In this document: piece after piece, positions 1 through 54,588 of the stretch
How positions within the stretch are numbered: position 1 is the first letter of the stretch
How the letters are laid out: every line of letters starts with the position of its first letter
IMG/VR virus record: IMGVR_UViG_3300034072_002231
Coordinates: 1 to 54,588 of that record
Direction: 5' to 3' (one strand)
Source: a virus
Taxonomy: Duplodnaviria > Caudoviricetes
Length of the DNA stretch: 54,588 nucleotides
Program-made: the position numbers and the translations under genes
Notes under the pieces: generated by a model
The model's input: only the letters and a program-made list of their open reading frames with translations
Told to the model about the DNA's origin: nothing
Databases searched by the model: none

Positions 1-225
1 ATGAAAAAGAACATAGACCTTGCCACAATCAAAAAATTTATCCTTGCCAACGCACTTACCGATAATGTTATGCTGATGCTTCACCCGTCTAATTTTGACA
101 AGCTGGTGGCAAACAGCGCTAAAAAAGCAAAGTCGCTTTGTATATCGGGTATTAATATTATTGCCGATGATAACGACGAGATAAGCGAGGATGAGATTGA
201 CGTACTTGAAGTTAAATTTAACTAA
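1..225 (+). CDS. Hypothetical protein (host side), paralog of next ORF
   Basis: 74-aa ORF; shares I-x-L-x-x-[IL]-x-x-[FY]IL...LHPxx[FY]D pattern with 235..474. Confidence 0.7.
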   Translation: MKKNIDLATIKKFILANALTDNVMLMLHPSNFDKLVANSAKKAKSLCISGINIIADDNDEISEDEIDVLEVKFN

Positions 226-234
226 GCTGTTACT

Positions 235-474
235 ATGAGACGTCACATTTGCCTAGATATGCTGCAGGAGTACATACTGGAGCACAACCTATCTGAATAT
301 GAAACCATTATACTTCACCCCGATGACTATGATGTTATTGCAGCAGAGTTTTTTAACGAAAATGAGCTGATGATATTCAGGCCGGTTGAAGTGCTGGGCA
401 CAAAAATAACCGAAGACACACACGGCGATGTAAGGCGAAACCAGGTTATTGTTTTACCTGCCGTAGCTTCGTAA
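235..474 (+). CDS. Hypothetical protein (host side), paralog of previous ORF
   Basis: 79-aa ORF, 9 bp after previous stop, followed by terminator. Confidence 0.7.
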   Translation: MRRHICLDMLQEYILEHNLSEYETIILHPDDYDVIAAEFFNENELMIFRPVEVLGTKITEDTHGDVRRNQVIVLPAVAS

Positions 475-492
475 ATTGTAATTAATTGGTTT

Positions 493-525
493 AAAAAGCC
501 GCACCTGTACAGGTGCGGCTTTTTT
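493..525 (+). terminator. Rho-independent terminator (possibly bidirectional)
   Basis: AAAAA GCCGCACCTG TA CAGGTGCGGC TTTTTT. Confidence 0.85.
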
Positions 526-587
526 GTTTTGGCAAATATTTAACATTTAGATTTTTTTTGTAGATTAGTACTTAAATCCAACTAATT

Positions 588-1484
588 ATGAACACTGAAC
601 AAGAAATAATAAAGAAACAAGAAGATATAATTAAAGTTCTTGAAAATAGGATCATTCAAGCTACGGATACAATAAATAATCAAAATGCAACTATCTCTTC
701 ATTCAGTACAGCATATACTGTTGCCGGTTGGTTGTTAGGTATATTGGCATTTATATCAACTTTTGCTATTTATTTATTTGGTATAAAACCTTCGGAGGAA
801 GCAATTGATAACCTAGAAAATACAATGGATGGGAAAATCATAGAATATTTTAATGACAAGCATACTGAAGACATGAAATACGCTATTAATAACTTGGAAT
901 CAGATAATGTTCAAAATCAAAATAAAGGTTTATATTATTTACAATTAAACTTATATGACTCTATACCGGAAGATAAATTATATAGAATTGTAAACATTGC
1001 TAAATCAAATAAATTGAATGAACAGCAATTTTATGCATTAACTCAATATCTATATTATTCAGATTCTAAAATTGTTAAAGAATATTTTGAATACATACTA
1101 ACTACTAATAGTTATAATGTTAGCGTAAAAAATATATCTGCTAATTATTTTACGAAACCTAGTCAAATATTAAAAGGACTAGAGACTATAAAAAATTATG
1201 TAATCAATTCAAAAGATGCTTCAAATGATTTTTCTGACTTAATAAGAAATTTCATAGAAACAAATAATAAGGAAGCGGTAACTTTTCTTATTAATGATAT
1301 AGCTATAGTTAAAGCAGTAAAAGAACATGGAGAATCGCTTGGAATGACATATGATGAGTTTCGTTACTATTTATATATTAATCATTTAGGTGGTATTTTT
1401 GAAATGAATGAGCTAAAAAAAACTTACATGTATAAAAACTTTAACGACAAACTTCTCGAAAATATTACAGGAACAGATGATTAA
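588..1484 (+). CDS. Hypothetical membrane-anchored protein
   Basis: 298 aa, AT-rich, N-terminal coiled coil then one hydrophobic helix (VAGWLLGILAFISTFAIYLFG). Confidence 0.75.
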   Translation: MNTEQEIIKKQEDIIKVLENRIIQATDTINNQNATISSFSTAYTVAGWLLGILAFISTFAIYLFGIKPSEEAIDNLENTMDGKIIEYFNDKHTEDMKYAINNLESDNVQNQNKGLYYLQLNLYDSIPEDKLYRIVNIAKSNKLNEQQFYALTQYLYYSDSKIVKEYFEYILTTNSYNVSVKNISANYFTKPSQILKGLETIKNYVINSKDASNDFSDLIRNFIETNNKEAVTFLINDIAIVKAVKEHGESLGMTYDEFRYYLYINHLGGIFEMNELKKTYMYKNFNDKLLENITGTDD

Positions 1485-1495
1485 TTATCATAAAC

Positions 1496-1529
1496 AAAAA
1501 ATCCCGCAACAGTTATGTTACGGGATTTT
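1496..1529. terminator. Bidirectional terminator; original downstream terminator of the target tRNA
   Basis: AAAAAATCCCGCAACA...TGTTACGGGATTTT hairpin immediately downstream (minus strand) of the tRNA 3' fragment. Confidence 0.7.
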
Positions 1530-1538
1530 ATCTTTTTC

Positions 1539-1556
1539 GTAGCGAAGACGGGATTT
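1539..1556 (-). other. Prophage att core: duplicated 3' end of a tRNA (probably tRNA-Met)
   Basis: Minus strand reads AAATCCCGTCTTCGCTAC, a T-arm 3' side plus acceptor stem as recalled for Bacteroidota tRNA-Met; the sequence diverges from tRNA upstream, so it is a fragment, not a gene. Confidence 0.7.
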
Positions 1557-1624
1557 AATCATCTTCAAACTATTAGCCTTTCTTCCTGAATTTCAATTAA
1601 CTTACTACTTATATAATGCTATAT

Positions 1625-1642
1625 TTGACCCAAAATTGACCC
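1625..1642. repeat. Putative integrase arm-type binding sites
   Basis: Direct repeat TTGACCC at 1625-1631 and 1636-1642, about 70 bp inside the att core. Confidence 0.45.
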
Positions 1643-1650
1643 GGGCGAAA

Positions 1651-1968
1651 CTATTTTTTTTTACTTATAAAATTAGCCTTCAAAATTGAAAGCTTGTGCT
1701 CAATATCTTCTATTACAGCTAAACTATTCGGATATGTCATTTCAGTTTCAACTACTGAACTAATACCTTTTTCTTCTTTCTTAAACAAATGGTTAAAGTC
1801 CACGTCAGGATACGCCTGATAGAGCTTTAATAAAAACTCCATATTCGGGTTTCTACCGTTCAGGTACTGGCTCATGGAACTTTTACTGTATCCCATTTTT
1901 TCGGCAGCAGCTACCTGGCTTTCTCCTTTAGCTTTAAAAAATAATTTAAGCTTGTCGTGAAACTCCAT
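1651..1968 (-). CDS. XRE/HTH_3 family phage repressor
   Basis: SQVAAAEKMGYSKSSMSQYLNGRNP helix-turn-helix; divergent from early operon; no S24 autocleavage domain. Confidence 0.85.
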   Translation of the reverse strand: MEFHDKLKLFFKAKGESQVAAAEKMGYSKSSMSQYLNGRNPNMEFLLKLYQAYPDVDFNHLFKKEEKGISSVVETEMTYPNSLAVIEDIEHKLSILKANFISKKK

Positions 1969-2014
1969 AGTTTAGAATTATTATAAATTATATACTTATT
2001 TGTAATTTATTTTT

Positions 2015-2089
2015 ATCAAAAGTAAACAATATTGTAAACTTTGATTAAGTTTGTGACACAATGATTAATGCTGTGACAAAAGTAAACAA
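2015..2089 (+). promoter_or_regulatory. Early rightward promoter with candidate operators
   Basis: Bacteroidota -7 box TAAGTTTG at 2046-2053; CAAAAGTAAACAA at 2017-2029 and 2077-2089; imperfect inverted repeat 2015-2045. Confidence 0.55.
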
Positions 2090-2372
2090 AAAAACAAAGT
2101 CTGTAGATGTGCAGATGCACATAAAGTCATCATTCGACTTTATAAATGACCATCTTCCAGATGTTTATGCAGAAAAGGTACTTAAAAAGCTAAAGTATAT
2201 GGGTATTACAAACATTTCTGCAGGCACGATAAGGAATGTAAAAATGCGCGGAGCAGAAAAATGTAATAATATTCCTGTTCTTACGGCTTTACTGGAAGTA
2301 GCAAAAGAAAATAAGAAAGTAAAAGAAGATCTTCTAAGTGCACTTTCTGAAATAAAATCAACTAAAAGTTAA
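2061..2372 (+). CDS. Cro-position early protein, possible DNA-binding
   Basis: First gene divergent from repressor; basic, ISAGTIRNVK helix. Confidence 0.6.
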   Translation: MINAVTKVNKKTKSVDVQMHIKSSFDFINDHLPDVYAEKVLKKLKYMGITNISAGTIRNVKMRGAEKCNNIPVLTALLEVAKENKKVKEDLLSALSEIKSTKS

Positions 2373-2377
2373 CATAT

Positions 2378-2941
2378 ATGTCAGGTTCAACACACAAAGT
2401 TTATCCTGGTTTGCTTTGCAATTCGATTGAATTTTTTAATGACGGACACAACTTAAAAATTTTATCTGGTGGAAAAGTTAAGCCCTTTGATGAACTATCA
2501 TTTATGCATATTCAAATCATTAGCGAAGCTATCCAGGCAAATCCTGAAATTGAGAAGGAACTTAAAAGAATGCATCCGGACTCCGAAATGAAAAGGATAG
2601 AGCAATTTGCAATATGTAATTTCTCAGGTCTTGATTATGTTCCGGATATTCAGAATTACGTATTGCAGGAAGGTGAATACTGGGATTGCCCCAAAAAAGG
2701 ATGTTGTTTAGGCGAAGGGATAATATGCAAGCCATTGATGTATAATGGCAATAAGATCATAGGGCAGGAAATAATGCTGATAAAATTGCTTACCACAGAT
2801 AAAACAAATGAAGTTATTGCATCAGAATTATCCATGCCAATGGGTACTTTCCACTTCCTCAAAAAGAATCTGTATCAAAAACTGAACGTTTCCACAAAAC
2901 AGGAAATTACAATTATTGCCATACATCTGAATATTATATAA
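2378..2941 (+). CDS. Transcription regulator with C-terminal LuxR-type HTH
   Basis: TNEVIASELSMPMGTFHFLKKNLYQKLNV LuxR HTH; Cys cluster CPKKGCC-x5-C upstream. Confidence 0.75.
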   Translation: MSGSTHKVYPGLLCNSIEFFNDGHNLKILSGGKVKPFDELSFMHIQIISEAIQANPEIEKELKRMHPDSEMKRIEQFAICNFSGLDYVPDIQNYVLQEGEYWDCPKKGCCLGEGIICKPLMYNGNKIIGQEIMLIKLLTTDKTNEVIASELSMPMGTFHFLKKNLYQKLNVSTKQEITIIAIHLNII

Positions 2942-2975
2942 GTACTGCACTCATAATAAACACATCACTTACAAT

Positions 2976-3188
2976 ATGGATTTTAAACAAATACAGTCAA
3001 AAATAAATCTGCTTAATGCCCAGCTCAGGCAGCTTACAGATTCAGGAATTTTCTCGGCTGCAGAAGTAGAGAGGCTTTCATTCCCAATAAATTTAGAGCT
3101 GAAGTCCCTAAACTTTCAGTTAGAGCAATTATTGCCTGCCGACGGAGTAAATGAAATTAATGTTGCGTTTCCCGAAATAGTATCATAA
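2976..3188 (+). CDS. Hypothetical phage protein
   Basis: 70-aa ORF tightly packed before primase. Confidence 0.65.
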   Translation: MDFKQIQSKINLLNAQLRQLTDSGIFSAAEVERLSFPINLELKSLNFQLEQLLPADGVNEINVAFPEIVS

Positions 3189-3190
3189 TA

Positions 3191-6049
3191 ATGGCATACG
3201 TAAAAGATACAGATATACTAGATGTTACAAATGGAGGTTTAGAAATTATCCTTTACTACTATCCGGATGCAGGCAAGGTAATTCATAAGTCCGCTAGGAG
3301 GTTTAAGATTCGGCAAAGCGAAAAAACTGCATCAGCATCTCTCAAACAGCTTGAAAATGGTGTTTGGGTAGTTACAGATTTTGGCGGAGACTCAAAGCCC
3401 CGCAATGGTATCCATGTCTGCGCGCTTGAAGAAGGCATTAGCTATGCAGAGGCCTGCAATGTATTGGGTGTACGCTACAATATAAAGGGTGCAGGAATTG
3501 AACCGGTAAAGCCCCGTATAGTAAAACGTCCGCTTGAGTCGCATGAATCTTCAGGAGATTTTTTGTTCGAGGCTAAAGACTTTACAAAACAAGAGCTTGC
3601 ACTATTAGGTCCGCGGGTAAATGCAGTTCATTGCAAAGAGTACAGCTTGGTTTCGCTTGCCTCAGTTACCTATTGTAAAGAAAACGAAGCCACAGTAATA
3701 TATTCAACTCCGGAATATCCAATATTCATGTTCGATTTTGGCACCTGGCAAAAAATATATCAGCCAAATGCATCAGAAAAGCGTTGGCGGTTTCAGTATG
3801 CTGGGGTTAAGCCTTCACGGCACATGTTCGGTCTGGATATTTTAAAGCGGGAGTTTGCCGATACCAAAAAAAAGCAGGAAGAAGAAAGCCTTGACGATAT
3901 TGATGAAGCACAGGACAATAAGAAAAAGAAGAAGGATCCAAGGCTTGATGCAGTTTTCCTTTGCTCCGGTGGCAGTGATGGCTTAAACTTAAGAAGTTTT
4001 GGCAAAATTGCCATTTGGTTCAATTCAGAGTCAGAGCACTTAGAATATGCAGAGTATAGGGATATAAAGCGGATGGCAAAAGAAATCTACTATGTGGCCG
4101 ATATAGATAGTTCCGGCATTAAGCAGGCGGTTGCCCTCGGCCTTAAGTACCTCGATATAAAATTACTTTGGCTGCCGGAAAAGCTTAAAACATTCAGGGA
4201 CAAGCGGGGCAATCCGCGAAAGGACTTTAAAGACTATGTAGAAATATACTACAGGCACGAAGAAAAAACCCTCGTGTTCCAAAATGGCTTTAATAAATTA
4301 ATTGATAATGCATTGCCGCTCCAGTTCTGGACAGAGCATTATGATAAAGAAGGCAAGCTCAAATTCAATATATCCAATACAAGGCTGTATCATTTTTTAG
4401 AAATGCTGGGCTTTGGGCGATATGAAAGCGACAACTTTAAAGATGGTTACATCTATGTTCGCAAAGATGGCAACATCGTTAAGATACTTGAGCCATATCA
4501 AATAGCAAACTTTATACATTACTTCCTGGCAGATAGGGGCATGTCTCCGGACTTGCGAGATTACGTTTACAGAAGCCCGCAGCTAAATGAAAAGAGCTTC
4601 TCTAATCTGCCGGCAATAACTATAGATTTTACAAGTGCATACAAGCACACGCAGTATCAGTTCTATACAAATAGAATTTTAAAAATTACCCCTCAGGGGA
4701 TAGAAGAGCTCAGGCATGGCGATATAGATAATTATGTTTGGGAAGACAAAGTAATAGACTTTAACCTCCGGCTGTCAGAGCCGCACTTTGATATTAAGGT
4801 AGATAAAGACGGCGATATGGATATAAAAATCCTTAAGCACGACAATATGTTTTTTAACTTCCTGATAAATGCCAGCCGAATCCACTGGAAACAGGAACTG
4901 GAAGAAGCCTTTGAAGGCAGACCGCAAAAAGAAGCCGATGAATATTTTGCAGCCAATAAATTCAATATTGCAGGGCCAAATTTAAGCGCCGATCAGCAAT
5001 TAGAGCAAAAGCTGCACCTGATAAATAAGATATACTCAATAGGCTACCTACTGCACAATTATAAAAACTATAACAAGCCCTGGGCAATCTTTGCCATGGA
5101 TAATAAAATATCAGAGCTTGGCGAAAGCCATGGCGGTTCCGGTAAATCGTTATGCTACTCGTTCCTTAATAAAGTGCTCAAGCGAAGGCATTACCTAAAA
5201 GGGCGCGACCCCAAGCTCACACAAAACGAATTCATCTATTCCGGGGTAACAGAAGATACAGATTACATAATGGTAGATGACTCTACCCAGTACCTAAACT
5301 TCGATTTTTTCTTTTCAGAAATTACAGGTTCGCTAAAGGTAAACCCTAAAAACAAAGACCCTTATGAAATACCTTTCGAAAAGTCACCCAAGTTTGTATT
5401 CACTTCAAACTTTGGAATGCGCAATATGGATCCCTCAACATTCCGAAGGCTGCTCATAACAGTATTTTCAGATTACTATCACTCCAGCCAGGATAATGAC
5501 GAGTACAAGCAGGCGCGCAAAGTATCAGACGATTTTGATGGCCGCAACCTTTTTACAGACTTCAGCGAAAGCGATTATAACGATGTGTACAACTTTTGGG
5601 CACAGTGCATAAAGTTTTACCTGAGCCATGAGCAAAAAGTAGATCCGCCTATGGATAACGTTACAAAAAGAAACCTGCAGGTAGAAATGGGCGATGCCTT
5701 TATGGGCTGGGCAGATGCATTTTTTGATACAGAAGATGTTACAGGCCACAAAAAATACCTCGATGCCTTTTTTAGCAAAGAAGCTGCCTTTGATGAGTTT
5801 GCCAGGGCAAGCAAAACAAAGTGGACGGCCAACAAGTTTAAAAAAGCCATGAAAGCATACTGCCACTGGAACAACTGGGTGTTTAACCCAAAAGAATACC
5901 AAAACACACAGGGGCGCATTATCCAGAAGATAGAGGGCAAAAGCCAGGAAGCATTCTACATCGGTACATCGCTACACTCGGCGCTTGCCAATGTGCACAG
6001 GGCGCTAAAAGATGATGAAGACGATGGTACAACAGTTTTTGACAGATAA
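3191..6049 (+). CDS. DNA primase-helicase (Toprim-like plus P-loop NTPase)
   Basis: VADIDSSG DxD Toprim motif; Walker A GGSGKS, Walker B IMVDD, FTSN motif C (SF3-like). Confidence 0.85.
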   Translation: MAYVKDTDILDVTNGGLEIILYYYPDAGKVIHKSARRFKIRQSEKTASASLKQLENGVWVVTDFGGDSKPRNGIHVCALEEGISYAEACNVLGVRYNIKGAGIEPVKPRIVKRPLESHESSGDFLFEAKDFTKQELALLGPRVNAVHCKEYSLVSLASVTYCKENEATVIYSTPEYPIFMFDFGTWQKIYQPNASEKRWRFQYAGVKPSRHMFGLDILKREFADTKKKQEEESLDDIDEAQDNKKKKKDPRLDAVFLCSGGSDGLNLRSFGKIAIWFNSESEHLEYAEYRDIKRMAKEIYYVADIDSSGIKQAVALGLKYLDIKLLWLPEKLKTFRDKRGNPRKDFKDYVEIYYRHEEKTLVFQNGFNKLIDNALPLQFWTEHYDKEGKLKFNISNTRLYHFLEMLGFGRYESDNFKDGYIYVRKDGNIVKILEPYQIANFIHYFLADRGMSPDLRDYVYRSPQLNEKSFSNLPAITIDFTSAYKHTQYQFYTNRILKITPQGIEELRHGDIDNYVWEDKVIDFNLRLSEPHFDIKVDKDGDMDIKILKHDNMFFNFLINASRIHWKQELEEAFEGRPQKEADEYFAANKFNIAGPNLSADQQLEQKLHLINKIYSIGYLLHNYKNYNKPWAIFAMDNKISELGESHGGSGKSLCYSFLNKVLKRRHYLKGRDPKLTQNEFIYSGVTEDTDYIMVDDSTQYLNFDFFFSEITGSLKVNPKNKDPYEIPFEKSPKFVFTSNFGMRNMDPSTFRRLLITVFSDYYHSSQDNDEYKQARKVSDDFDGRNLFTDFSESDYNDVYNFWAQCIKFYLSHEQKVDPPMDNVTKRNLQVEMGDAFMGWADAFFDTEDVTGHKKYLDAFFSKEAAFDEFARASKTKWTANKFKKAMKAYCHWNNWVFNPKEYQNTQGRIIQKIEGKSQEAFYIGTSLHSALANVHRALKDDEDDGTTVFDR

Positions 6050-6061
6050 ACAGCAAGCACT

Positions 6062-6262
6062 ATGGCAACAACAAATGCATATACGCTAAACGAGATACGA
6101 AAAATATTTGAAGCCTGCACAACGCATGACGAGATAGATAAAGCCTGCCTTGCCTTCCGGTGGCTCATACAAAACAACTTTCAGCAGCGCAGCCATCAGC
6201 TGCAGGCCATATCGCTTATCAGGTTTAGCCAGATAATAAAAAAGAGCGATGGAAACAATTAA
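6062..6262 (+). CDS. Hypothetical phage protein
   Basis: 66-aa ORF in operon, overlaps next start. Confidence 0.6.
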   Translation: MATTNAYTLNEIRKIFEACTTHDEIDKACLAFRWLIQNNFQQRSHQLQAISLIRFSQIIKKSDGNN

Positions 6263-6722
6263 AATTATGGCAACACTGGTGCCTGCAAAAAAAGAAGACC
6301 TGTACTTTCCTACCGGAGAGGTAAAAGAATCTACAGTGGTTTTCGAAAAGTCAGCTAAAGACGGGAGATTTAGCGGGCCGCATTTCCTCGAGGTGCACAG
6401 CCTCGGGGCAATTGTGTGCCTTGCCTGCCGCGACTGGTTTTATATAATAAAGCGCGGGCACAACTACACTGCCGGAGAGGTTACCTTTAAGCTTGCCCTG
6501 CGCCGGGCAGAAGTTAACGATTTTAGGTGGTCGCCCTACTACCCCCGCTGGGGCAGGCTCTACTATACAAGTACAGATAAGGCTATGGTATATGGCCCCC
6601 ACTACCTTACCGAAGATACCGATAAAAAGCAGCTTGCCGCACAACTGCAGGACGGGCATATATGGGTGCCGGCAGAGGGGCAGCAGTTTTATGCACAACA
6701 CTACACAGCCTTGGCATCATGA
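6249..6722 (+). CDS. Hypothetical phage protein with apparent internal duplication
   Basis: 157 aa; two segments ending SGPHFL and YGPHYL. Confidence 0.65.
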   Translation: METIKIMATLVPAKKEDLYFPTGEVKESTVVFEKSAKDGRFSGPHFLEVHSLGAIVCLACRDWFYIIKRGHNYTAGEVTFKLALRRAEVNDFRWSPYYPRWGRLYYTSTDKAMVYGPHYLTEDTDKKQLAAQLQDGHIWVPAEGQQFYAQHYTALAS

Positions 6723-6901
6723 CGCGGCTGCAGCGCCTGCAGTTCCTGCTGGGGGCATTGCAGGATATTGCCCGGATAGATAATGCCGGTAAGGTTATTT
6801 ATATAAATTGGAATGTGCAGCTAAGCCCGGTGCATGCCCATGACATTGCCGAGCTTAAAGCGGAATATTTGTATAGGGTGCAGTATGAGATTACATGCTG
6901 A
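6719..6901 (+). CDS. Hypothetical phage protein
   Basis: ATG at 6719 overlaps previous stop (ATGA); MTRLQRLQFLL... Confidence 0.55.
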   Translation: MTRLQRLQFLLGALQDIARIDNAGKVIYINWNVQLSPVHAHDIAELKAEYLYRVQYEITC

Positions 6902-7031
6902 ATCTAAATGAAAAAACATAACTGAAGTAGTTATTACAACTAAGTAAAATAACTTGGCCACAAGTAATTTTTATTATATATTTTTGCAACTAATTAATAC
7001 CTTTAAGTAATTATACTTGAATTAGTCGCAA

Positions 7032-7928
7032 ATGGCCAGCAAAAAATCAAATAGCCCCTTAAGATATCCCGGAGGCAAAGCGTGTCTTACTGATTTTATT
7101 ACGAATCTGGTAGAGCGGAATAACCTTACTGGGGGTACATACTTAGAGCTATATGCAGGTGGAGCTGGTGCAGCCTTAAATCTCCTTTTTAATAAAGTTT
7201 TTGATAGAATTCATATTAATGATTTTGACTATCACGTTTATTGTATTTGGGATTCGATATTAAATGATACAGAAAATTTTATTCGTCTGATTAATGACAC
7301 TCCTATTACCATAGCTGAATGGCATAGACAACAAATTATTTTTAAGCAAGGAAGAAATGTTGACAATCTTTCGTTAGGATTTGCGACTTTTTTTCTCAAT
7401 AGGACTAATAGATCAGGCATAATTTTTAAGGCAGGCCCAATCGGTGGATTAAATCAAGAGGGAAATTATTTAATTGATGTACGCTTCAATAAGTCTGATT
7501 TAATTAAAAGAATTATAAAAATTGCAGATTACGGTAATTCTATAATTTTAACAAACCATGATGCGGTAGAAATAATAAATAATATTGGTGGTTTTGAGTA
7601 TAATCTTGATGATTTATTTATTTATCTCGATCCTCCATATTATAATAAAGGAAAGCAACTTTATTTAAACAATTATGCACATGATAATCATTTAGTTTTA
7701 GCTACTTCAGTTGAAAATTCTTTACATAATTTGCGTTGGCTTATATCCTATGATAATGTTGAACCTATTAAAAAAATGTATAATAGATTTAGGATGTCAA
7801 CATTTGATCTTAACTATACATTGCAAAGTAAAAAGTTCGGGAGTGAACTATTAGTCTTTTCTGATAATTTAGATTTGCCTGACTCAATCACAGTTAATAA
7901 CAGAAATAATCTACTGACATTAATTTAA
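7032..7928 (+). CDS. D12-class (Dam-like) N6-adenine DNA methyltransferase
   Basis: SPLRYPGGK, ELYAGGAG SAM-binding motif, YLDPPY catalytic motif. Confidence 0.92.
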   Translation: MASKKSNSPLRYPGGKACLTDFITNLVERNNLTGGTYLELYAGGAGAALNLLFNKVFDRIHINDFDYHVYCIWDSILNDTENFIRLINDTPITIAEWHRQQIIFKQGRNVDNLSLGFATFFLNRTNRSGIIFKAGPIGGLNQEGNYLIDVRFNKSDLIKRIIKIADYGNSIILTNHDAVEIINNIGGFEYNLDDLFIYLDPPYYNKGKQLYLNNYAHDNHLVLATSVENSLHNLRWLISYDNVEPIKKMYNRFRMSTFDLNYTLQSKKFGSELLVFSDNLDLPDSITVNNRNNLLTLI

Positions 7929-7929
7929 T

Positions 7930-9051
7930 ATGACTAACCCAATTGAACATATCAGTCCAGATCAGTTACATTTTGATTATAGAAATCCAAGGATAGCTGA
8001 ATTTGGCGTGAGTATTGACGACCCCGAACAAGATATTATTAAAATATTATGGGATGTAATGGATGTGCAGGAAATTGTTCTTTCCATTAAAGCTAGTGGA
8101 TTTTTTACACATGAACCATTAATTGTCATTAAAGAAAATGACAAGAATATTGTTATAGAGGGTAATCGAAGGTTAGCAGCAATAAAATGTATTGTAAATC
8201 CTGATATTGCAGATTATATTGGAATTAATGGTAATCTTTTACAGGTTGACGAAGGAATTAGAGGACAACTTCAATCTATTCCAATTATTTATGTTGATGA
8301 TAGAAAGGAAGCTTGGAGATATATTGGCTTTAAACATATTAATGGCCCTGCCAAATGGGGCAGCTACGCGAAGGCTCAATATATTTCAGAGATAAAGAAT
8401 GAGTTCAACATTCCACTAAGTCAAATTGCAATACAAATAGGAGATACTCATAATACTGTACAAAAACTTTATCAGGGCTTACAAGTAATTGAACAAGCTG
8501 AAAGTGTAGGTATTTTTGACAGAACTGACATAACAGCCAATCGATTATATTTTTCGCATTTGTACACTGGATTAGGGTATGAAGGATTTAAAGATTTTCT
8601 TGGTTTAAAAAATATCTCAGAAGAAACAGAAAATCCAGTCCCTGCTGATAAAATTGAAAATCTTGGGGATTTATTAACATGGATGTATGGTAGTAAAAAA
8701 CGAGAAATACCGGCGGTCATAAGATCTCAAAATCCAGATTTAAGAAATCTTGAAGAAGTAGTTAAAAATAAAGAATCTTTATTTGCTTTAAGAGATGGTG
8801 TTTCGCTTGCGCAAGCACTGGAAATTAGCAAACCTAAAACTCAGACATTTGAACAGAGTTTATTAGAGGCAAAAAGAGCTCTTCAGAGAGCTCAAACATA
8901 TTTCACAGAAGGATTTGATGGTAAAGATGAAGCTCTATTAAAACAGGCAGGTACTATAGCTCAAATTGCTGATGATTTATATGAATCAATGGTACAGAGG
9001 CATCGATTAATATTGAATAACGGAAAAAAAGATCGCGAATTCAAAGAATAG
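7930..9051 (+). CDS. ParB/Srx N-terminal domain protein
   Basis: FDYRNPR, EPLIV and VIEGNRRLAAIK ParB-like motifs; 1 bp after MTase stop. Confidence 0.85.
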   Translation: MTNPIEHISPDQLHFDYRNPRIAEFGVSIDDPEQDIIKILWDVMDVQEIVLSIKASGFFTHEPLIVIKENDKNIVIEGNRRLAAIKCIVNPDIADYIGINGNLLQVDEGIRGQLQSIPIIYVDDRKEAWRYIGFKHINGPAKWGSYAKAQYISEIKNEFNIPLSQIAIQIGDTHNTVQKLYQGLQVIEQAESVGIFDRTDITANRLYFSHLYTGLGYEGFKDFLGLKNISEETENPVPADKIENLGDLLTWMYGSKKREIPAVIRSQNPDLRNLEEVVKNKESLFALRDGVSLAQALEISKPKTQTFEQSLLEAKRALQRAQTYFTEGFDGKDEALLKQAGTIAQIADDLYESMVQRHRLILNNGKKDREFKE

Positions 9052-9054
9052 TCT

Positions 9055-9990
9055 ATGTTCAAGATACCAGATAAAATTCCTACTCGTCGATCGTCCGCTC
9101 AAGAATGGGCAGATTATGCAGAATTCAAATCGATTATAAATCAATCTCCTATTTCGTTGCGGGTTTTGATAAAGAATCCCTTGCTTATTTCAGATGAAAC
9201 TGACAATGAGGGAGCACAGGATGAAACAGATAGGTTTATAGCTTTTGTTGATGATATATCTTCTGAGATCAATTATAGAATTAGTATATCAAACGGAGGA
9301 TATCCTTTTATATTAACTAATAACGATTATGTCCTAGAGTACAACTCAACTGGAAATCAATACGATATAATATATAAGTATTTATTGTTGGCTACTAGAC
9401 ATAAAATGACAACTACTAATAGAATCCAAAATGGAATTGACGGAGCACTTCTTTTTGAATCATTATCTGCTGAAGTTGCAAGAAATTTTTTTGGTAATAG
9501 AGCTGAAGTAGATGTGTTTGGTACAAGTAGATCTAATGAAGGTGGATTTAGAGAGAAACTTACAAATACATTTAGAAGAGTTGGTGAAGGTGGTGCACTA
9601 AGAACACATCCCGCTTACAGGCCTCAAGATGATAAAGTGGATGTAATTGTTTGGAAAGGTTTTAGTGATTTAAGAACTTCAAAAATGATAGGTCTTGGAC
9701 AATGCAAAACAGGGACTAGTTGGCAGGCCAATACAGGAGAATTAAATGTTTCAAGTTTTTGTAAAACATGGTTCACCGAATCAATTGTAGTTGATCCACT
9801 AAAAATGTTTTTTACTGCTCAGGATTTTCCGAGAGAAATTTGGGATGCAAGGGCGTATCAAGCCGGTTTAGTATTCGACAGATTTCGGATAATTGATTAT
9901 TTGCCAGACCCACTCGACCCTAATTTATTAAATGATATAGCAGAATGGACTGCCGGAGCTGAATTTTTTATTCCTCCCCAAAACTCATAA
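9055..9990 (+). CDS. Putative PD-(D/E)xK restriction-endonuclease-fold protein
   Basis: FESLSAEV...DDKVDVIVW...GQCKTG (E...D...QxK, Mrr-like). Confidence 0.65.
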   Translation: MFKIPDKIPTRRSSAQEWADYAEFKSIINQSPISLRVLIKNPLLISDETDNEGAQDETDRFIAFVDDISSEINYRISISNGGYPFILTNNDYVLEYNSTGNQYDIIYKYLLLATRHKMTTTNRIQNGIDGALLFESLSAEVARNFFGNRAEVDVFGTSRSNEGGFREKLTNTFRRVGEGGALRTHPAYRPQDDKVDVIVWKGFSDLRTSKMIGLGQCKTGTSWQANTGELNVSSFCKTWFTESIVVDPLKMFFTAQDFPREIWDARAYQAGLVFDRFRIIDYLPDPLDPNLLNDIAEWTAGAEFFIPPQNS

Positions 9991-10010
9991 GCCCAGTTAA
10001 CCTGGGCTTT
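9989..10010. terminator. Bidirectional terminator between convergent genes
   Basis: AAGCCCAG TTAAC CTGGGCTTT. Confidence 0.7.
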
Positions 10011-10012
10011 CT

Positions 10013-10732
10013 TTATTTTTCGTGCCGATTAATAAATCCCGCTTCTTTAGAAGTTACTTTACCAGAAGCATATCCCTTAATTAGAGCAATTGTAAGCAAT
10101 ATTGAAATTAGTAAAGAGAAGATGATTGAATAGTCGGGTGCACAGTCTTTACATATATGATTTTGCAAAAATTCTGCAATTAGTCCAATCCACACTAAAA
10201 TTATTGCAATAGACATTAACTCATTAAGTTTAGATACTGAATAAATTGGAGTTTTCAGGCTATATACTGTCTTATACAAGGGACCGGTTATAAAGTCTTC
10301 TAAAGTGTCTATGTGCATTTCCCAATTTTCTTGCCACCTCTTACTTCCTTTAATATTTAACCACCATGTAATTGAGAATAAAAGCCCAAGTAATAACAAG
10401 TACAGATCTATATTTTTTGGCATTTTAATGCATGGGTCGGCAGTAATGACTGATATATATCCCCCAAATGTCAAAACTATAAATCCCCAAAAATATGTTG
10501 CCCGGGTCCAAAATTTATCTATTTCAAAGTTTCTTGTTTCCCATGCCTTTTCGTAAGCCAATTGTAGTTTATTTCTATGTTTCTTCTTGACAAAATATTT
10601 TTCTTTTTTTTCATCGTACTTAATTCCAAATCGCTCATAATATTGATTAGTATCTAATACTTTATAAGTATCCATTTTTCTCCAAAAATATTTATGGAAA
10701 ACTTCCTTGAAATACTCTTTTATTTTTTTCAT
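10013..10732 (-). CDS. Multi-pass membrane protein, RipA-family octameric membrane protein-like
   Basis: RNFEIDKFWTRATYFW, GSKRWQENWE and YSVSKLN motifs with four hydrophobic helices; family recalled from memory. Confidence 0.6.
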   Translation of the reverse strand: MKKIKEYFKEVFHKYFWRKMDTYKVLDTNQYYERFGIKYDEKKEKYFVKKKHRNKLQLAYEKAWETRNFEIDKFWTRATYFWGFIVLTFGGYISVITADPCIKMPKNIDLYLLLLGLLFSITWWLNIKGSKRWQENWEMHIDTLEDFITGPLYKTVYSLKTPIYSVSKLNELMSIAIILVWIGLIAEFLQNHICKDCAPDYSIIFSLLISILLTIALIKGYASGKVTSKEAGFINRHEK

Positions 10733-10831
10733 ATTCTTAATTGGCTTATGGAAAATTAATAAATAAACATTGTAAAATCACAACCTGTCACAAAATTTTC
10801 TTCATTTCCCTTAACTATCCTTTATTTTTCC

Positions 10832-10839
10832 TAAGTTTG
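10832..10839 (+). promoter_or_regulatory. Bacteroidota sigma-70 -7 box
   Basis: TAAGTTTG immediately before leader RNA copy 1. Confidence 0.65.
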
Positions 10840-10842
10840 TAG

Positions 10843-11001
10843 TGCGAAATACCAATTTTACTTCTATGTTTTTTAAATTCTCACTAATAATATCCCACAG
10901 CAAGGAAGGGGTTTGGAGCCCTATCCCTCGAGTAAAATCTGGTGTTTCGCAGTCCTTGTTTGTGGGTCTTTTAAATTCACTAAGATTATGCGAAACACCA
11001 G
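10843..11001 (+). ncRNA. c4/CI-like antisense leader RNA, copy 1
   Basis: Site 1 TGCGAAATACCAATTTTACT (10843-62); antisense AGTAAAATCTGGTGTTTCGCA (10931-51) inside stem CCCACAGCAAGGA/TCCTTGTTTGTGGG (10894-906/10953-66); site 2 TGCGAAACACCAG (10989-11001) on the start codon. Confidence 0.7.
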
Positions 11002-11266
11002 TGAAAACAAAGTTACATCCGTTCAGGATGTGTTGCCGGCAATAGCAGCCTTATTGCAGCGGCACGACAAAGAAACATTTACAAATGCCCCGGCAGTAAT
11101 CAGGCAAATGTTTGACGACATTCTTGATACAGATTCCGGAGACAACATGCAGTACCGGCAGGAAATTCTCATTACCCTGCGCGCCATTACAGATTTAGGC
11201 ACAACACTGCAGCCCTTTCCACAGGAAATTATCTGGCAACTGCAAAACCCTCCCGCAAATGGATAG
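10988..11266 (+). CDS. Hypothetical protein A1 (paralog of 42938..43216)
   Basis: ATG start reassigned from paralog (MRNT...QDVLPA...QYR...DLGTTLQPF). Confidence 0.8.
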   Translation: MRNTSENKVTSVQDVLPAIAALLQRHDKETFTNAPAVIRQMFDDILDTDSGDNMQYRQEILITLRAITDLGTTLQPFPQEIIWQLQNPPANG

Positions 11267-11660
11267 CGTGGGCACAATTATCGTAATGTACCCCAATGGT
11301 ACAGCGGTAAGATATGAAAACAGCACCATAAGGTTTGCGGCCGCCCAGCTCATAGCAATGAATATGCCCGGAAACGAAGCTCCGCTCTACCTGCAGCGCG
11401 AAGGGTCAGAAAACAAAATATACTACCTGGAGAGTGCACTAAAGCGCTACATAAAAGGCGAAAGCAGCTATCAGGACACTATGGTAGCCCTGCTGTGCAA
11501 TGGCCTGTACCGCAACAAGGCCGACATTACCGTTAATGGCCACGAAATAGATGCCGGCAGCCTGTGGTTCCGCCACAACAATAAGCTCGTGCTGTGCAGC
11601 GCAGATGAGTATGCCTCCCTGCACCTGACCGGTAATGAAGATAAATTTACAGAGTTGTAA
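11259..11660 (+). CDS. Hypothetical protein B1 (paralog of 43227..43643)
   Basis: CNGLYRNKA and DAGSLW match CHGLYRNNA and DAHSLW in paralog; overlaps A1 stop. Confidence 0.8.
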   Translation: MDSVGTIIVMYPNGTAVRYENSTIRFAAAQLIAMNMPGNEAPLYLQREGSENKIYYLESALKRYIKGESSYQDTMVALLCNGLYRNKADITVNGHEIDAGSLWFRHNNKLVLCSADEYASLHLTGNEDKFTEL

Positions 11661-11665
11661 TAAGC

Positions 11666-11695
11666 AAAACTCCCCGCAATAGCGGGGAGTTTTTT
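11666..11695. terminator. Bidirectional terminator
   Basis: AAAACTCCCCGC AATA GCGGGGAGTTTTTT. Confidence 0.85.
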
Positions 11696-12578
11696 AATTA
11701 TCCCATATTTTTAGTTTTTTTAATTCCCAGTAAAATCCAATTTGGCATTCTTCAATTTCACATTCTCTACAGCGCATACAGTCGTAAAATGCTATATCGC
11801 ATCTTTTTGCCTTTGCCCCGCGAATATCAATTTGGCTTTGGTCATACCCTCTTGCTGCCGTGCCACATTTATTAATAGACTTGTCAAGGACAATAACCCC
11901 TCCTTGTGACTTCGAAATAGTATTGTTGCAGATATAAACATTGTTACCAAATGAAATCCCTCTATCATCAAGAACAATTTTATTATTTAATCCAATATCT
12001 ATTTTAGCATATACAATTACTGCATCATTCTTGTTTAAAGTCAGGTTTAATAATATGTCTCTAGCTTTCTCGCGAAGTATATATGAAGTACCGGATACTT
12101 CCACATCCCAAATATCAGACGTGTGAGAAAGTTCATTATCAATAATTGAAAATACTGTTTTTCCTTTCCTCTTAGCAATAAAATTAATCAGAAAATCATC
12201 ATTTTCAGTTTTCTTTAAAGTCATGTAGAGTTCACCTAAAAAATTACAGATAATGCTCGCGCCAGTAAATTCTGAAATTTCATTATTCCCTAATATAATT
12301 TTAAGTGGTTTAAGCATAAGTTCCTGTGAGGCGGTCCATCCTTTCGAGTCAAAATTTTTAATTTTATCAAGTAAAAACTGCTTGCTTAAACTTCCTTTGT
12401 GTAGCATTTCGTGATGGTTAGGGCACAGAGGTACAAGATTTTCTAATTTATGCTCTTTTACAATTGCATATTCCTCAATGTGATGTATTTGATAATGTGG
12501 AATACCACAAATCACACATTTAAATCCATACTTTTGGCGACACTGTCGCCTCATTTCGGCTGGAATGATTTCTCTCAT
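11694..12578 (-). CDS. HNH endonuclease with C-terminal extension
   Basis: CVICG...IHHI...NLVPLCPNHH. Confidence 0.85.
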   Translation of the reverse strand: MREIIPAEMRRQCRQKYGFKCVICGIPHYQIHHIEEYAIVKEHKLENLVPLCPNHHEMLHKGSLSKQFLLDKIKNFDSKGWTASQELMLKPLKIILGNNEISEFTGASIICNFLGELYMTLKKTENDDFLINFIAKRKGKTVFSIIDNELSHTSDIWDVEVSGTSYILREKARDILLNLTLNKNDAVIVYAKIDIGLNNKIVLDDRGISFGNNVYICNNTISKSQGGVIVLDKSINKCGTAARGYDQSQIDIRGAKAKRCDIAFYDCMRCRECEIEECQIGFYWELKKLKIWDN

Positions 12579-12610
12579 TATGTTTAATAATTAGTTAGTA
12601 TATAATATTC

Positions 12611-13447
12611 TCATTTACAATCGCTGTTAAGCAATTCTTCAAATTTCAGTACTTTATACTTTATAATGGTGTCCTTTGCCCTGGCAATTTTTACTTCAGC
12701 AAAAATATAAGCATCATTAAAATAAGCTATTTCATAAGAGAGCTTATCCGGGGTGTCAAGAATCTTACTCTTAAGGTTGTCGAGGTTTGTAAGATTCTTT
12801 GGGATTTTATTTCCTTGATACATTCTTGTCATTCCTATAGCAAAAAATGTAATAAAACACAAAAGAAAAAATGTAGTTAATGAATATTCCAAATTCTTTA
12901 AAAACTTTTCTTTAAACCTAAAGAAAGGGGGAAGAGCAAAAAATAGTCCCGCAGAGATAAACAAAAATAGCTGGCTAAAAAAGAAATTAGATACTACTGA
13001 CCTGATATCTAAACTAATATACAAATCAATAACAGAACTTATGCAGAGATATGAGAACATTATAACCAACAATATAAAACAAACAAGTAGAAATATTCTA
13101 AAACCACCATTAGCCTTACCAATGATTTCAGCAATTGTTTCTTTTGTGGGTTCTGTGTTGTCCAGTTCAATTTCGTCAGGTAAATATTTATTCACATTAG
13201 GAGCTTTCTCATGAATTACTAGCCAATAGAACCCCAGTATAGGTACAAAGAGAAATAACAATAATACAAGTATAAAAAGTCCATCTGCAATCAACTGAGA
13301 GAGAGAGAAAAATCTTATGTAAGGCGCAGACATTCTAATAAGCATCATAATTTGGTATATGCCTCCTAACACAGTTGGTACTAACAATGATGCCGTAACA
13401 ATATCTTTTATTTGATTAGCTTTTACAGATAGGTATTCAATATTCAT
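12611..13447 (-). CDS. Hypothetical multi-pass membrane protein
   Basis: 278 aa with about five hydrophobic segments; AT-rich. Confidence 0.75.
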   Translation of the reverse strand: MNIEYLSVKANQIKDIVTASLLVPTVLGGIYQIMMLIRMSAPYIRFFSLSQLIADGLFILVLLLFLFVPILGFYWLVIHEKAPNVNKYLPDEIELDNTEPTKETIAEIIGKANGGFRIFLLVCFILLVIMFSYLCISSVIDLYISLDIRSVVSNFFFSQLFLFISAGLFFALPPFFRFKEKFLKNLEYSLTTFFLLCFITFFAIGMTRMYQGNKIPKNLTNLDNLKSKILDTPDKLSYEIAYFNDAYIFAEVKIARAKDTIIKYKVLKFEELLNSDCK

Positions 13448-13610
13448 CCAAGTAATTTTTAAGTTGTTGATTATGCTTTGTCTACTCCCCCTGCCGGTTC
13501 TGTGGCAGGTATAACATCATGCTCCCGGTACTGCATGGCCACAAAGCCCGGGGTACAGCCAAATGTACACATTTCCCCCTTTCCCCCATATAATTATTAA
13601 GCTGCTAAAA

Positions 13611-13840
13611 AACTGTAACTTTGTAACCAATGCCGCAAACTCCTGAAAATTATACTACTTAAAGGTTACACTTTATATATTTTTATGTAACCAGAGTTAC
13701 AAAAAAATTGTAACCAAAATAGTGGTTACAATTTTACAGATACAGCCCAAAAACAGGTTACAAAAAAATTGTATTACAAAACAATTTGATTATCAAGTAC
13801 TTACATACATAAAAACACGCGGTTACAGAGTTACACTTTT
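13611..13840. repeat. Putative replication origin: clustered GTAAC/GTTAC iterons
   Basis: About ten TGTAAC/GTTACA copies in both orientations in an AT-rich non-coding stretch. Confidence 0.65.
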
Positions 13841-13936
13841 TTAGAGTATTTTTTATACTACCTTATAATAAACTTTACTAATAAAAAGTTAACATATAAG
13901 TTTATTTTTATACTTTAGCCGATACATCACCTCACT

Positions 13937-14440
13937 ATGTCAAATCTGTTAAATAAAGTAAATACGCTTCCGTCTATTTGCGGTATAGAGCTGGCCACTG
14001 CCGGCACTATGCTGCCATCTGCTATAGAGGGCTACCAGCGCTTTGCAAATGCCATACCTCAGGATACTGATTTTGCTGCTGCCTACTTTGGCCGTGCTTC
14101 CGTTACCTTTTCGGAGGAAAGCGTTTCAGGCAGGCCCGGCACTTCCTTTAAGCAAAAGCTTATAATACAGTTCCCGGTATCCGACAGCCGCAGGTCAGAA
14201 CGCCTGGCGCTTATGCACAGGGTAAAATACATAAAGGTGCGCCTTTCCAACGGCAGGGATTTGCTCATTGGCCGTAACGACTTTGAGCAGAATACAGCCC
14301 CGCTCATTACCACAAGAACTGATGAAAGGCTTGGGCAGGCTGAATTTGAAACGTTTTCAATTTTTCCCACAGGGTATACCCCGGCATTTGATGCAGCGGG
14401 TATGCCTGAAATATTTCCAATAAGTTTTATTCCTGATTAA
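13937..14440 (+). CDS. Hypothetical phage (probably structural) protein
   Basis: 167 aa, first gene of tightly coupled operon. Confidence 0.7.
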   Translation: MSNLLNKVNTLPSICGIELATAGTMLPSAIEGYQRFANAIPQDTDFAAAYFGRASVTFSEESVSGRPGTSFKQKLIIQFPVSDSRRSERLALMHRVKYIKVRLSNGRDLLIGRNDFEQNTAPLITTRTDERLGQAEFETFSIFPTGYTPAFDAAGMPEIFPISFIPD

Positions 14441-14441
14441 T

Positions 14442-14987
14442 ATGGCTGTTGTATTTCCTTTACCTATAGAAAATAAAGTAGACCATCCGTCACTGGTGGC
14501 AATGGTGCAGGCCTTTGGTTCTATGTATTTCCTGAATGCGGAAGAATTTATGATGCTGCGGGATGGGCTAAATGAGCTGCATGCAACATTCCAGGAAAAT
14601 GCAGGGCTTGTAAATGATGCTTCGCCAACAGAGAGGGGCATACTAAAATTAGCGGGCGACCTTGCCGGTACCGCCGATGCGCCAACGGTTCCTAACAAGC
14701 TTAACAAGCCGCAGCTCCCGGCAGAGCTTGCATTAATAAGCTATGGCCCCGATGGGCAGACAGGTACATTAGTGGCAAAAGAATTTGATATTTTTGACGA
14801 TACCATAACAGAATATGCCACAATAAACGAGCTTGTTACCATAGGTGGCTACAGCCAGGATAACGGCTACACCAAAGGCACAAGGGTAATTTGCGGCAAG
14901 CTTCAGCCTCCGGTCATATACCATAAGTACGACAATACAGACACAGCCTGGATAAAAGTACAGGCAGCAGCAATACCACAGGGATGA
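14442..14987 (+). CDS. Putative tail fibre-related protein
   Basis: DASPTERGILKLAGDLAGTADAP resembles a phage tail fibre repeat motif. Confidence 0.55.
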   Translation: MAVVFPLPIENKVDHPSLVAMVQAFGSMYFLNAEEFMMLRDGLNELHATFQENAGLVNDASPTERGILKLAGDLAGTADAPTVPNKLNKPQLPAELALISYGPDGQTGTLVAKEFDIFDDTITEYATINELVTIGGYSQDNGYTKGTRVICGKLQPPVIYHKYDNTDTAWIKVQAAAIPQG

Positions 14988-16591
14988 TTTTAAAACGATT
15001 CGATAATGCCATAAAACGTATAGACGGTTTTGTACCCGTTGTGCAGGAAGAAGGTGAAATTATTTTCAGCTTCCGCACTTACGGCACCTGTTTTCCTGTT
15101 CGCAGTGGGATCAGGCCTGCACAGTTATGGTTTTATTCGGAGCCTGGTGTAGATAATGCCATTTCGATAGACTATGCCGATGGTACCGGCTGGCACACCT
15201 ATACGTTCAGGGGCTTTAACCAGGATAAGATTATCAGGTTCTACTGCGGCACAGGCAGCAACCCTGCTACAGTATCGGGCCCCGCTGTTTATGATGTAAA
15301 GCCAAACGATGGCTTAGGTGGTGGCACCTATGGCATCCACTTTTATCAGGATCTTGACAATCCTACAAAAATCAATACGGTTGACCATACCTATCCGCAG
15401 GAGCGTGTTGTACGGGTAAAGTTTGCAGAGCGAAGCTATATCCGCACGATCCGTTTTATTGATGCCGGGTTTAAGGGTGAGTTTCCTTCACTGGCCAAGA
15501 TACGCAATCTCGAATGGCTGGAGCTGTCCTACCTAATGACATTATCGTCATTCAACAATCAGGCGCTGCGCACGCTCCTCAAGAAAATTACACTTGCATC
15601 GCTTGGCTTCAACTCTTCTGTGTTGCCATTGTGGATAAGGCAAAGCCCAACAGAAGAGCTTGACCTGAGCGATTTTATTATCCTCAATTCGGCTTCTGAT
15701 TTTGCACAGACCGTATTACCGGTTAAAGGCACACTCAAAAGGCTAATCCTTAACAATGTCAATATTAACTATGCCCTTCCGGATGCCTTTATACAACTCG
15801 AAGAGTTAGTAGAGTTCCAGTCAAGGGAAAACGTTTTTCCGGCTCCCGATTTTACATTTCCGCAGGATTTAAGCAACCTGGTAAATTTTACCACGCTTGA
15901 TGTTCAGGGCAAGGTAAGCTTTCCGCTATCACAGATAAAGCGCTTCATTCAGGAAGTGCCTTCAGTGCAAAAAAGCCTTAACCTGCGTGCTTGGGGTGCT
16001 ACCACTACATCAAAAGATATTGTGCTGGATGCAGATGATTATTCAGTGGAAACTTTTAACGGCGCTTACGGCCGCTGGAACAATGGCGTGCCGCCAACGT
16101 GTGTTAACCAGATGCGTAATTTAAAAACGCTGATAATTTATAAGCCAAGCAACCTCACGACCAACACTGCCTTAACAGGTTGGGGGAATTTTTCAAATGC
16201 AACGGAATTGCAGACAATTGAATTCTATAGGCAGCGCTATATGGACCTTACGCTACCCGCGTGGTTCCCTGTGCTTACCAAATTAAAAAGGCTGACTGTT
16301 TACGGTTGCTTCGATAGCCAGGAAAAAGCCGACAATTTTGTAAACAGCGTTTACAGTATGGTTACGGCAAATGCTTCGATGGTTACCGGTAACACAGCCT
16401 TCCGGCACATGACCTTAGAGCTGTGGGGTTCCGGTTCTACAACAGCAGATTCCTTCCGTCCGTCAGGAACCTATCAGCAGCCCTCCGGTTATGTGCAGGG
16501 CAGCCAGAACGGTACTGCCGACACGCCTTTAAAAAAAATCTGGGTACTAACCAATCAATACGCACACACATGGCTGCTACCACCTTCCTAA
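14984..16591 (+). CDS. Leucine-rich repeat protein
   Basis: Repeated LxxLxL units: NLEWLELSY, TLKRLILNN, NLKTLIIY, KLKRLTVY. Confidence 0.75.
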   Translation: MILKRFDNAIKRIDGFVPVVQEEGEIIFSFRTYGTCFPVRSGIRPAQLWFYSEPGVDNAISIDYADGTGWHTYTFRGFNQDKIIRFYCGTGSNPATVSGPAVYDVKPNDGLGGGTYGIHFYQDLDNPTKINTVDHTYPQERVVRVKFAERSYIRTIRFIDAGFKGEFPSLAKIRNLEWLELSYLMTLSSFNNQALRTLLKKITLASLGFNSSVLPLWIRQSPTEELDLSDFIILNSASDFAQTVLPVKGTLKRLILNNVNINYALPDAFIQLEELVEFQSRENVFPAPDFTFPQDLSNLVNFTTLDVQGKVSFPLSQIKRFIQEVPSVQKSLNLRAWGATTTSKDIVLDADDYSVETFNGAYGRWNNGVPPTCVNQMRNLKTLIIYKPSNLTTNTALTGWGNFSNATELQTIEFYRQRYMDLTLPAWFPVLTKLKRLTVYGCFDSQEKADNFVNSVYSMVTANASMVTGNTAFRHMTLELWGSGSTTADSFRPSGTYQQPSGYVQGSQNGTADTPLKKIWVLTNQYAHTWLLPPS

Positions 16592-16752
16592 TCACATATT
16601 ACGAAAAAGAAATCATCTCTGTATCGCCTTTTACAGGCGGTACTGTGATGGGTAGCAGCTACGAGATCATGACCCTGGAAGATGCGCACGCGCATTTTCA
16701 GGGCTACACAGGTATAGAAAAATTAGATTTTTATGAAAAGGCAGAAATATGA
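16570..16752 (+). CDS. Hypothetical phage protein
   Basis: ATG at 16570 (MAATTFLITYY...), stop overlaps next start. Confidence 0.55.
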   Translation: MAATTFLITYYEKEIISVSPFTGGTVMGSSYEIMTLEDAHAHFQGYTGIEKLDFYEKAEI

Positions 16753-17303
16753 GTTACATTGTACCGGTTCAAATCCGAAAGCACCTGATCCCGTTCTTCT
16801 TCAAAGAGTTTGAAGGAGAGCAACAAACCTATCTCGAAAAAGAGGTAACAGCTATTAAAATTTCTTCAAGAAGCTCACTTGGCAAGCTGATAAGGATGTT
16901 TACCATTAAGGCAGAAACCCCGGCACAAACACGTTTTTATCAGCTCTACCTCTCGGTAGAGGAAACACCGGAAGGCAAAGTACTGGAGGGTACGGCCTAT
17001 TCATTTGAATCAGGCACAAACAGTTTCCTCCAGTTGCCGCAGGATGCCACAAAAGTCATCAATGAACTGATGGAGGATATCTTCAGGATATCCTTTATCT
17101 ACTATGTGGATGGCTATATGAAAGATGACAGCTCGCGCCTGAGCGATGCCATCTACAAATTTATAGATATGTATGACCTGCTGGAGTGTGGCTTCGACTT
17201 TGAAGCCATGCGCCAGCTCTACTACCGCGAAAAAAAAAAGGACTGCAAGCTGAGCAGGCTACAGATACGTACCGCAAACCGCGTGTACAATAACGAGCAA
17301 TAA
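16749..17303 (+). CDS. Hypothetical protein, candidate late-gene regulator
   Basis: 184 aa; directly precedes first late-promoter motif; function inferred from position only. Confidence 0.55.
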   Translation: MSYIVPVQIRKHLIPFFFKEFEGEQQTYLEKEVTAIKISSRSSLGKLIRMFTIKAETPAQTRFYQLYLSVEETPEGKVLEGTAYSFESGTNSFLQLPQDATKVINELMEDIFRISFIYYVDGYMKDDSSRLSDAIYKFIDMYDLLECGFDFEAMRQLYYREKKKDCKLSRLQIRTANRVYNNEQ

Positions 17304-17304
17304 A

Positions 17305-17343
17305 TCATATTACATCCTAAGTTTTTTATTGCCATTAAGTTTG
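17305..17343 (+). promoter_or_regulatory. Putative late promoter 1 (lysis)
   Basis: TCATATTACAT-N20-TAAGTTTG. Confidence 0.6.
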
Positions 17344-17364
17344 GGGCATCTAATACTCCAGGCG

Positions 17365-17940
17365 ATGAAATTTTTAAACTATATCCTGAAAGCATTTGGC
17401 TATTGCGATGCACAAGACTTCAGCACAACTGTTTTCAAACTGTTTTATTTTGACAACCTCAAGATAACGTTACCCATAATTGTTTCGCTTGGCACAATAC
17501 GCGAATTTGTAGAGGTAAGTACAGGGCTTAACCTTGCAGCTCTCATCGCATTCGTTTGGTTATGCTCAGCAGAATTTTATACCGGTGTTAAAGCTGCAAT
17601 TATAAAAAAGAAAGAAAGAATCCAGAGCCGTAAGATGGGCCGGATGATACTGAAAATAGGTGTTTACATTCAGATACTTTGGCTTCTTAATTCTTTCGCT
17701 GTAAACGTTGAAAACAGGGAAATCATAGGCTTTGAGATAAATCCGTTCGGATGGCTCTATTATATAGTGCTTGTAGGTATAGTATTCCAGATGGTAATCA
17801 GCTATTTGGAAAATCTCTCTATACTCGGATATTCAGAAGCAAAAGGCCTGCTTGGTGTGATACTTAGAAAATTCAACACCTGGTTTGAATTTGATGGCTC
17901 TAAAAATGCAGATAATTTTAAATCCGATAACAATGAGTAG
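17365..17940 (+). CDS. Putative holin
   Basis: About four TM helices, SYLENL motif, immediately upstream of amidase; ATG at 17365. Confidence 0.7.
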   Translation: MKFLNYILKAFGYCDAQDFSTTVFKLFYFDNLKITLPIIVSLGTIREFVEVSTGLNLAALIAFVWLCSAEFYTGVKAAIIKKKERIQSRKMGRMILKIGVYIQILWLLNSFAVNVENREIIGFEINPFGWLYYIVLVGIVFQMVISYLENLSILGYSEAKGLLGVILRKFNTWFEFDGSKNADNFKSDNNE

Positions 17941-18478
17941 TAACATGAGTTTCCCCAGTGCCGGGCACCACAGGCATGATCCGGGCGCAGTGGCCAATGG
18001 CTATACCGAATCCGCGCTTATGGCAGGTTTCCGGGAAAAGATTGAAGCCGAATTTGAGAAAAGAAAGCACAGCTTTATTTCCGACTATGATGCTGAGAAC
18101 AACAGAGAGTACCAGAAGCGCATTAAGCCCAGGACAGGCGATGTAATTGCCGACTTCCATATGAATGCCGCTGCGAATAAAAGCGCATCAGGTGTTGAAG
18201 TGTTTATTTCCAACAATGCAGACCCCGACAGCAAGGCACTTGCAAAAGAGCTCGTTGACGGGCTTGCTGCAATAATGGGCATTCCCAACAGGGGTGTTAA
18301 GACTGAGAAGCAGTCGCAGCACAAGCGCATTGGCATACTTAATAAGCCCGGTACCGCCGTGTTGATAGAGTTCTGCTTTATTACCAATCCGGGCGACCTG
18401 AAGGCCTTCCTTGACAATGAAGATAAAATTGCGGCTTTCGTGGCTGAAAAAATTATCAAGTATGATAAAAACAAGTAA
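17933..18478 (+). CDS. Endolysin, N-acetylmuramoyl-L-alanine amidase (Amidase_3)
   Basis: AGH...DPGA...E, FHMNA, LIEFCF zinc-amidase motifs. Confidence 0.9.
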   Translation: MSSNMSFPSAGHHRHDPGAVANGYTESALMAGFREKIEAEFEKRKHSFISDYDAENNREYQKRIKPRTGDVIADFHMNAAANKSASGVEVFISNNADPDSKALAKELVDGLAAIMGIPNRGVKTEKQSQHKRIGILNKPGTAVLIEFCFITNPGDLKAFLDNEDKIAAFVAEKIIKYDKNK

Positions 18479-19025
18479 GCTATTACTGTTAGGGCTTTGC
18501 ATGGTAGCTACATCATGCGGCAGCCGCAAAAAAGAAGTGCACCGGCAGGAGAGCCGCTTCAGCTTCAAAAGTGATATTGATACAAGCGCTTCCTTCAGCT
18601 ATAATACTACCGATTTAAAAACATTCGCGTGGGAGAATACCGCTTCACAAAACAGCCTGGTAATTGAATATACTGGAGAGAATGGCGATTCTATCTCTAT
18701 AGTCAACTTTGGCGCAGATGGCAAAATTGCTTCAGGTACCACCATAAAAGGCAAAGGCAGGATAAATGTTTCCTCCGGGAACAGCACTGTCAAAACTTCC
18801 GGAACCGGTTCTGAACTCAAAGAATCGGAAGGCGATTTTAAAGGCAGCAGCCACACTAAAATCAACGGTGAAGGCAGTTCAGAAACACTGGATAAAAAAG
18901 CAGAGCGAAAAAGCAACTGGCTTTGGCTATGGCTGCTTTTGGCGCTCATAGCTGCCGGTATTGTGTGGTACATAAAAAAACACACCAATTGGTTTGCCAG
19001 GCTAAAAAATCATGTTACAAAGTAG
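18462..19025 (+). CDS. Putative unimolecular spanin
   Basis: Lipoprotein signal (VATS-C) plus C-terminal TM helix WLWLWLLLALIAAGIVWY, after endolysin. Confidence 0.65.
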   Translation: MIKTSKLLLLGLCMVATSCGSRKKEVHRQESRFSFKSDIDTSASFSYNTTDLKTFAWENTASQNSLVIEYTGENGDSISIVNFGADGKIASGTTIKGKGRINVSSGNSTVKTSGTGSELKESEGDFKGSSHTKINGEGSSETLDKKAERKSNWLWLWLLLALIAAGIVWYIKKHTNWFARLKNHVTK

Positions 19026-19048
19026 GATTTAAACAATAAGCATCTTCG
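19010..19048 (+). promoter_or_regulatory. Putative late promoter 2 (head)
   Basis: TCATGTTACAA-N20-CATCTTCG. Confidence 0.65.
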
Positions 19049-19052
19049 CACT

Positions 19053-19931
19053 ATGAAATCAAATCCACTTTTAAATGATATCGCAAAAGGCGTATGGGCC
19101 ATGAGTTTCGACGGCTTTTCGTTCTGGGTACCCATTGCTGATAAGCTTATGACAGGTGAGCAGATTAAACTGGATATTAATGCCGGTTCATTACTGACTG
19201 TAATTGATAAGGAAGATAAAGAGGTTATGCCCTATGAAGAAGGTAAATATGAAGTACCTGAAGGCTCTGTGGCAATTATAAATATGGTGGGGGTTCTCAT
19301 TAAGCATGGCGACTGGTGCGTGTATGGCGCTGATGATATAGTGAGGGCTTTGGAGTTTGTTGAAGCAGAGAAAAATTTTATTGGTGCTGTAGCTTATATA
19401 GACGGCCCCGGTGGCGGGGTTTCGGCAATACCCCCTTTTGTAGCTTTCGGCAAAAGGAAACAAAAATCATATGTAGGGCTGTATGACCAGAACTGCTCGG
19501 CGCATCTTTACTCTTCACTTTCTTTTGTAGATCACATGATGGCTGAGAATGATATTTCAGCCACAATAGGTTCCTGCGGCGTAGTGCTTTCCTTCCGCGA
19601 TAACAGGAAGTACCTGGAAAGCCTCGGATGGAAATCACATGAAATATATCCGGAAGAAAGCGAAGATAAAAACCTAGCCTTCAGGCTGGCACTGGAAGGT
19701 AAGTATGAGAAGATAAAAAAAGAAATGCTTTCTCCCCTTGCTGTCAAGTTCCAGAATGCAGTGAAAGCGGCAAGGCCAAGGCTTAAAGCTAATGCGCCGG
19801 GTGTGCTGACAGGCAAGACTTTTTTTACTGAAGAAGCCATTGAAGTAGGGCTTACCGATTCAATGGGTACTATGCAGGATGCCATCAACAGGGTGAGGAT
19901 GCTGCATGAAATGAAAAATTATAAAAAGTAA
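19053..19931 (+). CDS. S49 family prohead protease
   Basis: IDGPGGGV, CSAHLY, TIGSCGV, TGKTF...AIEVGLTD. Confidence 0.9.
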   Translation: MKSNPLLNDIAKGVWAMSFDGFSFWVPIADKLMTGEQIKLDINAGSLLTVIDKEDKEVMPYEEGKYEVPEGSVAIINMVGVLIKHGDWCVYGADDIVRALEFVEAEKNFIGAVAYIDGPGGGVSAIPPFVAFGKRKQKSYVGLYDQNCSAHLYSSLSFVDHMMAENDISATIGSCGVVLSFRDNRKYLESLGWKSHEIYPEESEDKNLAFRLALEGKYEKIKKEMLSPLAVKFQNAVKAARPRLKANAPGVLTGKTFFTEEAIEVGLTDSMGTMQDAINRVRMLHEMKNYKK

Positions 19932-19958
19932 ATTTTTAACACTTAATACTAATTAGAA

Positions 19959-22169
19959 ATGGCACAGAAACAAATGTTTGCCGGGCTAAAGAAGACCATA
20001 GCAGGTATGATGGCCCTCTTCAACTTCAAGGCGGAAAGCGACATCCCCATTGATGCTGAAAAAAAAGAACTCAACTTAACCGATGAACAGGTCGCGAAGC
20101 TTAAGGAGCATTTTGGCGAAGATTACGCCACTACAATGCTCGAAACAGTTAACGGCGAGATTAAAGCCTATCTCGAAAATAACCTTGACGTTAAAGCCAT
20201 ACAGGATGAGCTTGATGCCATCGTAAAAGAAAAAGACCTTAAGAAAAAGCAGCTTGAGGGTGCAAAGCAAGAGGGGGGCGATGAAACTACACTCGCTGAA
20301 AAGCTAAGGTTACTGAATGAAGCGCATTCAGAAGAAAAAAAGAAAAGGGAAGAGCTGGAAGCTACGGTTCAGAAACTGATGAAAGAACCTGAAGGTGATT
20401 CCCCGGCAGTAATTATTAATGGAAAAGAAGTAAAAACAGGAATGAAACATTCAGGTACCCACTTGTTTGCAACGGGTAAACAGTACGATGCTTTTGATGG
20501 CCGCCCATGGAACGCCAGGTTCAGGGATGGTAGCGTAAAGGCTACGGATTTCAGCAGTGATTCAAACATCCCTACACTCCAGGGCGACCTTGAGCATTTT
20601 GTAAGGGAGAATCCAACAGCAATCAATTCATTATTTAATGATTTTGATGACCTGCCGGCAGAATGGAGCCGAAGGACAGGCGTGCTTGACCGCGTTTCTG
20701 ATGGCTATGTTATAGCTGCTGAAATCGTACAAGGCAGGCAAAAAGGCTGGTCACCAAAAAACAGGTTCAGGTTCTCGGTTGAAGAAGGTAAAGTATTCCG
20801 TAAGAAGATTGATATTACTTTCGGCGGCTACGAGCTTCAGGAAATTGAGAATACCTGGTTACGCATCAAAAATAGTGACGGTTCACATCCGTGGAAAATG
20901 TCATTTATCGGCTTCCTTCTATCAGAGCTTGTAAAAAGGCAAAAGCAGGATGACAGGAAAGCCCAGATAAGGGGTATATATGTACCTACGCCTGATGGAG
21001 ATAATACTCCGGGTAAAGCAGAGAACTCACAAAATGGCTTACTTTTCCTTTGGTGGTACTACAGGGATGTACTAAAAAAATTCAGGCCGTTTACTACAGG
21101 TTTACCTGCCGGAGTGCCAACCGAATCCAATATAGTAGATTATATTGAGGAGATGATTATGGGCATACCTGAAGATTACAGGGGTATGGAAGGCTTGGAA
21201 ATCCAACTTTCAGAAAAATGGGAGAAAGCGTACCGTAAAAGGGCTGCTGAAGGCTATGCACATCATTACAGTACCGATTTGGGTAAAAAAGAGTATTCAC
21301 TTATGCACCCGATTGACAGGCCAAACTATAAGTTCCAGGTGCTAAAGGATATGACCAAAACTGATTTTATAGGTATAACCTTTTCAAGCAATGTGCAGAT
21401 CCTTGACTACAATGTGGATGAGAAAGGTAAGTTTACCATAACCCAGGACAGGAGGGATACACACATATTCGCCGATTACAGGCTTGGCATCAGGTTCATC
21501 TTCGTAGGTAATAAGCTGGCTGAAGGCGCACCCGACGAGCTGGAGGCGCAGTACCTATGGTGTAATAATGTACCGGTATTCGGCAGCGATGTTAAAGTAC
21601 CAGCTTTTGATGACAGGACCGGCATACTAAAAATGCCTTACCCGTCAATCCAGATTGATGAGAAATGGGTAACGGATATTGCTGATATTGAAGGCAACCT
21701 TGTTCCCGGACAAATTGTAAGGATAACCGGTAACCCTGCTTTAGCAGGCGTTAAGAACCTGAAGGATAATGCAAAATTCGATTTGCAGGGTGATTACCCA
21801 CTAAACACAGCCGGTACCATTACACTTTTTGTGAATGAGGATAAAACCTTAAAGGAAATAGAAAGGACAACAACAGCGCCTACAGCAGTTTCAACAGATG
21901 TTGAATTTGACACTCCTGCAATAGATGCTAATGAAGGCACAGTATTCAGGTACACCGGAGCATCAGATTCAATGGAGAATATCCTTAACGGTGTTGAAGG
22001 TAAATCCATAAGGATCTACGGAAGTAATACAGCCGATGTAGTGCTTACACTAACAACTGCCGGAAACATCACAATGTCTGCTGATGCTTTACTGGCATCA
22101 AGTGCAGATTACGTACAGCTAACCCGTATTAACGGTTACTGGAGAGATACCAAACGTGTAATAGCTTAA
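19959..22169 (+). CDS. Major capsid protein with N-terminal scaffold and C-terminal extension
   Basis: 736 aa after protease; coiled-coil N-terminus, beta-rich repeated C-terminal domains. Confidence 0.7.
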   Translation: MAQKQMFAGLKKTIAGMMALFNFKAESDIPIDAEKKELNLTDEQVAKLKEHFGEDYATTMLETVNGEIKAYLENNLDVKAIQDELDAIVKEKDLKKKQLEGAKQEGGDETTLAEKLRLLNEAHSEEKKKREELEATVQKLMKEPEGDSPAVIINGKEVKTGMKHSGTHLFATGKQYDAFDGRPWNARFRDGSVKATDFSSDSNIPTLQGDLEHFVRENPTAINSLFNDFDDLPAEWSRRTGVLDRVSDGYVIAAEIVQGRQKGWSPKNRFRFSVEEGKVFRKKIDITFGGYELQEIENTWLRIKNSDGSHPWKMSFIGFLLSELVKRQKQDDRKAQIRGIYVPTPDGDNTPGKAENSQNGLLFLWWYYRDVLKKFRPFTTGLPAGVPTESNIVDYIEEMIMGIPEDYRGMEGLEIQLSEKWEKAYRKRAAEGYAHHYSTDLGKKEYSLMHPIDRPNYKFQVLKDMTKTDFIGITFSSNVQILDYNVDEKGKFTITQDRRDTHIFADYRLGIRFIFVGNKLAEGAPDELEAQYLWCNNVPVFGSDVKVPAFDDRTGILKMPYPSIQIDEKWVTDIADIEGNLVPGQIVRITGNPALAGVKNLKDNAKFDLQGDYPLNTAGTITLFVNEDKTLKEIERTTTAPTAVSTDVEFDTPAIDANEGTVFRYTGASDSMENILNGVEGKSIRIYGSNTADVVLTLTTAGNITMSADALLASSADYVQLTRINGYWRDTKRVIA

Positions 22170-22179
22170 TTATTTTATC

Positions 22180-23001
22180 ATGTATATACCAATAAACATA
22201 ACCAAGCCCAAGGGAACATCTCCCGGGGCTGCTACTCCCAAAGACCCGAATATTACGATCGTCCTTGTGGATGATATCCTTACTCATCCTTTGCGTGATG
22301 CAGGTGGTGTAAAGATGCTGGGCAACATTGTAATGAAACCTGGTACAAAAATGTATCAGCTTTATCAATCGCCTTCAAAATTCAAGGGATCTTATGAACC
22401 TGAAGGCGACGAAGACACAGTAACCTACAAGCAAAAGGTAGAGATGGAGCACCCGGGCGACAGCCTTGAGATAAACGAGTTCATTACGAACTGGACCGGT
22501 AAAAATGTACTTGTAATCTTTGGTAGTTGCTCCGAAAACTTCCGTAAGGTATACGGTACCAAATGCGCACCCCTACAGGTTAAGGCTACAAGCCAGGATG
22601 ATAACGACGCGAGGAAGAAAATGCTTGTTTTTGAGCAATATGCTAAATCAGCCTTCCTTCCGGGCCACTACACAGGCGAGCTCGTATTCGACGAGCCATT
22701 TGCCCCGGCTACAGCAGCATTTGATGTAACTGAGGCTAACGGCCATCAGTACCGCATACCAGCGCTTGATGTTACAGCCGATATCTCATTTACTGCACTG
22801 TCATTGCCACATGGCAGCACAGTAACGCTTATCGGTTCAGGTGGTGAAGATCCGGCAACGCTGACTTCAGCCGTTGCAGGCCAGGCTACAGTAATATTAA
22901 GTGCCGGTTCTGACTGGACTGCGCTTTTAAACGCTACCATTCAGCTACAGGTATTTGATGCCGGCGCAACAAAATACCTGATAGAAGTGGCAAGATCTTA
23001 A
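22180..23001 (+). CDS. Putative major tail (tube) protein
   Basis: Follows capsid; beta-rich; C-terminal domain similar to capsid extension. Confidence 0.5.
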   Translation: MYIPINITKPKGTSPGAATPKDPNITIVLVDDILTHPLRDAGGVKMLGNIVMKPGTKMYQLYQSPSKFKGSYEPEGDEDTVTYKQKVEMEHPGDSLEINEFITNWTGKNVLVIFGSCSENFRKVYGTKCAPLQVKATSQDDNDARKKMLVFEQYAKSAFLPGHYTGELVFDEPFAPATAAFDVTEANGHQYRIPALDVTADISFTALSLPHGSTVTLIGSGGEDPATLTSAVAGQATVILSAGSDWTALLNATIQLQVFDAGATKYLIEVARS

Positions 23002-23023
23002 CCGGGTTTATTCTAATCATAAT

Positions 23024-23051
23024 AAGGCACGCCTGCGGGTGTGCCTTTTTT
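23024..23051 (+). terminator. Rho-independent terminator
   Basis: AAGGCACGCC TGC GGGTGTGCCTTTTTT. Confidence 0.8.
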
Positions 23052-23089
23052 CATGTTACAACTTTTTTTTTCAGGCTGTTCCATCTTTG
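23051..23089 (+). promoter_or_regulatory. Putative late promoter 3 (packaging)
   Basis: TCATGTTACAA-N20-CATCTTTG. Confidence 0.65.
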
Positions 23090-23116
23090 GAAAAAGTTTA
23101 ATCAAATACTCTTGTC

Positions 23117-23962
23117 ATGACAAAAAATGATGTAATTAACTTCTTCCGCGCTTTGCCTGCAGCAGAGCCGGAACAATTCAACAGGGCGCTGGAGATGTAC
23201 CGCAAAAGTCCTGCCCACAATGCCGGCCTTGTGCGCCAGTACAACGCTTCAGGCTACAGCAAAACCACACTCGCCAACCTTTTATACGACCTGCAACAGC
23301 TATGGGGCATAAAGGATGTAGAGAAACTACCGGTAAAGAAAAAAGAAGCGGTACAGGATGAAACCCAGGAGCCGCCACAAGGCGATTCAGGAAACGCTGA
23401 TACCGGTTCAGATGATACCGGTTCCGATAGTACCGGCACAGGCAGCGATACTGGTAAAGAACCTGAAGCAGATGATAAACTTAAGTTCCGGGATGAATAC
23501 CCCTTCCTGAAGCTGGAGAGCTGCCCTGCCGAACTTAAGATACTTGCTACGGATAAAATCACAGCTTATAATTCATACCAGGAGAAGCACGCACTACTTG
23601 CACAGATAGCAGACGGAACAGTCCAGGTAACGGAAGATGAAAAGGCGGCAATTGCAGCAGCGGCTGTTGCTGAGTATGAAAAGGGCGAAGCAATTAAGGC
23701 AGAGTTCGACTATTACCGCGACACTAATCAAGTTTTAGGTAAACACCCTGTATTTGCAGATCTGGCGCTTAAGCGTGAGATTGACAGCTTGAGCATAGAA
23801 GAATGCCATAAGGAAATCAAAAACGCAGCGCCTTACATTTCTAAAAAGAAAAAATCAATTGCCAAAGCCAAGTCAGAAGAGGAGAAAGCAAAGCTACAGG
23901 CCGAGCTGAAGGCAAGGGAAGAAAAACTGAAAAAGGTTAAGGAGAAACTGGGCATACAGTAA
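23117..23962 (+). CDS. Hypothetical phage protein with DTGSD low-complexity linker
   Basis: 281 aa; 15-bp tandem units GATACCGGTTCMGAT at 23399-23428. Confidence 0.75.
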   Translation: MTKNDVINFFRALPAAEPEQFNRALEMYRKSPAHNAGLVRQYNASGYSKTTLANLLYDLQQLWGIKDVEKLPVKKKEAVQDETQEPPQGDSGNADTGSDDTGSDSTGTGSDTGKEPEADDKLKFRDEYPFLKLESCPAELKILATDKITAYNSYQEKHALLAQIADGTVQVTEDEKAAIAAAAVAEYEKGEAIKAEFDYYRDTNQVLGKHPVFADLALKREIDSLSIEECHKEIKNAAPYISKKKKSIAKAKSEEEKAKLQAELKAREEKLKKVKEKLGIQ

Positions 23963-24558
23963 TGAACCGCTTTTTTGATTACAGGGAACTCCAGGTTAAA
24001 AAGGAAGAAGATGAAGAATTTTCGAATAAATGGGAATCAAAGTATTTGAATTTTCATTTTGAGAAAGTGGCCAGCCTTCAGGAAGACCTTACCAGGCTAC
24101 CAACGCCGGGCGAAATCTTTTTCCTGCTTTCCGAGGGTTCCTTTAATGCCTTTACGTTCATTCCCCTGATTGCAAAGCGTTTCCCGGTTAAGGAATTGTT
24201 TGCAAGCACTTACAGTATCAGCCGCAGGGTGGTTGAAGCTGTAATAGAAATGCACGATAAAGGCATGATAGAACAGGTAACGCTCCTTGTTTCAGAAAGC
24301 ATGATAAAGCGTAACCCTGTAACCATCGACAACCTTATGGCAATGGCAAAGGACAGGCCTAACGTAAACGTTCTTTATGCATGGGTGCATGCTAAAGTTT
24401 GTTTACTGCGCACACACGAGTTTCATTATGTCATTGAAGGCTCAGGCAACTGGGCCGAAAATGCACAGTATGAACAGTATTTGCTTGCCAATGACAAAGG
24501 GTTGTACGATTTCCGCATGAACCTATTTACCACATCTAAATTAAAGAAATACCCATGA
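23962..24558 (+). CDS. Phospholipase D/nuclease-fold protein
   Basis: HAKV...IEGSGNW single HxK...GSxN motif. Confidence 0.7.
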   Translation: MNRFFDYRELQVKKEEDEEFSNKWESKYLNFHFEKVASLQEDLTRLPTPGEIFFLLSEGSFNAFTFIPLIAKRFPVKELFASTYSISRRVVEAVIEMHDKGMIEQVTLLVSESMIKRNPVTIDNLMAMAKDRPNVNVLYAWVHAKVCLLRTHEFHYVIEGSGNWAENAQYEQYLLANDKGLYDFRMNLFTTSKLKKYP

Positions 24559-24731
24559 TACTGATAGAGATTTTCATAATGATCGTGCTGCTTGTAACCA
24601 TCGTGCTGCAGGTGTTGCAGCTTACAGATTTTAAGGAATGGAGGAGCCACGTTATCGAGGGCTTTTACCTGGCAGTTATTGTGGCGCTGCTGCTGACCGG
24701 TGATTTGCTGCAGCACTTAAAATTCTGGTAA
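24555..24731 (+). CDS. Small two-TM membrane protein (absent from ORF track)
   Basis: 58 aa MILIEIFIMIVLLVTIVLQVLQ...HLKFW; ATGA overlap upstream, 1 bp gap downstream. Confidence 0.65.
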   Translation: MILIEIFIMIVLLVTIVLQVLQLTDFKEWRSHVIEGFYLAVIVALLLTGDLLQHLKFW

Positions 24732-24732
24732 T

Positions 24733-25047
24733 ATGGTTTTGTCTGAAGAGCAAATAAAAGCTGTTGAAGATCTTGCCGCCGCTAACTATTCCCCGGAGAA
24801 GATAGCGCTGTATCTCGATGTCAACAAAGCGGAGTTCCTGAAGGAATGGTACGACCACCACAGCGATATCCGCACGGCCTACGACAGGGGGCAGCTTCAG
24901 GCAGAGTTCCTGATAAACGAAAAGCAGCTCGACCTGGCAAAGTCAGGCAATATTACTGCTGCACAAATTTTCCTGAAGGAGGCCGAAAGGGTAAAAACCG
25001 AAAATATTCGAAACCGCATACTGTTTGGAGATGAAACTAACGATTGA
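24733..25047 (+). CDS. Putative terminase small subunit / HTH protein
   Basis: SPEKIALYLDV HTH-like, LAKSGNITAAQ; upstream of large terminase. Confidence 0.55.
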   Translation: MVLSEEQIKAVEDLAAANYSPEKIALYLDVNKAEFLKEWYDHHSDIRTAYDRGQLQAEFLINEKQLDLAKSGNITAAQIFLKEAERVKTENIRNRILFGDETND

Positions 25048-25663
25048 AGATATCGACCTTAAATATATCAAGAACTATATAGAGAATGGGCCGGGCGGCG
25101 ATGCCCCGGAAGCTGTGAACCGTTACCTGAGCCTTATGGATATGGTAAGGGGCATGCACAAGCGCATAGATAAATATGGCAGCCCTGAACCTATCATTAA
25201 GCATTTAATGACAACAGAGAAGCTGTCCCGGAAAAAAGCAAAGCAGATCTATGAAGAAGCGCTTGATTATTTCTATTGCGATAACTATATATCAAAACAG
25301 GCATGGAAGAATATCTATGCCGAAAAAATTGATATGCTCATCAATTTCAGCATGCTGGTAATGAAAGATGTCAGCGATGCGGCCAAGATTGCCAAAACCA
25401 TTATGGATGTGTGGAAAGTCAGGGAGCTTGACAAAGCCGAGGGGCAGGATATACCGGGAGAACTACTGGCAAAGCCGTTCAAGGTATATAATGCCAACGC
25501 TGAAGCTCTGGGTATGCCGCGGATTGACCGTAACAAACTGAAGGCACTCATTGATGAGAATGTGCCCGGACTTACGGAAGTACAAAAACAGGCGCTCTAC
25601 AGGGAAGCCGATATTGACGGAATGTTTAAAGCCTTTTTAGATGAGCAGGAAAACCCGCGTTGA
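25031..25663 (+). CDS. Hypothetical packaging-module protein
   Basis: ATG at 25031; overlaps large terminase start. Confidence 0.65.
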   Translation: MKLTIEDIDLKYIKNYIENGPGGDAPEAVNRYLSLMDMVRGMHKRIDKYGSPEPIIKHLMTTEKLSRKKAKQIYEEALDYFYCDNYISKQAWKNIYAEKIDMLINFSMLVMKDVSDAAKIAKTIMDVWKVRELDKAEGQDIPGELLAKPFKVYNANAEALGMPRIDRNKLKALIDENVPGLTEVQKQALYREADIDGMFKAFLDEQENPR

Positions 25664-27341
25664 TTTAAAAAGCGAGCTTGTAGAGCAACGCTATGCCACA
25701 AAGGTACAGATGGTAATTGATGCCGTGTCGCCAAAGAACCTTGCCATTATTGGCGGTCGTGGTACGGCAAAGACTACCATTTTCATGGCGCGCCGCTCTA
25801 TGGATATTATTCAGGATATGCCCGGTGCATACCTGGCATTGGTAACTGACACCTATACCAATGCAGAAAAAAACGTTGTGCCTACCCTTGTTGACGGATG
25901 GAAGCGCGAAGGCTGGATAGAAGGCGTACACTTTGTAATCAACAAAAGACCGCCGGCACATTTTAAAGATCCTTACAAGCCGCCGCTTACTTTTAAAAAT
26001 ACTATTTCCCTCTACAACGGTACAATCATTATCCTGGTAAGTTTAGACCAGCCAAGCAGCGCTGCCGGTAACTCCTACCAGCACATTTTTGGCGACGAGG
26101 CCAGGCTGTTGAAGTTTGAAAAGCTGAAAAGGCTGAACCCTGCCCTGAGGGGTGAAGCGGAACGATTCGGCCACTCTGTTTACTACCGCGGCAGGACTTT
26201 CATGACCGATATGCCCAATATCCTCTCCGGAGATGAAGACTGGATATGGGACATGAAAAAAGAAATGGATAATGAAAAGGTACAGCTCGCGTTTCAGGCC
26301 GGCATGGTGCTGAATGAAATAAAAATTGAGTTTTTAAGCGCGGTAGAGAAAAAGGATAAAACCGAAATGCTTCGGCTCAAAAAGCAATTCAAGAACTGGT
26401 ATGCCACATGGGTTTCTGCCCGGTTTGACCTTACCATGTTCTATGTAGTTTCCACACTGGCCAATGCCGATATTTTGACAGACGGCTACATTGCAGACCA
26501 GCTCGCATCACTCGGGCCCGAAGAATTTAAATCGGCAGTGCTATCCCTGAAACCGGATATTAAGCAGGGAGAGAAGTTTTACGGCCATTTGGGAGAGCAT
26601 CATTTTTATGATGATGGTATATTGCCGGCATTTTACGAAAAGTACAGCATTAACGATGATGTTAAGGCAAGCAGCCTTGCGCTGCGGTATATTGACCATA
26701 ATGCGGCAATTGATGTCGGGGTTGACTTTGGCGATATGTGCAGCATGGTAACAGGCCAGCATATTGGAAACTACCTTTACCTGCTCAAGGAATTTTACAC
26801 CCTTGCCCCGGAAAGCTCCGCGGCGCTTGCTGCAAAATTCCGTGATTTCTATAAAGACCATAATAAAAAGGTAGTGAATATGTACTATGACCGCTCCGGG
26901 AACCAGTACAGCAAAGTCAACCGCGACTGGGCATCAGAACTAAAAGGCTTTATTGAATATGATAACGGGGTAAGCACAGGCTGGTACGTCAACCTGATAA
27001 GCCGTAACCAGGCTACCATTTTACAATCTGAAGAATACAAATTTGCCGAGCAGCTTATGGGGGAAACCCATAAAGGCCTGCCGAAGCTGAAGATTGATAA
27101 ATTTGGCTGTGAATGCCTGAAGAGCAGCCTTGAGTTGACAAAAATAATTATAAAGGTAGACCGGAAAGGAAGCAAATCAATCCATAAGGACAAATCATCA
27201 GAAAAGCTGCCTTTAAAAAAGCGGCCAAAGTTCTCTACTAACTTTTCAGATGCATTTAAATATTTTATTTATAGATCAGAATATACTAGATACACAACTG
27301 ATAGGCAATCCTTTAGAGCCTTCGAAATAAGTGTTTTCTGA
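25641..27341 (+). CDS. Terminase large subunit
   Basis: Walker A GGRGTAKT, Walker B IFGDE, RNase H-like VGVDFG and FSDAFKY. Confidence 0.88.
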   Translation: MSRKTRVDLKSELVEQRYATKVQMVIDAVSPKNLAIIGGRGTAKTTIFMARRSMDIIQDMPGAYLALVTDTYTNAEKNVVPTLVDGWKREGWIEGVHFVINKRPPAHFKDPYKPPLTFKNTISLYNGTIIILVSLDQPSSAAGNSYQHIFGDEARLLKFEKLKRLNPALRGEAERFGHSVYYRGRTFMTDMPNILSGDEDWIWDMKKEMDNEKVQLAFQAGMVLNEIKIEFLSAVEKKDKTEMLRLKKQFKNWYATWVSARFDLTMFYVVSTLANADILTDGYIADQLASLGPEEFKSAVLSLKPDIKQGEKFYGHLGEHHFYDDGILPAFYEKYSINDDVKASSLALRYIDHNAAIDVGVDFGDMCSMVTGQHIGNYLYLLKEFYTLAPESSAALAAKFRDFYKDHNKKVVNMYYDRSGNQYSKVNRDWASELKGFIEYDNGVSTGWYVNLISRNQATILQSEEYKFAEQLMGETHKGLPKLKIDKFGCECLKSSLELTKIIIKVDRKGSKSIHKDKSSEKLPLKKRPKFSTNFSDAFKYFIYRSEYTRYTTDRQSFRAFEISVF

Positions 27342-27567
27342 TTAAAATAAGAAAAAACTATTATGTTAAAGTTTTAAATAAATTTTTCTTATAAAACTGA
27401 ATTTCTATATTTGTCAAGAATGTTTTTTTAAAACATTATTTAAATATTAACTATAAAAATAATAATTTGGTAAATTATCGGGGCTTACCTTCCTAAAAAA
27501 CGTCCAAAGTAGGTGGTGTTATGAGAACCACAAATGACTATTTAATTACTAAAAAACTAATTTAAAA

Positions 27568-28464
27568 ATGAAAAAGCTTAGTTTAATTGCTTTATCAATC
27601 TGTACATTTATTGCATCTTCATGCAGTAATAACGAAGAAAGTGTAGAAAATACACCCAACCTAAAATCCAATCCAGTAACACGTTATGTTCCCGAAGATT
27701 TTGAAATATTTGGAATCAAACATAATGAAGGTCTAGATTTTTTCTATGACAAATTCAAAAATTCTACAGCTAGTACACCTGGAGAATTTAAAGAACTTAT
27801 GATTACTAGCACAACCGAATATGTAAAAGATTTCGCGCTAGAATTAGATCCAAACGCAGACACTTCCTTTGCAACTAATCTGACTCAAAATTATGAAATT
27901 GAGCTAATGAATTTCGATAAGGACTTTTACACTAATGTGCCTGACGCAGATCAAATAAGCACTAATGCAAGAGTTTATTTAGACAAGCTGCATAATGTCT
28001 TGTTTGATATTCCTGAAACTGCTACGCTTGTGGATGTAGTTTCGAATATAAAGTCAATTGAAATGGAGGCTTATGATAATGTTAAATTAGATAATAAAGA
28101 TCTAACTTATGTTTTTACTGCCTCAGCTATTGCAAGACATTCATTAGCATATTGGAATGACAATTATGATGCTTGGGAAAATGTTTTTATCAACAATGGA
28201 TTTTTCAATGGACCTAGCCAGAATGGCGGTGGTAACACTACAATGGGTGCAGGAAGTCAAACTTTGAGAGGTGTTGGAATTGTTGTTGGTATGGATGTTG
28301 CCGGAGGGGTAGTAGCTGCCGGTGCTACATGGGCAGTAAATGTGTTCATCCCGCCTCCAGGAGGTCAGGCAGCTTATGGAGCAGCAATCTTAGGAGGTGC
28401 TATCAGAGGCTCAGGAATGGCTGCAGCAGGTTTAATATTAAATGCAATGTTTGATTTGTGGTAG
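27568..28464 (+). CDS. Lipoprotein with C-terminal glycine-zipper hydrophobic domain
   Basis: FIASS-C lipobox; C-terminus GMDVAGGVVAAGATW...GAAILGGAIRGSGMAAAG. Confidence 0.8.
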   Translation: MKKLSLIALSICTFIASSCSNNEESVENTPNLKSNPVTRYVPEDFEIFGIKHNEGLDFFYDKFKNSTASTPGEFKELMITSTTEYVKDFALELDPNADTSFATNLTQNYEIELMNFDKDFYTNVPDADQISTNARVYLDKLHNVLFDIPETATLVDVVSNIKSIEMEAYDNVKLDNKDLTYVFTASAIARHSLAYWNDNYDAWENVFINNGFFNGPSQNGGGNTTMGAGSQTLRGVGIVVGMDVAGGVVAAGATWAVNVFIPPPGGQAAYGAAILGGAIRGSGMAAAGLILNAMFDLW

Positions 28465-28619
28465 GATATAAACTGAAAGTTATAATGCTTTCGCTAATAA
28501 TTCATTTAGCAGCAGCATTAATTATATATAAAGTATTTGATTATAATGCTTTTATAATTTTTACTATATCGGCTATATTTTTTTCTTTATATATTTTTAA
28601 ATTTATTAAGAAAAAATAG
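28458..28619 (+). CDS. Small two-TM membrane peptide, candidate immunity protein (absent from ORF track)
   Basis: GTG start overlapping upstream stop (alternative ATG 28485); 53 aa, hydrophobic, ends KFIKKK. Confidence 0.55.
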   Translation: MVGYKLKVIMLSLIIHLAAALIIYKVFDYNAFIIFTISAIFFSLYIFKFIKKK

Positions 28620-28641
28620 TAGATGCCAAAAGATTAATCTT

Positions 28642-28665
28642 CAAAGCCGCTAATTAGCGGCTTTG
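28642..28665. terminator. Terminator hairpin
   Basis: CAAAGCCGC TAATTA GCGGCTTTG. Confidence 0.7.
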
Positions 28666-28806
28666 TTACTTTTAAACAACTAACTTACAAACTTACACTA
28701 ATCGGAGGAGTAGCCTCTCAGGTGGGGATATTAGTGTGCATTAATTCGCCGGCCATTCCATTCAGCCGAGCGCGAAGCGCGAGAAAATTTTTAAAAAATG
28801 CCCTCA

Positions 28807-29460
28807 TCAGGAGGGCATATACATGAATATTACGGGGGTTTTGTGTTTCCAAAACTCGTAGTTTACCATAAAGCTAAAACGCGGCTCTGTCTGCCTTAAA
28901 ACATCCCTGCAATGCACTTCTCCCCTTATATGATGAAAGCATAAATTTATAGCAGTCATTTTTGCGCAAATCGGGTCAAGGTCTTCACATATATAATAAT
29001 TTCCTCCCGCAACTTTGTTACCTGCTAAAACCAGCCTGCCACTACCCGAACAGGGTTCGTTAATATTTTTGCCCCATTCATTTGATGTAATGGTAAGCTG
29101 CGCCATCAGGTCGCAAACGTGCTTAGGTGTGAAGAACTGCCCGAAATTAGATTTTTTATAATTACTTGCCAATGCTTCGTAATATTCCCCGAGAGGGTCG
29201 CACCAATCATCGTTTAGCCTTGCATCCTCGTATAATTTTACAAGCTCTGCAAGCATTTTAGGGAAAGTATTAAGTTCTTCTTTGCTGTACTTCTTAATAG
29301 TTTCAAAATACAGCTTTTCGTTAGTTCCCCTGCCCATACAGCAGATAATAATTGTAAGCAGGTCATCAAATACCGTACTTATATCGTGCCTGTACTGTAG
29401 CGTGCCAAAAAGCGCGTTAAACGGTCTTAATTCGCTTTTAATTTCAGTTGTTTTCAGCAT
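28807..29460 (-). CDS. N-6 DNA methylase (HsdM-like) domain protein lacking catalytic motif IV
   Basis: GQFFTP and EPCSGSG present; no NPP[FY]/DPPY before the stop. Confidence 0.8.
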   Translation of the reverse strand: MLKTTEIKSELRPFNALFGTLQYRHDISTVFDDLLTIIICCMGRGTNEKLYFETIKKYSKEELNTFPKMLAELVKLYEDARLNDDWCDPLGEYYEALASNYKKSNFGQFFTPKHVCDLMAQLTITSNEWGKNINEPCSGSGRLVLAGNKVAGGNYYICEDLDPICAKMTAINLCFHHIRGEVHCRDVLRQTEPRFSFMVNYEFWKHKTPVIFMYMPS

Positions 29461-29821
29461 TGTTAATTGGTTCAACTTGGTTATTGGAAAAAAGATAGCA
29501 TACAGGAAAAAATTTATATCCGTTCGCTTCGTCGCTCTCTGTGTTGGTTTCGGTTTCAGCTTCTTTTTTACTGCTCCTTTTCCTGCCCCATATTAAAAAT
29601 GCCTTTTCGCCTTTCTTTACTTTATAGCCCTTATACTTCCAATCCCAAAAAGTATGAAAAACTGTATTTACTTCATCGGTGTAAAATTCATCTATCAGTA
29701 TTTCGTTAATGCTCATCCCCTCGCAATCGCTTTCCTGCCTCATTTTCGCAACCTGCGAAAGTTCGATTAATTCCTGCCTTTTAGTCTTTATAGTGGCTTC
29801 TGTTGTGGTTTCTGTACTCAT
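29444..29821 (-). CDS. ArdC-like N-terminal ssDNA-binding domain protein
   Basis: FHTFWDWKYKGYKVKKGEKAFLIW...YLFSNNQV. Confidence 0.75.
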   Translation of the reverse strand: MSTETTTEATIKTKRQELIELSQVAKMRQESDCEGMSINEILIDEFYTDEVNTVFHTFWDWKYKGYKVKKGEKAFLIWGRKRSSKKEAETETNTESDEANGYKFFPVCYLFSNNQVEPINNAENN

Positions 29822-29863
29822 TTTTGTAGTGTAAATAGTTATTGAATATTCGGCTTGATGGAT

Positions 29864-30082
29864 TTAAAATATATAGTCGTGGTAATCGCTTACGGTAAAG
29901 CAATTATCATCTATAAATAAATCTGCTATTGCCTGGGCTTTGTTAAAGGCTTTGTTTGCCTGTCTTTTGAAGTAATTAAAATCTTCCTCATTAAAGATTT
30001 TAGAAAGCCCTTTTTCGTGAAGTATAGATTTGACTTGTTGCGCCAACAAATTATTGTTAGCTTTGCGTGTATTTTTCTGCAT
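29864..30082 (-). CDS. Hypothetical protein
   Basis: 72-aa ORF co-oriented in leftward operon. Confidence 0.65.
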   Translation of the reverse strand: MQKNTRKANNNLLAQQVKSILHEKGLSKIFNEEDFNYFKRQANKAFNKAQAIADLFIDDNCFTVSDYHDYIF

Positions 30083-30105
30083 GCCGTAGATAAATATATT
30101 TTTTG

Positions 30106-30140
30106 AAAAAAGCCCACAGCTTCCACCTTGTGGGCTTTTT
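30106..30140 (-). terminator. Terminator/attenuator hairpin
   Basis: AAAAAAGCCCACA...TGTGGGCTTTTT. Confidence 0.7.
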
Positions 30141-30152
30141 GTTTAAAGATGA

Positions 30153-30629
30153 TTAAAAATTAAAGGTTGCAATATCCTTTTGTGTTTCGCTGATTTTTGT
30201 CTCTACCTGATTACGCAACAGTTCTAATACTTCATGTATTATTTGCGTATTGGTAACTTCAAACCTAAACCCCGAAGCGTTAGATAATACAATGCTTTCT
30301 TTTGTTCCCTCATTGGAGATTTCAAAAGTGTTAAGTTCATCCTGCTTGTTTTGCAGCCATGTTAATTTGGCATCTAACTGGTTTAATTGTTTTAGGCTTC
30401 GCCTGCGCTGCTCTGCTGTAAATACAGCATCAACTGTTTTAACTGGCTCTACCTCTACAGGCTCTTTTTGTGGCTGTGCTTGGGGTTCTGCCTTTGCTTG
30501 TGCTTCTGCTTCTGTCTTTTGTTCGGTTTTTACCTCTCTCGGGTCGAATTTCCCGTTTTCTGTTGCATTCCTTGCAAGTTCTTTTTTCGCGTTCATTGTT
30601 GCTGTGTGGCTTTTCGATTTTGTTGTCAT
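30153..30629 (-). CDS. Hypothetical coiled-coil protein
   Basis: True start probably ATG 30629 (MTTKSKSH); longer ORF-track start lies inside the IS inverted repeat. Confidence 0.7.
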   Translation of the reverse strand: MTTKSKSHTATMNAKKELARNATENGKFDPREVKTEQKTEAEAQAKAEPQAQPQKEPVEVEPVKTVDAVFTAEQRRRSLKQLNQLDAKLTWLQNKQDELNTFEISNEGTKESIVLSNASGFRFEVTNTQIIHEVLELLRNQVETKISETQKDIATFNF

Positions 30630-30685
30630 AATAATATAATTGGCACTCACATATAATGTTACACTAAGTGCCACTTAGTTTTAGT

Positions 30686-30994
30686 TTAATTTTCGCTTAA
30701 ATCTTCTGCTTTCTCTCGTTCTAAGTTCAAGTTTTCGTGAGAAGATGCCAGTTTCTCAAACACCATGTTGTAAGCATCGTTATCGTCCTGGCACTTACTC
30801 ATGAGTTCTTTTATTTCCACCTTCTCATCATTATTATATCCGAAACCATCAATCAGGTCGTAGTTCATAACGACCAAGTCGAGTATTTTACGGAGTTTGT
30901 CAGCGTTACCCTCGGGTAAATCAATCGCAAGTGAACTGTCCTCACATAATTTCAGGAATTCTGCCTCATGCTGTAATACATTCGTAAGTTTCAT
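30686..30994 (-). CDS. IS passenger hypothetical acidic protein
   Basis: ATG at 30994 (MKLTNVLQHE...), 102 aa. Confidence 0.6.
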   Translation of the reverse strand: MKLTNVLQHEAEFLKLCEDSSLAIDLPEGNADKLRKILDLVVMNYDLIDGFGYNNDEKVEIKELMSKCQDDNDAYNMVFEKLASSHENLNLEREKAEDLSEN

Positions 30995-31149
30995 ATCTGT
31001 AAGTTTTAATATCAAATCAATAAGGTTTACCCTATGTACTTTTTTAGATAAACAGGCCGGTTCTCCGGCCTGTCTTCTTTGTTAGAAAGATTGTTGAAAA
31101 CTTGGTCTCAAGAAATCCTCTTTTTCCCAAATGGCGGGATAAATAGCCC

Positions 31150-31269
31150 ATGAAAAAACGTACCAAAAAGAAACACAGAGACTCGGAGAAGTCTCGGTTT
31201 CGCAGAAATTTGATGCTATTCGCTGTTAAAGCCATTTGGGAATGCATCAGGTACTACATGGAGATGTAG
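31150..31269 (+). CDS. Small basic/amphipathic peptide (absent from ORF track)
   Basis: MKKRTKKKHRDSEKSRFRRNLMLFAVKAIWECIRYYMEM followed at once by terminator. Confidence 0.4.
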   Translation: MKKRTKKKHRDSEKSRFRRNLMLFAVKAIWECIRYYMEM

Positions 31270-31275
31270 AACCCT

Positions 31276-31304
31276 AAGGACGCCCGTTACAGCGGGCGTT
31301 CTTT
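31276..31304. terminator. Terminator between small ORF and transposase
   Basis: AAGGACGCCCGTT ACAGCGGGCGTTCTTT. Confidence 0.7.
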
Positions 31305-31331
31305 GTTATATATCCTGCGGACTAAACTGAA

Positions 31332-32267
31332 CTAAGCTGCGGTCAGCTGACCATAGCTAAGTATGCAGTCCTTAATATTTGAAATCAGTAGCATAAACCT
31401 ATCCCTTGGGGTCAGCTTTCGTGTGTTGTGCCTGAATACGAACTCATCGACATACTTTTGCAGATGCTTCCTTGAGATAACCCTATACACGCCTATGATG
31501 CCACGCTTGAGGTTACCCCAAAAGTTTTCTATCGAATTGGTGTGGGCATTACCGTCAACGTACTGCCTCTTGCCGTGGTTCACAATTTCATGGTTGTACA
31601 ATTTGCTCAACTCATTGTATGCCTTCCATTCATCTGAGTAAACCGCTGTCGTTCCGATATAATCGACACCTCTCATTATTATGGGCTCCAATTCCTCTGT
31701 GGTGGTCGCTGCGACAACACGGGCGATAACCTTGCCCTTGCGTTCAATCATGCCAAACACAGGAACCTTATCTACTGCGCTACGACCCTGCGAGTACTTG
31801 AATTTCTTGTTCGAATGACGGTTCTTGTTTTTGCCGCCAATATAAGTTTCATCGACTTCAATTTCGTTCGACAATACATGGTTGTTTTCGAATTGACTGC
31901 ACGTCCTGAGGCGTTGCAGTATGAACCAAGCCGTCTTCTGCGTGATACCAAGCTCTCTCTCTAATTGCATGGAGGACACGCCACCCTTGTGGCTTGAGTA
32001 CAGCCATATAGCTATGAACCAGTCCTGTAACTTGATGTTTGAGTTCTTGAAGATGCCGACGCTCCTCACGTTGAAGTACTTCCCAGTGTTGCGGCACTTG
32101 TACCTGTTATCCTTGCACTTGTAAACTTTGGAGGTCTCGTCAAATGGAGAGACTGGGTTCCCGTCCCATATTACTGCCTCAAGAAAATTAATGCATGTTT
32201 GTTCATCTGGGAATACATTTATCAGTTCCCTGATGGATTTAAATTTGAAATTGTCTATGATGTTCAT
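31332..32267 (-). CDS. IS1595-family DDE transposase
   Basis: EVDETYIGG, YSDEWKAY, HTNSIENFW, YVDEFVFRHN; degenerate N-terminal zinc ribbon. Confidence 0.95.
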   Translation of the reverse strand: MNIIDNFKFKSIRELINVFPDEQTCINFLEAVIWDGNPVSPFDETSKVYKCKDNRYKCRNTGKYFNVRSVGIFKNSNIKLQDWFIAIWLYSSHKGGVSSMQLERELGITQKTAWFILQRLRTCSQFENNHVLSNEIEVDETYIGGKNKNRHSNKKFKYSQGRSAVDKVPVFGMIERKGKVIARVVAATTTEELEPIIMRGVDYIGTTAVYSDEWKAYNELSKLYNHEIVNHGKRQYVDGNAHTNSIENFWGNLKRGIIGVYRVISRKHLQKYVDEFVFRHNTRKLTPRDRFMLLISNIKDCILSYGQLTAA

Positions 32268-32487
32268 CCTTCTAATTGTTAGAAGGTCTTATATCCTATA
32301 GAATATGAAATCTTAAATTGAATGCTGCTAAAGTTTCACAAAAAGTGTCTAAACATCACATTTTGCGAAAATTTAGCTTTAGCGGAAGGAAAATTCCGTT
32401 AAATTTGTCCTTAAGGTCGGTGCATCTCGATGCCTTGTCCAAAATATCGAAAAAGACAAACACAGGAAAGTGTTTAACTTATTTCTC

Positions 32488-32670
32488 TCTGACGAAATCT
32501 GGTAAATTTTAAGAGGAGAATGAGTAAACAGAACCTGCGCTATAAATCCTATGGCGTGGGCTGTTACTTATTTTACTCTAAGGTCTTACCAGAGCCCGTC
32601 AGATAGGATATGTTAGCAGTACCCACGCTTTCTTCTTATCAACCAATTACTTCTTTGGGTCTGGGAAGAT
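32488..32670 (+). ncRNA. Structured leader RNA with internal antisense loop
   Basis: Stem GCGTGGG-CTGTTA / TAGCAG-TA-CCCACGC enclosing TTACCAGA, complementary to TCTGGTAA (32498-505) and imperfectly to TCTGGGAAG (32660-68). Confidence 0.5.
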
Positions 32671-32680
32671 ATAATCTCCA

Positions 32681-33145
32681 ATGAAAAAATTTGTTATTGC
32701 GGCGTCCATGTTGGCGTTAGCACCATTGCCTGCTTTCTCGCAATCGAGAGAGGCAATCGGCTCCTCGGGCAATATTGCTGTAGTACAGGACTTAAACGTC
32801 AGGTGGAACATGGGTGGTATCGTCAACGGGCTTATGACCTCGGGAGGCGTGCAGTTGAGCAACGGCTACTACGTACAGCAGGAGCTACAGGCCCTCTCAG
32901 TTGAGCAGCCAGAAGTGGTTTCAAGAATAACCATGTACCCCAATCCCACAGAAAGCTATGTCAAGCTTACTATCGAAACAAACCTTACGGTCAGGATAAC
33001 CGACATGAATGGTCGGGAAATCAAGAGCGAACGACTAACACCTTCAAGAAATGCTGTCGATGTCTCGGGGCTTACACCGGGGACATACATAGTCAGCGTA
33101 CAATCAGACAACAAGACCAACACCTATAAACTCATCAAACAATAA
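32681..33145 (+). CDS. Secreted protein with T9SS type A C-terminal sorting domain
   Basis: Signal peptide; MYPNP...DMNGR...LTPGTYIV...KLIKQ. Confidence 0.9.
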   Translation: MKKFVIAASMLALAPLPAFSQSREAIGSSGNIAVVQDLNVRWNMGGIVNGLMTSGGVQLSNGYYVQQELQALSVEQPEVVSRITMYPNPTESYVKLTIETNLTVRITDMNGREIKSERLTPSRNAVDVSGLTPGTYIVSVQSDNKTNTYKLIKQ

Positions 33146-33154
33146 CCAAACAAC

Positions 33155-33871
33155 ATGAAAAATTTCCTTATCTTAATATCATTGCTAACAGCATCAATCG
33201 TATTATCCCAGACCCCACAGGGCTTCAACTACCAAGCCGTTATCAGGAACTCAACGGGTCAAGCAGTAACAAACCAGTCTGTTTCTGTTAAATTCAACGT
33301 TATCCAAGGACAACCAACGGCAACACCCGTTTATGTTGAGCAACACACAACAAACACCGACGACCTCGGTACAGTAAACCTTGTTATTGGACAGGGAACC
33401 GTGAACTCGGGTGTATTCCAACAGATAGACTGGTCGCTCGGCAGCCACTACCTCGGGATAGAGGTTAACATCGGTTCGGGCTTCGTGAACATGGGTACTA
33501 CACAACTGTTGTCGGTTCCGTATGCCATGTATGCTGGAAAGGCTGGAAGTTCGTTTGGTATCGCGATAAATGCTACTCTCGAGAACAACGGTGGCGAGTA
33601 TTCTGTCAAGGTCAAGTACAGGGTGACCCCTAACCCAGACGACAATTATGTCCTTAGCGGGTATGTCATCGGTACTACCCCTAATGTTGAAGTTACCAAC
33701 GCTCTACAGAATTACGACACTTTTGGGGAGTTCTCATACAGCGATGACTTCTCCTTCACATCAGCGCAAGGTCTCCAAATGAATTCAACTTACTACATTA
33801 GGGGCTACGTCAAGAAGTCCGACAACACTTATGTTTATGGACAGCCAAAAATGTTCGTTGCTACTCCCTAA
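33155..33871 (+). CDS. Secreted/surface protein (QGFNYQAVIRN N-terminal domain)
   Basis: Signal peptide; LLSVPYAMYA motif; FnIII-like tail (TYYIRGY...VYG). Confidence 0.75.
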   Translation: MKNFLILISLLTASIVLSQTPQGFNYQAVIRNSTGQAVTNQSVSVKFNVIQGQPTATPVYVEQHTTNTDDLGTVNLVIGQGTVNSGVFQQIDWSLGSHYLGIEVNIGSGFVNMGTTQLLSVPYAMYAGKAGSSFGIAINATLENNGGEYSVKVKYRVTPNPDDNYVLSGYVIGTTPNVEVTNALQNYDTFGEFSYSDDFSFTSAQGLQMNSTYYIRGYVKKSDNTYVYGQPKMFVATP

Positions 33872-33890
33872 GACATCACGATATTAACCT

Positions 33891-33927
33891 TGGGCATATC
33901 AGTAAAATGTACTGATATGCCCATTTT
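33891..33927 (+). terminator. Rho-independent terminator
   Basis: TGGGCATATCAGTA AAATG TACTGATATGCCCA TTTT. Confidence 0.8.
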
Positions 33928-33978
33928 ACTTTTTATCCCTGTTTTTATTATCTTTATGACTTTAAAAATCAACTTACC

Positions 33979-34344
33979 ATGAGATTATACCACCTATCAT
34001 ACGATACCATCGATTGTAAAAAACATTTTAAGGATGATTATGACGAGGCAAGGAGATACTTGCTATGTGTACTGGCACATACACCCATACAAGCTATCGA
34101 GTCATACTGTGAAAGCACAATAATACTCCATTATGAGGACAGTATCAAAGCAAAAAAGCTGTTCAAATATTTGCAAGATAATCTTTCCGAATACTTCTAT
34201 TTTTCAGTTTCTTTGGTTGCACGCAATGAGAATAACGAGCACTTTATACATCATAATCCAAATCATGAATTAGATAATAATTTAGCCGTTGAATGGGACA
34301 ATCTAAGTTGCAATAACCTTAAGAAGCACATCTCGGCATTCTAA
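33979..34344 (+). CDS. IS passenger hypothetical protein
   Basis: 121-aa ORF with own TATCTTTA -7-like box. Confidence 0.65.
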   Translation: MRLYHLSYDTIDCKKHFKDDYDEARRYLLCVLAHTPIQAIESYCESTIILHYEDSIKAKKLFKYLQDNLSEYFYFSVSLVARNENNEHFIHHNPNHELDNNLAVEWDNLSCNNLKKHISAF

Positions 34345-34345
34345 A

Positions 34346-34540
34346 TTATTCTTGTTCGCAAATTTCGTAAGGTTCCGCATCTCTACACTGAAAAAAGACC
34401 AAGCGCCCATTAATGCGCACTAGGTCTTTTCTATCTGTCAATTCAATAGATTTCAGGAATTTACCATACCTTACAAGATAATCAAGCCAAATAAAGGCCC
34501 TCCAATATAAGTTAACCAACAACTGCTTTAGTTTTTTCAT
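34346..34540 (-). CDS. IS passenger hypothetical protein
   Basis: ATG at 34540 (MKKLKQLL...), convergent with previous gene. Confidence 0.45.
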   Translation of the reverse strand: MKKLKQLLVNLYWRAFIWLDYLVRYGKFLKSIELTDRKDLVRINGRLVFFQCRDAEPYEICEQE

Positions 34541-34857
34541 AATATATAGCTTTAGTTTAGCTATATACTTGTTCAACTATAATATAATTTAGTGTAACAT
34601 TATATGTGAGTGCCATATAATTTACTGTTTTTCAATACTTAAAGATACAAAAAAGTAGTTATTTTGACAACATTTATATAGCCTTTTTTGTATAAATGAT
34701 TAAATAAATAATTGTTTGTAATCTTTCCAAATAGGTGGAAACTGCCAAAAAAAAGTTCAAAAAAAGACCTTTTTTAAACACTTCAAAAAATTAACTATCT
34801 GATAAATAGCTAACAAACCCTAAAAAGAACCTCTTTTTAGCTGTTTGTGTGTCTATG

Positions 34858-34978
34858 CACCCCGTCCCGCTAAGTTCGTGATTTGCGGTTGCCTGCGCGC
34901 CCCTGCGGGGGGATATATGAGTGGGGCACCACCCCCCGAGGGGGGTGCGCACCACCACAAACAGCCCGCGAAGCCCCA
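34858..34978. other. GC-rich palindromic non-coding element, candidate cos/packaging site
   Basis: CACCCCCC-GA-GGGGGGTG (34930-47), CCCC-TGC-GGGG (34900-10); lies between terminase and portal modules. Confidence 0.4.
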
Positions 34979-34994
34979 TATTTACTGGGTTTGT

Positions 34995-35033
34995 TCATGT
35001 TACAACACATGGCAATTGCCTGTTGTAGTATTG
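34995..35033 (+). promoter_or_regulatory. Putative late promoter 4 (portal)
   Basis: TCATGTTACAA-N20-TAGTATTG. Confidence 0.65.
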
Positions 35034-35052
35034 CAATAAATGGCAATTGCAA

Positions 35053-35346
35053 ATGGATACAGGAAAAAACACCATAACACCACTGCAAGCCATCAAGCGA
35101 ATGCGTGAGCTTGATGCTGCTGGTGTACCTTTTTATTTTGAATACTTCAGTTACAACAGCACCAAGCATACCAGCGGCGGTGTAAAGCAGGTAAGACAGG
35201 CAACGCTAAGGCAGGGGCTGCGTAACGGCCAGAGCGATAAGGCAAGCATACTGATTGCCTATACCGACCACAGCGCAGGAGGCACCAGCAGGTTCTTTTA
35301 CCTACCATTATTGCTGAAGCTAAATAATATAACCGTTAAGCCATGA
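35053..35346 (+). CDS. Hypothetical phage protein
   Basis: ATG at 35053; ATGA overlap with portal. Confidence 0.7.
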   Translation: MDTGKNTITPLQAIKRMRELDAAGVPFYFEYFSYNSTKHTSGGVKQVRQATLRQGLRNGQSDKASILIAYTDHSAGGTSRFFYLPLLLKLNNITVKP

Positions 35347-36704
35347 GCATAGAATATGTAGGCAGGGATGCCATTGTACAGGCCGATACTGTTGCCTTTA
35401 CCTACCAGGTAAGTGAGAACCCCCGCGACTTTAACGAGTACCGCCCAAAGGAAGACCTGAAGTGGGATAACCGCCATAATGTTATTGGTGACTTTATCGT
35501 CTATCCGTATGGTAATAATAACGACCTGCCGGAGCAAATAAAGGATGTGGTACTAAATAACCATTCAGCGCCGGGCATACTGAATAAGAAAACCCAAATG
35601 CTTTGGGGAACTGGTCCAAAACTCTACAAGGAGGTGCTGATAGATAAAAGGAGAGTAGTAAGGGAACTGGAAGATAACCTTGATATTTTGCAATGGCTGG
35701 AGAGTTGGGATTACTTGGATTACCTACTGCGTATGTGTGTGGACTATGGCTATATGCAGGGGGTGTACACAAAGTTTGAGCAGGCAAGGGGCAGCAGGAT
35801 AGGCAAAAACTTTATTGCCCGGCTGGAACACGTTAGCGTGGATAAGGCGCGCCTGGCATCCTTACGCGCTGCTAACAGCAATAAGCCTACCCATGTAATA
35901 GTAACCGACTGGAGCTTTACAAACCCCAATGCGCTGGCAGAGTATAAGGCATACGATAAGTTTGATTTTTCCCGCCCTTTCGAGTTTAAGAACGCTATCC
36001 TCTACAGCAATATGTACAGCTTCTGTACAGAGTTTTATACAGTGCCGGAGATGTATGGACTTATGGAATGGCTAAGGCGTTCTACTGCGGTTCCGCTCAT
36101 TTTTAAAGCCCTCTCAAAGAATGGCATTAACCTGAAGTACCACATCATATCCCCGCAGCCCTATTGGGATGAAAAGCGGAAAGAGCTTCAGGAAAGATGT
36201 GTTGAGCGTGGGATTCCATATGAGGAGAAGATGCTGAAGGAATTGGAAGAAGAAACGCTGAATAAAATTAAGAAAGTCCTTTCCGGGGAAGAAAACACCG
36301 GCAAATTCCTCCATACTAAAAAAGCACTTGTTGTAGAAGGCAACAACCTGCTGGAGATGGGTTGGGAGGTAAAGGTAGTTGACCAGAACATAAAAGATTT
36401 TGTTGAGTCGCAGATATCCATTGCAGACCGCTCAGACAGGGCAATCAGCATCGGTAGCGGCCTGCATGGTTCACTTGGCAATGTGGCCGTAAATGGCAAA
36501 AGCGACAGCGGGAGTGAGCAGCTCTATGCCTTTAAAAACTTCCTTAATTCGGGTGTGAACATACCGGAAATGATAATCATGAAAGCCATTAACTACGCTA
36601 TAAAAGCCAATTTCCCGGGCAGCGGGTTAAAGCTGGGCTTCTTCCATGAAGTTGCAGAACGGGAGCAGGATGTAAATCCTGAAGACAGGGTAAAAAATAA
36701 TTAG
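35343..36704 (+). CDS. Portal protein
   Basis: 453 aa; YPYGNNND, FYTVP, LSGEENTGK, SGSEQ patterns and position typical of Bacteroidota phage portals. Confidence 0.75.
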   Translation: MSIEYVGRDAIVQADTVAFTYQVSENPRDFNEYRPKEDLKWDNRHNVIGDFIVYPYGNNNDLPEQIKDVVLNNHSAPGILNKKTQMLWGTGPKLYKEVLIDKRRVVRELEDNLDILQWLESWDYLDYLLRMCVDYGYMQGVYTKFEQARGSRIGKNFIARLEHVSVDKARLASLRAANSNKPTHVIVTDWSFTNPNALAEYKAYDKFDFSRPFEFKNAILYSNMYSFCTEFYTVPEMYGLMEWLRRSTAVPLIFKALSKNGINLKYHIISPQPYWDEKRKELQERCVERGIPYEEKMLKELEEETLNKIKKVLSGEENTGKFLHTKKALVVEGNNLLEMGWEVKVVDQNIKDFVESQISIADRSDRAISIGSGLHGSLGNVAVNGKSDSGSEQLYAFKNFLNSGVNIPEMIIMKAINYAIKANFPGSGLKLGFFHEVAEREQDVNPEDRVKNN

Positions 36705-36707
36705 AAC

Positions 36708-37673
36708 ATGGAACTACTATTTGAAAAGGAGGGCGAAATCGGGGGCAAAGAGTTTAAAACACTGCTTGGCTTTGCGGATGCCGATATAAAATTCAGCAGT
36801 ATTAAAGCCGATATTATTACTGCCACAAACGAGATGATACGCTTTACCGGGCAGGAAGCCTATGATGCCGTACTGGAGGCGTATAAAGCAGCAGACCAAA
36901 ACCCAGCACAGCAGATGCTCGTGCATATGTACCGATACCCTATTGCAGTAAGGGCTTATGCCATGTTTGCCCCAAACAATGATGTGGCACACACCAACAA
37001 CGGGCGGCGTATGCGCATGGGCGATAACGAAAAGCAGGCTTTTGAATGGCTGCTTGACCGGGATAATGAAGCTACCGAAAAGCGTTTCTACCGGGCGATG
37101 GATGACCTGGTGCAGTATATGGATAAGAACCTTGAGGAATGGAAGGCTTCAGGAGCCTTTAAACGCTCTCATTCGCTATTCCTGCGCACAACATACGAGT
37201 TTGATGAGTACCTGCCCTTAGAGAGCCGCTATGTGCTCCTGAAGCTGGAGCCGGGCATAAGGCAATGTGAGCAAAACGAGATATTGCCGCGCTTAGGCAG
37301 GGTAAAGTTTGAGGCACTGAAGCAGGCGCTAAAAAGCAATACCGACATTACGGATGAAAAGGATACAGAGCTACTGGCGCTGATTAAAGAAGCCAGTTGC
37401 TATTATGCGATAGCATGGGGCATCACCAGGCTATCGGTAAATATATTCCCTGAAGGCGTATTGCAAAGTTATACTTCAGACAGGGAAACCACAAAAATAA
37501 AGCGGCCTGCACAAAAGCTGGAGGCAGAAGCTGCGCGGATGGCCTATGCCGGTGATGCAGAAAGAGTGCTGCTAAAAATAGAAAAGCTGGTAGCACCAGC
37601 GGTCCAGCCCACAGCCTGTACAGAGGGTGATATTATTAATATTATATCAGGAGACAACTTTTTATCAATATAA
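36708..37673 (+). CDS. Putative head-tail adaptor/neck protein
   Basis: 321 aa helical, internally duplicated, directly after portal. Confidence 0.5.
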   Translation: MELLFEKEGEIGGKEFKTLLGFADADIKFSSIKADIITATNEMIRFTGQEAYDAVLEAYKAADQNPAQQMLVHMYRYPIAVRAYAMFAPNNDVAHTNNGRRMRMGDNEKQAFEWLLDRDNEATEKRFYRAMDDLVQYMDKNLEEWKASGAFKRSHSLFLRTTYEFDEYLPLESRYVLLKLEPGIRQCEQNEILPRLGRVKFEALKQALKSNTDITDEKDTELLALIKEASCYYAIAWGITRLSVNIFPEGVLQSYTSDRETTKIKRPAQKLEAEAARMAYAGDAERVLLKIEKLVAPAVQPTACTEGDIINIISGDNFLSI

Positions 37674-37675
37674 GC

Positions 37676-37990
37676 ATGAAACGATTTTTAGCGAGCATTA
37701 AGGCATTTTTATTAAAGTTATGGCACTTCAGGAAGTACAGGCAGTTTGCCGGGTTTGAAAAAAGACTGGGCAAGGCGGTAACCGATCAGGAAGTGGACAG
37801 GTATATCCTGAAGAGCGAAATAGTGAAGTATATGGGCAAATACCTGCACGTTAACGCCAGGAGCAAATACATACCCAAAGACAGGAAGAATAAAGAAGAA
37901 TGCCGGCAGCAGGTTATTGGCGTTTTTGGCGACAGGATGAAAAGACTCGGCATAACTATTAACGACAAGCTGGAATTATGCACACCATAG
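37676..37990 (+). CDS. Hypothetical basic phage protein
   Basis: 104-aa ORF in operon. Confidence 0.65.
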   Translation: MKRFLASIKAFLLKLWHFRKYRQFAGFEKRLGKAVTDQEVDRYILKSEIVKYMGKYLHVNARSKYIPKDRKNKEECRQQVIGVFGDRMKRLGITINDKLELCTP

Positions 37991-38883
37991 AAATTCCGGA
38001 GAAAAACCGCAGGCTATATATGCCTGAGAACCTCTCACAATGCGACAGCGACCAGTATCTCGATATGTGCGAGCTGCTGTACCGGTACCAGTGCGGGCAA
38101 TTGCCATTTGACAGCCTGAAGGTGCAGGCCGTTTACCGCCTGCTGAACCTGAAGCCTACTAAAAAAGAATTGCTGATTCCGGAAGAGGAAGTGAAGTGGG
38201 CAAATGTGGCAAGGCTTGCCGAGCTGGCAGAATCGTTTTTTGAAGATAAGGACGGGCAGAAGGTTATTGCCATTGATTATACCCATAATCCTGTACCAAA
38301 GATAAAGCCGCTCCTGAAGTCATATTATGGCCCTCAGGACGGTTTTGCTAATGTAACCTTTGGGGAGTATACCGATGGCCTGCGGATATTCCTTGAGTAT
38401 TCCAGGACAGGAAATGAGGCACTGCTGCGTGAGCTGGCCGCAATATTTTACAGGCCTAAAAAAAGCCTGCACTGTATTAAGAAATTAAGCCCACGCTATA
38501 ATGGCGACATACGGCAGCCCTATAACCCCGTTAGCATAGAGAGCCGTGCTGAAGCCTTTAAATATTGCCATCCGGGTTTTGCTTATGGTTTCTTCCTGTA
38601 CTTTGCCAGTTTCCAAAAGTACATTACACAGGCTGTTATTCCCTGGGGAGGGCAGGAGCTTGACCTATCTATACTCTTTGATGGCAATTCTACTCAAGAA
38701 CCCGAAACGATTCCGGGCATTGGCATGGATGCGATTACCTTCAGCATTGGCGAAAGCCAGGTGTTTGGAAGTAAGGAGCAGGTGCGGCAGGTTAACCTCT
38801 GGGAGATGCTTGTTTACCTGTACAGCCTCAAGAAAAAAGACCTCGATAACAAGCAAAAAGAAAAAAGCAATGCTAAAAATTAG
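37978..38883 (+). CDS. Hypothetical protein, possible tail assembly chaperone
   Basis: 301 aa; NVTFGEY and LAAIFYRP motifs; position. Confidence 0.5.
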   Translation: MHTIEIPEKNRRLYMPENLSQCDSDQYLDMCELLYRYQCGQLPFDSLKVQAVYRLLNLKPTKKELLIPEEEVKWANVARLAELAESFFEDKDGQKVIAIDYTHNPVPKIKPLLKSYYGPQDGFANVTFGEYTDGLRIFLEYSRTGNEALLRELAAIFYRPKKSLHCIKKLSPRYNGDIRQPYNPVSIESRAEAFKYCHPGFAYGFFLYFASFQKYITQAVIPWGGQELDLSILFDGNSTQEPETIPGIGMDAITFSIGESQVFGSKEQVRQVNLWEMLVYLYSLKKKDLDNKQKEKSNAKN

Positions 38884-39331
38884 CCATCTAAAACAATACC
38901 TGCCTACGCTCGCAGCGGCAATACCCGAAGTTAAGCGGCACGAAATGGCGGTGACCAAAGATGACATTATAAAATTTATGAAAAGCCATGAGGAGGGAGA
39001 TAATATGCTCCTGATAGCCATTGTGCCGGAGCATGGTGTAAGTGGTGGCGAGAACAGCGCGCAATGGACGAACAGCGGCGGTTTTTTCGTTCTGGAGAAA
39101 ACAGACTACTCAGAACTGGAAGACGGCGGCTACCTTGATATTTTTGAAAGGACACAGGATGCAGTAGAGAAGCTGATTAATAAGCTGCTTCAGGATAAGG
39201 CTGCCGTTGCAGGCCCTATGTGCGGTTTTCTTGCTGACCTTGATGAAGACAGCATTGGAGCAAGCCCTATAGAAGCGCTGGAGAGCTGCAACGGCTACTT
39301 TGTGAGCTTCAGCATGGGGTCAAGATTTTAA
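38870..39331 (+). CDS. Putative tail completion/terminator protein
   Basis: ATG at 38870 (MLKISHLK...) overlapping previous stop; ends NGYFVSFS. Confidence 0.55.
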   Translation: MLKISHLKQYLPTLAAAIPEVKRHEMAVTKDDIIKFMKSHEEGDNMLLIAIVPEHGVSGGENSAQWTNSGGFFVLEKTDYSELEDGGYLDIFERTQDAVEKLINKLLQDKAAVAGPMCGFLADLDEDSIGASPIEALESCNGYFVSFSMGSRF

Positions 39332-39363
39332 AAGTAGTATATTAGCCTGTAAACAAATGCAAA

Positions 39364-39564
39364 ATGACAGAAGAAGAAATAAGGGAGCTTTACAACGAAG
39401 TAATTAATCAGCGTGGCATTCATAATAAGCTGGGGCTTAGCCGGAGTTATATCTACCACCTGAGGAACGACGTCCCTCCTACTCTGGGCTTAATGCTCGA
39501 ACAGTTGCTTAAGCTGGGCAAAATAAAAGTGGAACTAAATGACGACAACCCGAAAAACACTTGA
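39364..39564 (+). CDS. Small HTH-like protein
   Basis: IHNKLGLSRSYIYHLRN. Confidence 0.55.
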   Translation: MTEEEIRELYNEVINQRGIHNKLGLSRSYIYHLRNDVPPTLGLMLEQLLKLGKIKVELNDDNPKNT

Positions 39565-39910
39565 TGATATCCTTCAAGGCAGGTATGTAAAGCGCGTGAT
39601 GCAGGAGCAGTCAAAGGAAATAAACCTTGCCCAGGTAAAGTATATTTCCGGGCATAAATTTGGCAGCCCCCATTGGTTGGCCGCGCGTGGCTTTACTGCT
39701 AATGAAAGCGCCCTTGAATATGCCCACAAGTTAACCCACCGCTTTGTGGATATGAAGACCAGGCAGACCGATAAGGGCAAAAAGAAAAAGAAAGCACACC
39801 CGATACACAATAAGATAATTTGGGGCCATTACAACAACATTGTGCGCGAGCTGAGCTATGGCTACACCGAAGCGGTAAAAGAAGAGTTGAAAGGGCTGGA
39901 GGAAAAATAA
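39539..39910 (+). CDS. Putative neck/tail morphogenesis protein
   Basis: Basic 123 aa, RFVDMK and PIHNKIIWG motifs. Confidence 0.55.
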   Translation: MTTTRKTLDDILQGRYVKRVMQEQSKEINLAQVKYISGHKFGSPHWLAARGFTANESALEYAHKLTHRFVDMKTRQTDKGKKKKKAHPIHNKIIWGHYNNIVRELSYGYTEAVKEELKGLEEK

Positions 39911-39912
39911 AC

Positions 39913-40170
39913 TTACTTATTTAGCTTATCCCTATGCTCTTTTTCAAGTTTACCTTTAATATCCAAAAGACTTTGCCTAAATTCAGCAAGTTGCTCAGAA
40001 TATTCCCTTTTACGGTCAAGTGCTCTGGTTGCATCAATATCATGCAATGCCACTATAATCCTTTGTGGTAAATAGAACTTTTTAATGCCTTCATTAAAAT
40101 CTTGTTCGATTTCAAAAACCTTATGCCGTATTCTAACAACTCTATCTTCAATATGATAATCTGGTTTCAT
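39913..40170 (-). CDS. Hypothetical protein
   Basis: 85-aa ORF convergent on morphogenesis operon, divergent from hicA. Confidence 0.6.
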   Translation of the reverse strand: MKPDYHIEDRVVRIRHKVFEIEQDFNEGIKKFYLPQRIIVALHDIDATRALDRKREYSEQLAEFRQSLLDIKGKLEKEHRDKLNK

Positions 40171-40200
40171 ATTGTAAAAATATACAACAAAAGAAAATAT

Positions 40201-40242
40201 TATATAACATATTTGTTATGTAACAAAAATGTTATATATTTG
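40201..40242 (+). promoter_or_regulatory. hicAB promoter/operator
   Basis: Tandem palindromes ATAACA-TATT-TGTTAT and GTAACA-AAAA-TGTTAT abutting -7 box TATATTTG (40235-42). Confidence 0.65.
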
Positions 40243-40328
40243 TCTTACCAACATTAACAAGAATAGGAACTTAATATTTAACATGATGAAAACGGAAAAA
40301 CGAAATTTAAACCTTAATTATTATCTGC

Positions 40329-40517
40329 ATGGCAAAAGTATCAGAACTTTTGAGACTATTGAAGAAAGATGGGTGGTACCTGTACAAAAACGGAGCTAAT
40401 CACGATTTATACAGGCATCCCTCGAAAAAAAATCAATTAACAGTACCGCGACATGGTAGCAAAGAGATGGCTACCGGTACATATAACAGTATACTTAAGG
40501 CAGCAGGATTAAAATAA
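40329..40517 (+). CDS. hicA: HicA family mRNA interferase toxin
   Basis: LKKDGWY...GANHDLYRHP...TVPRHG...GTYNSILKAAGL. Confidence 0.93.
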   Translation: MAKVSELLRLLKKDGWYLYKNGANHDLYRHPSKKNQLTVPRHGSKEMATGTYNSILKAAGLK

Positions 40518-40546
40518 ACCTCTGTTTTTTTACTCACAGTATAACT

Positions 40547-40957
40547 ATGAATAAACCTTTTAATGTAACCGTTATAGTAGAAAAAACCGGGACGGGGTTT
40601 TCTGCTTACGCCAAGGAGATAGACGGTCTGGTAACGGTGGGCGATTCTATTTCCGAATTGAAGTCGAACTTTAATGAAGTACTTTATCATCACGTAGAGT
40701 ATCTACAGGAGCAAGGCGAAACTTCTTTAAAAGTCGACGACTTTGAGCTTAATTACGTTTTAGATCTCGAACAATTTTTCGAGTACTTCAATGTAATAAA
40801 CAAAACTGCCTTTGCAGAGCAATATGCAAAGGTTAACAGCAGCCTTTTCAGGCAATATACAAAAGGCTTAGCCCCACTTTCGGGAGATAAGCTAAAACAA
40901 ATATCAAAAGGGCTACATAAGCTGGCAGATGAAATTAACGATTTAAGCTTTGCATAA
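40547..40957 (+). CDS. hicB: HicB family antitoxin with C-terminal HTH
   Basis: VEKTGTGFSAY...TVGDSISELK; INKTAFA...VNSSLFRQY. Confidence 0.9.
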   Translation: MNKPFNVTVIVEKTGTGFSAYAKEIDGLVTVGDSISELKSNFNEVLYHHVEYLQEQGETSLKVDDFELNYVLDLEQFFEYFNVINKTAFAEQYAKVNSSLFRQYTKGLAPLSGDKLKQISKGLHKLADEINDLSFA

Positions 40958-40968
40958 AATTTTGTAGA

Positions 40969-41757
40969 ATGAATGTATTTATAAGTTGGTCAGGCGAAAG
41001 AAGTAAAAGAGTTGCTGAATTACTGGATGAATGGCTTAAATGTGTTATTCAGGCAATAGATCCGTGGATGTCAAGTAAGGATATTGACAGAGGTGCACTG
41101 TGGTTTACAGAAATTTCAGGGCAATTAGCAAATACCTCTATTGGTATTGTGTGCCTGACTAAAGAAAATAAAAACAAGCCCTGGATATTATTTGAATCAG
41201 GTGCACTTGCTAAAGGAATATCATCAAATAGAGTTTTGACATTATTAATTGATTTGGCACCTTCGGATCTTGAAAGTCCGTTATCACAGTTCAATCACTC
41301 ATTCCCTGATAAAGATGGTATATATAAGCTTGTAAGTACAATTAATGCCTATTTGGGTGATAAGGCATTAAATAAATCAATTTTAGAAAAAGTTTTTGAA
41401 ACATACTGGTCTCAATTTGAGGAGAATTTTAATCAGATATTAAAAGATGTACCTGAAGGAGAAATTGAAGATAAAAGATCATCTAATGACTTGCTCAATG
41501 AAGTACTAATGTCTGTAAGAGCAATGGATAGTAGATTAAGAAACTTAGAAACAAAAAATCGTCCAATCAAAAAAGCAACAATAGAAAAGGTTTCTGACGA
41601 AAATTCAAAGGAACCAAGAAACATTACCATTTGGGAGAATATAGGAAATAAAGATTTACTGGAATATCTTCGTAATGCAACAACTCCTGCAACTGAATTT
41701 TCAGATAAATATATAGATATGCAAAAATTCATTAGAGATAACTTTAAGCCAGAATAA
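40969..41757 (+). CDS. TIR domain protein
   Basis: VFISWSG, DIDRGALW, WILFESGAL with catalytic-position Glu. Confidence 0.88.
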   Translation: MNVFISWSGERSKRVAELLDEWLKCVIQAIDPWMSSKDIDRGALWFTEISGQLANTSIGIVCLTKENKNKPWILFESGALAKGISSNRVLTLLIDLAPSDLESPLSQFNHSFPDKDGIYKLVSTINAYLGDKALNKSILEKVFETYWSQFEENFNQILKDVPEGEIEDKRSSNDLLNEVLMSVRAMDSRLRNLETKNRPIKKATIEKVSDENSKEPRNITIWENIGNKDLLEYLRNATTPATEFSDKYIDMQKFIRDNFKPE

Positions 41758-41762
41758 ACCAA

Positions 41763-41787
41763 CTCCCCGCCCGGTGCGGGGATTTTT
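41763..41787 (+). terminator. Rho-independent terminator
   Basis: TCCCCGC CCGGT GCGGGGA TTTTT. Confidence 0.75.
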
Positions 41788-41855
41788 ATTTACTAAAATT
41801 TAACATTTAACTTTTTTTCATAAATTGGCAACTGATAATCAGTCAATCCAACTAT

Positions 41856-42683
41856 ATGAAAACCCTTCTCCCCCTGCTCCTGCTATTTTTTAACCTGATG
41901 CTGTTTGCACAAGAACCTAAAGACGTTTATTACCTAAACAAAATACAAAAGCTTGAAAAAGCTGTAGATTCTCTCAAATCAGAAAGGGAACTATACAAAG
42001 CTCATTATCAAGCCAGTTCTCATAACACAGTGACTAATGAAGTTAAAGATTTTTATCAAGACTCATTTGATAATTTATTGTGGTTATTAGGCGGGTTAAT
42101 TACAGTATTTGGTATCATAATTCCCTTCTTGAATCAATATTTCCAAAGAAAAAGTTTGAATGATCTTACCGGAAGAATATCTAATCAACTTACTGAGGCT
42201 TTTGAGCAAAGGCTTGAAGTCCTTAACCAAAACAGCAAGACTCAAATTGAAAGAATAAATAGTGCTTTTCAAAGTGAAATTGAAAGAATCAACAGTATAA
42301 TGAATGAAAAATTTATAGAATTTGATAAACTCAGTGAAGACTTTAAGTTTCAGATTAAAGGTATGATGTTTTATAGTCAAGGTAGTGCTAATGTAGCTGT
42401 ACTAAATACATATTTGGGTATCTTTAATTTTTTGTTTGCTGCTGAAGTATATTTAGACTTGCATGATACTGATAATTATGAACTATGTATTGCAAATATT
42501 TTTAATTTAGTAGATAGTATAGATAAGGAAACAATTAGTAATTTAGAATCACACTTGCAAGCTTATGATTATACAATTGATAAATTCATGCATAAATTTA
42601 TTAATAATTACACTTCAAATATAAATCTTCAATATTTAGAAGTAATACATCAAAAATTCAATGAATTTAAATATCCAATATAA
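41856..42683 (+). CDS. Hypothetical membrane protein with signal peptide and coiled coils
   Basis: Signal peptide, TM LLWLLGGLITVFGIIIPFL, helical C-terminus. Confidence 0.75.
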   Translation: MKTLLPLLLLFFNLMLFAQEPKDVYYLNKIQKLEKAVDSLKSERELYKAHYQASSHNTVTNEVKDFYQDSFDNLLWLLGGLITVFGIIIPFLNQYFQRKSLNDLTGRISNQLTEAFEQRLEVLNQNSKTQIERINSAFQSEIERINSIMNEKFIEFDKLSEDFKFQIKGMMFYSQGSANVAVLNTYLGIFNFLFAAEVYLDLHDTDNYELCIANIFNLVDSIDKETISNLESHLQAYDYTIDKFMHKFINNYTSNINLQYLEVIHQKFNEFKYPI

Positions 42684-42781
42684 TAAAGTAGTTTTTCTAT
42701 AAAGGAAAATAAGTCTCAAAGTATAAAATTCTTTACAAACCAGAAATCTTGCACATTCGTGCAAGATTTTGCATTTTATAC

Positions 42782-42789
42782 TATATTTG
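42782..42789 (+). promoter_or_regulatory. Bacteroidota sigma-70 -7 box
   Basis: TATATTTG immediately before leader RNA copy 2. Confidence 0.65.
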
Positions 42790-42792
42790 TAA

Positions 42793-42950
42793 TGCGAAAC
42801 ATAGTTGCCTGAAACTCTAAATCAGGGTAAATACTTTAATTAATAATATGGCGGAGTCCGGTAGCAGTAATGCCCGGAAAGTACTTCACTTAGGTGACTG
42901 TGTTTCGCAGCTCCGCCTCCATTAATTTATTCTTGTTATGCGAAACACAG
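42793..42950 (+). ncRNA. c4/CI-like antisense leader RNA, copy 2
   Basis: Site 1 TGCGAAACATAGTTGCCTG (42793-811); antisense TAGGTGACTGTGTTTCGCA (42891-909) inside stem GGCGGAG/CTCCGCC; site 2 TGCGAAACACAG (42939-50) on the start codon. Confidence 0.7.
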
Positions 42951-43216
42951 AAGTAAATGCAAAAGAAAACACATCTCCACAAGATGTAATTCCCGCCTTA
43001 GTGGCATTTTTAAACCGGTATGATATTACCGAAATTGCCACTACCTGCCCTGCCACAGTGCAGGAAATGTTTAACGACCTTATGTGCACAGAAGCTGCCG
43101 ATAGCGCCCAGTACCGCGAGCGCATGCGCTTTTCTCTGCTCATAATTGCCGACCTGGGCAATACCCTGCTGCCTTTTACAGATATAGATGCATCTGCCAT
43201 AAAACTGCCCGCATAG
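42938..43216 (+). CDS. Hypothetical protein A2 (paralog of 10988..11266)
   Basis: MRNT...QDVIPA...QYR...DLGNTLLPF. Confidence 0.8.
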   Translation: MRNTEVNAKENTSPQDVIPALVAFLNRYDITEIATTCPATVQEMFNDLMCTEAADSAQYRERMRFSLLIIADLGNTLLPFTDIDASAIKLPA

Positions 43217-43226
43217 CCCCTGCCCT

Positions 43227-43643
43227 ATGGATGCAAAGGCTACCGTTTCCGTACTGTTCCCCAAGAGCAGCGCGGTGCCCTACCACGAAGTTACAGTACT
43301 GGAAGTGGCAAAAACAATTATAGACATGAAGCTAACGCCCAAAACAGAGCCGCTGCTGCTAACTGTACAGGGGCAAAAAGAGCAGCTATACTACAACAGG
43401 TATATGTTTTGGCTGTATGCAAAGGGTAAAATAAGCTATGCCGACTTGCTGGCCTCGTGCTGGTGCCACGGGCTGTACCGCAACAATGCAGAGCTTGTTG
43501 GCCCCGCCGCCGAAACAGTAGATGCGCACAGCCTCTGGATGCTGCGCCACAACACACTTTTGCTTGTAGATGATAACAGGCACGTTACCCAAAGCTCGGC
43601 CACTATTGATGCGTTATTTTATAATGTAGAAAAAGTTCCGTAG
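43227..43643 (+). CDS. Hypothetical protein B2 (paralog of 11259..11660)
   Basis: CHGLYRNNA, DAHSLW. Confidence 0.8.
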   Translation: MDAKATVSVLFPKSSAVPYHEVTVLEVAKTIIDMKLTPKTEPLLLTVQGQKEQLYYNRYMFWLYAKGKISYADLLASCWCHGLYRNNAELVGPAAETVDAHSLWMLRHNTLLLVDDNRHVTQSSATIDALFYNVEKVP

Positions 43644-43691
43644 GTTTGTACCTTACATCTTGTAATCAGGATGATGTTAAATGAATTTTAA

Positions 43692-43721
43692 AAAGAAGCC
43701 CCGCTATTGCAGGGCTTCTTT
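43692..43721. terminator. Bidirectional terminator
   Basis: AAAGAAGCCCCGC TATT GCAGGGCTTCTTT. Confidence 0.8.
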
Positions 43722-43741
43722 GATTTTTATGTTTATTTAAG

Positions 43742-44500
43742 TTACGGTACTCTTTTATAAGTTGATAAAGTTGTTGTACCTTCAAAAGTATTTTCTAATA
43801 GTAGCTCCTCAGCAGTAATCTTTTTAATAGTGTAGGTAACTCCATTCCCTATCAATTGAGGGGACTGAAGCGTATAATTAAATGATGTAGTATTAAAGGT
43901 TCCAACATTATCAATGCATTCATCTAATACAGTTTGTTCAACAATACCGTTTGGTAAAAACTCAACAACTAAATAATATGCGCAACCACTGTTGTTTACC
44001 ATCCATACTTGCCCATTAAACTTTTCACTGTACAAATACCATTTGTTATATATCAGATCAAGGTCTATCTCCCCCACAGGTGCATCGTCATAGTTGCTTG
44101 TAAATGTACTATTGGTAAAAGTACCGTCTTCATTATCTATTTTAATAACAAGCTCATCTTCGGTAAGTGTAACAATCTCAACTGTACCAATCCCGCCTTC
44201 GCTTGTAGTGGTTATAATGTTACCATTGCGCGCTACAGTATATTCAAACGAAGTAAAATCTTCACAGTTGGTGTAGAACCTTGAATAGCTGGAACCGTTT
44301 TCATTATATTCCATATGGTCTTTGGCACAGGTAAATTTGTTCTCGTGCATTACTGTAACCCCGTTCGTTTCCATAGAAACAAAATACCATTTTTTAAAAA
44401 TGCTTACTTCAGATGATGATACGCTGTTGTTGTCGTCAGACGAGCAAGAGGCTAACACAAAGGTTACTAACGAAAGGATTAGTAATAATTTAGATTTCAT
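43742..44500 (-). CDS. Lipoprotein with two tandem lipocalin-like domains
   Basis: LAS-C lipobox; two repeats IFKKWYF...LTEDELVI and IYNKWYL...ITAEELLL. Confidence 0.75.
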   Translation of the reverse strand: MKSKLLLILSLVTFVLASCSSDDNNSVSSSEVSIFKKWYFVSMETNGVTVMHENKFTCAKDHMEYNENGSSYSRFYTNCEDFTSFEYTVARNGNIITTTSEGGIGTVEIVTLTEDELVIKIDNEDGTFTNSTFTSNYDDAPVGEIDLDLIYNKWYLYSEKFNGQVWMVNNSGCAYYLVVEFLPNGIVEQTVLDECIDNVGTFNTTSFNYTLQSPQLIGNGVTYTIKKITAEELLLENTFEGTTTLSTYKRVP

Positions 44501-44638
44501 TTTTTTGTTTTTAAGATTAAAGCTGCAATAATAGTATATTTTTTTGAATAAACTTTATCATGATTTATCTGCTATGTTCTAACTTTACAACCATACTTAA
44601 GGGCCACTCACCCTTTTAGTTTTATAATTTTTAGTTGT

Positions 44639-44669
44639 AAACCGCCTTCCAAAAGAGGGCGGTTTTTTT
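44639..44669 (+). terminator. Terminator hairpin
   Basis: AAACCGCCTTC CAAAA GAGGGCGGTTTTTTT. Confidence 0.75.
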
Positions 44670-44707
44670 CATGTTACAACTCTACTGCAAGGCAATTGCC
44701 ACATTTG
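44669..44707 (+). promoter_or_regulatory. Putative late promoter 5 (tail)
   Basis: TCATGTTACAA-N20-CACATTTG. Confidence 0.65.
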
Positions 44708-44723
44708 GAAAAAATTCCCGGCA

Positions 44724-47700
44724 ATGGCAAAAAAGCGAATTTCAGATGAGGAGATAAAACTATCCATCGTCATTAATGGTAATGAGGCACAGAAAGAGCT
44801 TTACGAACTTGAGAAAAATACACGTGAAGTAACTGCTGCCAATAAAGAACTGCTTGCAGAAAAGAAAAAGCTGGAGCGGCAGGGCAAGCAGGAAACTGCG
44901 GAGTATAAAAAACTTACTGCCGAGATTAAAGCTAACAATGCTGTACTCAGGCAAAACAAGTCCCGTATGGGCGAGCTTCAGAATGAAATCGGGCTAACAG
45001 GCTTAACACTTGCCCAGCTCCGTACAAAAGCCAATCAATTAAAACTTACCCTTAGAAATTTAATTCCCGGTTCTGCCGACTATAACAGGTATCAGGCAGA
45101 GCTGAAGCAGGTTTCTGCAAGGCTCGACGAACTGAATGGCAAAGCAAAAACCGCAGCCTGGAGCGTGGGCAATATTGCAGACCGGTTTAACCGTTTTGCT
45201 GCCTTGGGTGCAACTGTAATTGCTGCGGGTACCGGGGTGGTGCTTACCCTGCAAAAAATGATAGACTATAACGGCAAGCTTGCAGATGCGCAAAGCAACG
45301 TTATGAAAACAACCGGCCTTACCCGCAAAGAGGTTGACGAGCTTACAAAGTCTTTCAGCCAGCTCAGGACAAGGACATCGCGCATAGAGCTGCTTGGCAT
45401 TGCCGAAGTAGGTGGCCGCCTGGGTATAGCCAAAGAAGAGATAGCCAACTTTGTTAAGGTAATGGATAAAAGCGCCGTTGCCCTTGGCGATAGCTTTGAG
45501 GGCGGGCCCGAAGTGGTTGCCGAAAAACTTGGGCGTATAAAAGGGTTGTATGATGAGCTTAAAAACAGCAACGTTGAAAGCGCATTTGAAAGCGTTGGCT
45601 CTGCCATGAACGATTTGGGCGCGGCAGGAACTGCAAGCGAACAAAATGTTGCGGAATTTACTACACGCGTGGGTGCACTGCCGGCAGTTTTAAAGCCTAC
45701 TATTCAGGAAGCGCTTGGGCTTGGCGCCGCTTTCGAGGAAAGCGGGCTAAAGGCAGAAATTGCCGGTACCAACTATGGCAAGGTAATATCTATTGCAGCG
45801 CGGGATATTGGCAATTTTGCCACTGTTATGCGCAGGCCCAGGAAAGAACTTGAAGATCTTATCAATAATGACCCTACAGAATTTTTCCTTCAGTTTGCTT
45901 CATCATTAAAAGGGCTTGATGCCACAGAGCTTGCACAGGTGCTGGACTATCTGAAGCTGAATGATAATGAGGTTAAGATGGTGTTGGGTGCAGCTTCTCA
46001 GAACGTGGATATGTTCCGGGAGAAGATTGACCTTGCTTCAGAGAGCATGGCAGAGGCTACTTCACTGACTGACGAGTATAACATCAAAAACAACAACCTT
46101 GCTGCCACGCTGGAGCGGATCCAGAAAAAAGTATTCGGCTGGTTCAGTTCCGAAACGGTTGTGCAGTGGCTTGAGGATTTTGTAAATGGCTTTGCCAAGC
46201 TTATAGGCGCAGTAGAGGACAGCGAGGGCACTATGAATACTTTAAGGAATACACTTGTGTTTACAGCTAAAATCCTCGCTATTGTTGCCGCATCATTTAT
46301 TAGCTATGCCGCCGGTGCTAAACTGTCCACTATATGGAGCAACACACTCGGCAAGGCAACTGCATTCTCTAACTTAGTTTTTAAAATACAGTACGCCTTG
46401 CTCATAGCCAATGAGATAAAAACAAAGGCGCTTGCCCTGGCTAAAGCATTGCTTACAGGAAATATTACCAGAGCAAGGGCGGCATACCAGGCGCTTGCCG
46501 TAACTATGGGCCTTAACCCATTCGGGGTGCTGCTTGGTATCATCGGGGCTGTTATAGCAGCTTTTGCCCTCTTCAGGAAAGAGGTAGATGAAACCTCTAA
46601 AATACTACAGCAGCAGGCTGAAATACAAAAGCAGGTTCAGGAGCAGACCGGGCGCACAAAAAACAGGGTTGCTGACCTTGTGGCAACCCTTAAAGATGAA
46701 AACGCCACCTACGACCAAAAACAGCGGGCACTTGAACAGCTTCAGAAATTAGGCAGGGGGTATCTCGATACACTTACACTGGAGAATGCTCTTACAGCAG
46801 AAGGCGACAGGCTTGTAAAAGAGTATATAAAATCTATTGATAAGCTGGCTGAAGCTAAGGCAATGGTTGATGTACGCAGCAAGCTGATGGCACAGAAAAC
46901 AGAATCTGAAAATAAAATTTTAGCGCTCAGGAATGAAAAGGGAGCTACAGCTAATGAAGGTTTAAGCGATTTCTTTGGCGGCAGCGATGGCAAATTATTT
47001 GGCATAGGCTCGCGTAACCAAAAAGAGATACAGTCAGAAATTGATGAGGAAAACGAAAGGAAGCGGCTTATTGAATTGCAGCTTAATACAATTAATAAAA
47101 ATAGGACAGAGGAGCTTGAAAAATTATCATTAAGAATCAAATCAGGAAGACAACAGCTTGAAAAACTAAAGAAAAATTCCGATGAATATAAAAAGCTGCT
47201 GCGGGATATACTGAATGATGAAGAAACCTTTAATATCCTCTCCGGTATTACTGATGCTGCCGATAGTGCCCTGAGCGTTACCGGTGGCGATTTGTTCATA
47301 CCTGATCCGGATGCTGCTCAAAAGGTAAAACAAGCTGCTGAACTGCACAAAAAAAGAATGGAAGATATAAAGAAGCAGCTTGAGGATATTAAGGGTCTTT
47401 CCCGGAAAGCCATTGATGAGCGCCTGGAACTGATGGAAGAAGGGCTGGATAAAGAAGAAGCGCTTGAAGCCGAAAACCATAAGCGCAGGATAGAAGATTT
47501 AAAAGCACAGCTTACCAGTGAAGCTGATATTCAAGCAGCCGAAAAGAAAATGCTTAACCAAAAGTTAAGTGTACAGGAAAGGGATTACTGGAGCCGACAG
47601 GTGCAGGTATGGGTAAGCAAAAATGTGCATTTAAACGGACTGCTCCAGCTTGAGCAAGCAAGGCATCAGTATAAACTGGCAACTATAAGAACGAAAGGCG

Positions 47701-49067
47701 AGCAGGACAAACTGGAGAAGCTGCAACAGGCTTATGAGGATGAAACAAAGCTAAGGCAGACCAAACATAACTACGAGCTTGCCGCACTTGGTGATAATGA
47801 AGCCAAAAAAGCAAAGCTTCAGCAGCAGTTTGACAAGTCGGAACTGGAAAGACAACAAAAGCACCTCGAAAAGTTATTACAGGCACAATTAGATGTACTT
47901 GCAGATAAGAATAAAAAAATTGACCTTACCCTTCTTGATAAAGAACAAAGGCAGAAAATAGAACAGGATATAGCCGACCTGAAGCTGAAGATATCGGAAA
48001 TCGTAAAAGCAAAGGCAGAACTCTCCGGCAAGGGCGGTACCGATGATATGGCCAATGCATTTGCCAAAGCCTTTGGCGATGCGGATGTACTTGGCTTTAC
48101 AGCCCAGCAGTGGGGGCAAACCTTTAGTAGCCTTGATACGTTGTCGGAAAAGCTGGAGGCAACAAAGTTGGTAATCGGTGCCATGCAAAATGTGTGGGGT
48201 ACATTCAACGACTTTGTAGCTGTAAATGAAAATGCCCGTCTTTCGAGTTTTGAGCGAAATGCAGAACGCAAGAAGCGTAAACTGAAATGGCAGCTTGACA
48301 ATGGCTATTTAGACCAGGTACAGTATAACCGTGAGGTAGAGCGGATGGATGCTGAGCTTGATGTTAAGCGATCTGAAATTGAGTACAGGCAGGCCAAGCG
48401 GCAAAAGCAGATTTCAGCCATGAATATTATATGGAACACTGCCCAGGCCATTATGGGTATCTGGGCACAATTCCCAAAAGCTGACTTTGGTGCTACAGCA
48501 GCAATTATGGCAGGGGTTGTGGGTGCCCTGGGTGCAGTGCAGCTCGCCACTGTACTTAAAACCCCGCTGCCGGCAAAAGGATATGAACAAGGCCTTTACC
48601 CTGATTATGTAAAGCGTGAGCAGGATGGTAAATTATTCCGTGCCGGTTATGGCGGCAAAACACGCTCAGGCATGGTGAACAAGCCTACCTATTTCCTTAC
48701 GGGCGAGAATGGCCCTGAGATGGTAATTGACAACAGGGCATACCGTTCCCTCTCAGCCGAAACCCGTAATGCATTGCTCAGGGAGCTGAGGGGCATCAAA
48801 GGATGGGAGAATGGCTATTACTCTGACCAGGTTAAAGGGCAGCGCTTTGAAGTGCCTGCCTCTTTCACCAATACTGCCCCAATAAGTAATAATCAGGATG
48901 CGGACAGAGCATTGCTTATTGAAGTGGTGCGGCGCAACACAGAAGTAATGGAGAAGATCTACACAGACGGAATCATAAGCTATTTTTCCCGTGATCCGCG
49001 CGACCTTAAAAAGCTAATGGAAGATATGGAAAGGATTACCCGCAGTAAAGAAAAAGCCAAATACTGA
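44724..49067 (+). CDS. Tail tape measure protein
   Basis: 1447 aa, coiled coil, TP901-like core (VMKTTGL...GGRLGI), LNPFG, GENGPEMV. Confidence 0.92.
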   Translation: MAKKRISDEEIKLSIVINGNEAQKELYELEKNTREVTAANKELLAEKKKLERQGKQETAEYKKLTAEIKANNAVLRQNKSRMGELQNEIGLTGLTLAQLRTKANQLKLTLRNLIPGSADYNRYQAELKQVSARLDELNGKAKTAAWSVGNIADRFNRFAALGATVIAAGTGVVLTLQKMIDYNGKLADAQSNVMKTTGLTRKEVDELTKSFSQLRTRTSRIELLGIAEVGGRLGIAKEEIANFVKVMDKSAVALGDSFEGGPEVVAEKLGRIKGLYDELKNSNVESAFESVGSAMNDLGAAGTASEQNVAEFTTRVGALPAVLKPTIQEALGLGAAFEESGLKAEIAGTNYGKVISIAARDIGNFATVMRRPRKELEDLINNDPTEFFLQFASSLKGLDATELAQVLDYLKLNDNEVKMVLGAASQNVDMFREKIDLASESMAEATSLTDEYNIKNNNLAATLERIQKKVFGWFSSETVVQWLEDFVNGFAKLIGAVEDSEGTMNTLRNTLVFTAKILAIVAASFISYAAGAKLSTIWSNTLGKATAFSNLVFKIQYALLIANEIKTKALALAKALLTGNITRARAAYQALAVTMGLNPFGVLLGIIGAVIAAFALFRKEVDETSKILQQQAEIQKQVQEQTGRTKNRVADLVATLKDENATYDQKQRALEQLQKLGRGYLDTLTLENALTAEGDRLVKEYIKSIDKLAEAKAMVDVRSKLMAQKTESENKILALRNEKGATANEGLSDFFGGSDGKLFGIGSRNQKEIQSEIDEENERKRLIELQLNTINKNRTEELEKLSLRIKSGRQQLEKLKKNSDEYKKLLRDILNDEETFNILSGITDAADSALSVTGGDLFIPDPDAAQKVKQAAELHKKRMEDIKKQLEDIKGLSRKAIDERLELMEEGLDKEEALEAENHKRRIEDLKAQLTSEADIQAAEKKMLNQKLSVQERDYWSRQVQVWVSKNVHLNGLLQLEQARHQYKLATIRTKGEQDKLEKLQQAYEDETKLRQTKHNYELAALGDNEAKKAKLQQQFDKSELERQQKHLEKLLQAQLDVLADKNKKIDLTLLDKEQRQKIEQDIADLKLKISEIVKAKAELSGKGGTDDMANAFAKAFGDADVLGFTAQQWGQTFSSLDTLSEKLEATKLVIGAMQNVWGTFNDFVAVNENARLSSFERNAERKKRKLKWQLDNGYLDQVQYNREVERMDAELDVKRSEIEYRQAKRQKQISAMNIIWNTAQAIMGIWAQFPKADFGATAAIMAGVVGALGAVQLATVLKTPLPAKGYEQGLYPDYVKREQDGKLFRAGYGGKTRSGMVNKPTYFLTGENGPEMVIDNRAYRSLSAETRNALLRELRGIKGWENGYYSDQVKGQRFEVPASFTNTAPISNNQDADRALLIEVVRRNTEVMEKIYTDGIISYFSRDPRDLKKLMEDMERITRSKEKAKY

Positions 49068-49068
49068 T

Positions 49069-49464
49069 ATGAAATATTCTGAAAATAAAATATTCGACGA
49101 CAGCAATGTCAATGCAATACTGGACAGGCTTTACTATCATGTTAATGCAAATTGCCCCGGTATAAATGTAATGGAATCCCTTGTCCTTAGCGGTGCGGGT
49201 GCAGCCATCATTCAGGGAGCAGCCGAAAAGCCTTTGCAAAATGTAATACTGGTAACCGATAACATGGAGGTGTTTGATTATGTGAGGAATGGGCTGTCAA
49301 AAGCATTGGCCGCTAAAGGGGCAATGTACTTCCAGGAAAGGGCGCTATTGTACTTTCAGGGGCTTTACCTTGAGGTGTGGCTTTCCCTCCAGCCCCTTAC
49401 AGTGGTTTACAGCAATAGCATTTCCCTTCAGCATATTAATGAGATAGATCCTGATTTATTATGA
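49069..49464 (+). CDS. Hypothetical protein in tail module
   Basis: 131-aa ORF translationally coupled on both sides. Confidence 0.7.
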   Translation: MKYSENKIFDDSNVNAILDRLYYHVNANCPGINVMESLVLSGAGAAIIQGAAEKPLQNVILVTDNMEVFDYVRNGLSKALAAKGAMYFQERALLYFQGLYLEVWLSLQPLTVVYSNSISLQHINEIDPDLL

Positions 49465-51578
49465 GTTTAGTTTTAAGTAACAATCAGCAGAACATTGTGG
49501 CCAGCAGTACCCCTGTACTGCAGGACTGGGGATTTACCCCCGGCAGTATCAATATAGACTATTACCAGGGTGCGCCTGCACCTGCACCGGTTGTAGTGGC
49601 CACAAAGATAAAAGATGTGCTGGGCACAAGCATTGTTAACGGCTATACCGATATCCGCTACAATATTTTACTGTCGTTTGGCAATACCAACAACATCGCT
49701 ATTGCCACCCTCTCCGGAGAAGTTGCCCCTGCGCCTAATACTACATTGCCAATAAATCAAAACGGAATACAAGGTAACAATACCTATACCTTCCAGAATC
49801 TTAACCTCCTTGCGCCCGGTGTTTATACCATTGATGCCTGGCACCGCATTTTGGGTACCAACAGTTCCGGGAGCAGTTCCATACTTTCCAATAAGATATT
49901 TAAGATTAAAGTAACTGTATTTCCTGCAACTGCCCCGGTTGTGAATCCGGCATCATTGAGCTATGTATGGCAGATTGGCCAGCAGGAACTCATGGTGCAG
50001 CCGCTAACGATAAATGCGCCCAATTGGAGTATGCGCGTACCTGCAAACTTTTTCCCCAGTGGTAACGGATTTACCATTGCAGCAATACCTGAAGGCAATC
50101 TTATAACCGGCAGTGGCGAAACTACCATTAACTTCCTGCTTTTTGATACCATAGAAACGTTCGACCTGCCAACAAATCCTTACACTTTCCAGATAGTGGT
50201 AAATGGCGGCATTATAAACATACCGGTACAGGTTACATTGGTGCAGAGCTCGGGGCTGTTTATTGCCAAAGACGAGCTTTATTTTGAAGCGTATAAGGGC
50301 ATAAGCAATGCCCCTCCCCAATACTTCAGCGCCTACTTTCCCGGGCAGTACGATTTCATTTGCCCTCCCTGGTTAACGGTTTTGCCGCACCCTGCCAGTT
50401 ACAGCAATAACTTAGGCTGGTGGGTTCTTGGCGCCGACAACATGGAGCCGGGGCTGTATGAAGCGGATGTAATCATCTTCAATACGGCCACCAACGAGCA
50501 GCTTGGCATTGTACGGGTGGTGTACAATGTTATTGGCAATATCAGCCTGCCGTATGGCGCGGGTGAGTTTGCCTACACGCTCGACAATAATTACATTACC
50601 TTCAGCTCGCTGCTTGATGATGCCTATTTTGAAGTGGCCATGAATGTAAGGGTGTACGAATTTTATACGAATGCATTTAAAGATTATGAAACCATAAACT
50701 TTAAAGTACCGCTGTACAACAAAAGCCAGAAGTTTAATATAGGGCAGACCATTGACAGGCTCATGCTCCGGATGGGCGACCTGTCCTATCATAATCAGTT
50801 CCCTTATCTTCCGGCAGAGGTTAGCCTTTCTGCCATAGAAAAAAGGTTTTCGGATCCGGAATATTCGCAGCAATACGCATTGCAGCCCATACAGTTTATT
50901 GCAGGCCTGCAACCGCAACTTTTTGCCGGCAGCGGTTTGCTGGATATATGCCCTTACCCATCAAGGCAAACGCCTGAGAGTTATGCTTACCTAAACCTTA
51001 TCATATCCAACTTCCCAAGTATACGGGTGCTTAAAAATGGCGGGGAGATAAATAATTTTGGCCTTTCAGCAGGAGTAAACTCACTTAAGATAGACTTTGC
51101 CAACCTTGGCGCAGCACAGGGCGACATCTTTGAATACAGGATAGAAACTGGCGCAGGTAACTTCTCAAAACTTTACAAAATTATCCCTCCCGGAAAGTTC
51201 TCCAACTACATAGTTTGGGAAAATGAATACAAGCTGCAATCGGTACTCGAGTTTACCGGAGAGTACGACCTGAAGTCGGAATTTGAGAACCGCAGCCAAA
51301 GCCTTATGGAAAACCTTGTGCAGGCGCTTACTAAACTGGAGAGCAGTAAAACCTGTAAGCTGACAATCAATACCGGTTACATCCTGAAGAGCGAAATACC
51401 GGCAGTAGAAAGCCTGTGCAGGGCAAAGCGGGCAGCGCTTATACTGGATGGCAAGGTAATCAACCTTGTACCGGTACAAAAGAACATGACCGGCATTGAC
51501 AGCCAGGCAGCGCTTATTGCCTATGATGTAGAATTTGAAATTAACCGCAAGTACAATGAGGAAGTTTATCTGTTCTGA
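49461..51578 (+). CDS. Putative tail protein with Ig/BACON-like domains
   Basis: Beta-rich, VNPASLSY and PPWLTV patterns; C-terminal WENEYK...FTG...INTGY. Confidence 0.6.
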   Translation: MSLVLSNNQQNIVASSTPVLQDWGFTPGSINIDYYQGAPAPAPVVVATKIKDVLGTSIVNGYTDIRYNILLSFGNTNNIAIATLSGEVAPAPNTTLPINQNGIQGNNTYTFQNLNLLAPGVYTIDAWHRILGTNSSGSSSILSNKIFKIKVTVFPATAPVVNPASLSYVWQIGQQELMVQPLTINAPNWSMRVPANFFPSGNGFTIAAIPEGNLITGSGETTINFLLFDTIETFDLPTNPYTFQIVVNGGIINIPVQVTLVQSSGLFIAKDELYFEAYKGISNAPPQYFSAYFPGQYDFICPPWLTVLPHPASYSNNLGWWVLGADNMEPGLYEADVIIFNTATNEQLGIVRVVYNVIGNISLPYGAGEFAYTLDNNYITFSSLLDDAYFEVAMNVRVYEFYTNAFKDYETINFKVPLYNKSQKFNIGQTIDRLMLRMGDLSYHNQFPYLPAEVSLSAIEKRFSDPEYSQQYALQPIQFIAGLQPQLFAGSGLLDICPYPSRQTPESYAYLNLIISNFPSIRVLKNGGEINNFGLSAGVNSLKIDFANLGAAQGDIFEYRIETGAGNFSKLYKIIPPGKFSNYIVWENEYKLQSVLEFTGEYDLKSEFENRSQSLMENLVQALTKLESSKTCKLTINTGYILKSEIPAVESLCRAKRAALILDGKVINLVPVQKNMTGIDSQAALIAYDVEFEINRKYNEEVYLF

Positions 51579-53406
51579 TTTTGAAATTGACCTGTCTGTT
51601 TTGCAAATTACAGATACAGCCGAAAACCCTTGGTTTAATGGTAACTACTTTTCAAAGTACAGTTATCCCTTTAACCTTCCCCTAACCGACGAGCTGGATA
51701 TAGCGCTTGGCCATCTGAGCAATTTTAATTCAGCAGACAGTAAAACATTGTTTGAAGGCCTCTACGTGCATGGGGAAGTAATGGAGAAAGCGATACTGGG
51801 GATAGAGGAATGCGAGCAGGAACTCTCTGCTACCATACGTTACGGCCTGGATGATTTCCCCAACTTTAAAAAGAAGCTGGCAGAGCTTCAGCTTATACGC
51901 ATTGATGTGCCGGACATTTATGCCCATGCTGCCGGGGTAATTGCCCAGGCATGGCCTGCGGTTAATTACAATTTCCCCCAGGTGCATACCGACAAGATAG
52001 AACCGGAAGATAATGAAGTGTGGTTTGCCTTTGAGAAGATCATTAATAACTATAAGAACGGTGCTTTCCTGGTTAATGATGTTGAAACTGAAACAGGCAC
52101 TACCTATAACCGGAACATCATGCAGCCGCTGCCGTACCTGCTCTACCTGCTTAAAGCCGGTGTAGAGGATGCCGGTTATACCCTGCATGGCGACCTGCTG
52201 GAGCATCCAACGCTCAAAAAAGTGCTTTTATTTGCTGATGTGGATTATTTCCAAAACATCTCACAGGAGAGCCTTACTTTTCTTTTACTTGCCGATGATT
52301 ATGATCCTGCTACAGATGAGAAAACCCATGTTGATGGGCAGCAGTACAGGCTAAGGATGTCACGCGAGCTCGCAATTGTACAGCCCGGCAAATACAGGGT
52401 GCAGGGCAGTTTCAGGTTACGGCGTATAATTATCGGATTGCCTACGCGCTTCAGGATCTATTACAGGAACACGATAATTTATGAAGCCAGCTACAGTTTT
52501 ATTTATGATGCTGTGTCTTTCTTTGATTATGATTTTGATTTCGAGTTTGAAACTATTGCAGATGGTAACCCAGACTTTCTGCTTTTTTCAATAACTACAG
52601 GATATAATGAGGCCAATGCAGATGATATACTTGTGAATGCGGATATTAACCCGGTCTATCTCTTTAATGGGAATGGCCAGGTTATACCATCCATACTCAA
52701 CCCTAACAAGATTGAACTTAACAGGGCAGTGCCCGATATTGAGTTTGGCAGCCTGTTTAAGTTTGTTCTTGACCTTTTCAAATTTAACCTTGAAATAAAA
52801 GACAGGCAGGTATGGGTAAATTCAGTGGCAAGTGAGATGGCTTCCCGCTCGGTAATAGACCTGTCCGGGTTTGAAGTTAAATTTCCGAAGCGCACCTTCA
52901 GCAGGGGGAACTCGTTCCTGTTACGCTATCAGGATCCGGGAACTGAAGATTATACTTTTGCGGAAGTGTTCCAGGATGCTTCCGGAACCGCGACCACCGG
53001 CTTTATTAAAGATGATGAAAAGACAACTGAAACAGAAATTAATGCATTGCCGCTGCCGTTGCTCTTCAGGAATAATGTACAGACTGTACACGCCTTTTCT
53101 GCTGATGCCGGCAAGCCTTATTTGGTGTTGTATGATGGCCTGAGCAATAACCTTAACCTTGCTAAAGATCCTGCCGAGCTGCAAATACCTTATATCCATG
53201 AGAGGCACCATTACGACTGGAATTTAGCCAGGATTAATGGCACCTCTGTTACATGGAATTTCTTAGCTTATGAAGAACAGATAAGGGGGCTTAACCATAA
53301 AAGCCGCGTCCATGCCTACAGGCGCATACACCAGGTTAAATCACTTCAAAAAACTCAGGTAAGCCCAGGGCTTTATGAAGTGGAAATACAGACGGAAATT
53401 ATATAG
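51556..53406 (+). CDS. Putative tail tip/baseplate hub protein
   Basis: ATG at 51556; ENPWF...YSYPFNLP N-terminal pattern; last tail gene. Confidence 0.6.
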   Translation: MRKFICSDFEIDLSVLQITDTAENPWFNGNYFSKYSYPFNLPLTDELDIALGHLSNFNSADSKTLFEGLYVHGEVMEKAILGIEECEQELSATIRYGLDDFPNFKKKLAELQLIRIDVPDIYAHAAGVIAQAWPAVNYNFPQVHTDKIEPEDNEVWFAFEKIINNYKNGAFLVNDVETETGTTYNRNIMQPLPYLLYLLKAGVEDAGYTLHGDLLEHPTLKKVLLFADVDYFQNISQESLTFLLLADDYDPATDEKTHVDGQQYRLRMSRELAIVQPGKYRVQGSFRLRRIIIGLPTRFRIYYRNTIIYEASYSFIYDAVSFFDYDFDFEFETIADGNPDFLLFSITTGYNEANADDILVNADINPVYLFNGNGQVIPSILNPNKIELNRAVPDIEFGSLFKFVLDLFKFNLEIKDRQVWVNSVASEMASRSVIDLSGFEVKFPKRTFSRGNSFLLRYQDPGTEDYTFAEVFQDASGTATTGFIKDDEKTTETEINALPLPLLFRNNVQTVHAFSADAGKPYLVLYDGLSNNLNLAKDPAELQIPYIHERHHYDWNLARINGTSVTWNFLAYEEQIRGLNHKSRVHAYRRIHQVKSLQKTQVSPGLYEVEIQTEII

Positions 53407-54588
53407 CTAAAAGGTGTTGCTGTTCCTGAAAATTTCTTCATCCCTATCATAATGCTTGTTTGAAATATATTTTTCGGTTTGACGCAACTCGCTATGTCTT
53501 GCTTGCTTTTGAACTTTATAGCTTGGATGACCCTTATCTAATAATTCCGTAATTCCAGTATCTTTTAGTGAGTAAAATTGAAAATTGGGAGGCAATTTTA
53601 ACTTATTTCGTATTTTATCCCATTCATCAGTAATTTTTTTTGGCTGAAGTTGGTCATAACCTGGCTGATAATTATTTGCTGAAAACAAATACATATCCTG
53701 CGATGCATTCTTTACATGATTTACCAGCAAATATATCAAAGCAATAGGTATAGTTACTGTTGCTTCTTTTTTACTTTTTTTTGCAGTACTTGTTTTTACT
53801 ACTATCAGAGATTTAGCTAAACGTAGGTCAGATACTTTTAATTTCGTCAATTCAGTTCTTCTGATAAAGCAATAGAAAGTCGTCATGCACAAGCATAAGT
53901 AAGAGGGATTATATTCTTCCAAATGTTTTTTTATAAGATCTCTGTAGGCAACAGGTATAATAACTCTTATTTTCTCATTCTCTTCAATCCTTCTTATGCC
54001 TAGCGCAGGGTTTGCAGGTATATAGTCTCTATCCAAAAAGTAATTTCCAATGTTTATTAGAAATTGCAGATAATTATTATGAGTGGCAGGAGAGTTATCT
54101 CTTTCATAATATATATAATCTAAAAAATCTGTTGTAAACCTTCTGTTATAGTCAATTATGAACATTTTGAGTTTACCTTCATGAGCAAGATATTTTTTTA
54201 TGTTATTTACATAAGAAGTATAAGCTCTTTTTGTATCGGCCCTAATGGCATTATCAAACTCTCTTTTATTAATCTTATATATAAATTCATCTAGACAATC
54301 TTTAAAAAGGCTATATGATTTTCTGCTACTATTAACTAAGTAAGGATTCCATCCTTCAGCTAATTTGCGGTTTAAGTTGATAATTATATCATTTGCAAAC
54401 TTTAGCCTAGCTTTTTTATTCGACATAGGTTTTACTCGTTTTCTAACCCTAACCAGTTTTTCAGATGATACATCTTTCACGTAAAAAACTATACGCCATT
54501 CATCCTGAGAGCCACGCTGTAGTTCTGCTGGTACATAATCAACACCATTTATATAAATTTTTGTACTTGATTTTTGAGTAGAGGACAT
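53407..54588 (-). CDS. Tyrosine recombinase (phage integrase)
   Basis: FIRRTEL, YSLKDTG, QARHS, TEKY catalytic motifs; at prophage end. Confidence 0.93.
   Translation of the reverse strand: MSSTQKSSTKIYINGVDYVPAELQRGSQDEWRIVFYVKDVSSEKLVRVRKRVKPMSNKKARLKFANDIIINLNRKLAEGWNPYLVNSSRKSYSLFKDCLDEFIYKINKREFDNAIRADTKRAYTSYVNNIKKYLAHEGKLKMFIIDYNRRFTTDFLDYIYYERDNSPATHNNYLQFLINIGNYFLDRDYIPANPALGIRRIEENEKIRVIIPVAYRDLIKKHLEEYNPSYLCLCMTTFYCFIRRTELTKLKVSDLRLAKSLIVVKTSTAKKSKKEATVTIPIALIYLLVNHVKNASQDMYLFSANNYQPGYDQLQPKKITDEWDKIRNKLKLPPNFQFYSLKDTGITELLDKGHPSYKVQKQARHSELRQTEKYISNKHYDRDEEIFRNSNTF

Follow-up and report, generated by a model that had tools for sequence, protein, structure and literature searches.

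The window (the whole 54.6-kb stretch of DNA analysed here) is a complete provirus and contains, at 10832-11695, a compact cassette in which a -7 promoter box is followed by a first complementary site (site 1), a stem-enclosed RNA of about 73 nt that carries an antisense segment (the seed), two genes, A1 and B1, and a terminator (Table 1). A second module of the same architecture, copy 2, lies further downstream. The box of copy 1 was called on the basis of TAnnTTTG, which we take to be the Bacteroidota -7 box consensus. In the family of related loci described below, 29 of 38 members have a box that agrees with the consensus at five or more of its six defined positions, and in 27 of these 29 the box and GCGAA are 4 nt apart. 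In the computed fold of copy 1, the 3′ part of the structured RNA is single-stranded and carries the seed.

Table 1. Features of the two modules in the window
Feature	Position	Strand	Remarks
-7 promoter box, Bacteroidota type, TAAGTTTG	10832-10839	+	4 nt before the G of GCGAA in site 1
Site 1, first bases of the predicted transcript	10843-10862	+	complementary to the seed
Structured RNA, about 73 nt, stem-enclosed	10894-10966	+	computed fold
Closing stem	10894-10906 with 10953-10966	+	computed fold
Internal hairpin	about 10908-10921	+	inside the closing stem
Seed (antisense segment)	10931-10951	+	ends in the core UGUUUCGCA, adjoining the 3′ arm of the closing stem
U-rich tract TCTTTT	10967-10972	+	directly 3′ of the closing stem
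Site 2 (A1 ATG and next 11 nt)	10988-11001	+	10989-11001 perfectly complementary to the seed
A1 gene, 92 aa, starting MRNT	10988-11266	+	ORF
B1 gene, 133 aa	11259-11660	+	ORF; 8-nt overlap with A1
Intrinsic terminator closing the cassette	11666-11697	+	inverted repeat 11666-11693 plus T run; terminator scan
Sister module, copy 2	42782-43643	+	same architecture
Copy 2, -7 box	42782-42789	+	
Copy 2, site 1	42793-42812	+	
Copy 2, structured RNA	42850-42917	+	
Copy 2, seed	42890-42909	+	
Copy 2, ATG / site 2	42938-42950	+	
A2 gene	42938-43216	+	
B2 gene	43227-43643	+	

Read directly from the sequence, the seed of copy 1 pairs with site 1 through 20 pairs, one of them G-U, with one bulged C. It is also perfectly complementary over 13 nt (10939-10951 against 10989-11001) to the start-codon region of A1, a stretch that takes in the last two bases of the ATG and 11 nt beyond it. 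An earlier, sequence-only reading of this DNA had proposed both of these complementarities, together with the box, site 1, the stem-enclosed region with its hairpin and seed, and a pair of coupled ORFs closed by a terminator; every one of these features was recovered where it had been placed. Inverted repeats of at least 12 nt with arms no more than 130 nt apart number only 27 in the whole window, and the perfect repeats with 29-37 nt between their arms include the seed/start-codon pairs of both copies. This scarcity, together with the occurrence of the same three-site layout with covariation in 38 distinct sequences, excludes chance as the source of the arrangement.

Folded in isolation, the 81-nt RNA of copy 1 is only modestly better than its shuffles (z = -1.92, 6 of 200 as good), and the isolated RNA of copy 2 gave z = -3.69, with 0 of 200 as good. 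When the whole leader of copy 1 was folded, the minimum-energy structure paired the core of the seed with the start codon and the centroid structure paired the seed with site 1, while in the corresponding fold of copy 2 the seed was paired with site 1 over 20 bp. These predicted whole-leader structures show the seed:site 1 and seed:start-codon pairings in competition. The two modules have a common 11-nt core, and A1 and A2 are 46% identical. Because their cross-pairing energies (-17.9 and -19.6 kcal/mol) lie close to the cognate ones (-23.4 and -20.8 kcal/mol), copies 1 and 2 may not be independent of each other.

Searches with the two encoded proteins gave few leads. A1 matched no Pfam, NCBIfam or PHROG entry; a weak colinear alignment joins it to the A genes of the related locus L081 and of Flavobacterium phage 1H, and BLASTP returned no match between A1 and the phage 1H A gene. 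B1 is a member of phrog_38077, a family whose proteins are small, at about 130 aa, and a family search returned 142 cluster representatives at E ≤ 1e-3; B1 had no Pfam or NCBIfam match, and PHROG gave only this family of unknown function. The predicted structure of B (pLDDT 94) found no match in the PDB at E ≤ 0.001, only weak SH3-like matches to its C-terminal half, and Atlas look-ups for the function of A and B yielded no usable lead. Homologues of B1 (28% identity, E = 3e-8) occur in eight Flavobacterium phage records, and a search for the B family among sampled Bacteroidota genomes gave a match in 1 of 401. A word-index protein search with B1 recovered only B1 itself, and a search of genome and viral contigs with an alignment of B1 and B2 gave no confirmed relatives.

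Behind related leaders, the cargo of the family varies between the A/B pair, SymE-type toxins and AntA antirepressors. Among 10 first ORFs scanned behind the leader, two matched SymE_toxin and two an AntA antirepressor; SymE_toxin ORFs follow the leader in L044 and L059 and, by similarity, also in L061, L066, L074 and L076. Such cargo is of a kind that needs silencing. The earlier suggestion that A and B might be antirepressor or toxin proteins fits the cargo of relatives carrying the same leader; A1 and B1 themselves matched no toxin family.

The family was gathered by a pattern scan of phages and Bacteroidota genomes, the pattern requiring overlap with a start codon. The same architecture was found at 43 loci (15 among 31 hits of the pattern in viral sequences and 28 among 47 in genomes), which together with the two copies in the window make 45 instances, 38 distinct sequences and 20 seed clusters. 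The sample is biased, because the search pattern forced the core that is common to most members. Site 1 formed no part of the pattern and is present in 43 of 43 loci, in part by selection, since its presence served to sort the hits; for a second copy in L044, no site 1 was found within 130 nt. The downstream site overlaps the start codon in 38 of 38 members, as the pattern demanded, and also in four relatives found independently of it, namely L081, L168, copy B of L027 and phage 1H. These same four relatives carry four other cores, changed at all three sites within the same layout, so the core does not represent a fixed site for a protein. All 38 members have a closing stem, 6-17 bp long and of differing sequence.

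Complementarity is not confined to the core, as it runs 10-20 nt past it in a locus-specific manner. The duplexes between seed and site 1 have a mean energy of -26.4 kcal/mol for cognate against -17.1 kcal/mol for non-cognate partners, and those between seed and site 2 have means of -23.5 and -18.0 kcal/mol, respectively; in neither case did any of 10,000 permutations reach the cognate value. In an alignment of 41 members, 86.3% of cells were paired, as opposed to 67.3% in shuffles, and the covariation score was 0.455, compared with 0.141 in shuffles and 0.056-0.131 in slid controls, with 0 of 500 shuffles reaching the observed value on any of five measures. Changes on both sides were seen in 22 of 27 pairs. 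For helix 4 (seed:site 2), 90.3% of cells were paired and 9 of 14 pairs had changed on both sides, and RNAalifold settled on this helix for the consensus structure of the family, its outer pairs showing compensatory changes. The covariation among homologues that the sequence-only reading had named as a test of the pairing is therefore present; as these alignments have it, the seed and its two partner sites vary in concert across the family, and their complementarity has been maintained by selection for pairing. Furthermore, the embedded non-Watson-Crick positions in the seed:site 1 helices of the 20 representatives comprise 7 G-U, 0 A-C and 2 others, and the pairing therefore takes place at the level of RNA, on the plus strand.

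Duplicated modules add a further layer to this picture. Outside the three sites, the tandem duplicates of L027 have diverged little, at 2 of 40 upstream positions and at 4 of 104 positions further on in the coding sequence; within them, site 1 differs at 8 of its 22 positions, the seed at 7 of 24 and site 2 at 7 of 21. Likewise, in the five genomes or contigs that carry two modules, the cognate seed:site 2 pairing was stronger than the cross-pairing in 10 of 10 comparisons. These patterns among recent duplicates and co-resident modules would fit with selection for separate addresses, which matter only if the RNA acts in trans.

We then compared the module with catalogued RNA families. At gathering thresholds, Rfam gave no match anywhere in the window and, across 18 related loci, only a tRNA and no C4; the C4 model itself (RF01695) had no match in the window at gathering, nor at E ≤ 10 around either copy. 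The closest family proved to be c4-2 (RF02944, clan CL00128; curated gathering cut-off 41 bits), which was published as a motif by Weinberg et al. (2017, NAR, PMC5737381). For copy 1, neither c4-2 nor C4 gave a match at E ≤ 10, whether 401 nt or 91 nt were searched, and the large GGGUGNAAGUCCC-hairpin subfamily likewise had no c4-2 match at E ≤ 10; six leaders of this subfamily (L054, L015, L009, L168, L158 and L066) gave 0 of 6 at E ≤ 1. Copy 2 (42846-42923), on the other hand, aligned with c4-2 over the whole model and scored 27.0 bits, below the cut-off (E = 6.9e-4 in a 181-nt search), and L081 scored 30.1 bits. Flavobacterium phage 1H has a homologous A/B cassette whose leader exceeded the cut-off, at 49.4 bits, and the c4-2 match there is followed by an A-like ORF and a B homologue, with the same three sites present.

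The kinship with the C4-type Rfam families that had been raised for this cassette was thus not seen in copy 1 and was seen, for c4-2, in copy 2 and phage 1H. By score, neither copy belongs to c4-2, copy 1 having no match and copy 2 falling short of the cut-off; by genomic setting, as the leader of the same cargo genes, the module does belong there, by way of phage 1H. Since copy 1 is without a match of its own, its homology to c4-2 rests on its sister copy, the common B cargo and the common layout. In common with c4-2, the module has in a phage leader an RNA of about 80 nt that is closed by a stem, has a hairpin in its 5′ part and varies in its 3′ segment. What differs is that the GGGUGNAAGUCCC-hairpin subfamily is invisible to the c4-2 model, while R1, a covariance model that we built for this subfamily, is blind to c4-2-type leaders, with no match to those of L170 and L081; R1 scores copy 1 at 55.8 bits, copy 1 being one of its training sequences. 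For annotation, this means that the Rfam c4-2 model misses most RNAs of this family. The main text of PMC5737381 gives neither function nor targets nor the three-site logic for c4-2, and none of the papers searched gave an account of the leader in Bacteroidota. The label of an undescribed system, which the cassette had been given at first, nevertheless has to be dropped, in view of the above-threshold c4-2 match in the homologous cassette of phage 1H and the sub-threshold match in copy 2: the module is a Bacteroidota relative of the P1/P4 antisense immunity RNAs and not a wholly new kind of system.

In the immI region of phages P1 and P7, the c4 antisense RNA controls icd-ant through sites a1 and b1 upstream and a2 and b2 at the start of icd, and the immunity leader of P4 consists of seqA, the CI RNA (seqB) and seqC. 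Both P1 c4 and P4 CI are trans-acting, stable small RNAs that are processed from the leader by RNase P, and CI acts by premature transcription termination. By analogy with P1/P7 c4, the RNA described here appears to be an antisense RNA encoded on the sense strand, within the leader of the operon that it would repress. As in the c4/CI class generally, this leader segment has one complementary site upstream and one downstream, the latter over the translation start of the first gene; some members of the family also have antirepressor cargo, as in P1/P7, and the address-like specificity differs between related phages. The c4/CI-like interpretation that had been offered from the sequence therefore stands as regards the leader-encoded RNA, its upstream site and its site at the A1 start, all with strong comparative support, its claim to novelty apart. 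The differences from P1/P7 c4 are that a single contiguous seed takes the place of the two loops (a′ and b′), that the target is formed by the start codon and the codons after it and not by a ribosome-binding site, that the cargo is an A/B pair instead of icd-ant, that the host phylum is another one, and that there is no C4 match here.

With P4 CI, the module has in common the three-box order, from an upstream site through the antisense segment in the leader RNA to a downstream site, as well as a terminator-like element directly after the RNA; it differs in having the start codon as its downstream site and a U tract in only about half of the clusters. In Escherichia coli, SymR is an opposite-strand transcript that runs across the start of symE. 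In some members of the present family, too, the start of a SymE-family toxin (Pfam PF08845) would be covered by an antisense RNA, but the antisense segment lies upstream, on the same strand and in the same transcript, and the cargo in the window itself is not SymE. C4 and c4-a1b1 are tabled for Proteobacteria and their phages in Weinberg et al. (2010, PMC2864571).

Taking these observations together, we favour, with modest confidence, an interpretation of the cassette as a self-contained accessory unit, or ‘moron’, carried by a temperate Bacteroidota phage, in which a c4/CI-type, sense-encoded antisense RNA blocks translation of A1. Transcription would start about 4 nt after the -7 box, which would make site 1 the very 5′ end of the transcript, and the stem-enclosed RNA would display the seed as a single strand. 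In the full-length transcript, the seed would pair in cis with site 1, leaving the start codon of A1 free. We infer that the structured RNA is released by termination at the U tract, by 5′ processing or by both, and that the seed, once free, binds in trans to the A1 start codon and the codons next to it, blocking translation of A1. A block at the start codon would suit a phylum that does without Shine-Dalgarno pairing, and B1, which overlaps A1, would be silenced along with it. A and B would then be produced in a short burst at the onset of promoter activity and be kept off for as long as the RNA is abundant, as in the lysogen, with the sequence beyond the short core serving as an address, such that each module answers to its own RNA.

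The main alternative, which we consider unlikely, is a switch that acts purely in cis and involves no free small RNA, the seed pairing either with the 5′ end of the transcript (A1 open) or with the start codon (A1 closed), and the choice being set by the order of co-transcriptional folding, 5′-end trimming, temperature or a bound factor. Every pairing and covariation result fits such a switch as well as it fits action in trans, and the alternatives in copy 1 are close in energy, the minimum-energy structure closing the start codon that the centroid leaves to one side by pairing the seed with site 1. Moreover, site 1 consistently imitates site 2 in a slightly weaker form, with G-U pairs and a bulge, which would tune the equilibrium. 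A cis switch, however, gives no reason why recent duplicates should change all three sites while remaining nearly identical elsewhere, or why co-resident modules should prefer their own partners throughout; the similar RNAs of P1 and P4 act in trans, and the compact, stem-closed fold with its U tract looks built to persist.

That tract, which is possibly an intrinsic terminator or the 3′ end of the small RNA, also figures in a second and distinctly less probable alternative, transcription attenuation, in which the closing stem and the tract would form a terminator modulated by seed:site 1 pairing, most transcripts would stop before A1, and pairing at the start codon would be secondary. A run of at least four Ts within 10 nt after the closing stem is found in 26 of 38 members, copy 1 with its TCTTTT among them, and premature termination is the way in which P4 CI works. 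Yet such a run is found in only 9 of 20 cluster representatives, with none after the closing stem of copy 2, and the hairpin ‘loop’ of 42-60 nt would be unusual for an intrinsic terminator; the tract at 10967-10972 was not called by our terminator scan because the scan is limited to loops of 3-8 nt. Attenuation alone would also leave unexplained why the seed tracks the start codon, down to synonymous codon changes. The idea that the three sites are DNA operators (direct, inverted, direct) for a phage or host DNA-binding protein, without any RNA pairing, was rejected as scarcely credible: although site 1 overlaps the predicted transcription start, a classical operator position, and a 9-nt core is common to many loci, this sharing is largely an effect of the search pattern, the locus-specific complementarity extends well past the core, and the concerted core changes in relatives, together with a G-U over A-C bias that makes sense only for a plus-strand RNA, bring this idea close to refutation.

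A broader reading is quite possible, although we put it forward tentatively. These loci may represent a large and so far uncatalogued branch of the c4 clan, sister to the known ones and spread across Bacteroidota, in which promoter, site 1, folded RNA and first codons together would make up a portable, address-coded RNA lock placed before many unrelated harmful genes (phage antirepressors, chromosomal SymE toxins and the A/B pair), with new, mutually blind locks arising through three-site change after tandem duplication. Were this true, the chromosomal SymE modules would be the first type I-like toxin-antitoxin systems in the phylum, with the antitoxin RNA sense-encoded upstream; a statement in PMC12390103 places the type I systems found so far only in Proteobacteria, Firmicutes and Tenericutes. 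An RNA that acts as proposed would provide a compact, reprogrammable lock for the silencing of harmful genes in the phages and chromosomes of Bacteroidota, one that covers the start codon itself and has no need of a Shine-Dalgarno sequence. It would also link phage RNA immunity of the P1 c4 and P4 CI type to type I toxin-antitoxin systems (SymE), and its natural orthogonal addresses could be drawn on as a set of parts for controlling genes in Bacteroides and Flavobacterium.

Several further searches bear on how these leaders are recognised. With R1, 10 of 151 Bacteroidota genomes gave matches at E ≤ 0.01, of which only two matches, in genome G002, show the architecture; the other 10 matches, in nine genomes, were set aside, as they have at most the hairpin, ahead of a start that resembles ATGCGAAACA by chance. 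A blastn search of cultured phages with a canonical leader gave no match. We do not claim a tRNA-like RNA, or the shape of an RNase P substrate, by virtue of the GGGUGNAAGUCCC hairpin, because this hairpin adjoins the closing stem at its 5′ arm and not at its 3′ arm. A pattern made of the hairpin only found 76 loci (62 distinct stretches) in viral contigs, none of which had a three-site leader when inspected by eye; many of the hairpin-only loci are T-arm-like pieces of tRNA genes or of other RNAs.

All the features that the sequence-only reading had listed for copy 1 (the module at 10832-11695) are present in the sequence, and we conclude that its leader is a genuine RNA device under selection, of the c4/CI type, that is, of the kind of the phage P1 c4 and P4 CI antisense immunity RNAs, which are encoded in sense within the leader of the operon they repress. 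The seed, or antisense segment, forms 20 pairs with site 1, one of them G-U, leaving one bulge, and is perfectly complementary over 13 nt to 10989-11001 in site 2, a segment that opens with base 2 of the A1 start codon. A clean terminator follows B1. Copy 2 (42782-43643), 32 kb from copy 1, has an identical layout with different stem and seed-extension sequences; A1 and A2 are identical at 37 of 80 aligned residues (46%), B1 and B2 at 40 of 121 (33%).

Coordinates of the copy 1 elements and of neighbouring genes in the provirus
Feature	Position	Strand	Location or remark
HTH repressor-like gene	1651-1968	-	window
8xMP membrane protein gene (octameric membrane protein family)	10013-10732	-	flanks copy 1
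-7 box TAAGTTTG	10832-10839		copy 1
Site 1	10843-10862		copy 1
Closing stem, small hairpin inside	10894-10906 with 10953-10966		copy 1
Seed	10931-10951		copy 1
A1	10988-11266		copy 1
B1	11259-11660		copy 1; 8-nt overlap with A1
HNH endonuclease gene	11694-12578	-	flanks copy 1, other side
Lipocalin-like protein gene	43742-44500	-	after copy 2
Integrase	53407-54588	-	window

The 54,588 bases of the window are an entire IMG/VR provirus record, rated complete, and copy 1 sits within its accessory region. Both A/B modules are bordered by accessory genes in opposite orientation; the modules behave like independent morons. At 32488-32680, upstream of IS cargo, a third self-antisense leader, unrelated in sequence, has been proposed; it gave no match at E <= 0.01 to R1, the covariance model that we built from the large leader subfamily.

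The scan took as its pattern the final 10 nt of the seed, a gap of 15-45 nt and the opening 10 nt of the ORF, and matched 31 loci among viral contigs and 47 among contigs of a one-genome-per-species set. Loci were sorted by eye, requiring a promoter box, an upstream GCGAA site and a closing stem, and the full architecture was found at 15/31 viral and 28/47 genome loci; the remaining 16 and 19 were chance matches, in coding regions or of other kinds. The names attached to the 28 genome loci are all of Bacteroidota taxa, two less familiar genera having been checked. Together with the two window copies, these 43 loci make 45 instances, which reduce to 38 distinct sequences (the members), grouped by seed extension into 20 clusters. 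The scan pattern itself imposes the core that these loci share in the seed and at the ATG, but it places no constraint on site 1, closing stem, hairpin or seed extension. In three Hymenobacter genome contigs (L048, L068 and L071) the pattern matched intergenic arrays in which a motif of the type CTGCGAAACACTGCG recurs; these arrays lack a promoter box, a closing stem and any ORF logic, and look like a different repeated element sharing the core by chance. Viral contigs (L082-L157) also contain the GCGGGTGNAAGTCCCGC hairpin of the large leader subfamily, whose loop resembles a T-loop: it forms a T-arm-like portion of tRNA genes within phage tRNA arrays, and it is found in a structured element that recurs adjoining 'gcaagcgtcaccgaaggcg'.

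It is close to certain that the pairing in the leader is functional. In 38/38 members there is a closing stem of 6-17 bp, its sequence varying between clusters, and beyond the shared core each seed pairs better with its own sites than with those of other clusters, both at site 1 (cognate -26.4 versus non-cognate -17.1 kcal/mol) and at site 2 (-23.5 versus -18.0 kcal/mol), the observed value being reached by 0 of 10000 permutations in either case. Covariation among homologs, whose absence the sequence-only reading had named as one refutation, was found as well: in a model-guided alignment of 41 members, which is biased towards structure, 86.3% of cells hold standard pairs as against 67.3% after shuffling, and the covariation score is 0.455 as against 0.141 for shuffled and 0.056-0.131 for slid controls. 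Both sides change in 22 of the 27 pairs, and for every one of five measures 0/500 shuffles reach the observed value. Part of the closing stem is mis-registered in this alignment, so its paired figures (76-81%) are too low.

Relatives found without forcing the core share this layout, yet site 1, seed and site 2 all carry other cores. These were retrieved via the B protein (L081 and, by tblastn, Flavobacterium phage 1H) or by covariance model (L168, from a Pedobacter genome, and second copies in L062, L044 and L027). The clearest case is the tandem pair of L027, whose copies differ at 8/22 positions of site 1, 7/24 of the seed and 7/21 of site 2, with 2/40 upstream and 4/104 in the later coding sequence. 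Across five genomes or contigs with two modules, the seed favours its own start codon in 10/10 comparisons, by a small margin in the window. In the second, SymE-type module of L044 (1787-1894, minus strand) a seed and a start-codon site are present, but neither site 1 nor a promoter box can be recognised in the 130 nt upstream; this module may be a form that lacks the upstream site.

Copy 1 RNA is most likely a diverged relative of the catalogued c4-2 RNA (RF02944, clan CL00128, cut-off 41 bits), described as a motif in Weinberg et al. (2017, PMC5737381). On the phage 1H leader that precedes the homologous cassette, the c4-2 model scores 49.4 bits, above the cut-off, so the view of copy 1 as the best candidate for an undescribed system is not supported. 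It scores 30.1 bits on L081. The Infernal comparison with Rfam proposed by the sequence-only reading gave a sub-cut-off c4-2 match to copy 2 (27.0 bits, E = 6.9e-4, 181 nt searched) and none to copy 1 at E <= 10. The canonical member L067 gave no match, nor did six further members at E <= 1, and R1 did not find the c4-2-type leaders; the copy 1 leader may belong to a branch beyond the reach of the Rfam model. The c4 and c4-a1b1 RNAs are listed for Proteobacteria and their phages by Weinberg et al. (2010, PMC2864571). Our literature search returned no description in Bacteroidota of the leader, its three sites or a SymE link; one preprint mentions that a Bacteroides/Phocaeicola prophage carries a SymE gene, and names no RNA partner for it.

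A TAnnTTTG-type box (at least 5/6 matches) precedes site 1 in 29/38 members, at a spacing of 4 nt in 27 of these 29, so that site 1 should, given the usual distance between such a box and the transcription start, form the first bases of the transcript. The best-supported reading, and one that we hold to be somewhat probable, is that the leader would work via a released, trans-acting small RNA. A switch acting only in cis is distinctly less probable. In the whole-leader folds, the seed core of copy 1 is paired to the start codon in the minimum-energy structure and the seed to site 1 in the centroid, while copy 2 pairs seed and site 1 over 20 bp and leaves the start codon nearly free; we infer that in cis the two sites compete for the seed. 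A mainly attenuating role is improbable. At least four T follow the closing stem in 26/38 members and only 9/20 representatives, and copy 1 has TCTTTT whereas copy 2 has no such run. That the three sites are DNA operators is disfavoured by the non-Watson-Crick positions embedded in the seed:site 1 helices of 20 representatives (7 G-U, 0 A-C, 2 other), since G-U without A-C points to pairing in plus-strand RNA.

The first ORF after the leader always opens with the codons forming site 2, and the proteins are otherwise unrelated between clusters. Ten scanned against Pfam comprise two SymE_toxin proteins, two AntA antirepressors and six without a Pfam family; one of the SymE modules is surrounded by ordinary genes of the chromosome, outside any prophage. 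The suggestion that A/B may be antirepressor or toxin proteins fits the cargo of these relatives. For A1 itself no family could be detected, and B1 is a member of a family of ~130-aa proteins (142 cluster representatives at E <= 1e-3). Its structure model is confident (pLDDT 94) and has no PDB relative at E <= 0.001, with weak SH3-like similarity in the C-terminal half only. B1 matches phrog_38077 from profile position 54 only, probably because of an over-long annotated start. The B homolog gp06 of phage 1H (L170, 1339-1890) has an annotated start ~150 nt upstream of the ATG aligning with that of B1, overlapping the A-like gene, and this start looks too long. In L007/L020 and L015/L033, the gene after a short first ORF encodes a protein in which a motif around RLQAFQKFG and HLN..N..D occurs twice and which looks, by sequence, like one of HNH or homing-endonuclease type.

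Follow-up and report, generated by a model that had tools for sequence, protein, structure and literature searches.

Two diverged copies of a c4-like leader-antisense unit in a Bacteroidota prophage

The window, a 54,588-nucleotide stretch of viral DNA (Caudoviricetes), carries two diverged copies of a small, self-contained leader-antisense unit within the prophage of a Bacteroidota bacterium. In each copy, an RNA from the leader of a gene is predicted to be able to pair with the start codon of that same gene, and by its sequence the module appears to be a so far uncatalogued unit of the P1 immI type, a relative of the c4 immunity RNA of phage P1. With a probability of about 0.7, each module forms a transcription unit of its own on the plan of the P1 immI operon, in which the leader RNA gates two downstream genes, termed A and B. 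The anatomy of the modules, their pairings, the covariation and strand specificity of these pairings, and the kinship in design with c4 and c4-2 are directly established.

Anatomy and surroundings of the two copies

The module that the original prediction placed at 42782-43721 (copy 2) was recovered with all its parts, namely a promoter box, site 1, an antisense segment enclosed by a stem, site 2 at the ATG, ORFs A2 and B2, and a terminator-like hairpin. Its features, with the hairpin that precedes it, are as follows.

42743..42770, + strand: terminator-like hairpin ending the upstream gene (41856-42683), with a 12-pair stem and T-rich tail, which insulates the module
42782..42789, + strand: -7 promoter box TAnnTTTG, read from the sequence, 3 nt before site 1
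42793..42812, + strand: site 1, the 5'-proximal target copy (helix search)
42850..42917, + strand: c4-like RNA core (full-length c4-2 alignment at 27 bits; 25.4 bits with the window-free model; helix search), comprising the closing stem (42850-42857/42910-42917), hairpin 1 (~42857-42878) and the antisense segment (42890-42909)
42938..42950, + strand: A2 start codon with site 2 at 42939-42950 (helix search)
42938..43216, + strand: ORF A2, 92 aa, predicted helical, without a family, in the position of icd in P1
43227..43643, + strand: ORF B2, 138 aa, of the PHROG 38077 family (~130-aa proteins), with a C-terminal SH3-like barrel
43694..43728, + strand: hairpin with a T-rich tail 3' of B2, a candidate module terminator noted by eye, for which the terminator scan made no call

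We take TAnnTTTG to be a -7 box of the Bacteroidota type. Pairings were obtained for both copies through an exhaustive ungapped helix search in which G-U pairs were permitted. Site 1 of copy 2 pairs with the antisense segment (42793-42812 : 42890-42909) over 20 contiguous pairs, four of which are G-U, so that the predicted complementarity and its four G-U pairs stand while the predicted length of 19 does not; this is also the pairing adopted in the MFE structure of the leader. Site 2, which begins at the U of the start codon (ATG at 42938) and runs on for 10 nt past it, forms the 12 Watson-Crick pairs that had been predicted (42939-42950 : 42898-42909). Downstream of the core, T-CCA (42918-42921) is followed by a U-rich tract, which is weak in this copy.

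The same architecture had been proposed to recur 32 kb away, and a matching layout (copy 1) is found at 10832-11693.

10832..10839, + strand: -7 promoter box, read from the sequence
10843..10863, + strand: site 1 (helix search)
10894..10966, + strand: RNA core, with closing stem 10894-10906/10953-10966 and antisense segment 10930-10951 (helix search)
10988..11266, + strand: ORF A1, 92 aa, with site 2 at 10989-11001
11259..11660, + strand: ORF B1, 133 aa
11666..11693, + strand: intrinsic terminator-like hairpin (terminator scan)

Site 1 of copy 1 pairs in two blocks, 10843-10854 with 10940-10951 (12 pairs) and 10855-10863 with 10930-10938 (9 pairs), leaving C10939 bulged, and its site 2 forms 13 pairs (10989-11001 : 10939-10951); TCTTTT lies directly 3' of the core. 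The closing stem pairs in both copies, as expected, through 8 pairs with one G-U in copy 2 and through 10894-10906/10953-10966 in copy 1. The seed said to be common to both copies occurs exactly at all six pairing sites, which account for six of the nine matches to this 10-nt word in the window at one mismatch or fewer (2.6 expected). When 170 ORF starts of the window were screened for at least 10 bp to an upstream segment together with an upstream copy of at least 10 bp, the one at 42938 was alone in passing; copy 1 escaped the screen, its ORF having been called from an upstream TTG. The leaders fold more stably than shuffled sequences (z = -3.4 and -2.4), and three conformers lie within ~8 kcal/mol of one another (-48.0, -42.4 and -39.9 kcal/mol in copy 2; -39.1, -32.8 and -40.7 kcal/mol in copy 1).

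The original prediction assigned the copies two specificities, a claim that duplex energies bear out at one site and hardly at the other. At site 1, discrimination is strong (cognate -25.6 and -30.5 vs cross -14.9 and -16.6 kcal/mol), but site 2, the translational target, barely discriminates (cognate -22.9 and -20.1 vs cross -17.4 and -18.5 kcal/mol). Graded cross-talk therefore fits better than orthogonal groups, and cross-talk between the copies is more likely than strict orthogonality. Other trans targets of either antisense segment were sought in the window and none was convincing, the leftover matches being G-U-rich and 12-15 nt long. The idea that the modules serve as recombination anchors found no support, the longest exact stretch common to both copies being 14 nt and lying inside ORF B.

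The description of the surroundings as defence-gene islands is fair for both copies, since defence or toxin genes adjoin each of them; copy 1 is also adjoined by an 8xMP membrane protein and an HNH protein. The following genes were located.

1654-1968: prophage HTH protein
7032-9048: PD-Lambda-5-like pair, beside copy 1
40329-40514: HicA, beside copy 2
40969-41754: TIR-TM, beside copy 2 (PADLOC E 1e-63)

The proteins of the two copies are paralogs, as had been proposed, with 43% identity between A1 and A2 and 31% between B1 and B2. No Pfam, PHROG-named or PADLOC function was found for A or B, nor any match to an antirepressor, defence, SymE_toxin or other toxin family. For A, the predicted structure is poor (pLDDT 52), a search of 5.8 billion proteins returned a single other relative, and the Atlas holds only unnamed clusters of ~90-aa Bacteroidota and viral proteins. 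The structure of B is predicted with confidence (pLDDT 95), and its model had no Foldseek match in PDB or BFVD at E<=0.001; the best VIA Z was 5.8, with most rows being SH3 domains aligned to residues 81-136, a resemblance that may reflect just a common barrel. The Atlas search for B gave nothing usable. Homologs of B are rare in reference genomes, occurring in 1/401 of a phylum sample and 2/401 of an order sample, with one genome common to both. The GC content of A/B (47-50%) matches the phage core, unlike that of the low-GC neighbours.

Relatives and selection on the RNA pairings

A two-site DNA pattern search of viral sequences yielded 56 loci, and a three-site pattern search of genomes yielded 14, 12 of them in Bacteroidota. 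After three alphaproteobacterial palindrome elements were removed and duplicates merged, 25 distinct relatives remained, all in Bacteroidota (pro)phages, and 15 of them have a strict promoter box no more than 16 nt upstream of site 1. The two alphaproteobacterial three-site matches (L058 and L064) are GC-rich palindromes and were dropped, and 18 of 39 distinct two-site pattern regions are without site 1 and resemble chance or unrelated hairpins. As most relatives were fetched with the seed itself, its conservation is partly built in; what the searches left free is pairing beyond the seed, the closing stem and, for the viral set, site 1.

The original prediction held that the structure is under selection, and several lines of evidence agree. 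Across the 25 relatives, RNAduplex energies are lower for partners from the same element (cognate) than for partners drawn from different elements (non-cognate), at site 1 (-26.1 vs -16.4 kcal/mol), site 2 (-21.8 vs -16.0 kcal/mol) and the closing stem (-22.6 vs -13.0 kcal/mol), with a permutation p<=1e-4 in each case. RNAalifold applied to 12 relatives, with the window sequences left out, recovered the closing stem and hairpin 1, with compensatory pairs at 10/15, and a covariance model built from these 12 (R1) scored copy 2 at 25.4 bits (E 9.5e-6) and copy 1 at only 12.5 bits (E 0.52). In an alignment of 24 rows fitted to the model, three of which have E>0.05, 85.1% of cells pair vs 54.3% in shuffles, a value reached by 0/500 shuffles; the covariation score is 0.76 vs 0.24 when shuffled and 0.13-0.26 when slid, and double-sided changes occur at 11/11 modelled stem pairs. 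Transitions within the helices comprise 12 that are G-U-compatible (11 in site 1 and one in site 2) and none of the A-C type. Site 2 otherwise stays perfectly Watson-Crick, whereas site 1 tolerates G-U, and a U-run follows the closing stem in many relatives.

Homologs of A/B elsewhere that lack the three-site complementarity would have spoken against this reading. The A/B homologs of genome locus L072 and of Flavobacterium phage 2A (gp06/gp05), which were retrieved by protein search and thus independently of the RNA motif, keep all three sites with a different seed: the change affects every site, and the first codons of A have changed along with it, although the site 2 helix of L072 is 8 bp only. 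Locus L073, the additional genome of the order sample for B, has a partial B-like domain only and no three-site leader. Protein patterns confirmed none of the 25 matches of the A1 alignment in viral contigs and none of the 367 matches of the A7 alignment in metagenome contigs.

The cargo of the related leaders is varied. They precede genes for AntA (L005, L024, L071), Phage_pRha (L005, L018, L021) and five SymE_toxin proteins (L061, L065, L067, L070), and in L072, KilA-N and P22_AR_N-like genes follow the A/B pair. Other first ORFs of ~95 aa behind related leaders have no BLASTP similarity to A. By analogy with the antirepressors and SymE toxins that the leader precedes elsewhere, A and B are probably harmful or lysogeny-breaking when expressed at the wrong time.

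Comparison with c4, c4-2 and SymE/SymR

The P1 c4 system is the textbook case of an antisense RNA sharing a transcript with its target, and has been treated as a speciality of proteobacterial phages. In the list of Weinberg 2010, c4 stands under 'Proteobacteria, phages', and full-text literature searches returned no paper linking c4 to Bacteroidetes apart from that list. The P1 record gives the order promoters, a1/b1, c4 (77 nt), a2/b2, icd (73 aa) and ant1 overlapping the end of icd, and annotates c4 as binding targets in the icd-ant mRNA. The present modules share with C4 (RF01695) and the P1-P7 immI region the succession of a promoter, an upstream target copy, a stem-closed RNA (~77 nt), a downstream target where translation of a small ORF starts, and a joined second ORF; the RNA is encoded by the same strand as its target and precedes it, sites 1 and 2 flanking the core in both copies, and in topology both RNAs have a first hairpin, a long closing stem and, next to the 3' strand of that stem, the recognition strand. 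They differ from C4 in that the recognition strand is continuous over 12-20 nt instead of being divided into two short boxes (a' and b'), in the target, which here comprises the start codon and first codons and in P1 lies upstream of icd, in the host (Bacteroidota vs Proteobacteria), in the U-run found 3' of the closing stem in many relatives, and in the cargo, since neither A nor B is recognisable as an antirepressor. The P1 c4/immI design was not named in the original prediction.

No Rfam family reached its cut-off in the window. RF01695 (cut-off 45 bits) and RF03163 (c4-a1b1) gave no match, neither leader producing a C4 hit at E<=10, whereas P1 itself, as a positive control, scored 68.8 and 51 bits, respectively. 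Copy 2 aligned end to end with c4-2, a model of the c4 clan whose cut-off is 41 bits, and scored 27 bits (E ~1e-3 in a 231-301-nt search), and copy 1 had no c4-clan hit even at E<=10. None of 15 viral and none of eight genome loci among the relatives matched the clan, so that the case for homology to c4/c4-2 consists of one sub-threshold alignment and the common design. C4 RNA is freed from its precursor by RNase P, and the 7-bp stem followed by T-CCA (42911-42921), present in copy 2 only, is suggestive at most of such a release.

The c4-2 RNA motif (Rfam RF02944; Weinberg et al. 2017, PMC5737381) is closer in host, with genuine c4-2 found above the cut-off in 2/151 Bacteroidota genomes, and it has the same order of promoter box, site 1, core, site 2 with the ATG, and small ORF. 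However, its members (L076-L081) recognise through a constant box and a variable hairpin loop, in contrast to the single continuous strand of the present modules, and its 77-aa cargo protein matches neither the A nor the B profile. With SymE/SymR and type I toxin-antitoxin systems, the modules share the principle of an antisense RNA over the start region of a small gene, harmful in those systems and probably so here, and relatives of the leader precede SymE-family genes. SymR is encoded opposite its target, whereas the present RNA lies upstream on the target's own strand; A and B are not SymE, which is cargo of the leader's relatives only.

Proposed mechanism, alternatives and significance

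From the sequence we infer that the unit is transcribed, that a small RNA is released and acts in trans, and what part site 1 plays. The module's own promoter would start an RNA at or beside site 1, and about 60 nt further downstream a structured RNA of 70-80 nt would form, in which the closing stem surrounds one hairpin and a single-stranded antisense segment complementary both to site 2, at the start of the coding sequence of A (its first codons), and to the upstream copy of this sequence, site 1. This stem-closed RNA would be freed either through processing or when transcription terminates at the U-rich tract behind the closing stem, and could then pair with site 2 on A/B transcripts of the resident prophage or of an incoming relative, hiding the start codon of A. 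Bacteroidota rely little on Shine-Dalgarno sequences, and a target on the start codon itself fits a phylum in which their usage is weak. Translation of B, whose start overlaps the end of A by 8 nt in copy 1 and follows it after a 10-nt gap in copy 2, would be coupled to that of A. Site 1 is postulated to act as an intramolecular competitor for the antisense segment. Because this segment abuts the closing stem without a linker, the site 1 helix would exclude the stem, and site 1 would therefore hold the nascent transcript in an 'open, read-through' form unless a trans RNA occupies it, which would make the unit a switch.

A broader reading is put forward tentatively, namely that the stretch from the promoter to about the fourth codon is a portable cassette, an 'RNA gate', carried by mobile elements of Bacteroidota and works as an RNA-only bistable immunity switch. 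Such a gate would dictate the first codons of whichever gene lies downstream (M-R-N with the common seed; M-L-K or M-Q-K with a changed seed), and it would be reused before antirepressors, SymE toxins (as a same-strand, type I-like toxin-antitoxin pair) and effectors of the A/B kind. In this gate, site 1 would sense the trans RNA, serving both as antiterminator and as 5' decoy.

The leader could instead be a purely cis-acting switch (an attenuator, thermosensor or ligand sensor), in which the antisense segment toggles between sites 1 and 2 without any small RNA acting in trans. The presence of the three sites on one predicted transcript, the closeness in energy of the conformers, and the U-run after the closing stem in many relatives, as in terminator/antiterminator leaders, are consistent with this reading, which is nevertheless unlikely: it does not need a stem-closed RNA with an exposed recognition strand, the pairing seed is the only invariant stretch in alignments that have no conserved pocket-like core, site 2 is perfectly Watson-Crick while site 1 tolerates G-U, and the design matches that of c4/c4-2, the P1 RNA being annotated as binding icd-ant mRNA targets. 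The cis and trans readings are not exclusive and are compatible with each other. Far less probable still is that the three repeats, two direct and one inverted, are DNA operators for a phage repressor. A 10-nt word with three occurrences about a promoter and start codon invites that interpretation, but differences between the partners are strand-asymmetric (12 G-U-compatible vs 0 A-C-type), the partners covary beyond the seed rather than stay conserved, the seed changes in concert at three sites in L072 and phage 2A, and a covarying stem encloses the inverted copy.

A different question is what the leader RNA controls. A/B might be a toxic or abortive-infection effector with the leader RNA as its antitoxin, a same-strand counterpart of type I systems, rather than part of an antirepressor control of lysis and lysogeny. 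The five SymE_toxin genes behind leaders of the family, the position of both copies among defence and toxin genes (TIR-TM, HicA, PD-Lambda-5-like), and the moron-like provision of each copy with its own promoter and terminator make this possible, if short of probable; neither A nor B matches a toxin or PADLOC model, the leader equally precedes AntA/Rha antirepressors, KilA-N and P22_AR_N-like genes come after A/B in L072, and the GC content of A/B is that of the phage core and not of the low-GC neighbours.

On the preferred reading of an immI-like unit, c4-type logic is now found in (pro)phages of Bacteroidota, in a form that Rfam 15 misses, and the cargo of the related leaders spans antirepressors to SymE toxins. 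The two copies within one prophage offer a natural 2x2 specificity test, and if the portable gate is real, a phage whose two gates differ in site 1 specificity but share the seed would possess a pair of partly coupled switches. The module may also provide a compact, reprogrammable RNA repressor for a phylum with few genetic tools. With cultured Flavobacterium phages among the carriers, these units give a concrete handle on how temperate Bacteroidota phages may silence dangerous genes.

Anatomy of the two modules

The module at 42782–43721 (copy 2) consists of a leader, i.e., the RNA region 5' of the first ORF (A2), followed by A2 itself and a second ORF (B2). The leader carries an antisense strand and two targets, namely site 1, which is the 5'-proximal copy, and site 2 at the ATG of A2.

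Parts of copy 2
42743–42770, +, terminator-like hairpin ending the upstream gene (hairpin scan)
42782–42789, +, TAnnTTTG box
42793–42812, +, site 1
42850–42917, +, stem-closed segment with a hairpin and the antisense strand
42890–42909, +, antisense strand
42938, +, ATG of ORF A2 (92 aa)
42939–42950, +, site 2
43227–43643, +, ORF B2 (138 aa)
about 43694–43728, +, hairpin with T-rich tail 3' of B2 (seen by eye; not called by the hairpin scan)

The TAnnTTTG sequence is presumably a promoter box, judging by the consensus. The series of parts is matched in copy 1 (10832–11693), and an exhaustive helix search confirmed the pairings of the original prediction in both copies. In copy 2, site 1 forms 20 bp with the antisense strand, including four G-U pairs, site 2 forms 12 Watson–Crick bp, and the closing stem has 8 bp; the respective helices of copy 1 comprise 12+9 bp, 13 bp, and 13 bp with one irregularity. 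When 170 ORF starts across the window were screened by a single rule, only 42938 passed; copy 1 was missed owing to its ORF having been called from a TTG further upstream. The end hairpins of the two modules (11666–11693 and 43694–43719) are alike in sequence, and the modules are otherwise diverged.

The copies share 43% identity in A and 31% in B. No Pfam, named PHROG, or PADLOC assignment was obtained for A or B. B has a confidently predicted fold (pLDDT 95) of two small domains, the C-terminal one resembling SH3-like barrels upon structure comparison of the model (Z about 5), a likeness that may reflect merely a common arrangement; A is predicted to be helical at low confidence. In the tree of B, B1 joins a protein from elsewhere and not B2 (support 96/85), and thus, as judged from the protein sequences, the two copies are no recent duplication within this phage.

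Relatives of the leader and covariation of its helices

A two-site DNA pattern (antisense seed, gap, and ATG plus seed, the seed being the shared 10-nt pairing core) retrieved 56 viral loci. These comprise, together with the two in the window, 39 distinct regions. Upstream site 1, which the pattern did not request, is present in 21 of them, weakly so in L020 (6 bp); the 18 regions that lack it look unrelated. A three-site pattern matched 14 genome loci, 12 of them in Bacteroidota (Flavobacterium, Pedobacter, Olivibacter on two contigs, Chitinophagaceae, Cytophagales, and others). The alphaproteobacterial matches L058 and L064 were dropped as GC-rich palindromic repeats of the same 10-mer and its complement, with no kinship to the leader family. 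Collapsing duplicates left 25 distinct elements for the pairing comparison, most relatives having been retrieved via the seed. Every first ORF retrieved with the common seed starts with M-R-N, since the RNA target is formed by its first codons. The base preceding site 1 in the 25 elements is G in 11, A in 9, T in 4, and C in 1, so site 1 usually opens with a possible start codon, which in copy 2 (42792–42812) leads into a 6-codon mini-ORF; this could represent a transcription start, a decoy start, or mere duplication of site 2.

The genes behind related leaders include the antirepressor-type genes AntA (L005, L024, and L071) and Phage_pRha (L005, L018, and L021), an HNH_3 protein as the second gene (L012 and L025), five SymE_toxin proteins over the Pfam cut-off (L061, L065, L067, and L070), and several ORFs without known function. 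On the minus strand of L061, SymE-family genes at 1592–1894 and 6053–6356 flank a 1030-aa ORF, each with its own c4-like leader and the modules 4.4 kb apart; in the second leader, the seed differs slightly, site 2 shows a match of 15 nt, and a clear site 1 was not seen.

The protein search with B yielded 83 cluster representatives (E≤0.001), but B is rare among reference genomes. At L072, a genome locus found by the B profile, homologs of A and B follow a leader in which all three sites are present and the seed differs at all three, the first codons of A changing along; site 1 pairs over 12+7 bp and site 2 over 8 bp only, and KilA-N and P22_AR_N-like genes come after the pair. A tblastn search of GenBank phages found B in eight records of Flavobacterium psychrophilum phages, and the A/B pair of phage 2A (gp06/gp05) is likewise preceded by a promoter box, site 1, a stem-closed antisense strand, and site 2, the seed differing once more. 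Hence, A/B homologs elsewhere keep the three-site complementarity in both L072 and phage 2A, as the original prediction implied. L073 encodes a partial B-like domain only, and a three-site leader, looked for there, is absent.

Partners from the same element (cognate) pair more stably than those from different elements (non-cognate) at all three helices.

Duplex energies among the 25 distinct elements (kcal/mol; permutation p≤1e-4 for each)
Site 1 with antisense: cognate -26.1, non-cognate -16.4
Antisense with site 2: cognate -21.8, non-cognate -16.0
Closing stem: cognate -22.6, non-cognate -13.0

When folding was constrained to keep the seed open, 30 of 31 elements formed a stem around the antisense strand. 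For 12 relatives excluding the window, RNAalifold returned the closing stem together with hairpin 1, 10 of the 15 pairs being compensatory. A covariance model built from the same 12 relatives gave 25.4 bits (E 9.5e-6) for copy 2 and a weak match to copy 1 (12.5 bits, E 0.52); it also matched six non-seed relatives and a second L061 element that the pattern had missed. In a 24-row alignment fitted to the covariance model, three doubtful rows included, 85.1% of cells pair versus 54.3% when shuffled (reached in 0 of 500 shuffles), the covariation score is 0.76 versus 0.24 shuffled and 0.13–0.26 slid, and both-sided changes occur at 11 of 11 pairs.

The repeated sites might instead be read as DNA operators, a reading on which the strand test bears directly. 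Site 1 helices contain 298 Watson–Crick positions, 11 G-U-compatible transitions, and none of the A-C type, and site 2 helices contain 333, 1, and 0, respectively; G-U-compatible transitions without A-C-type ones point to RNA pairing on the + strand, against DNA operators.

Comparison with P1 c4 and c4-2

The module is reminiscent of c4, the immI antisense RNA of phage P1 (RF01695), and of c4-2 (RF02944) of the same clan, described in PMC5737381.

Features of the annotated P1 record
48155–48223, promoters
48255–48276, a1 and b1
48343–48419, c4
48423–48459, a2 and b2
48470–48691, icd
from 48688, ant1

P1 immI and the module are alike in the order of their parts (promoter, upstream target copy, stem-closed RNA, start target, small ORF, and joined second ORF), and the two RNAs are alike in topology, in that each has a first hairpin within a closing stem and a recognition strand running up against the 3' side of that stem. 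A permissive Rfam scan gave one relevant match for the copy 2 leader, to the full c4-2 model at 27 bits (E about 1e-3), below the 41-bit cut-off, and no relevant match for the copy 1 leader; the whole window has no Rfam match at gathering level. As the positive control, the same scan recovered P1 c4 (68.8 bits) and c4-a1b1 (51 bits).

Genuine c4-2 RNAs are Bacteroidota RNAs, found in 2 of 151 sampled genomes. Their loci share the layout of TAnnTTTG box, site 1, core, and site 2 with the ATG; however, their recognition is two-part, combining a constant box with a variable hairpin loop whose sequence covaries with sites 1 and 2, whereas the module employs one continuous strand, and its cargo has no match to the 77-aa ORF of the c4-2 loci. 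Across L076–L081 (genomes G054 and G025), one Bacteroidota genome carries at least six genuine copies, each located 5' of a conserved ORF of 77 aa; among these copies, the two target sites and the variable loop differ. Given the continuous strand, the different cargo, and the sub-threshold score, we consider that the element is a new form within the c4 kind, outside RF01695 and RF02944; homology with c4 and c4-2 is suggested by the shared design and one sub-threshold alignment.

Genomic setting, proposed mechanism, and predicted cross-talk

The window corresponds to a single, complete provirus record of IMG/VR.

Landmarks of the provirus
1654–1968, HTH repressor-like gene
25641–27338, terminase
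44724–49064, tape-measure gene
53410–54588, integrase

The tape-measure gene adjoins the 3' side of the module in copy 2, phage 2A, L012, L025, and L032. The GC content of the A/B ORFs (10988–11660 and 42938–43643) is 47–50%, similar to the phage core (tape-measure gene, 46%), versus 30–35% for the flanking island genes of both modules; judged by composition, the modules seem to have resided in this phage for longer than the surrounding genes. At 7032–9048, a methyltransferase and its partner matched the PADLOC models PD-Lambda-5 B (E 3.6e-112) and PD-Lambda-5 A (E 1.2e-20), making them a candidate defence pair on the prophage. The region 40329–41754 starts with a HicA toxin gene (Pfam E 1.9e-17); next come an ORF of 136 aa, which takes the place of HicB and has no family match, and a TIR-TM protein (PADLOC E 1e-63).

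Besides the three mutually complementary sites and the covarying closing stem, the modules have three alternative folds near in energy.

Conformer energies (kcal/mol)
Site 1 helix: copy 2 -48.0, copy 1 -39.1
Closing stem: copy 2 -42.4, copy 1 -32.8
Site 2 helix: copy 2 -39.9, copy 1 -40.7

The long site 1 helix excludes the closing stem, because the 3' strand of the latter lies immediately next to the antisense strand; we therefore propose that site 1 would hold a new transcript open unless occupied by an RNA acting in trans. P1 c4 is freed by RNase P processing; the stem-closed RNA may likewise be freed by processing or by a stop at the U-rich tract found 3' of the closing stem in many relatives. 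The freed RNA would pair with site 2, blocking initiation at A, and B with it. Shine–Dalgarno usage is weak in Bacteroidota.

The modules had also been envisaged as recombination anchors, an idea the sequences do not support: the longest exact stretch common to both copies is 14 nt, which makes homologous exchange between them unlikely. Neither RNA has a further conspicuous target within the window. The proposal of two specificities holds in part. At site 1, cross-pairing (-14.9 and -16.6 kcal/mol versus cognate -25.6 and -30.5) is limited to the shared seed and discriminates by energy, whereas at site 2 the loss relative to cognate pairing is only 2–5 kcal/mol (-17.4 and -18.5 versus -22.9 and -20.1); on these predicted energies, cross-repression between the copies would be expected at the translational target, with discrimination at site 1.
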